Shown here piece after piece: positions 1-64,000 of a DNA stretch of 64,000 nucleotides. The position numbers and the translations under genes are program-made. The stretch is from Lingula anatina. Taxonomy: Eukaryota; Animalia; Brachiopoda. Numbering within the stretch: the first letter of the stretch is position 1; each line of letters opens with the position of its first letter. The notes beneath the pieces are model-generated. The model made no database searches, was not told the origin of the DNA, and was given only the letters and a program-made list of their open reading frames with translations. Location of the stretch: assembly GCA_051362555.1 (NCBI GenBank), contig CM120642.1, positions 7,750,001 to 7,814,000 of the forward strand, given 5' to 3'.

Positions 1-184
<184 letters not shown>

Positions 185-205
185 CTAGTCATATTAAACA
201 CTGAC

Positions 206-1639
206 CTTTGACTGTATTTGATGTTGATGCCTTTGGGCCTCCCTTGGGTATTCTGGCTCTCTTTTTCATTGGTTCATCTACATGTTAAGACAGCAAACAA
301 AGAACTTTGTATAACGTAATATGTATCTGTTTGTGCTGCAGAACTGAATTTGTCTTATGGCTTTATAGTCCATTATCTTGAATGTTATAATTCTTTGTGT
401 ACCCTTTATGCATTTCAAAAAATTCAATAATATATGTCAGTTTTATTTCAAATTCTTGCTCAGGTTAAAAATACCTAAAATGAATAAATAACAGTACAAT
501 AAAATCACCTTTTTTAAGTTCCCACAATAGTAACAACACCTACCTTCATCATCTATGTTGTTCGATGCTGAAGAATTTCCAAGGACCATATTAAGCACTG
601 AGCTGATACGCCGTTCTTCCTTATCTGGCAGCCGATAGACCTCTCGTGACACGTACTCCAGCTTGACTCGGCACACTATACACTCTAGATCCACTGTGTC
701 CATATAGTCCAGCTTATAGACATTGCCCGTTCCATGTGTGCTCAGCCACAGTACCTTGATGGGTTTGGTGAAATTGTGAAAGACATGCTGCAGTGCTTGG
801 CAAAGGTAAAAACTACCTGTTTGTAAAAAAGAAATAAGTGTAAACATGGGAAAATTTGTACCAACACCCAAGATCATTAAATGTTAAATGATTCCTATTT
901 TTGCTATGGGCCAGTAGATTCTTAGACCATTTGTCAGCAGGTTACAAAGTTCTTGAAACAGACTGCGATGTCAATTATAAAGGGACATATATACTAAAAC
1001 TGAAGTTTTTAGTTTTACCTTCCTCATTTCTCACTGCAAAGAATGAGCCTTTCTTGTACAGCAGCACCTCCTGGCTGCCACTGTTGGCTGGCCTCTTCGC
1101 GGGGGTTCTGGGAACTTCCTCAGCAAACTGGAACGGCTCATGTTTTACTTTCACTCTCTTGCTGCTGCGTGGGGTCTCTGGAGCTGCAGGTCGCTTAGGA
1201 CTCTTTGAAATAATAATATTAATGATTATTTTAATTAACAGTTATATTAATTTTGAGATACATTGTGTTATGTAGTTTCAGTTTTAACATTTAACATTTT
1301 CAGTTTTCATCCTTTTTTTTAAAATGACAGATGAAAAGTTAATAAATGAAGGCATGAAAAAACACAATCATTTTTGTTACACCCAGCAACTTAAAATTGA
1401 TCCTTTTTTTTAGAATAGTCTTTTCCCTTTGTTCAAAATTTACAACTCTGACTGAAGGACCAAAGTTCATAATCTCCAATTCTAATATGAATATCAATAT
1501 TGATCTGATAGATAAGAATGAGATTCATTTATAACAAAATATGATGCAGGTTATTTTACAATTCACTTGAATGCATTTTCATGCGGTTCTTATATATTAT
1601 GGGTAAATTTACCTTCAACTGTTGGTCCTTTGTCTTCAT
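206..1639 (-). CDS. 5' part of a multi-exon gene of unknown function (basic, S/TP-rich N-terminus followed by a compact beta-rich domain); continues beyond the left edge
   Basis: Exons 1639-1613, 1202-1019, 816-544 and 277-206 have AG/GT boundaries with compatible phases (0,1,1,1). Spliced frame: MKTKDQQLK/SPKRPAAPETPRSSKRVKV...LLYKKGSFFAVRNEEG/SFYLCQALQHVF...YKLDYMDTVDLECIV...DDE/DEPMKKRARIPKGG. An in-frame TAA upstream in the same exon supports ATG 1639 as the start. Confidence 0.75.
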
Positions 1640-3657
1640 GTTATAATTCTGTTACAATTGCTACAAATAAAATATAGTGAAAAAAATTATGTGAAAAGCA
1701 AAACATACATGTACTAGTAAAAAAAACTGATAAATCAGATGATCAGTTAGGTGTCAATATTTGCAAATGTCATAGGAAATATATTTACAAAGAGGTTTCT
1801 TTAACCACTGACTAGTATACATTAAATGGATCTGATTCAACAGTTTTGCTTGTAAATATTCATTTTATAGGGGTGGACATAAGCCGTCGTCTGGGTCTGC
1901 CGGAAGACGGTCAGATTTTTTTTAGTTCACATTGATGGGCATTAATTTTTTTCTGTCAGGATACATTCCAAAATGGAGGATGCTTCAACAAAGATAATTT
2001 GGAAGACTGTCAGGAAATATCTCTGGATCTGCTCCTGTTTTGTCCATTTCTGCAGCATTAAATTCTTGGCCAAATATCAGGAAAAATTCTTAATATTTAA
2101 AAAAAACTATAACAGAATATTGTCAAGGTTTCTATGGGTGTTATCCTTTGACATCTATTCAAATATTACCCTACATTCATACTTCTTGACTCAATTAGTA
2201 AGAATTATTCTTTCCACTTAAATTTTGTTAGTCAGGGTCTAAAAAGATCATTGCAAATTGTACTTCAAGCCTGGGCCAGTTTTACAAAGACTTTAGGCAA
2301 AAAATAAGTGTAGCAATATCTTTTAAAGGATTGACATGGAATATGGCCATGGTTTCTTGTTATAAAACAGGCACAATGCTGCAGTTTTATCTAATTGGAT
2401 TATTACTGATTTATCTGACATCAAAGTAAACAAACATATTGGTCTAAAATCAAGGCCTAACAGTTCTTATGTGAGACAGCCCCATCAGGAAAAGCTAGTA
2501 AGCTTTATTTGTACAATATCTTTTAAATCACCTTTATTATGCAAAGATCTCTAACACAAATCTACAGTGTGTTATGGTAAATGATGGGCAATTCATACAC
2601 ACAGAAACAAAGCAGGCTTTGAACTGGTTTAAAAGATGCCACTCAAACCAGATAGTCAACACCCCAGCAGAAGACCACCTAACAAAATAGAAACTCAATG
2701 AGACAGTGGACTGAAGTTGGGCTTGCAACCAACTAACCACCGCGATAGCCTATCTTGAAACATTTCAGGAATCCTTTGATTTTTTCACTATTTGAACACA
2801 CCACATCTTTGTTTAGTACGTACCAGCAGGATCTATCTACTAGGAATTGCAAATCATTACTTTGCAAATGAGGCTGAAATGTATCAGTGATGCTTTAATT
2901 AACTTCACTTTTGGCCTTTAAATAGTTAGTATGTCATAATTCCTTTCTTTCTTTCTTTTTTTTTGAAAAAAAAAAATAATAATAATAATGCAACCTGCTG
3001 CCTTAGACAGTTGATTGAAATATGAAACCCAGCGCTTCATAAATTGATGATAACTTATGGCTGGTACCCAATGAAATTATCATTCTACATACATGTATAT
3101 CGATCCAACTCTCGCTGAATGCAATCAGATTAACAGACTGACACAACTTCTCTTGCTTCCAACTCGTGTATAATCACCACCTTTTGTGTATTCTTCTCAA
3201 TGCCAGTGACCCCAGAAGAAAAAAGATGTGTTTGTTTTTATGGTCACAACTTTGTGCAACCTCTGACATTTAACTGAAAAACTAAAACCCAAGGCTTCCT
3301 AAATTCCTGATATTTTAAATTCCAGTGACCCCAAGCTGCCTAGCTATCTGATGTGCCATGATAACACTAGTACACTGAATGAAATCACGGGATACATACC
3401 ATAGGAAATAATAATACTTTATCTAGTATACTTGAGTAAAGTAAACAGAGGAGGATACAGTGGAGGCCACGTGTCCACCTAAGTGCTTATTATATAATAA
3501 TTTAAACTAATCGTTTAAAGAGCATAATTAAATAAAGAATTATGTCAATTAATTCTTATATATATATATTTTAATTATCATTATAATAATTATTATCATT
3601 ACTGCCTTTGTTTATATTTGTTTTGTGATATGATTTTTTAATTTACTAAAAATCAAT

Positions 3658-3698
<41 letters not shown>

Positions 3699-4240
3699 AG
3701 GGGCCAATGCAAGCTGTGAAAGAAAAGAAAGTAAAAAAAAAATAAGTAAAGAACTCAAAGTTTAAAGGTACGTACAGCTCTAAAGGGATGGTCAACAATA
3801 TTTTCAGGTTGATATTGATATATGGCAGGCTTCATCAAAAACTGCTGCTTAGTACCACAAGTGTTTTAAAAGAGTTATCATTTTTATTTCTTGTTATTAT
3901 TATTTTCTATAATTCTGGCTACTAACACTATTCCCAATGCAAACCTGCATGGTTGTTGCTTTAATGTTATCACAACCAATGTTCAAGCCTTTCATTCGCT
4001 AATTTTTGTTCAAGACAAAGAAGAAGTAAACCAACACCCCATGTAGATAGGGAGGTGTATTTTCGATAGATTTAGACTATAACGTATGAATATGAGCCCC
4101 AGTAATAGCCTCGAGTATGTTATTGTTAACGTAACTCCTCAGCCAGAGCCGGTCGGCATTAGTCTTATCACAAACATCTCTTCTTTTACCAGCGATCTAC
4201 TTCTTTGGATATTGCTAGCTAATAGCGATCAACTACCTAC

Positions 4241-4440
4241 CTCTGTCGCAGCAAGTCTTGTGCTTTAGGATCGTGAAATACGACGATATTTATATCAAAA
4301 GTCATACGCAAGCACTGACTTGCCGGTGCCTGCTGTAAACATCGTGCGTCAGACACCGTACCACGTGACACCATGGCAAACACACTTCCGGGTTAGAAGT
4401 CGAATGCGCTCGGATATTACTCGGCCGTTTTCGCTCGAGT
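4241..4440 (-). promoter_or_regulatory. CpG-rich housekeeping-type promoter and probable non-coding first exon of the left-hand gene
   Basis: Local CpG enrichment; ETS motif ACTTCCGG 4384-4391; E-box CACGTG 4362-4367; minus-strand donor GAG|GTAGGT at 4241/4240. Confidence 0.5.
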
Positions 4441-5192
4441 TGAAAGAACTAATCGATATCTACGTTTTATGTTGATGATAAAAAGGAATGGAGTTGAAGA
4501 ACAAATGCTCTACTACAGCATCCAAGTTAAGGTCTTCAACTTGGTTTATTATGCGTTTTAGGCCTGTGTATTTTTGTTTTTATTTTAATTTATCTCTCTG
4601 CCCATATTTTAAAACTAGGCCTACTGCAATTTTGATTAAAAATAAGGTTCCTTAAAATTTAGAAAAAAATGAAATAAAAATAATTATTATTATGACGATA
4701 ATAAAAGCAAATAATCCAATTTATCAAGTAATACAGGCAGGCACCTGAAAAAAGACAAATTTTTTTGAAGATGTAGGGCCTATTATTCGAGGCCCCCTAC
4801 TATTCGCCCAATGGCGGCATGCCCATGCCAACCAAATGCCAACTGGGATGTAGCTTTTGAGCTAAAAAGTCTAATAATTTTTTTAAACTTCCAGATGAAG
4901 TAAAGGTGTCTCTTTGCTTAGACCTAGGTAAGCCTACGTTCCCAATTTACAACAGTTCTCTTATTGATAACTCATTCATTTATTGTTATTCGAAGTCCCG
5001 GTGTAACGTGACAGAGTTACCTCCATGATATAGACTCCGCTTCCCATTCAGTTGTACAGGTAAGCCTCGCCCTAAATTTTAACCCACTTAGGTCAGGCTA
5101 ACCCTAGCCATTACAACTGAATGGTGGACGGTCTATTGAACCTTCCTGTCTGTTATATTACATGGAGCTCAGTTTCGTCACACCGGCACATT

Positions 5193-5597
5193 CAGGGCCG
5201 TAGCCTGAGAAAAATGCCGGGGGGGGGGGGGGGGGGGGGGGCAGTAAGCGGACATGAGGGGGCAAAGCCCCCGAGGGGGGAGGGGGTGTCCCCCTCCCAC
5301 GGTGTGGAAAATTTAAAAAAACTGTATGTATAATACTGGATTCTGGTGCATTTTAACTGTTATTTATTGCTCAGTCAGAAGTCCGAAATTGTGGGTTCAT
5401 TTTGCCATAAGTACAGTCATTTTTTCAACAAACACGCCAATTAAACTTCATTTCGTAAATTTTTTTGGAATATTTTTTTTTACCTTTGCGATAATTATTA
5501 TTATTATTTTTTTTTTTTTTGCAACTCAAATCCCAGGGGGGGGCAGCTGCCCCCAACCCCCTGCCCCCCCCCCCCCCCCCCGGAGGCTACGGCCCTG
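5193..5597. mobile_element. Non-autonomous DNA transposon (MITE) with 14-bp TIRs and a 5-bp TSD (hAT5-like)
   Basis: TIRs CAGGGCCGTAGCCT (5193-5206) and AGGCTACGGCCCTG (5584-5597); ACATT duplicated at 5188-5192 and 5598-5602; related inverted copy at 50542-51029. Confidence 0.85.
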
Positions 5598-8500
5598 ACA
5601 TTCAATATAGATCAATAATATTACATTTATATGTTTGTTGATTCTGATGACGAGTCAGTCAAATAAATAAATAAATAATACCAAAGGCTTAATAAAAAAG
5701 TGTCGTGGGATCGGTGTCGCTTTGTCCTTTATTGCAAAGAGAAAAAATGTGGTAGATGAGACGCTGCGGAGGTGTGATTGCTTCGCACACAACATTTCTA
5801 AGGTCTATCACGTATGATCAAGGATGTGGCGGGCAAACAAAACTATAAATAATGAAAAATAAAAGGCACCGCCATACTCCAACTCAAACAACACGCATGC
5901 TGTATCAAATTATACAATTGAAACGGGAAAAAAGTCACAAGCGAAGATGCTGGCGTGGAGTGAGGGTGTGATTCGTGATCTGAGGAAGAAAAAGATGAGT
6001 TTTCATGGCCGGCATAAGTCCATCTGTGAACAACGCATCATTAAACCATCTTTTTATTCGTAATCATATACTGAAAGTTAGCCCCTATATTACTCCTACG
6101 TTCAGCCAATGTTTGGCTTCATAAAATACAAACTCGGCCCAACAGGTAAATTCCATACAGACATTTAAACGAAACTTCCGTTAAAGTCAACATTAAAAAA
6201 AAAAAAAAAAAAAAACGTCAAGGTTTGTTTTAGGTATAACAGCAGCACTTTAACGTGGAGAAATGTGCGTGCTACCTCCTTGTCTTCTTCTGGCTCACCA
6301 AGACTTAATGTATAAAAAAATTGAGCTTTAATGAGACAAGAGCACATCAGCAAACAGGAAAGTTTACCTGAATGATATATGCCTCCTACTACAAGTCCGT
6401 TTACCAAAAGTAAATAAACGTTTAACGACAAATATCGTGTTTGCGACCTCGATCCCTATTTTCTATGCATTCTAGGGGGAAAAAGGGAAAAAAATAGAGG
6501 AAAAGAGTTAATAAATCTCAGTCAAACATACTGGTTTAATAATGCTAACTTTGCTGAGGATAAAACTTAAGACTTCCTGTTTGTCGAGAAAAATAAATAT
6601 ATAATGCATAAAGTGGTTTTTATGACAATAATAGTTAAAGAGATTTCGAGGACATAAGAACAGACAAGAATTTTTTAAGACTAGAAAAGAAGAGATATTG
6701 AAAGCCGACGCGGTTACTTTATAAATACCCCCCTCTTCACACAGAGAAACAGAAGATTCGTCATTTTGTGAACTTGTAGCAATCACCGGATATGCTTTCT
6801 GTATAATCTTTTCTTTCTTTTCTTTGATTCTGTTTATTTATTCCTTAAGGGGGGAACAGGTGGACTGATCAGCGACAGATGCAAGTGAATTTTGAAAAGA
6901 GCCGGGGTCTGGGTTCGGAGAGGTTGGTCCGACACGCGTGGGTTGCTTCTAAAAAAAGAAATTGCCCCAATTTTTTTCTAGAATTTTATTGTTAAATAAC
7001 TTTAAAAACTACGCAATTGGCAATGATATTTTTCTTTGTCTGTAGCAAAGATAAGAGGTGTTACCATGCATTATTTGCCTTTTTACGCCTCAAAAATAAG
7101 CTTTGATGTTATCACGCGCACTTGATTCGATTATCCACTGGCTTGTTAATTGTTATCAGTGGTGCACGCACCGTGTAATTGCTTTTGATTTAATCAAATA
7201 TTCAGGCCTGTTGCAATGTTACCCATTCGTGAATAGCCTCTTGCAGTACTGAGCCCGGAGTTTAGACCATAGAATTATGAAATGAAAAATACATAATCAT
7301 GATGTAATGAAAATTATTGCTTTTGTGTAAAGAAAAAGTAATATCGTGATCACCTGGACCGTTTGTTATCACCTTTAATCTACAAAATCAGCATCTTTCG
7401 AAGAGACAAATACCGTGTTATTAATAGAGTTAATAAAATAATAATGAAGAATTATCGAGGAGGTAAGAGAGAACTTATTTGAAAAAAGTATTTTTTGTGA
7501 AAAACTCATAAGTTCATAAAGCAAACTAGATTTTAAAAATTTTGTCTGCGGACACATCGTGTCAGTCTGTCACGCACCCAGTCACCTCAATGAGGTAGTG
7601 GGGCTGCATCTTTTCACACAATGGGTCAAAATTTCACATTGAGTCAACAGCAAATGTTGCCTTCCTAGAACACAAAAGATGAAAAACCTTTCCTTGCAGT
7701 AACTGGGTGACTTCAAAACTTCTCAATTTCACATATGCAAGGAGCACAAAAAAGTATGAATGACACGAAAAGTAAATCTAACAAAACAGTGTTTTGTGGA
7801 AAAAATGCATTAAGGAGAAAATATTGCGATCTTATGCCCCCCATGTGACGAAGAGGTTAATTAAATTAGATGAAAATATCGATAGCTGGATCAAACTCAA
7901 TTTCGTGGAGTGTTTTGCGGCAATAATTAGCCATTGTGTCTTCCAATATCGTCAACCCTTGCGCGTCTGGTTCCTTTTTGTAATTATGCAATAATTTGAG
8001 CTTAAAAATTATCCACGCTTAACAATAACCGGTGTCTACAATTAATGACATATAATCTGAAAATCCTATTTCAAAATTATTTACGGCCACCTCATATCAA
8101 TCAAATACATCTAGAATAATCATGATGCTATAGCATACCATATCATAAAGAATTGTACACATTGATATAGTCTAACAGATATTGTTACTTAAATTTTCAT
8201 CCATGAATCAGATAAGGCTCATCCCACCCCGTCACCCTAGAATACCGCTTATTAAGACAGTCCAGATATTTTGATTAACATGACATGGAATTTGTAAAGC
8301 ACAGACAGTAAAAGTGACCAGCCACAACAGTTATGAATTTCTGGAATCTCAATGACAATATTTATATTGTATGTCTCTTTGTCCGGAGGGCTGTCCATCC
8401 AGGATTCATTTCATCCATCAGTACCTTTTTATACAGAGCGGTGGGGTTTATCTCTTTGATCTATTGTTCAGGAGAGATAACAGGGCCAGGCATATACATA

Positions 8501-11500
8501 TATGCCCACTGCTTGAAAGGCCCGTAAAAGCAAAATCTATCATCAAATTATTTTCTGATGACGGATTCTCGATGGACTTTCGCTATCTTTTAAGTCACAA
8601 TTATTCCCAATATTGAATTCAGTTGAGTGGGCAGTCAGTAATTACAAGAGACCATCTATGTACTGTTGACTTTTCACAATGCACCACCTTATCGTGCGTA
8701 TATTCAAATTTCTGGGCGGACCGCTCTCAAATTTTATGATACAATCGTACACAAGATTGAATCTTATTGTGGTTGTTTGTGATAATTACAAATCGGATCG
8801 ACCATTTACTGTTGGATTTTATAATTTTCCTGGCTACCATTTCCTTAAAATTGCCCCCACCAGAAATTTATCATGTCTTTATTATTACAACTCCGATACG
8901 TATACGTATTGCGGGCCTCCCCCACCACAGCTGCTAATGAGACCAACTACTTATATGTTGGATTTCAACGTTTTCCCGCCCCTAATTTCATAACGAAAAT
9001 TTCTTGTCAGAGATTTATCACATTTTATGCTGCAATCATCATAATATGCACAGTTCTGTAATTGCTAATGAGACCAACGTTTCCCTTTTTATAATTCACA
9101 ATTCCCCATTCGATCTATTCATAATATATTATATCTGGCAATCCTAAGGCTAGTTTCGCTTCACGTTTTCATGGCACAATCATAATAATACGGATTCTTA
9201 TTGTAAAGTCCACTGATAATTACAAACGAGACAAACTTTCCCATCCCGCTCCTCCGTGGGAATCTCCTATTTCCAATTTAACTGTATTTCTCCTAATTTC
9301 TAATTGGATTTCTATAAAGCACCTTATCATTTGTTGGAATCGGCTGTTAAGGGTGCGTGGAGCGCCGGAAAAGATAAAAGAAGTCTCTTAATTTCACGAG
9401 TAATTTCAGCAAGTTTTCTTTATTGTGTACAGATGGACGGTAATTGATGCTGATACCTGTCCTCCGTTGAATGCCTCCCTCCAATCAAGGGGAGACATCA
9501 TACGCCACTGCGCTTTGTCCGCGCGGCCGTGTCTCTTACATACTTTTGTGTCAGGTAGCCGTGTTTGAATTCCAATTCATTAAGGTGAGAACTGATGGTC
9601 CACACAGATCAAGGTTTACTTGATTAATTCCATTTTGACGGCCTACTAATCAGGGTGCATCCGTGGGTCTGCTATAGGAATCACAGCCATGTGACTGAAG
9701 GCGGCCTTGGGGTGTGGAAGAATTGGGCGTTACTGTTAACTACTAGCTTTTAAGAAAGAACTTCCGTTGACTTTATTTCGGATGTGGAAATCCTTGATGG
9801 GAATATCTTTCAAGTTAATGAAAATAATAACACCTTTTAAGTAATGTTTTTGTGACAACGTCCGCTATAAGAATAATCCGTAACACAGTATACAGTTATG
9901 AACTAGATTCCTTACTAATTCATATACTATAACGGACAGTGACTGCATTTGAAGGAGAGTGCAAGTGCAGTGAAATTTTCCTTAATAAATGTAAACCGAA
10001 AGCAAACGGTTTTGTTTCTATAAAATTTTCTATTCCAAAAGAGAGAGAGAGGGAGATGCAAATAGATAGAGAGAGTGATTTGAGAAAAAAAAAAGAAACC
10101 GTTAACGTGTGCCCGAATTTCTGCGTAGCAATCAAGCCGCAAGGCGAGAAAAAGACAAATTATATCCATAATTCCCATCGGTTAACTATTACTAAAATCC
10201 GTTAATCTTTTGAAGTGAAATTGGATTTCAAAAATAAAAAAAGTAAATTACATATGTGGGTAAGCATTGTTATGATTCTTTGGCGTTTTAATTTTTTGAT
10301 TTTTTTAACACAGAAGCTATACAACTCCGGCAATGGGAATTAAATATTTTACGTACGGTTGGATGAAATTTGAAACTGAAATCTCCCCCATGCAATGACT
10401 TTATTCATCAAGCTTTATTCTTTATATGCTGTCAGTCACATGCAGGCCAGTGTTTGTGCTACAGGGCTCTCTCCCCCCCCCTCTCATTTTTAAACACGAC
10501 GCTACGTCCTAAATATCACTTTTCAGGCCAGACCATTATGCTTAAAATGCTATTGGAGAATCGAATTAACTTATTACACTGCAATATTTGGCGATAGCGT
10601 ACTACTTATTTAACAGGTTTTTCTTTAGGCCTGGCTGCGGGTTTTCCTTGTTTCGCTATCTCTGTATTTCTGTTTTTCAATCTTTGTGGTAGAGTTACAT
10701 TTATAAAGAAGCCCACGCGAATTTATCGAAATGAAACATCAATTTTTCAACAGTGGCGTCTTGTTTACAAGTTTACCCGTATAATAACACAGACGAGATT
10801 CAAAGCAATACTAGTGTCAGCGTTTCGTAAAACACGTGATTATAATGACAAATGTGAAATGCGGTTAAAATAAAATCTAATTACTAATACGAAACTCCCT
10901 TAAATTGAAATAGGAATATATCGGTTTCAACTTACTTTGTTCCTTTTGGTTTGTATAAAAAGACCATTAGTCAATGCAAATACTGGACCCATCATGCATT
11001 TAAGATCCTTTTTCAGCTTTGGTCAACCATTTATTTCGACTTGTTTTAAACAATATTTCTTCCCTTAATAAGTGGCTTAAAGTATATTCAATTATTACAA
11101 TTTTGTAGCAGAATAAATTCCAAGCCACGAATTTATTTAAGATCATCGAGAATTTATCTTTTCGTGTAGCGACAGTTAAATTTTCGCATTTCAAACTCAA
11201 TATGCATACGTGTTTAAGACCTCTCTTCAATCATTTGGGCTGTGGAGGGGCAAAGGATAAATTCATACCTCGGATTTACACTACGCTTAAATTAAGACAT
11301 TTAAGAAAAGGTTGTCATTGCCTATTTTCTAAAAGGAAATATTGTGCCTTTGAGATATGAGTACAGACTACCTAAAATGCAAATACAATTGAAACAAGCC
11401 CCAACACATATCATGGAATGTCTTTTTCAAATTGTTTAATAGACCAAAATTTTTATCGAATCTTTATGAGAGAAAAGTAAATATCTTTATGAGACAGAAA

Positions 11501-12484
11501 TTATTTACAACTCGAGAAAGAAAAATCGAAAGAGGTAGATTTTCCCGATAATTTTCATTTTCAATTTTATCAATGAAATTTGAACTGGGTGCAAAATAGA
11601 AATGAAAAGGTAATAAAAATCAAAATTTTTTTCAGTCTGAACCTAGCTTGCAAACTTATTATTACATCATTCGTGAACACCAAAACGTCTGTAGATAGCT
11701 TGAAAATCTACGTGGAATTAAGTTTTGTTCAGTCCAGTCTAAACATTTGTCTGTCTATCGCCCGAACGTCTGTCTTTTTCAACCCACGTTGGATAATTTG
11801 CTGTTTGTACGTAAACAATTTTTAAATTTCTAAATGTCCAGAAGTCGTTCGTCGACCGATAACATTCGTTAATGCCTGACAGCTGTGTTATCATATCACC
11901 ACTCGCTTTCAAAAGTTATCAAAAACCAAGATTTTTCACAGATAACGAGCGTGTTGTGAAAACTCATCACACGTTGGGTCTTGTTTTCTTTTCCAACAGG
12001 TAAATTTCACGATACAACTGATCACTGGGGTCCGACAGATAATTAGGCACGTCTGCCCCTCTAGTTAGCCAGTCGCACAGACACACCGCCAGTGTAAGTT
12101 CTTAAACACAGGTATCAATAGATTGTTCGCTAATTGCACGCTTGACCATGGTCAGTCGGGCTGAATTACTGGGGACACTGACCACGAACATCGGACTTGC
12201 ACGTGTGAATGAAACAGATATGATCAAAGTGTCCCGCGCAAACCGCGCATGCGTCACACTTACCTGAGACATCGTTAACAAAGACAATAGTTACGGCCGG
12301 GGGAGCAACAGTAAATTATATTTCGCTATCAGCTGGCGATCGGAGCGTGACGAAAGTTCGGCGACGACGGCACGCGGGTGAATCCCCCCGCCCATTGTTG
12401 ACTCCCACTAACTGCCCCTATTCACAAGTAGCAGACGTATGTGTTTGGTCGTGTCAGGTGACCGTGGTCTAGGGGGCTAGGGAA

Positions 12485-12732
12485 GACGGTACATAAAACG
12501 GTAGCGACTACCACAGGTGTCTTCAGTCGTAAACTGGAAGCGAGAGCGAAAGGAATATTAACAGTCTCTCTTCTCCTTAACATACTTATCCAACGGTGAC
12601 AACGGTCCAAGTGTCAGTTGCTAGCGCAAAGCCACAACAAGCAGAGGGGAATTTCACCTCACGTTGACGTTGATAGTCGGAGCGTTTTTAAAGGCGAAAA
12701 ACAGTGACAGTATTCTAACAGTAGCAGTAACC
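12485..12732 (+). promoter_or_regulatory. Core promoter and 5'UTR of ovo-A
   Basis: TATA-like CATAAAA 12492-12498 with an Inr-like TCAGTC 12523-12528 about 30 bp downstream; cluster of AACNGT motifs. Confidence 0.5.
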
Positions 12733-19829
<7,097 letters not shown>

Positions 19830-21334
19830 GATGATAGACACTTCAGGATAAAGTGCTGCTCTTAAAAAAGTCCTGTATATCATTCAAGGCGACTTGGTCA
19901 AAGAAACACTATTCTATGTGATGTCAGATCGTTCCCACAATGCATGGACAAAATGGCGACACGTTCACAGGAAATTGTACACGCAGGCTAAGCCTGACTA
20001 TAATTCACTAATGTATTTTGTATATATTTTTATTTATTATGTAATTCACTAATTGTAAAATATCTCATCAATGCCATAAAGACCGCGTGTGTTTCCCAGC
20101 ATTTGCAATAGGTAGCTCTTAGACATATACCTTTTTTGTAGCACTGGACCGGCAATAAGTGCAATAATTTAGCAGACGATTTTCCCAACCGTGTTAATAC
20201 CCGGGTGTAGATGCGTCCGTAGTTTGTCTACTGTTTAGATAATGTAGTCTAACAAAATATTTCACTTAATAACCAGAAACCCCTTTAGATGAGATCTAGA
20301 TGTAAACTAAAAACAACAAACTTTGTCTGGACAACTACCCTGACTTATTGGTGCTTCTCTCTTATCTCTTCAATTAGGCTTTAATTTACTTATTTAATCT
20401 CTGACACATGGTGCTTATGTGGTATAGGTAGGCAAACATTAGATAAATATGCAATTTCTATAGAATACCCTTCCAAAATGAAAAATATATAAAAAGTTAG
20501 ATTTCAATATTTGTGAAAACGGTAATATTGATTGACTAGTATTGATAGAATCATAGAAGAGTAGACTAGACACAATTTCTAACAATAGGCGCTTCACTTA
20601 AAAAGTGTTACACTATGTTTTTCTACTAAGTTGGCTTCTCCGGCCATTGTGCAATATTTGAGAAATAGTGAAATATATAATGTTATCGGTCACTTCAATG
20701 CAAAATATGTCAAAATATGTAATATATTTTGTAGTAATAGTTGTATTTATAAAATGTAATATCAGAATGTTTCCCAGTCACAACTTAAGTTGAATGTCAA
20801 ACCTGTATATAAATGTAGTAATAGTACGTTTGAAAATAATTATCAAGCTTAGCCTCTCTTTGAAAATAGTTATTATCACAGAAAGCTGCTGGTGGTTAGA
20901 AGAAATGCCTTACTGATTTATTCGATCACAGCTTATCGACAAAGCTCTTTATGGCTAGGTTTAGTTTTCAAAACGATAATTTTTTTTCGATGACATAGAA
21001 TAATTTAGAAACATTACATTGCTTATAACCTGGCGAACTTGTATTAATAAACACAAAGATTACACAATCTCACCAACAGCACAGATTGATATATAAGGGT
21101 TATCTCCAATTTGCCAAACTTGAGATAGATGCATTAAATATTCGAGCTTCCCATGAATAGAATAGATGGCGTGGGTTGGACAAGATGGCTTCAATTACTA
21201 CACATCGGCCGGACGGTGCAATAATACAAGGCTTGTAGAATGCTGTAGAGCTAAACCCCTCTGCAATAAATTTTTCTGAAACATATGTTGTTGCCTTTGT
21301 TGTTTATGTATATATATTTGTGTTATTATTAATA

Positions 21335-21340
<6 letters not shown>
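19830..21340 (+). promoter_or_regulatory. Probable 3'UTR of ovo-A with polyadenylation signals
   Basis: AT-rich sequence after the stop; AATAAA at 21046, 21265 and 21331; several miRNA seed matches and TGTATATA Pumilio-type elements. Confidence 0.55.

Positions 21341-21421
<81 letters not shown>
21337..21421. repeat. (CT)n microsatellite
   Basis: Directly visible; explains ORF 21198..21461. Confidence 0.95.
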
Positions 21422-21424
<3 letters not shown>

Positions 21425-24400
21425 CTTGTCTTCTCACATGTTCCAAAGGTATTTCATACAAAAATATAGAAATTAAGTGTACGAAATTTCGGATGATTAG
21501 AGAATTGCCACATTATTATTGTGTTTTAGTGTCTAAGTTGAGTATTCCCCATTTAAAATTAATTAATGTAAAAGTGCTAGAGCTGCCCTTAAAGGTACAC
21601 TCCATAAAATTTACTCACCAAAATGGATTTTCCTGGGAAAATAAACAATAATCTCGTTCTCATTAATCTATCTCCCTCGGTACTTGGATTCGACCTTTGA
21701 TAAAATTTATAAAGGTTGATTTTAGCTTAAAATGACTGGCCAGTCATGATAACAGCGACCAGAAAAACATTTAAGGGGTTAAATAATTTAGAGGTGTATG
21801 CAAGGTTGTGTAAGAAGCTGTGAAAGGCCAAAATATGCATTTTGGGGATTTTCAAACCGATGAAGTTGACCTTTATTTTCACAACAATTAACAAGTGGCC
21901 ACCAACCTTATTCAGGACATGTTTGTGTTCTAAAAGCCTTTAAAATGTATTTATGACCTAAAGATTTAGCATTCGTAAAATCTGGAATGTATATTGGAGT
22001 CTGCAAAATTTAGGATTGCATATACCTGATAAAGATATTGAAACGCTGACGCATCTTTAGCTTAAGATGAAAAGAAACGAATAAGAACAACTTTAAAATT
22101 CGACCATGTTCAGTTTCGAAAGTACCCCTTAAAACTTCAACCATTGCCCTAGTCTAGACCATGACGCAATTAAAGACTAATTAAAAATACATTTAGCAGA
22201 TAAATAGGATGAAATATATTTAAACCAGACAAATAGTAATTAAGTTAGCGTTTACCTGTTTTAAAGTTGTTATAATGACAAATTTTTAAAGCCCATTCTT
22301 TCGTTGCATTTGTCTCTACCAAGAATTAAGACGAAAATATCCTATTTTATATGTACATATAAAAAATGAAACAACGAACACCATTGAAGATATATTAGTG
22401 AAAATCATCTGTATAATAACAAGAAAATAGAAACCCTTATATTTCTAAAATCAAACATGTAGAGCGGAATTTCAATTATGAAGCCTTCTCTTAATCAGGG
22501 AAGTTTGCCACTATTTGTTAATAATATATTATTATTTCATAATGCCAGGTCACCCAGCCTAAGATACCCTCCTCTGGATGACAGAATGCCTTAATAACAG
22601 AATAAAATGTTAATCTTTTCAAGGCTCGAAACATGACCGGCTTATACCGAATATGAATTGTACACACGGGATCAGATCACATGTAATGGGAGTGCGTTAG
22701 ACAGCGCGGAACAGGGAACGCAAGGGCCTCTCAGAATGAGTTAAGTCGCAATAGCTAGTGCGCATTAACTCCACGTGGATTATCGCTGAATGCAATCCCA
22801 TTAGCAGAATTAAGGGGCCCTAACATTTTTAACGTATTTGTGTCAATCACCAGCTCCTCTGTACTCTGCTCAGCGCCAGGAGGAGGTGTGTCAGATCTTG
22901 AGTGTGTCTTGCAGGACGGTTTCTGCTGGTAATAATAAAATAGAGGTGCTCAGTGTAATGTTCGATATTCCGCACCACTATAAGAAATAGAACCGGAGAT
23001 CAAACACTTAAAAAAACCCTTAAGAGTCAGTGTTGCCTTTTGTAACCATTTTTTTCTCACTTCTTTTGCTTTTAATTTTCCATTGTTTCTATGTGTTCTA
23101 TTTTAAGTATAATCATCAGTAACGAATCTGACCTTTCCGTTTTGACTACCATAAAATTAACAGCCATGAAAATCGTTATGCAGATTCAAATTTGAATGAT
23201 ACATGATCAGTAAAAACTGGGGTAGTTTACCAAAGCACCGAATTCAAAATCATAAGACTTGCCTTATTCTGGTACATAGCCTGAGGCCTGTTTCCACTGG
23301 CGTTGGACCAACCGATCTCAGGACGCCAAACCATAGGAACTTACTCTAACCGCACGGGACTCTCCTCGATCACATAGCCTTTCGTGGGACAACGGGGGGA
23401 TTAGGTATACCCTCTCTGATGATATAATTACAATTAGATGAGGTGGATCGTACTAAAGTAGGTCGATCTTGCACCACTGGAAACGGGCCATAAGTACACA
23501 GCTGTTAGATACGCTGTCGGTGAGTAACATTATTCTCGTATTCTACCGCTACACGCTGCTAATGGCTTTGGTCACGATATCGGGCAACAGGATTATCTTT
23601 TACCGTGCACCAAGTCCCTGTGATAAAAATGGGTTTACGACATTGTTGAACTGTTGAGGCCGTGTTCACATCTATGTTAGTTGTACTTTTCATGTGCCCC
23701 CTTTTTACTGTCTTGGAATTGGTAATGGGCCTCTGCTGACTGCGTTTCCTATTCACTTTCAAGGAATGCAGTTGTAGCATATTTGTTATGTTTCTTTATT
23801 CATTATCGCTATTAAAAAATTATTTGTCAGTCTTCTTCAAAAAGTTGGTCTATAATCCACCAAAACCGAATGAGTGACTGTGCCATGCAGAATCTTAAAG
23901 TGGCAAGTTGGTGTGCCCAGAAATGTTCTGTTGTTGAATATAATACTATGACATTATTTATTTTCTAGAAATGAGCATAGCATTAGAAAAGATTATGTGT
24001 TAAAAGACTATATAATCTGAAACCAGAAATAGACCAGCTGACGTTATCTGACGCCAAGTTTCTTAAAACCCTAATTTGAGACAATAAAATCAAACTTTAA
24101 AAAATAATCAATTAGTAAATTTACTTATAAATTAATTTATCAATTAATAGAAATCAAATTAAATGGAATTAGGCGAATATAAAATTTTAAAAAAAATCGA
24201 TCTATACCTAGCCAATTTGATAGCACACTCCGTAATTTTAATCAACTTTTGTAATATTAGTCTTGGAGCGTTTTTACAAAGTATGAACTCAAAACAAATC
24301 AAGTTATAATACCTAAATGAACGTCTGGCAGTACAAACTATAACATATAACTAATAATTGTCAAAGAAACCACTTATTGCACGAGAGGCTCAATTAAAAG

Positions 24401-24972
24401 ACTGAAATGACGCGGCAAGCTGCATAGAATCTTACTGAAACGCTACTGTGTGGGTTAAAAGCATTCCTTGCCAACGACGGTTTTCGACTTTCTGGAAACA
24501 AGCGCGTGACGTCATGTAGACACTAATCAGTTTATATTATCTCTGACCTGAACATGCCTTATGTTTGTTAGGGTGAGTGAACACATTGCACTGGGTGTGT
24601 GAATGTAGCCATTTATTATAACTAAGACGACTTTGAAGTAGTCAGCCGGAACAACGCACCTAAACTCGGGATGAAAAATGACTTTACACACAACAAGACT
24701 CACGGCAGAATGGCCCGATACAACAGTACCTTTAACGAATTTTGGAATTTTTTTGAGTTACTGACACGTATAAGTTGTGAGATGCTTTCTCAGGTTATAC
24801 AGCATTGCCCTCAATGTTCATAAAGAAGGGGGACTTGGGTCACCACCGCCGCCTACTCTCTTGAAGGCGACCCTCTTTTAAGCAATATCGTATCTAAGCT
24901 AGGGAGAAGAACAAAGCCAGCAAGTGCCCCCTTCCTTAACGTCTGTGGCACTATCTTTTCTCCCCCTCCCCC

Positions 24973-25020
<48 letters not shown>

Positions 25021-26004
25021 CCAGACATTTTCCATGCCGGTGTCCCTCATGTGATGTAGACAAGTGTCCTTGTCTATCTTTTAATACCGAAGAGAGGTAT
25101 AATTTGTTATTTTGTGCGCGCCGCTCCCACACAGCAACCCCCATAGCAAAATTCTGGTTCCGCCAGATGGCTTTTATGTCACTCTGCCATTTATCTATGA
25201 GCCCTGCTCAGCTGCCAACTCCAACATACAGGCACATTCTGATCCGAAAATAATTTCTTTAAAAAAGAGCCAATAAAAAAACTGACGCAATCTGCTCGAA
25301 ATATATTTCACTTCCTTAATTAGAGAGGACATGAATTGCTTAAAGATTTGGTGGTACCAAGAATACCAGCGCATGCGGCAGTGTGATGTTGAAAACGGAC
25401 CAATGACGTTATCATTGCAGCGGTGTACATTTTAAGTCCCTGGAAAAACTTCATTAGACGATAACTAAGACGTCGCGCAGGTGTATTTGAATGCTAAGGA
25501 CCTTTAATTAAATCAAATACGTCATTTATAGTACAAGTAGATTGCGCGATGGAGACTTGAACGTCATGAGTCAAAAGAAAATAAAATCAGATTACTTTGC
25601 TTTTGGAGTGGTTTGAACAGAATTAATTACACAAAAATTAATAAAAAGGTGAATGCCCTTGCAGGCCCCTATGTAATATTCAATCGATTTTCAGCTCCTG
25701 TCATACTTTTGCTCTTCTGCTATGTGAATTGTTTTCAATATGCAGCCGTGAGCACTAAATTGCGAAGGTTTTCGATTATTTTGACTTATGCACATCCAGC
25801 GTTTAACTAAGTCCAATTGACACCTACGTCAACGCAACTTTTGATGAATTCACGGCAGTTATTAAAAGAAAAATTCACAAGGAAACTTGAGGGCTTGATT
25901 TGCACAAAGGCTGGGGTTTTAGTAGATATCTTTCTCATCATAGAGGGCTTTATCTCTGGTTATGGGAATGAGTGGCAGTACAGATGGGGAAGACGGTTTT
26001 GAGA

Positions 26005-26420
26005 GGTGGAGATGAGGGTGATGAGGAATAGGGATGAGGGTGTTGAGGAATAGGGATGAGGGTGATGAGGAATAGGGATGAGGATGTTGAGGAATGGGAA
26101 TGACGGTGTTGAGGAATGGGGATGAGGGTTTTGAGGAATGGGGATGAGGGTTTTGAGGAATGGGGATGAGGGTGTTGCGGGATGGTATGCGGGGACTGAG
26201 GGATGGGATGAAAGTGTTGAGGGGTGGGGGCGAGGGTGTTGAGGGGTGGGGGTGAGGGTGTTGAGGGGTGGATAGGAAGGTGTTGAGAAATGGGGATAAG
26301 GGTTTTGAGGGGTGGGGTGATGGTGTTAAGGAGTGGGGATAAGGGTGTGAAGGGATGGGATGAAGGTGTTTAGGAGTGTAGGTGAGGGTGTCAAGGAATC
26401 GAGATGAGGATGTTGAGTGA
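26005..26420. repeat. G-rich minisatellite, ~22-bp unit (GGGATGAGGGTGTTGAGGAATG-like), ~18 degenerate copies
   Basis: Directly visible tandem units with strong G/C strand skew. Confidence 0.9.
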
Positions 26421-26996
26421 GTCTGGTTATTAGGTATCTCAGCCCGGCGTTTTTTTTGGGGGGAGGGCGTGAATTAACCAAGTTACAAGTAGGATATGAC
26501 ACTTCACCTTGATATATGTATGCAGGATAGTTTCCTTGTAATACGTAAAAGTATCCGTTTGTACTGTCTCATCATATCTTGTAAACGTGGCCACAGTGTA
26601 AGTGGACAGAGGGCAAATTGTGGACGCGCATCTTTTCCTTTAGGACCACCAACCCGATAAATTAAGTTTTCGGTAAAGGACAGCTTGATAAAAGGCGGAG
26701 TGACCCTGTTATGCAAGTTTCCGATGAAAATGGCCTGCGGTCTGGAATTATGGCTGGTGTTGTCAAAATAGATAAACTTGGCGAAGACGTTTCATGGGCG
26801 GTAGGTACTTGGTGCCTGACTGGACTCTTGCTGACCTCGCCGTTAATGTATGTCGTGCTTTCTTTTTTTTTTTTTGCCTAAGTCCTATGATTACTTTCAT
26901 ATTCAAAGGCATTGCTCTTATAGCACTTTCTTCGGTTGGGTTGTGCTTGCTTACGTGTTGTCGTTAATGGGACTTACTTTACCTTTGGGAAATTAA

Positions 26997-27356
26997 AGGG
27001 ATAACAACTGTTCGTTGACTTAGATAACTTTGGGAAGTTAAAGGGATAAAAACTGTTCGTTTGAGATTCATATTGCACAATAAAAACATTGACAACAACT
27101 CATAGAAATATAATAAACTCCATTTTACCACCAAAACAGCGGTTATCCCAATTATTTCTAAATCTGTGTTTGTCATCAGACCACGTGGTCCTTCATAGAT
27201 GGCTATACCTCCGTAACAATCCCTTAAGAGATTATTACAAAAACTAAACTTAAAAAAAAACAAACACTAGCTTTAAATGTCGGAATGGAAGCATAGGAAA
27301 ATTGTTGTTTACCCCATGAAAATATTTTTTTGCCAAAGCGACCAATTGTTATCCCT
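26997..27356. mobile_element. Kolobok-like MITE (TTAA TSD) with a tandemly duplicated left end
   Basis: TTAA|AGGGATAACAACTGTTCG ... TTGTTATCCCT|TTAA; internal similarity to 47182-47516; left end repeated at ~27038. Confidence 0.75.
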
Positions 27357-27917
27357 TTAATGGATGGTTCTACATGCCAGGTCCGTTCATCTTAATCAAC
27401 GTTACCCAATCAGATAAATAACGAACATATGTAAACCATGTAAAGAAATAAACATGGTAATGTTTTGGTTAAAATGAAATTTAATCATCAAAAGGAGAGC
27501 GACATAAAATGCATGATATTGATACAGAATCGTTAAAACCAATATCAGCTTAAATATGATGAAGTTAATAGGAGGCGGCGTTTCATGTTCATTTGACCGA
27601 ACTGTGCGTTAAGTAGTAGACGATATTAACATTGTGCCTTAAGCTATGAGTGAGAGCGCATCCAGCCACGCTTAGTGAAGAGACCTCATCTCATGGCCAT
27701 AGACCATTACCATAAGAATTTTAATAGCTTATGTCTTGCCAAAAGATTGCGGTACCATGTAACGGTTATGTTCAAAAGCCCATAATCTCTTTCCCAACGG
27801 GAATGTTGTTCGTTTAATGGAGTTTTAACGAGAATTCCCTAACACGTGGCCTGAAGGAAAGGATCGGATCGTCCTGTCTTCTCAAGTGTGGTCGGCTTTT
27901 GGTTAGTCCATTAGCAC

Positions 27918-27954
<37 letters not shown>

Positions 27955-29750
27955 AAGAAGAAGATTTGGCATTTAACATCGTTACCAAAGTCAGACGAGT
28001 ATGTTATAAAATTGTTCAGCTAGTCGAAACGCTAATAGAAACTAAAATTTGTGACAAATGAATAAAAACACAGTGCAATTTGATATATATTAAAAAATTT
28101 AATTACAGATATTCAATATCACCATAGGAATACACTTGTAATTGGGACTGCTTCCTCCCAAATTAAAATAAATATAATTGAATGTATACTTATATATTCA
28201 CAAATATGCTCATATAATGTCACTGCCCATGTATGACAGGTTTTCACATATAGAGATGAAGAAGCACAGAATATTGCTAATTGCACATCACCGGCACACT
28301 TAAAATATACAACTTCCCTCGTGCTTTAAACTTCTAAAATAACACGAGATTAATCATTTTGCATTTTGATTTTCATTACAATGCTTTTCGAAGCCCTAGA
28401 GTCCGTGTAAAAGTCCTTCACTGAAGTCATGTACAATTATTTTCACAACATAGTCACTAGTATTAAGGTAAAACGTAAAAAAAAACCTTTGTTTATTGTC
28501 GTGATGCTTGTAACAGCCTTAAAGTACGGCAATTATAGTAACGTGGTATTCAACATGCCACGGCGGAAATAATGTGTACTTTATGGGTGGTACCAACATT
28601 ATGATTCACTTAAATATCCAATCTCTTTCAATCCGCCCATACGTAATGAGAGCATCACTATGCAGTTTAAAGATTTGTCAAATTATAGTAAACATTGTCC
28701 AAAAGGTACTTTTCCTTTAAATGTAACTTGAAGGGTTTTTTTAATGTCAACTAACTACTCTAGGTTAACGTGACTCAGCTATCGGGCACGTTCACTGTAT
28801 AGCAATGATCACTTAAAAGAGGACAACACCATTATCCTTAAATGAACATGTACCAATATTTGGATATTATATCATTCAACTAATGACCAAATGTAAACAT
28901 CATAAACTTAAAACTGCAAGTAATTGTGTTAGTAAAATTCGCTTGATGTCATATAGGCATTCTGTCATAAGTATTCCGTCATACACATAAAAAAGCAACT
29001 ATTTGAAAAAACCAACAACAAATAACTAATAGTATGTAAATAACTTGTTATGTACAAAGTTTTAACCGCTTGTATGACGTCATATGGCGTATGACGTCAG
29101 ACGCGTATTTTGATGTCACGGTGACTGCGAAATCCAATTAGACTTTTGATTCTAATGCCACACTGCACACTGACTCCACATGCACAACAAATATAGCATT
29201 TAATAATAACACACAGAAAATGAAATGAGCAAAATAAACCCCTGAACCTGCCAGTCACTTTACCATGTTTTTACATAAATAAGACCGATTAATCGATTAG
29301 TTTAATTGACTAAAGAAAAAAACAACTAATCAAAGTTTCTGTAAATACATGGCATTGATGAGCTATTATCTAATTTCTAATTATATCAACAACAAATATA
29401 TTGTATCAACAGTTTCCATTATCTTGTCTTCTGATTGTACTACCTTCGCCTATCTTGAAAAAAAAATTCTGTTATTAAGTTTGGCCCCAGGGGTATCTAC
29501 AAGTACGTCTGCATCGACTGACGTTTGGAACAAAAAAATACCCTAGCTTGCTCTGCCTATGCTAAATGTGAAATCATTGGGAAAAAATAATGGGAGAATT
29601 AAATTAAAAGATAAACAATCGAAAACTGCTGGTTGAAGCCCATATAAGTTGACAATTAATAGCACCAATTGCACCGGGTATTGCTTTCACAATAAGAAGG
29701 CTGCCTTTATATATTTATGCTACACTACATGTAAACTGTATTATACTACA

Positions 29751-40395
<10,645 letters not shown>

Positions 40396-40660
40396 TTTCT
40401 CCTGTTCAATGAAATCTCTTGTCGTCAAGTATATACACAAATATATATGTATGTGCAGATATCTATGTATTCGAGTAAATGGTCTGGAGCTGAGTTATGT
40501 GAACGGCTCGAGTCCCGTTGCTTGTCTGCCGTGGTGAATGGTTGTCGCCGCTTTTAATTTAGGTAATTTCTGATCGGCCCTAGGCTCAGTGATTGGTTGT
40601 CACCCATGAGGGGCTGCCAGTTACCCATATGCATTAACAGTCGCGACTGACAACTGTGAA
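40396..40660 (-). promoter_or_regulatory. Core promoter and 5'UTR of ovo-B
   Basis: Minus-strand TTAAAAGCGGCGACAACCA (40557-40539) resembles ovo-A ATAAAACGGTAGCGACTACCA; CCAAT box at 40592-40596; TAACAGT at 40635-40641. Confidence 0.45.
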
Positions 40661-43600
40661 GTTCACAGCTAGCCCCCACGCTTTAACGTCTAGTTTTCTT
40701 TTAATTGTCTTCCCCTGTGTTTAATCGGCCTACTTATCACTTTCTCCCATTCACAATGGTCAACAAAACAATGGCTCAATCTACGGAGACACCTTTAACA
40801 CCTAACCTGGTGTTTAACGATGTTCTGATTTAAAGATAGTGACACCGCTCAGCTGTGGAGAACTTAATTGTTCAAGTGCGCATGCGCAAATCGTGAACCC
40901 ATTCTCCGGTGAGTGATAACGCTAACGTCACACAGGGCATCGCTACCTGAACTTACATAAGGAAAAAAGAGGAATAACGTTCCGTTAATCACAAACTGTT
41001 AAACATGTCTACATCCCCCTCCAATCAAACTCAACAATTCTAATTCTATGTGTAAATAATGAAGTGACTCAGTGTCACATTCTAGTAAAAATGGCATTTA
41101 ACAAGACAATTTCACGGAAATTGCAGAAGGAATTCTATTTTGGTGTCTGTCAGAAATTAAAAAAAAAATTAACGCTCTAATCCCAAGTCTTAAGAAGCAC
41201 ATTTCTATTTCTTATTCTTAATTTCTTTTGCAAATTCTCTCGACACGTTTAAAGCTGTACTGGTCTCTTAAAACATACCAACTGAAATATAAGGCATTTT
41301 TTACATTGTAACAGATCCATGGCTTGATTTCGATGACCCCCTCATTTATTCATTTTGAACAAAAATGAGTTAATTTTTCATCCAACGTACGGATGTGTGG
41401 TTCATTAGAAGTTAACATCTTGTGGCCATTTATTTCAGCAAATGTCATCTTTTTCATGTGTTTTTAGTCACCACTACTGTCATTATTACCCACACTACAA
41501 CTTCTTTATGTTCATTTTTATTATTCATTATGACATTACACTTAGCCCTTTTGATGAATACGAATTTTCATATCGACCATTGCGTTCGTTTTTATCTATT
41601 CAGGCATTAACATTGCTTCGGTGAGCCTTTGGATATATGGGGCACGTCTATTCGTATAATATTTGCGGTGTGAGGTTTAAGACCTGCTATAATATTGTCT
41701 TACGCTCTATTGTGAACGAAGCCTAGCTGACATGATCTAAGTTTTGGTCTTGGACCGTTCAGACAAGTTTTGATGGCTGGGTTCTAGCTCTAGACTCGTG
41801 TCAGACCAGGTGTCAGATCTGACAGGTGGAAAGCTAGCCCGCTAAATTACTATAGCTCTTTTAACCTATTCACCTGTTAGCTGGTGTGTGTGTGTGTGTG
41901 CGTGGGGGGGGGGGGGGGGGGGGGGGGGTAGGAGGATTTATTTCAAACCTCAGACCTGAAGCCTATTTAGTTTTTTTTTTAAGTTTGCTAAAATTGCATA
42001 GCCAACATAAAGTCGACTTTTTTATATTAGATCTACCAGAATTTTGTCACCACTGAGTATATTCATATAAGACGCTTCCCAAGGAGCAATATTTGATATA
42101 TAGACTGCTGCCGATTTCTTTGGTGTCAAGGGGTCAAAGATTTAGGTTTAAAGTTTTAGACCAGTTTTTGGGCTACAGCTTTTTTGATAATAGAAAGCCA
42201 CCAAATGACATAAAAAGGAAATGATACATGCTTTTGTTTTTTAAATGTTAGCAGAAAAGGCAGTTATAAAATGATGTACTTATCAAATTCTAATTACAAC
42301 GATTGAGTGTTTATAAAGCACAAGTAATTATAAACTGATGTGCATTTTTCCTTTAAATTTCTTCCTTGTACTTTCAAAAGAAAAATTGAAAAGAGTATTT
42401 TCTGGGTAACTAACGTCCAATACAATACTTATTTTAACATCCTGGCGTAGGGCATTCCTGTAGCTCTTTCTATTAATTTGTTTATCCTGAATTTAGTCCT
42501 CTCCTTTATGGGCGCAACTGAATGGGTAACAATACTTCACGTATTATATTTTTCAATATGAAAAAAAAAACCTTTGTAGTTATTGGACCTGGGTAATTTA
42601 CTTCTAGGACTCACTGGAATTGGCGGGTCCTAGTTAACATTAATGATAATGTCTTAGTTAACGCTTACAATGTATCAAGTAATTAATGTACATGTAGGCC
42701 TATATAAAGTGCCAGCCCAGAAAAAAAGTTTTAACAAGTAAATAAAAAGAAGTCAACGTTCATCTGAATAATGATAACGTTGGTCTATTCGTCTCTATCA
42801 ATTTACCTGATAAATTAGTATAGAGTATTGACTATAGGTTGATAAACCACTCAAAATGTAGTGTCATATTTTAAGAATTCATGGGGCATAAAATAAAGAT
42901 GACGCGGTATCCGTTACGGTAAGACGTAAATTTAGAAGTAAGTAAGGAATATGAAAAAGACGTGAGTATGGTATGCAGTTATACAGATGTTTCTCTAACG
43001 AGCCCAAGTCAGTGACACAACACTGTATTTGAGTGTCACATTGTCACATGCTTCTTATCCCTGTATTCCAAAACAAGGAAAACTATATCAACGTACAACT
43101 GTACATGTAGTTCTATTGTTTATTTTCTATTAATTGACCAACCACCTTAAAGGATGAATAAAACATCGAATTGTAAAGCATTACACGCAGGCACGCGTAG
43201 AGAAATAAAACAATTAATTTAAAAAAAAACCTGTTAAGAGAAGACACATAAGCACATATTCTTGAGATTATTTTGATTTTGACGACTATTTAAAGGGTGA
43301 ACAAGACGCGACCCCATTATTAACAATTGATATTTAAAACAGGGTGTCGTTTACAGCAAGACGGGGGACGAGGTTAACCACTTACATTGATGACTTGATA
43401 GCACGAACCTGCAATTATAATGTGCTGTTTATTTTTCTTTCCTACCTGTGAGAGAGTAACACCGATTCAGCCAACGAATCGCCGCCAGACACTGCCGAAG
43501 TAAACAAGACTTTTAATCAATAACCCTTGCCTATCTCGTTCGCGGCGGGGTTTTGCGCACCTTTAACACAATGGAAAGTAAAGTGGGGGGTGTTAATATC

Positions 43601-45325
43601 AGCTAAAAACTGTTAAATAGCTACCTGGTGAGACGCTAGCTCTTACCTCCGTCGGACGCCTGTTTGCGGTCACCTTGGACAATACTCAGTTAGCGAAATT
43701 ACCCGTGAAACTATGCCAGCACTGCGTTTAGATCAGTTTGATCAAGACCGATACGGAAAAACACCCCGATCGTAAAACTGATAGCTGCGTCTTATTAGTC
43801 TAGCTAAACAGACAAGTTGTCAGAGATTTGGAAGACTATTCAGAGCTTTTGTTAATGGCGGTATTACTTTTCACTGCGGTGTAGTTTTTCCGATGGAGCA
43901 TCATGTATCAAAATTGTTTGATTTGATTAACGGAACTCAAGTTTGTGAAAGCACGCGGAAAGATTACATATTATGAACAGCATCAAAACACATACCGTTC
44001 ACATACCTTTACGTTGATTCTTTTGTTTGTAGTATGATATATAACATTATAAATACGTCTCTGATCTCACAAGGAAATGTGTGGGTAAAGTGAATCCTAA
44101 CAAACAAAATAATATTATTTCGCAGATCAAAGGCCATCGCTTTAGTTTGTTAACTGAAGAAAAGAAAAAAGAGACGGGAGCAGAATTCCTATGATATGCC
44201 CTGTATAGCAGATCGTAATAGAAACTTGATAGAAGGAAGCGTGGGGTTTATGTATATATCAAATCAGGATAAAAGGTACGGCTGTAAGGTTCAATACGTC
44301 CTTCCTGATTGTCATCCTGTGAACAAAAAAGGTGATGTCACTTGGTAATTCATTCATAGTCTAGATAAATCCCTACCAATAACCATTGAAAAAAACCGAC
44401 AAAATTCCTTTTGCCAGACATACAGTACATGTGTGTCTCTATGCTCATGGTGAAACACTTCCAATGTCGACAAAATAATTCGCTTAATAAATAAATAAAG
44501 TCAAATGTTTGTATCGCTTTCTTTTAAATGGGCCTTTTAAAAAGAGGTGTCTTTAACATATTATTTCAAAGTAATACAATAAAAAGTAAAAACAGTTATA
44601 GTTCCCAAAGAAATGTGGATTGTTATTATACTGATATAGCTTATATGCGGTTGTCCAGATTTCCTACCCCCTCTTCTCCCGTCTCAAGAAACAGTTAATA
44701 ACGGTATTGGCGATTCAGATCGTAGATTGAGTCTCAGATTAGCTTGTAAACCCGCACTAATTGAATATAAATTTTCACCAAACGGAGAAACCCGAGATTT
44801 ATCCTGTTCTTATCATCTGTAATGAATGTAACAGGAGTAGAGCTACATGTGCGTAAATTCTTTTCAGAAGGTCGTTAGTTTGGAAATGACAACAAGGTAA
44901 AGGTTATTAATATAAAACATGTCTTTGGATGTTTTAGCAATATCTGTTTTTTTTTATTGCAAAACGAAAACTCACAATAAACTACACCTTACAGTAACTT
45001 AACCTTTCATTACACAGAAGTCACAGTACACGAATCCTAACCTTATTAACCTAAATACTAACCTCTACCAGGTCCACTGATTGATTTTTCACTAGATATT
45101 CACATATAATGTCTCTGGCTAAATATGGTCAATCTTCTAACTGTGGCTGGTGGAAAATGTGCCTGGTTTAGGGTACCAAAATACCTAGTTTGATGTGAAA
45201 GTTACATTAGCAACAGCACCAGACTTTACATATTAGTTTAAGCCCCAAATATAACAATGGCATGCTTTTTCTTCTACCTGTACCTGTATTGTTTATTTCT
45301 AAATGTTGAACTGAATAGTGTGCGT

Positions 45326-45442
<117 letters not shown>

Positions 45443-47181
45443 GGAAGGGTGGGCGAAAGAAACATGTGAAATAATTACTAAAATCTTGTCTAAGATCCAA
45501 TGTCGTGTCCTAGATCATGTGAAAGATAACAAAGGTGAACACATACTATAAATTCCATCATACTGTTTATTCCATCAATACAAAATTAATCACATAATAA
45601 CTAAATAAAGCTGCCGACTTAGCACTGTATCTGCCTGTTTATCATTTGCTTATATGAGTATTCCTATTGTTAACAGAACAATGAAGTAACGCTTTTTATA
45701 CGTGTCCCATGTATTGTTGTTGATTACCAGTTATTCACCAAAACGCAAACAGAACGACGTACGTTAAATGTGCGGTTGCTTTTATTTGTATTGAAACTTT
45801 GTGGCCTTATTCATTTCTATATCAAACGGTAGAGGAATCTAACATGCCTATCTAAGAAGGAAGTCACCACACACTTTGGATTTTAGGGGCCGATTTCTAT
45901 GCTTTTAGGTACCTTGTATAAAAGGCAGCCGTTAAGAATTTGATATCGATAATTAAATCAATCTTCAGATATGTCCCCTCTTTCCCTGACATATTTCATT
46001 AAATCTCTGCTTGTTACTCACCCCAGTTTCCACTACCCCTGTATACAACTTTGCAATATAAAGAGGAATTTACATATTGATGCCAGGAAGACCCCTCCTA
46101 CATTTCTTGGCATTATTTATTAATTTATTTATTTGGTCTGTATAAACGCAACTTGCTTTTACTATCACGTTCATCAGGTTAATACCCAAAATGCCTACCG
46201 TCGTTTCTATATCCTGCTGCTTCCATACGATGTCTTTGAACATACATTCTTGGTTACAGTTAACTTAAATGTAAAGTTTCCAGACTGTCTCCCAGTTTTA
46301 AATGCCCATTCTCAGAATTCGTCCACTTACGTCCGAGATCAGGTCCACGTTGAAAACGATAGGCAATCAAAACAAAAAAAATGTCTTGATTAAAATAAAA
46401 AACATTTAGCAAAGAGCTTTCGAAATATGTTGAAAGTGAAATGATATTTATTAGGATAAAAATAAGGGCTCCCCCTCCGACCCCCCCCCCCTCGTCCCAC
46501 GTCGACAGAAAGGTGTGCGAGAACGTGTTTAACTCTAGTGATCTTGAAGTAAATGAAACATAACAGTTTGGCTCATGAGCGTTTTTTTCTCTCTTATTAT
46601 GAAAAAGAAGCTTAAACTATGAGAGGGATATTGGCGATTCCGTTTTGTGATGTGAAGGGCTAAGAAATGCCCGGGATCCTGGATATTCTTTGTCTGTGTG
46701 GCTTCTTCGGACTTCATGAAATATCCAAACCTTAGAGCTACAGTCTATGATTGCGTTAGATGCGACAGCAAAAAATTGTGCACTCGCCTCTCAACAATAC
46801 CATTCCACAATTTCCTGTAAGCCATCCCCGTTATTAAGTTTTTGGAGCGGGAATCGATATCTCTTGTCAGTAAAACCCAGTGTAAAGGGGCCTTTAGGTT
46901 ATCTGATTAATTGAGACAAAAAGTCTGGTTTTGAATGCTGCTGAAAGAAACAACACGCAAAACAAGGCAGTTTTTCAAGTGTGTTATTGTTATTAATTTA
47001 GGGGAATGGCATATCGTATTTCAACGTGTACGTTTTGCAATCCCACATTATCACTCTTGACAAATATCTTTACATAGACACTTACCACCCGTTTTAGAAT
47101 AATCAATGTAAGAGTCATTTCACAGTCTTTGGCTGCCATGAAGTCTGCCTGTTCATAGAATGAACATTGATCATATTTTAA

Positions 47182-47516
47182 AGGGATAACAACTGTTCGT
47201 AAGATATCCATATTTCACAATAAATACATTGAAACTAACTCATAGAAATACAATAATTTCTATTTTGCCTCCAAATCGGCGGTTAACACAATTATTTTAA
47301 CATTTGTACTTGCCATGACATCACGTGATTTCCATAGATGGCTACACTCTGTAATAATCTCTTAAGAGATTATTACAAAAAACCAAACTTAAAAAAAAAA
47401 CAGGGACTAAATTTGAATGTGGGAATGGATTCACTTACAATTGGTAAGTATGGGAAAATTGTCCTTTATCCCAGGAAAATTAATTTTTTGGGCTAAAATG
47501 AACAGTTGTTATCCCT
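47182..47516. mobile_element. Kolobok-like MITE with perfect 17-bp TIRs and a TTAA TSD
   Basis: AGGGATAACAACTGTTC (47182-47198) and GAACAGTTGTTATCCCT (47500-47516); TTAA on both sides; paralogous empty site with a single TTAA at 58532-58535. Confidence 0.9.
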
Positions 47517-48073
47517 TTAACTAAAGACTTCTGGATATTTTATGTATATGCTTTTACCATTTACAAGTGCAGTTGAGGTTAAGAAAGAGAAAATGTCAGC
47601 TGACTGAAATTTTATAGAAAAATAGTTAATTAATTAAGATAAGCCTACCATACATGTATATTTTTCATATTCATAGTTTTCTTCGATGTCTTTTTATTTT
47701 TGTCTCATTATTCTGTCTCTCAGAATCTTTGAGCTATTTCCTTGGTGTAATATACAGTTTTCAATGCAGCATATAGCACTGGTTGTCATCCAAGATAATT
47801 AATAGGCCCAACTAATTTTAAGTTCTTCAAGGTACATTTCATTTACTATCATTGAAAATTATCAAATTAAATCAGTATTTCTAGGCAACCGACAACAACG
47901 TAATAAAAACGTGGCAAGTGAAAAATTTACAAATTACCCGTCCTCATGAGCCTACAAGTAATCATTTTGTATAGTTATCAAAGTCTTATAATTAAAATTA
48001 AAAGTTATTTTAATTAGAAGTTCTTGAAATAGAAAAAGAATTAAGTGCGCAAAGCAATGGAAATGTCATTAAA

Positions 48074-49730
48074 CACCCAAAACCCAATATAGTGGTGAAT
48101 TTCACATGCCGAGCTGTCAAAAAATAGAATTAAATCAATTCAAAGTTGTATTAAATTTTTTAAAACATGAATGTGTATAGAACAAAAATCCACGACTGCC
48201 TCAATTTTAAATGAATTTTTAATTTTTATCTTGTCTTTATATTAAGCCTCTCTTACAACCCGTCGTGCGTGCTTAGAGATCGTGCGTCCTCGGAGTGCTT
48301 GTCAGACGTAGCGTTGTTGCAGGATGAAAATTAAATCGCAGCGGACGTAAGTAGTAAGTCTTTTATGAGTAGGTGTGTCGTGCTCTAAACGTGAGGCCTG
48401 CAAGTGGTCTGTACGCCTTTTTTTGGAAGTAGGAAGAAGTAAGGAGCACGTACGATCAGTACTTGTGTCGCACACAGTGAGTGAGATAATCATGCGTGTA
48501 TTGCAAGTGAAGCGTACGTTTTCAGAAATCGTACTTACGAAGTAAGAGAAACGTAAGATAAGAGAAACGCAATGAGCACGGAAGTGGAACGCACGGATAA
48601 TCAAAATAATATAAAAGGGAGCACCGAGTCTCTTCATCATTCACTGTTTTGGCTTCCAAAATGGCACTTCCAAGAAGGATGCGCCATCGACTTCTACAGC
48701 TGCTAATGCTAGAGGAGGCCGAAGATCGTGACGCAATGCTGGCAGTGATTGCTCGGGATCGCCTGCACTTTTATCGTGCTGGGCACGTGTGTCGTCTTAG
48801 TGTGACGCACTTCACAAGTATGGTAGTAGTACTCGCCACGCACTTTGGAAGTAAGATAAACGCACGGAGGAAGTGCGCTCACCCCCCTTTTTGTTAACAC
48901 GTACATTGAAAGCAAGTTGAACGTACGAGCCTCTTGCGTGGTAAGTACGTCTTCGTGGTAAAATACCCCGGAATTTCTGCATGCTTTTCCTGCGTTACAC
49001 GAACGCCTAGCGCACTTACTCAGTACTTTTGTCTTGCGTGCTACGAGCGTGCTCCAGGCGTTCTAATTGTCGCAGACAGGTCGTAGCGAAAAACTGGCCG
49101 GCCAGTTTTCGGGCTGCGTGCTTTTCGTCATGTTTGCGTCCACCAAAAAAAGTACGTTCCACGCGCGTGTATCTTACTACTTGGCCAATTTTTTGCACGC
49201 AAACCGCTCGTAGAAGCACGCACGTTTTCTGTTTTCTGTTCCTGGCCGAAAAATATTTTGTGATTCCATGATATACATGTAGTTTGATATTTCTGATATA
49301 ATATTTGGTTCACAAGAAGAAAAATAGTTTATTTAATGCTTATTTTACTATCGGTAGGGCGTATTTCCCCGTCTTTTCAATGACAAGCAAACTAAAGTCG
49401 CTCAAAACAGTTAACTGTTCTATACAGAAGATTATCATAGTTTTTCACAACGTTATATTTGTGGGAGATAAATAAAAGAACAAAACCAGTGATTATTGAA
49501 TTTTCAAAGTGAGTAAAACAAAACTTTTTGCATTTGTGCCAGTAACGTATGTTCCTTTTTCGGGTTAGAAAATGAATTACTTTTGATTTTCCATGGTTCC
49601 AGGAGAGTGGAACTTTGATACAAACTTCTTCACGTGACGTAGTTTGCAAATTTGTGCACTTAGTATTTTTAAGAGCGTCCCTGTGTCTGTGACCTTGTTT
49701 GCACCTCTAAAAAAAATTATTGGGTTTGGA
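48074..49730. mobile_element. ~1.65-kb insertion just 3' of FAMeT-domain gene copy 1, containing a nested CpG-rich (possibly PIF/Harbinger-like) element at ~48244-49224
   Basis: Absent from the homologous flank of copy 2 (58805-58830). Short inverted ends CCAAAACCCAATA 48077-48089 and TATTGGGTTTGG 49718-49729; inner inverted 11-mers CGTGCGTGCTT 48264 and AAGCACGCACG 49214. Confidence 0.6.
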
Positions 49731-49769
49731 TAAAGCGTTATTAGACAACTATCTTCCAAACCAAGCCGT

Positions 49770-52700
49770 TTAGTTGTACACGATCCAGTCAGCTGTGTAA
49801 CCGAATCCTGTGACAGCGTGTATTTCCGTCACCTCATTAAATTGTTCCTTGTCCCACCACATGCTCGTTTGCAATCCGGGGACAGTGCCTCGTCCAATGA
49901 CTATAGTGGACGCCGTCGCATTCCATTTTAACCAGAAGGGATAATATTTCTCTGAACTTATGAGGTCGCGACTTACAAAACCACTTATATGGGCGTAGCG
50001 GTCGTATATGCCCGGGATATTTAATACCACGGCGGGATAGATACTCGAAGTGGAGGAGTGCTGGTAACAGCAGGTGATTATGAATGTGAAAACATCTTTT
50101 CCACGCTCTCTGATATTAATGTATACTTCCTCGCCTGAAAATTGAAACAGAATAGTTTAAATTAAAAATGAATGACAAACATACTAGAACATCAGACAAC
50201 ATACCCTTATGTTTTGCTAGGGTAGTGTAAATCTATTAAAAATCATGACAGGTGTTGCCCATGTGGCGAAATTTGATGCTGAACACAAATATGACAATCA
50301 ATAATTTCTCCAACTATTTAGGTAGGAGAAATGACAATTTTCAAAATGACGGCCAAAACGGCCTACCTTTCATCAACAACAATAAAAGGTACTTTAGTGC
50401 GTCATATGTCTTTTCTTATGTTTAAGGGGTTGTAGAATCCAATTTTGATGTTAATACTCAGGTTGGTAGGCCTAGTTTTTACAATGAGTTCAGTTAGCAT
50501 ATGAGTTAACAGTTAGCCTAAATGTCAAGCTAGACTGAAGAGCAGCTGCCCCCCCCCCCCCCCCCCGGGATTTGAGGTGCAAAAAAAATAATGACAAAGG
50601 TAAAAAAAAAAATTGCAAAGTTGGTATCAATTCTGTGAGAAAATGCACTCATGGCCACTAGACAATCATTCAACAATCTGTTAACAAAGGAGTAGGCCTA
50701 CTGTTTTTAGCCAACTCACTTCATGCCAAAAAGCTCACCCTCCCTTAGGGAGCTATCCCCCAAGCCAATTGGCGTGTTGTGTTGAAAAAAATGACTGTAG
50801 GCTACTTATGGCAAAATGAACCCACAATTTCTGACTTCTGATTGAGCAATAATTAACAGTAAAAATGCACCAGAATGCAGTATTATACATACAGTTTTTT
50901 AAAAATTTTCCACACCGTGGGAGGGGGACACCCCCTCCCACCCCCTACCCCCTCGGGCTTCGCCCCCTTGTGTCTTCTTACTGCCCCCCCCCCCCCCCCC
51001 CCCGGCATTTTGCTCAGGCTACGGCCCTGGTACCCTACCCAGAAGTGATGATATATGTTACTGTTTCGGGGTGTTCACTCTGCATTTCATCAAAGAGCGG
51101 TAACAGTAAAATATATTTTGTGGCGGCGGTGAAATCAATGTAGCGGCATTTGATAACAACCTTTTAATCCACATTGTTTTTCCTGATCCCGCTAGTGGAT
51201 CTCGCTAAAAGAGCGGTAAAAGGGCGTTTTAGATGTGTCTCGTACATGTCCAGAAGTAAAATTGGCATTAATCTACTTGTCGGGTATACTTTATAACTTT
51301 TACCACGTGTTATACACCATCGATATTTTATTTCCTATTACAAAAGTTTGGCAAGGATGCAGCACTATTTCTTGCGTCGAAAACGATGTATACTGCTCAT
51401 CGATAAATACATCAGGTACTTTATCAAGATAAGCCGACGTTGCAATGGTTGACTTTTGCATCACTGTCTCAAGTTATCATATTCTATGAGTTGTAACATT
51501 AAACTAATCAATATTCGACTGCATAGCTCACACATATCGTTACCCATTTAACCTCCCCTTCAACGTTTTAATCATCGATAACACCATTTTCTTGTCAACA
51601 ATCATACTTTAATAGCTACATAATATAAAAGTACATAATAATTTCAGTAGTCTATAACATAAAGTTTGTTGCTCGTGTCAGACAAATAAATTCCCATATT
51701 TCTGCTAGTTTATGCTGGGCGTCTTCATTTATCATAACCTAATCTGAAATAATAAAAAACATCGACTGATTACCTTGTTATCATTAAATTATACAGCTTA
51801 TATTAGGCTTTTTTATGTTTAACTAGAAATGTACTCCGAGAGCGCAGACCTCCGCCAAGGCAGCCAAGTCTCCACCCAATGTCGTTTCAACCCTTAATTT
51901 TATTCTATAATGATTTAGTTTTTTGATTATTGATAATTTATTATTGATCGATTATTGATTGATTATTGATCCGGATCACCACCAAAAACAAATAATCTAT
52001 TCCTTGGCCCACTTAGTTTTTTTAAAATTTTTTTCTTATTGATTATTGATCCGGATCACCACCAAAAACTAATCATCTGTTCCTTGGCTCACTTCTGACA
52101 GTTTCATCAAAATCGCTACATAACTTAGTTTTTTATTTTTGATTATTGATTGAATATTGATCCAGATCACCACCAAAAACTAATCACTTCTAAGTTAACC
52201 CATTTCTGACCTATCCTGAAAATTCCATCGAAATTCATCCATAACTTTTTGAGTTATGTTGATGACAAACAGACAGACAGACAGACAAACAGGGGTGAAA
52301 ACATAACCTCTTTGGCGGAGGTAACAAAGAAAAAGGATACACACTTCATTAATACCCCCCCCTCACTCCCCCTTATATATATTACCATTGTCATTTCTTA
52401 CTGCTCCGCCACATCTTCTTCCACGGACATCTCCTCCTCCACATCTTCTTCTTCCACAGACATCTCCTCCGCCACATCTTCTTCTTCCACGGACATCTCC
52501 TCCGCCACATCTTCTTCTTCCACGGACATCTCCCCCGCCACATCTTCTTCCACGGACATCTCCGCCACATCTTCTTCTTCTACGGACATCTCCTCCGCCA
52601 CATATTCTTCCACGGACATCTCCCCCGCCACATTTTCTTCTTCTACGGACATCTCCACCGCCACATCTTCTTCCTCGGGCATTCCTTCCATCGCCGTCCC

Positions 52701-54510
52701 ACCAGCATAAGGCTCCACCTTTTTACAAGAAAAAAGTATTCAATTACGCATTGCACACCATCGTATTACAACATATGACTACAACTAAAACATTAATATT
52801 CTTAGCACTGTATATACAAGCACTAGATAAATAGTATAGTAATTTTAACATTATTTACATATGTAAAGATAGTTGAATTAATAGATAACTGACCTCTTCT
52901 TGTAGATCGCTGCATCTCCAGGCAAACTGCTCCACAAGTAGCCGGCCCAACAATGGATCCCTGTAAACGGGTGACAAGGTCCTGTTGCTTATAGAAGCAA
53001 TATTCTTCACAATGAAATCTAGGCACCACGTCCGGAGGGACGTGCACCCCATCCTGTGTGCTAAAATCAGTACATTTGTCACGTTGGTGACATCCAGGTT
53101 GTGTGAGACTGTTATCTCACACTTCTCCTGCAGACTACGTGCATTGTGGGCCATTCTGGCGGGGGCGGTGTCAGGGACTAACACATGGTTCGGATCATCA
53201 ACGTCTTTGCCAAAATCTTCCAGCAACGATGCAGTCATGATGACGGAAAGAATGTATGTATGCTCTTGCTGCTTCAGTTTTTGTTTCAGCAACTTGTAGG
53301 CCTTCAGTATTGCCCCATGGCTCACAGCAGCTTTTGCCCTGGTGAAGTAAGTATGTACCGAAACCGACCAGTCGGCCATACACCCATCCATGTGATGCTT
53401 TTTGGAACCATGGTCGGCAATACACCCTGTGCAATACCTTTGACGCATGGCCAGTATTTCTTGCACAATTAACGTCACGTAAATGAGACGAACTAATGCT
53501 ACGTCTGCCTCTACGTCGTTCTCTGCCCTGCTTTTGTCGTCATCCGTTGCCATGCCAATACATAAACATTAGATCGACATGCTCATTCCTGCCCAGTGAC
53601 GTCATCTCGTTGCCATGGTAAAACATAAACAAAAATAGGGAGTCTACTTCGTTTACTCCCGGAAACGTAAAAAAATGTGGCCGCGGCTGGTTAAGTTTAA
53701 CGCAAAGGCAAGCAGTGCACCTGACGTGCACTGGAGGAAAAGTGCACGGCATTTGGGAAGTTTTTAACTTTTGTTTTAGAGAAACACCATTTCTGTCCTA
53801 GCGTTTTTGAAAAAACTGTAAGACAAAATCTGCTCACCATATGAGTAAAGAATATGAAAAAAATTGGGGGGTTGATGCAGCTAGTCTTTCAGAGGTAGCG
53901 TCCCGAAAAGCGTCACGTTTATTAAATTTAGTTATATGGGGATTTTGCCAAAATATAATAGGACCTCCTTAAATCAAGATCTAGACTTTAAATATATCTT
54001 ACCTCTCACGTCAAAACGAACACGGTCCCGTCTGGAGAGATCAGATATGGGAAACTTGATAGAATAATTGATGTTATCCGGAGTGGAAAAGTTGAAAGAA
54101 GATCTTGTAAAACCTAGAAATAAAGGTAGTTAAAGAGATTACAAAATTCATAGAAATAAAACCCTCTTTAAAAGGTATTTATTTTTCCCACAGAGCACAC
54201 GAATTTTTATTACTGTATTTTATTTAATATAATATTTTCAATAAATTAAAAGAAGACAAACTACTGTAAAACATATACCTATGCTTAATGTTATTTGATA
54301 TGAATCGCTGACGCCCATGTCCATGAGACTTACCAATTCTTACTTCGCTTGATTTACTTGATTTACTGGCAAGTTCTGAAAGCGAATATTGTTGGATATA
54401 ATAGGAATAGCGTGCATTATTGGGCAAAATGTTCTTTTAAAGTACATGTTGACGTTAATTCTTTGGTGACATATATCAACGATAAAGAGGCACTGTAAAT
54501 GATTTCCTTC

Positions 54511-54543
<33 letters not shown>

Positions 54544-54926
54544 CATACTAATAATAATAATTTTTCCAGAAACGCGTATATGTTGTTTGTATTACTTTGT
54601 TATTTCAGAAAAAAAGCTTTTTCCAATTTGTTTCGAGAAACTTCTGCTACTTGCCCGACACCACGATTCCAGTTATTCCACTGACTATCAAAAGAAGTGC
54701 CAAGGCTGCCATCAGCTTCAGTTTTACAGTTAGTTTTCCGGCCGTTCCACTTATGTCACTCCCTTGTGCACGTCGTTCTTAAAAACAAAACAATGATGAA
54801 ATCAGAAAAAGACGGAAAATTGTTTTAGGTTACATGGGCACCAATTGTCTAAACACCACAGCAACGTGGTATATACGGACTCATTTAAAACATCAAATAA
54901 TATTTTGTATTAGAGTTATATGGTTT

Positions 54927-54963
<37 letters not shown>

Positions 54964-55422
54964 TACTGACCGTAATATGTTTGTAAGGAAACTTACCATT
55001 TTTGGGGAAATCGCCAGGAATAGTGTCATATAAATCTCCCCAATATTGGTCATCATCGTGTTTCACAGCACATCCTACGGGATTACCACCTCCAGAGGAA
55101 CGCATATTTAGTGTGCAGAGATGTGATTGAAATAAAAAAAAATCTTCCTGCCAATTCTTAAGCCAACTTGGACAGTAGCATAAATACAAAGACACAACCA
55201 CCACTTCTAGGTAGTTACAAAATAACATGATAAGTTTATTACAGCTTATATGATCTCTTTCTTTCCAATTCGATTTTTATTGTGTTTAATATGTTTGTAA
55301 GTAAACTTACCATTTTGGGGGGAATCGCCAGGAATAGTGTCATATAAATCGCCCCAATATTGGTCATCATCGTGTTTAACGGCATATTCCACGGGATTAC
55401 CACCTCCATAATAGGAGCTCAT
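49770..55422 (-). CDS. Type II membrane protein with a C-terminal FAMeT-like (Methyltransf_FA) domain, copy 1 (~235 aa; duplicated first coding exon; GC donor)
   Basis: Exons 55105-54997 (or duplicate 55422-55311), 54777-54655, 54113-54003 and 50134-49770, all phase 1, open frame. TM MAALALLLIVSGITGIVVSG; domain motifs TPD..Y, RFDVRG, DLISSEKYYPFWLKW, IVIGRG, WDKE, TGFGYTADW. Confidence 0.75.
50542..51029. mobile_element. Truncated inverted copy of the hAT5-like MITE seen at 5193-5597
   Basis: Ends in AGGCTACGGCCCTG at 51029; internal sequence matches the reverse complement of 5200-5560; the other TIR is missing. Confidence 0.8.
51821..52325. mobile_element. Helentron-associated non-autonomous element (HINE/DINE-like)
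   Basis: Subterminal inverted repeat ACCTCCGCCAA 51848-51858 and TTGGCGGAGGT 52312-52322; (GACA)n microsatellite; three internal repeats GATCC(G/A)GATCACCACCAAAAAC. Confidence 0.7.
52398..53553 (-). CDS. Nested gene: CxxC..DH..H..C motif domain + BACK-like (BTB C-terminal) helical domain + acidic repeat tail (232 aa unspliced or 326 aa spliced)
   Basis: ORF 53553-52855. Donor GAG|GTCAGT at 52894/52893 and acceptor TTTTCTTGTAAAAAG|GTG at 52719/52718 join it in phase 0 to ORF 52718-52398 (EEEDVAEEMSV repeats). LQEKCE..SHNLDVTNVTNVLILAHRMGCTSLRTWCLDFIVKN matches the SPOP-type BACK pattern. Confidence 0.6.
52404..52680. repeat. Minisatellite of ~30-33-bp units (TCCTCCGCCACATCTTCTTCTTCCACGGACATC), unit lengths multiples of 3
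   Basis: Directly visible; the reading frame is preserved across all units. Confidence 0.9.
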
Positions 55423-56226
55423 ATTTGGTGTGCAGAGATGTGATTAAAATTTAAAAAAATCTTCTGTCAAAATAGTCTAAAGTCAACGTGGACAGCCAGA
55501 CAATGACAGAACTGCGGTATGTAGAGATGGGATGAGATTATACATACCAAAAAAAAAAAATGAACTCATGGATCAATGACCACTTGTAGGAACTTATAAG
55601 CTAGTTCTATATACATATATATGTATGCTCAGTGTTTGGTTTCATCAGCATAGTCCATTTCTCTCGTGTAACCCGAGATTTGTGATGCCAGTATCACGTG
55701 CACGTTTTAATCGCATTATATAAATGTAATGAGGTCTGAAACAAGATACTCACTGCACAGAATTGCATTTTCTTCACAACGAAACGGATTTTATCATTTT
55801 ATCATGTATGTTTTTATAAATTTATTTGTTCTCGAACATTTCTGATATGCCTAAAAGATAGTGACCGTGCGCACACAGAGGCTATTATAAAAAGGAATAT
55901 ACATGTACATGTGTAACTGAAAACTCCACCCTGCAAGTCTGAAGCTGCCATTTTCTCAAGGGCAAAATGCCAGGAGTATGGTGATCGCGGGAAACCCTCT
56001 GTTTGTTTCAATCAATGGCCCGATTTTCAAGAAAACAATTGTAGTTTAAGTTATGGGCATATGTGATTATAGCATGTTTTGAATCTTACAAAACGATATC
56101 CATGTTAACATTCTCAAAGCAGATTATTAGTCCGCATTGTTGGATCTGGAGAAAGACAAGCATGTACATGCATATCTATTTCTGTTTGATTCTTTACCTA
56201 TTACATTTTTTCATGCGAGCGACTGC

Positions 56227-56261
<35 letters not shown>

Positions 56262-58354
56262 CTGACATTTTTAGCAAGAGTTTATTTCGGCTGAAACAAT
56301 CAAATTTGCAAAATGAGTATTCCTGTACTTCGTGCTTTAAGCATTTAAATGCTCAGTGTTTCAATTTCTCCACATTGTTCTTTAACATTTCTGTAAGCCG
56401 AGATTTATGATGCTAGCATTGCATTTTGATCGCATTATATAAATGTGATGAGATCTGAAACATGATGCTTACGACACCCATTTGCAATGCCTCGTGTAGT
56501 TTTTTTTTACAACGAACCCGATTTTACCATTTTATCATGCATGTATAATTTATTTATTTCATTATTATCAAACATTTCTGATATGTGAAACGAGGTGCTA
56601 AAATGATGAAAACACGCCAAGAGATCTGCTATCCACCAATTACATTTTAAACCGGTGGCAAGTAGGGGTCTTAAGCTGATCGTTGACGAATGTTTTTTTC
56701 GAAAAGAATAAATGCTCATCAAAATCTTGATCACGAATACATTTTTTCTTGATACATACCCAGGGATGTTATGTGCCCGTGGCGATATGCTGAACACTGA
56801 AGCCTGTCCATTTAGCCAAGTTTCAGTGAAGATGGAGAGCAACCTACAGCCGCTACCGAGAAATATCTCGCTTCACTCGACATTTCCTTGTGGCATCTCT
56901 CGGAAAACTCGGATTTATACTCGATGTAGTCTAGAATTTCACGACTACATCTTGTGGGTTAAGTCAGTCGAGGTCTCTAAAATGCTGAAAGCCGAAGACA
57001 GGGCTTTAGAAGAGAATAGTGGCTTTGCTTCCGTTATATACCTAGATAAATTAAAAATCTCCCACACTCTTAAAATTAGCATAAACTTTTTACGTTCAAC
57101 AATTATTATCTATCATTTTATTAGTTACACCAAGTCATATCATATGGGTATGGTTTAAAAACGGGAAAATTGCATACGAAAAATATTTGTTAATCTATAA
57201 CTTTTTAACGACTGTTGTGTTATTTACCTTTAATGTATCTTGGGTATCTTTAATGCCTGTGTAGCGTCTTTTGATTTCATGAAAGGAACAAACCTTAGAT
57301 CGACAGTCTTGATTGTCTTAGATGCGAGATGCGACAACAAAAATTGCGCACTCGCTTCTCAACAATACAATTCCACATTTCCGGTAAGCCATCCCCATTA
57401 CTAGTATTAAGTTTTTGGAGCGATAATCGATATCTCTTGTCAGTGAGACAATTTGATTAATGAAGACAAAAAGCATGGTTTTATTTGAATGCAGCTGAAA
57501 GAAATAACACGCAAAACAGGTCAGTTTTCCAAGTGTTTGACTGTAATTCATTTGTATGGGAATGTCGTATCTTATTTCCACGTATGCATTTGACCAATTC
57601 CATATTATCAATCTTGACAAATGTCATTACATAGGCAGTAACCCCCCCCCCCCCCCCCTTTTAGAATATCAGTGTAAGCGCCGTTCTGTAAAACAAACAG
57701 CTTGAATACTGAAAAAAATGTTTATTCCTCTTCTGAACACTTTGAACACCGTAAAAACCTTGATATCCAATCCGTATACCGTAAACATGTACAGAAACAA
57801 ACTTATATCTTTTAAGCTTTCCTAAGCTGACAAAAAGTCCACAATGGTTTTACATACTATCTGGTTCCTACATGTACGGGTATTTATTTGGACAAATAAT
57901 CCACACTATACGGCCTTATACAAGACTGTACTCTTATTAAAAATCCGAGTTTCCCCAGACCTGTTCATGCACCACATACGTATAATGGCACATTTTAACA
58001 CTCAAGCGAAATCCAGCATGGGACGCCCTGTGTTTACTCTAGATTGTGACAGCAGTATGCAATCACATCCAGTCGCACTCTTACACGTGATAGATTTCTA
58101 GTTCTTTTTGGTCAACAAATTTCCACTCTGTATGTTTATTCGGGACCGTACTATTATTAGATTCTGAGCATTTTCCACCCTATACTACTATTCCAAACCG
58201 TATGGCAATTAGGAACTAGAGAGTACACTGACTAAACCGTCCACTGGCTATCCGCGACTGACCTTGCCGTCACGACCGCGAGAACTACTCATGCAGTGAC
58301 CAAGCGCAAGAGATACGGGTCATTTCACAATATTGGCCACCCTGGAGACTACCT

Positions 58355-58503
58355 TGGCTCCGTAACGCAAAAGCATCGCGAACTGCGATTGCGATATCAC
58401 CTTTCACTTCCAGTCTATTATATGGGGCGAGTAAATGCCGAGTTATGGAATAGAGACGCTTGCGCTCGGTCGCAATTCGCGATGCTTTCGAGTTACGGAG
58501 CCA
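58355..58503. mobile_element. Small foldback element/MITE with ~34-bp imperfect inverted repeats
   Basis: TGGCTCCGTAACGCAAAAGCATCGCGAACTGCGA versus the reverse complement of TCGCAATTCGCGATGCTTTCGAGTTACGGAGCCA (4 mismatches). Confidence 0.6.
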
Positions 58504-58858
58504 TGTACATAGCAGGCACATTGATCTTATTTTAACTAAAGACTTCTGGGATTGTTATGTATATACTTTCACCAACTACTTTCACCAATACTTTCACCAA
58601 CCCCTACAACGTAACAAAAAATTCTTCACATGCTGCCATCAAAAAGTATTTATTTATTTTTGAATGTGGCTTGTGAAAATTTTTCAAATCAGCCGTCCTC
58701 ATTGGCCTACAAGTCACCATTTTGTATAGTTATCAAAATCTAATAATTAAGGTTAAAAATAATTTAATAATAAGTTATGAAAGTAGAACAAACAGTTCTT
58801 ATGTAAATGGAAATGTCCTGAAAGCGTAACTAGACAACTGTCTTCCAAACGAAGCGGG

Positions 58859-61303
58859 TTAGTTGTACACAATCCAGTCAGCTGTGTAACCGAATCCTGT
58901 GGCGGCGTGTATTTCAGTCACCTCATTAAATTGTTCCTTGTCCCACCGGATGGTCGTTTGGAATCCGGGGACAATGCCTCTTCCAATTGCTAAAGTGGAC
59001 GCCGTTGTGTTCCATTTTAACCAGAAGGAATAATATTTCTTTGAACTTATGAGATCCCGACGCACAAAAGGAACCATGTTTGCGAAGCGTTCGTAAATGC
59101 CCGGGATATTTAATACCATGGCGGGAAAGGGAATCGGAAAGGGAAAATGCTCATAACAGCAGGAAATTATGAATGTGAAAACACGTTTTCCACGCTCTCT
59201 GATAATGATGTATACTTCATCGCCTGAAAATTGAAACAGAAAAGTGAGAAATAAAAATGAATGACAAACATATATCAGGCAACATATCCTTTTGTTATAC
59301 ATAGTACTAGTGCGTTCATCTATTATCTGGACCAAGTGGCTGAAATAGTAGAGTGCTTGCCTCTGTTGCAGAAGGTCGTGGGTCAACCCCCGGCCGGGTC
59401 ATTCCAAAGACCATCATAAAAATGGTACCCTTTGTCTCCTTGCTTAGCACTTAGCATATAAAAGTAGGGAACAAATTCTGACAACTTTTCTTATTACAAA
59501 GGGTTAAGAATGAACCAGTTTAAAAAGTGTCACTATAATTCGCGTGTTTCTACTTATACTATTTGACGTGTAACAGCCAACAAGTGACCAGCCACATTTA
59601 TCAGCTAAGTTCAGACACACTTGCGACTCAGTGAGATTCTCCGGGCTTTCGTGTTCTTATTAAGACCAGATAAACGAGGAAATATTAATCTCGGTCAGTA
59701 GTGGTCTTAAAATGTTTGTCCTTTTTAGAATTTCCTTGATATTATGGACATTGTTTTTTCCATGAATCGCTAGCAAAAGATTTTTTAGAAATGTGTGACA
59801 AATAATACTGCTTCCGGAAACGTAAAAAATATGGTCACGGTTGTTTAAGTTTCCTGCAAAGGCAGCAGTGCACCTGACGTGCACTGTGGAAAAGTGCACT
59901 GCATTTGGGAAATTTTAACTTTTATATTGAGGAGGCTCTCTGATATTTGAGAAACACCATTTCTGCTCTGGCGATTTCGATAAAAATTGTAAGATAAAAT
60001 GTGGTCACCATATGAGTCAAAATTATGAAAAAAATGGGGGGGGGGGGGGGGGTAATCCAGCTGGTTTCCGAAAAGCGTCACTTTTATTACATTGAGGTTT
60101 TTGCCAAAATGACCCTCATTTGGCAGAAAAATGTAAAAAAAAAAATCTGCCCTACCTCTCTTCTCCTAATATGAGAAAGCCTCCTTGAATACACGATCAA
60201 GACTTTAGATGTATCTTACCTCTCACGTCAAAACGAACACGGTCCCGTCTGGAGAGATCAGATATGGGAAACTTGATAGAATAATTGATGTTATCCGGAG
60301 TGGAAAAGTTGAATGAGATTCTCGTAAAACCTGGAAACAAATAAAGGTGAAATTAAAGAGAACAACAAAATTCAAAGCAATCAAACCGCCTTTAACGTAT
60401 TTATTTCTTCTCACAGAGCACACGAGATTTTTAGTGTATTTTATTTATTTTGTAACATTAAGGAAACACGTAAAAACGGCACTTTTCAATAAATTAAAGG
60501 GAGACTAACTGCTGTAAAATATATACTATGTTTAATGTCGTTTGATATTAAGAGTTGACGCTCGTGTTCCTGATACTTACCAATTCTTGATTTACTGACA
60601 AGTTCTGAAAGCGAATATCGTTGAAAAATTGAAATAGCGTGCATTATTGGGCAAAATGTTCTTTTAAGCTACATGTTGACGTTATTTTTGTAATGTTTTC
60701 ATCAACTGTAAATTTTTTCCTTCAATAATAATAATAATAATAATAAACTTTTTCAGAAACACCTACATATATTTTGTATTACTTAGTTATTTTAGAAAAA
60801 AACATCTTCCAATTTGTTTCAAGAAACTTCTGCTACTTACCCGACACCACGATTGCAGTTATTCCACCGACAATCAAAATAAGTGCCAAGGCTGCCATCA
60901 GTTTCAGTTTTACAGTTAGTTTTCTGGCCGTTCCACTTATGTCACTCCCTTGTGCACGTCGTTCTGAAAAACAAAACAATGACGAAATCAGAAAAAGACG
61001 GAAAATTGTTTTAGGTTACATGGGTACCAATTGTCTAAACACCAAAGCAACGTGAATTTAGTACACGGATAGTGGTATATGGACTCATATAAAGCACCAA
61101 ATAATATTTCGTATAAGAGTTATATGGTTTTTACTTTGTCCATTGTGTGTGTGTGTGTACGTGCTGACTGTAATATGTTTTTAAGGAAACTTACCATTTT
61201 TGGGGAAATCGCCAGGAATAGTGTCATATAAATCGCCGCTATATTGGTCATCATCGCATTTTACAGCATGTTCAACGGGATTACCACCTCCAGAGGAACA
61301 CAT
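58859..61303 (-). CDS. Type II membrane protein with a C-terminal FAMeT-like (Methyltransf_FA) domain, copy 2 (235 aa)
   Basis: Exons 61303-61195, 60963-60841, 60330-60220 and 59223-58859 (708 nt, canonical GT-AG, all phase 1). MCSSGGGNPVEHAVKCDDDQYSGDLYDTIPGDFPKN..RKLTVKLKL-MAALALILIVGGITAIVVSG-FTRISFNFSTPDNINYS..TGFGYTADWIVYN. An additional upstream exon cannot be excluded. Confidence 0.8.
59329..59470 (+). mobile_element. Degenerate tRNA-derived SINE fragment (central domain resembling Meta/MESC-type SINEs)
   Basis: A/B-box-like head (TGGCTGAAATAGTAGAGTGC..GGTCAACCCC) followed by CGGCCGGGTCATTCCAAAGACC..AAAAATGGTACCC..CTCCTTGCTTAGCACTTAGCAT; absent from the other gene copies. Family assignment is from memory. 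Confidence 0.6.
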
Positions 61304-62104
61304 ATTTGGTGTGAGAGATTGAAAGAAAAACTTCCTGCCAATTCTTAAGCCAACCTGGACAGTCTCATAAAAACATTTTAATGCTCAATGTTTGGTTTTA
61401 TCAGGATTGCTCTTTTCTGTTTCGCACGCCGAGTTATATGATGCCAGCGTCACGTTTTAATCGCATTATATAAATATGATGAGGCTTGAAACATTATTCT
61501 CACGCTTTTATAAATGTTATTGCTCTCGAACATTTCTGATATGACAAAAAAATAGTGACCGTGCGCACACATAGGCTATTATAAAAAGGAATATACATGT
61601 ACATGTGTAACTGAAAACTCCACCCTGCTAGTCTGAAGCTGTCATTTTCATTTTCAGTCAGAAAAAAACAAATAGGAAGAGCTGCACCATCATGAAACCT
61701 ACCAAAGACAGACAGAATATTAAATTTGCTCTAGCCCGCAAGAGGACAGCCGTTTCTGTATAGCTCAAGCACATCTGAACCACAGTTTGACCCTGAATCT
61801 TCAACTGCCCTGAATCTTGCCATCTCACGGCTAAATGCCGGAAGTATGCTATATGGTGATCGCGGGAAACCCTATGATCAGTCTAATCAAATATTTCTAA
61901 CAAAATTTGAAAATGAGTGTTGTTTAAGTTATGGGCATATGTGAATGTACCATGTTTTGAATCTTACAGGGCGATATTCAAATTTACACTTTCAAAACGG
62001 ATTATTATTCCGCATTGTTGGATCAGTGTTGGAAAAAGACATACACGTACATACATATCTATTTCTGTTTGATTATTCACCTAATAATTTTTCTAATGCG
62101 ACCC

Positions 62105-62142
<38 letters not shown>

Positions 62143-63443
62143 AAGAGTATATTGCAGCCGAAACAATCAAATTTATAAAAGTATTCCTGTACTTTCTGCT
62201 TTCAGCATTTGAATGCTCATTGTTTGGTTCTCTCAGCATTGCCCTTTTCAGCACTGCGTTTTAATGGCATTTTACAAATGTGATGAGATCTGAAACATGA
62301 TGCTCACGACACCCATTTGCATTGCCTCATGTACTTTTTTTTAACAACGAACCCGATTTTACCATTTTATCATTTATTTATTTCATTGTTATCGAACATT
62401 TCTGATATGTGAAACGAGGTGCTAAAATGACGAAAACAGAGATCTGCTATCCACCAACTACATTTTAAACCGGCTGCAAGAAGAGGTCTGAAACTGGTCG
62501 TTGGCTATCGTTTTTTGAGAGAATAAATGCTCATCAAAATCTTAATCACGCATGCATTTTTACTTGTTAAAACACAAATGAGCACATCGATGTTATACAT
62601 AAATAGATGACCATATATTTACAGGTTGGACATCACGACTGTCTGTTATGACGTATGCTACATAAAGTTTCAAAATATCGTAACCCGCGATAGTAGCCCT
62701 GACTTCATTGTGATAGATGCGACAGGTAAAATAGCGCACTCGCCTCTCAAAAATACAATTTCATAATTTTCGGTAACAGTCGTACGCTTTAACCATAAAG
62801 TTCTTGGAGCGGGAATCATATATCTTGCAGGTTAGCCATTTACAAGATGAAGACATAAGGCATGCTGTATTTAGATACGGATGCCGTAGGTTGCACAGTA
62901 GTGGGCGCACAGGTGGCTCACAGTTTTATAGGTAAAGTTCAGATTCGGTCGTCCAAAGGACGAACAAGGGACGCAGAAGCATTTACACTGGGACACGATT
63001 TAATTGCTTTGGCGACCATTGATTGGCCTGACCACAATTTTGATCGTAGATGGGACACTGAAAGAACGCCTTCCAGTGAAAAGGGGGCTTAAAGGAATTT
63101 GTTCTACGTACACGGTGTGATCTAATTAAGAGTGTGATAAATGTTGAATCAATTCATTGCAATCTACACATTCCTAACTACAAGTGTGTGCGTGTATTGA
63201 ATCAAGTGCGATACACGCATAATAACTTGCATACACATGTGCTAAGCGAAACTGGTATTCCAGTAATTTCTCCTTTTCGACAAAATTCGACGTGAGCTAG
63301 TTAAATGTTAGTATTTCTAACCATGTGACATTTTACCAAGCGTGTACCTTTACTGAAGAAGGTATCATCAAAGCGTTACCAGGCAACTGCGTTGCGTCTC
63401 TAGTGAACCAAGTGCTAATAACGTCTTCCAAACCAAGCGCGGG

Positions 63444-64000
63444 TTAATTGTACACAATCCAGTCAGCTGTGTTACCGAATCCTGTGGCAGCGTGTATTTC
63501 CGTCACCTCATTAAATTGTTCCTTGTCCCACCGGATGCTTCTTTGCCATCCGGGGACACTGCCTCTTCCAATTACAATAGTGGACGCCGTTGTATTCCAT
63601 TTCAACCAGAAGGAATAATATTTCTTAGAACTTATGAGGTCTCGAAATTGAAATGAACTAATATGTGTGTCGTTGTCATTGATTCCCGGGATTTTTAATA
63701 TCATGGCTGGACTGGTGATGTTCAAATCGACGGCATACTGGCAACAGGTAATGACGAACGCGAAAACACTTTTTACACGTTCTTTTACTATGATGTTTAC
63801 TTCATCGCCTGAAAATGAACACAGAATTGGATGAAATAAATATAAATCATGATCAGATATTCAACAACAAAATTACAACGAAGTCACGATGAAAACTTTT
63901 TTCGTTCTTCGTACCTTTTACGTCAAAACGAACGCGGTCCCGCCTCGAGAGATCAGATATGGGGAACCTGACAGAATAAGTGATGTTATCCGGTGTGGAA
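63444..64000 (-). CDS. FAMeT-like domain gene, copy 3 (3' part; runs off the right edge)
   Basis: Exons 64000-63915 (partial; STPDNITYSVRFPISDLSRRDRVRFDVKG) and 63808-63444 (365 nt, same length as in copies 1 and 2); 106-bp intron. Confidence 0.8.

What the first reader, a model, noticed from the sequence alone, without database searches (positions are those of the whole stretch)
49770..64000. Tandem family of type II membrane FAMeT-domain proteins with a cytoplasmic Tyr motif: candidate undescribed receptor system
Seen: a four-exon, all-phase-1 modular architecture. A ~58-aa N-terminus with DDDQY(S/W)GDLYDTIP precedes a basic stretch (RKLTVKLK), then a ~20-aa hydrophobic helix, then a ~155-aa domain with N-glycosylation sequons (NFS, NYS, NTT/NAT) and vicinal cysteines. 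Known: the Methyltransf_FA domain also occurs in extracellular CPAMD8 and in DM9-repeat proteins, and its methyltransferase activity is doubtful. Type II topology with an acidic YxxI/L motif is the layout of hemITAM C-type lectin receptors, and YDxV/I-P resembles Nck SH2 ligands. Inference: a signalling or endocytic recognition receptor rather than an enzyme.
Basis: partly seen in the sequence, partly recalled or inferred. Interest (0 to 1): 0.75.

Follow-up and report, generated by a model that had tools for sequence, protein, structure and literature searches.

The report
Membrane-anchored FAMeT genes with tyrosine tail
Three tandem, intact gene copies in a marine invertebrate (one cut off by the window edge) are predicted to encode small membrane proteins that show a diverged "FAMeT" module outside the cell and a tyrosine docking motif inside, so they likely act as recognition receptors rather than enzymes, but no RNA reads cover them yet.

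Summary
Two complete 235-codon gene models and one partial copy lie on the minus strand, with three phase-1 introns and no stops. The outer domain is a divergent Methyltransf_FA/FAMeT homologue: it misses Pfam's cut-off, but 8 of 9 database hits are FAMeT proteins and it aligns over the whole domain. It is under purifying selection. The tyrosine exon is probably translated: it has the only perfect donor upstream of the membrane exon, and it lacks the frameshifting indels common in the flanks (P about 0.012). Charges and sequons favour type II topology. The tail is not a hemITAM: the acidic triad precedes Tyr21 (YxGD), while YxxI sits at Tyr26. Against: 8 of 9 RNA runs, 87.9 million records read, show no exon coverage or splice joint. 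No close relative was found, folds failed, and no ligand or partner is known. Verdict: a real, lineage-restricted new arrangement of a known domain. A receptor role is plausible but untested.

The parts
61195..61303 (-). Copy B exon 1 (coding part): ATG, acidic Tyr motif, donor G|GTAAGT, phase 1
   Evidence: predicted, no RNA
60841..60963 (-). Copy B exon 2: rest of the predicted cytosolic tail, basic stretch, hydrophobic helix (residues 58-76)
60220..60330 (-). Copy B exon 3: first part of the FAMeT-like domain, two sequons
58859..59223 (-). Copy B exon 4: rest of the FAMeT-like domain (CC, variable patch 138-171, conserved FWxxW core) and stop
55311..55422 (-). Copy A duplicate exon 1: intact Tyr exon, 3 nt longer; likely alternative first exon or spare duplicate
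54997..55105 (-). Copy A exon 1 (coding part) with the Tyr motif
54655..54777 (-). Copy A exon 2 (membrane helix); GC donor
54003..54113 (-). Copy A exon 3
49770..50134 (-). Copy A exon 4 and stop; intron 3 is 3.9 kb against 1.0 kb in copy B
63915..64000 (-). Copy C exon 3, cut by the window end
63444..63808 (-). Copy C exon 4 and stop; the only exon with a (sub-threshold) Pfam PF12248 hit

Best explanation
These are intact tandem duplicates predicted to encode 235-residue type II membrane proteins that display a diverged FAMeT-family domain outside the cell and likely act as recognition receptors through a tyrosine motif in a 58-residue inner tail. Shown: open frames, domain homology, purifying selection on the domain, one hydrophobic helix. 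Inferred: exon 1 splices to exon 2 and is translated; the helix is an uncleaved signal-anchor; the glycosylated domain binds an outside ligand with its variable Cys-Cys patch (residues 136-171), which replaces the family's conserved G..N loop; clustering lets a Src-type kinase phosphorylate Tyr26 (DLYDTI), which would dock an SH2 adaptor or, unphosphorylated, serve as a YxxΦ uptake signal. Expression would be confined to a tissue, stage or challenge not sampled here.
For: Intact frames and all-phase-1 exons. FAMeT homology: 8 of 9 phmmer hits carry PF12248; global profile alignment 97.8% over 139 columns. pN/pS 0.44-0.45 against copy C, Fisher p about 5e-5. Exon 1 carries the only perfect GTAAGT donors upstream of exon 2 (1 of 10 candidate donors for B, 2 of 10 for A). 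No frameshifting indel in the 174 nt before Met59, against 30 in 1182 flanking columns, P about 0.012; the one indel among the three exon-1 copies is 3 nt. If exon 1 is spliced, 6-7 ATGs precede Met59. Basic residues number 3-4 before the helix and 1 after it; all sequons lie after it. FAMeT activity was never reliably shown (PMC10015273), and FAMeT domains occur in secreted proteins (PMC9382459, PMC6003135, PMC9363628). Lophotrochozoans use Tyr-tailed lectin receptors (PMC13027682). Src, Nck and AP-2 motif preferences are recalled, not tested.
Against: No exon coverage or exon joint in 8 of 9 runs (44.5 and 43.4 million records, 6-30% of each run; tissues unknown, no control gene laid). Exon 1 is no better conserved in DNA than intron 1 (90% against 92%), and its pN/pS of 0.66 is not significant (p=0.50). 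The indel test assumes an even rate, and introns here are rich in homopolymers. A plain YxxΦ appears in 33% of shuffles of the tail. The variable patch shows no excess of replacement changes (pN/pS 0.63-0.79). No relative with this layout was found. Met59 onward also reads like a cleavable signal peptide ending V-S-G (by eye; no SignalP run).
Confidence: 0.45

Rival explanations
1. Secreted or shed matrix protein: translation starts at Met59, or the helix is cleaved after V-S-G, releasing a single FAMeT domain for shell matrix or adhesive.
For: Abalone shell protein UP5 is signal peptide plus Methyltransf_FA (PMC6003135). FAMeT genes rise in mussel shell repair (PMC8194122) and occur in sea star footprint proteins (PMC9382459). 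The helix ends in a small-residue pattern.
Against: Exon 2 has a strong acceptor and stays open 5' of Met59 in both copies; the nearest perfect donor ends an ATG-bearing in-frame exon; no frameshifts there. Long N-domains usually block cleavage (recalled).
Confidence: 0.17
2. Type II membrane-tethered structural or adhesion protein whose tyrosine tail only sorts the protein, or does nothing; no signalling.
For: The same topology evidence. A membrane-tethered FAMeT protein with a very short tail exists in Mytilus (P0006). YxxΦ is common by chance.
Against: Residues 24-32 (DLYDTIPGD) are unchanged in all 3 exon-1 copies, while 11 of the other 24 aligned codons vary (a post hoc choice, and synonymous sites there are unchanged too).
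Confidence: 0.17
3. Silent, recently inactivated or dispensable duplicates: the frames are intact because the copies are young.
For: No exon reads in 8 of 9 runs. No close relative among 1.84 billion representatives (best hits 25-33% identical). Copy A has a GC donor and a 3.4-kb intronic insert.
Against: Three copies, synonymous divergence up to 0.36, no stop or frameshift, significant purifying selection on the domain.
Confidence: 0.11
4. True hemITAM receptor signalling through Syk, like CLEC-2 or oyster CgCLec-HTM.
For: Predicted type II layout; DDD at -4 to -2 of Tyr21 matches the triad position (PMC3576117); oyster hemITAM lectins use Syk (PMC13027682).
Against: Tyr21 is followed by xGD, not xxL. 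Tyr26 has YxxI but only one acid among positions -2 to -4.
Confidence: 0.08
5. An ecto-enzyme with farnesoic acid methyltransferase activity.
For: Only the family name.
Against: Activity never reliably shown, and the fly mutant leaves hormone levels unchanged (PMC10015273). The family's conserved G..N loop is replaced. The domain is predicted to face outward, away from SAM (inference).
Confidence: 0.02

Closest known systems
Methyltransf_FA / FAMeT domain proteins (PF12248): arthropod FAMeT, CPAMD8, abalone UP5, sea star Sfp proteins, Lingula XP_013402294
   Same: Collinear domain of about 155 residues, with TP near the start, FxV(R/K), FWxxW, GxG and TGxG..W; often extracellular; function unknown (passages of PMC10015273, PMC9382459, PMC6003135, PMC9363628).
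   Different: Below Pfam's cut-off; G..N loop replaced by Cys-Cys and a longer variable patch; a single domain behind a predicted internal anchor with an N-terminal Tyr tail. None of the 8 FAMeT hits has that layout: one has an N-terminal hydrophobic peak at residue 1, one a C-terminal helix, six none.
Mytilus coruscus CAC5426635.1 (P0006)
   Same: FAMeT domains with a predicted membrane helix.
   Different: Opposite orientation: two domains, a Thr-rich stalk, a C-terminal helix and a tail of about 7 residues without tyrosine.
hemITAM C-type lectin receptors (CLEC-2, Dectin-1, CLEC9A; oyster CgCLec-HTM and CgCLec-TM1)
   Same: Works like them in outline: short acidic Tyr tail, one helix, one outer recognition domain. 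Type II topology and gene clustering of the mammalian receptors are recalled.
   Different: The outer domain is FAMeT-like, not a C-type lectin; the triad and YxxI are on different tyrosines; no Syk link tested.

Membership tests
Methyltransf_FA (PF12248) | Pfam score at or above 24.2 bits | tested here: not met
   Exon 4 alone: 13.5 bits (E=0.062) for C, no hit for A and B; exon 3 of B no hit. The spliced domain could not be scanned against Pfam.
Methyltransf_FA (PF12248) | Homology to curated members | tested here: met
   8 of 9 phmmer hits carry PF12248 above cut-off. A profile of 37 domains cut from those hits scores the models 42-46 bits, locally over the C-terminal half; global hhalign 97.8% over 139 columns. 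The profile came from hits of copy C, so it is not fully independent.
Methyltransf_FA (PF12248) | Conserved G..N loop after the YEIVI strand | tested here: not met
   G and N are at least 70% conserved in 37 family domains; the window copies have I-T/S-C-C plus a longer patch.
Methyltransf_FA (PF12248) | Same fold | tested here: inconclusive
   Models at pLDDT 30 (P0002) and 46 (exon 4), strands almost throughout; no fold match.
hemITAM receptors | YxxL with acidic residues at -2, -3 and -4 | tested here: not met
   Definition from PMC3576117. Tyr21 has the triad but YxGD; Tyr26 has YDTI with W/S-G-D before it.
hemITAM receptors | C-type lectin outer domain | tested here: not met
   No lectin hit in Pfam; the domain is FAMeT-like.
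hemITAM receptors | Syk recruitment on clustering | not testable with these tools
   Needs a binding or cell assay.
Type II membrane proteins | Single internal hydrophobic helix, positive-inside N-terminus, sequons on the C-terminal side | tested here: met
   (hydropathy and charge counts; no DeepTMHMM or SignalP was run).
Type II membrane proteins | The N-terminal exon is spliced and translated, and the anchor is not cleaved | tested here: inconclusive
   Indirect support; no reads.

The most novel reading that the evidence does not exclude
A brachiopod built a new receptor family by anchoring the orphan FAMeT module in the membrane behind a two-tyrosine signalling tail and expanding it in tandem with a variable binding loop: a parallel to vertebrate C-type lectin receptor clusters that would show FAMeT to be a ligand-recognition domain.
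Probability: 0.25. Interest if true: 0.75.

Novelty: new variant of a known kind. Interest (0 to 1): 0.45.

Why it matters
FAMeT is a misnamed, widespread animal domain (arthropod FAMeT, human CPAMD8, shell and adhesive proteins) whose function is unknown. A small single-domain receptor with a tyrosine tail would give it a direct readout: a chimera or reporter assay could be used to look for its ligand, and natural paralogues differ mainly in one loop. It would also add a receptor layout to invertebrate recognition systems. Until a transcript is seen, it remains a predicted, lineage-restricted gene family.

Tried and rejected
No whole genome was held, so the array could not be counted beyond 64000. 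Run search: no RNA holder was listed; the 9.4-kb query may hide a small RNA, so this is no evidence. Word-based protein searches found nothing: B exon 4 at 66-210 aa and the three-copy alignment at 211-2000 aa (weak evidence). The third search was wasted, since it covered only 30-47 aa, so other type II FAMeT proteins were never screened properly. The Atlas gave no answer. PDB sequence searches gave nothing below E=0.8. The one metagenome locus, L001, is a bacterial membrane-protein gene sharing a short word, and was rejected. P0004 has no FAMeT domain and was left out of the profile. Positive selection on the variable patch is not supported. Read-through joining of the two exon-1 copies of A into a two-motif tail needs a weak purine-rich acceptor (sequence) and was set aside. 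Paper searches that found no description of this layout: farnesoic acid + methyltransferase domain + transmembrane + echinoderm (0 papers, run before the taxon was suspected); Methyltransf_FA (5); farnesoic acid + FAMeT + lectin + immune (17); CPAMD8 + methyltransferase + fold + lectin (8); Lingula + farnesoic acid (1); PF12248 (2); FAMeT + AlphaFold + transmembrane (1). Most were seen as listings only, and the library lacks most subscription journals. No supplements were opened; those of the shell and adhesive proteomes may list membrane-bound FAMeT proteins.

Full report
Setting. The window is AT-rich eukaryotic DNA (GC 33-44%); no whole genome was held. Unreviewed notes on other pieces of this genome call it a brachiopod (Lingula-like). 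I did not test that; the best protein hit is from Lingula but is only 25% identical.

Observation. Three related units lie on the minus strand. Copies A and B each splice, on paper, into 708 nt and 235 residues without a stop, through three phase-1 introns. Copy C shows only exon 3 (cut) and exon 4. A and B are 82.6% identical in protein. A FAMeT profile finds no fourth copy in the window. The array may continue past 64000.

The outer domain. Pfam gives only a sub-threshold PF12248 hit, for exon 4 of copy C (13.5 bits against 24.2); A and B have none. A search of 1.84 billion representatives with C exon 4 gave 9 hits at E up to 0.001, none at 1e-10; 8 of the 9 carry PF12248 above its cut-off. 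A profile of 37 domains cut from those 8 scores the spliced models at 42-46 bits over the C-terminal half, against at most 5.7 bits in shuffles. A global profile alignment covers 139 columns at 97.8%, with exon 3 supplying the start of the domain. The family's conserved G..N loop is replaced by Cys-Cys and a longer patch (138-171) that is 35-53% identical between copies, against 83-89% for residues 172-235. The domain is under purifying selection (pN/pS 0.44-0.45 against C, p about 5e-5; 0.50 for A/B, p=0.011). The patch is diverged at synonymous sites too (pN/pS 0.63-0.79), so positive selection is not shown. Folding failed (pLDDT 30 and 46), and fold and PDB searches were blank.

Is the Tyr exon translated? 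Exon 2 has a pyrimidine-rich acceptor, so it needs an upstream exon. Of 10 candidate donors between copies C and B, only the one ending exon 1 is a perfect GTAAGT; of 10 for A, only the two exon-1 copies are. Between A and B, non-coding flanks have 30 frameshifting indels in 1182 aligned columns, while the 174 nt from the first ATG to Met59 have none (Poisson P about 0.012). The only indel among the three exon-1 copies is 3 nt, whereas the 70 nt upstream of the ATG carry non-triplet indels. If exon 1 is in the message, 6-7 ATGs precede Met59, the first in frame with A at -3. Against this, exon 1 is 90% identical between A and B, no more than intron 1 (92%), and its pN/pS is not significantly below 1 (0.66, p=0.50). 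I put translation of exon 1 at about 80% if the gene is expressed.

Topology. There is one hydrophobic peak (58-76), with 3-4 basic residues in the 15 before it and 1 in the 15 after; all sequons follow it. That is the type II pattern. Met59 onward could also serve as a signal peptide ending V-S-G; no dedicated predictor was run.

The tail. PMC3576117 (abstract and passages) defines a hemITAM as YxxL with acids at -2, -3 and -4. Here Tyr21 has DDD exactly there but continues xGD, and Tyr26 has YDTI with one acid in those positions, so the definition is not met. DLYDTI resembles Src-family substrates and Nck-type SH2 ligands and is also a YxxΦ sorting signal (recalled). A bare YxxΦ occurs in 33% of tail shuffles; an acid-rich version defined after seeing the motif occurs in 0.14%, which is not an independent test. 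Residues 24-32 do not vary among the three exon-1 copies.

Expression. Nine raw-read RNA runs with the same species label were listed; 8 were laid. At 93% likeness over 49400-64000 (4 runs, 44.5 million records), depth fell on homopolymers and repeats. Bins holding exons 1 and 2 of B and exon 2 of A were zero, and none of the 15 joints shown (29 more were hidden) is an exon joint. The low depth near exon 4 of A in two runs coincides with variant-bearing reads at 49538-49561 and 50291, outside the coding exon. At 80% likeness on copy B (4 other runs, 43.4 million records), exon bins were zero or 0.01 and no joint was found. Only 6-30% of each run was read, tissues are unknown, and no control gene was laid. 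A rough estimate puts the genes below about one transcript per million in these samples (inference).

Comparison with what is known. PMC10015273 (passages) says that FAMeT activity was never reliably shown and lists arthropod layouts (two domains, or with DUF3421). Passages of PMC9363628, PMC6003135, PMC8194122 and PMC9382459 place the domain in CPAMD8, abalone shell matrix, mussel shell repair and sea star adhesive, the last stating that its role is unknown. PMC13027682, a review (passages), describes oyster C-type lectins with hemITAM tails that signal through Syk. PMC12388509 (passages) lists a FAMeT up-regulated in infected tick midgut; its membrane protein is a different one. Among the 8 FAMeT hits, one Mytilus protein has a C-terminal helix; none has an internal N-terminal anchor with a Tyr tail. 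Seven paper searches showed no report of this layout (mostly listings only). The screen of other FAMeT proteins was small, so novelty is likely, not shown.

Mechanism and verdict. Most likely (0.45) these are type II recognition proteins: an outer FAMeT-like domain binds a ligand through its variable loop, and Tyr26 couples binding to an SH2 adaptor or to uptake. Only the gene anatomy, homology and constraint are shown; splicing, topology, ligand and signalling are inferred. Rivals: secreted matrix protein (0.17), tethered protein without signalling (0.17), silent duplicates (0.11), true hemITAM receptor (0.08), enzyme (0.02). Novelty: new variant of a known kind. Interest 0.45.

Noticed in passing
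window 52401-53553 (-), inside intron 3 of copy A: A 220-codon frame with a Cys/His motif (CxGC...H...H...GC) and a weak BACK_BPM_SPOP hit (E=4e-4, below cut-off) can splice in frame to an acidic 30-33-nt tandem repeat, giving 326 aa. It lies in a 3.4-kb stretch absent from copy B, without clear terminal inverted repeats; possibly carried in by a mobile element. A few reads at most.
   Followed up: partly
window 18186-19826 (+), 29754-33098 (-), 40105-40494 (-), 12657-12920 (-): Two convergent C2H2 zinc-finger genes that look like ovo/shavenbaby (name recalled; Pfam zf-C2H2). Both have candidate first exons with an MPRAFLV start (recalled as SNAG-like; for the + gene in 12625-12906). One zinc-finger exon is 99% identical between them over 201 nt while the next is 74%, which suggests recent gene conversion.
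   Followed up: no
window 54736-54772 and 60922-60958 (-), start of exon 2: RRAQGSDISGTA matches Pfam MHC_I_C, the MHC class I cytoplasmic tail, at E=0.018 and 0.04 over 13 residues, below cut-off. Probably chance, but it lies in the predicted cytosolic tail.
   Followed up: no
window 55678-55754, 56397-56473, 61428-61504, 62232-62308: A 77-nt element with a TATA-like run occurs twice upstream of exon 1 in both A and B (family D14); candidate promoter.
   Followed up: no
window 53997-54088 and 60214-60305: 92 nt of exon 3 and its donor are 100% identical in A and B while the flanking introns are about 87% identical; possible gene conversion.
   Followed up: partly
window 46676-48037, 57237-57647, 58663-58791, 62707-62827: Stretches downstream of copies A, B and C resemble one another at 75-81%; they may mark the duplication unit or be dispersed repeats.
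   Followed up: no
window 25943-26417: A 22-nt G-rich tandem repeat, about 20 copies.
   Followed up: no
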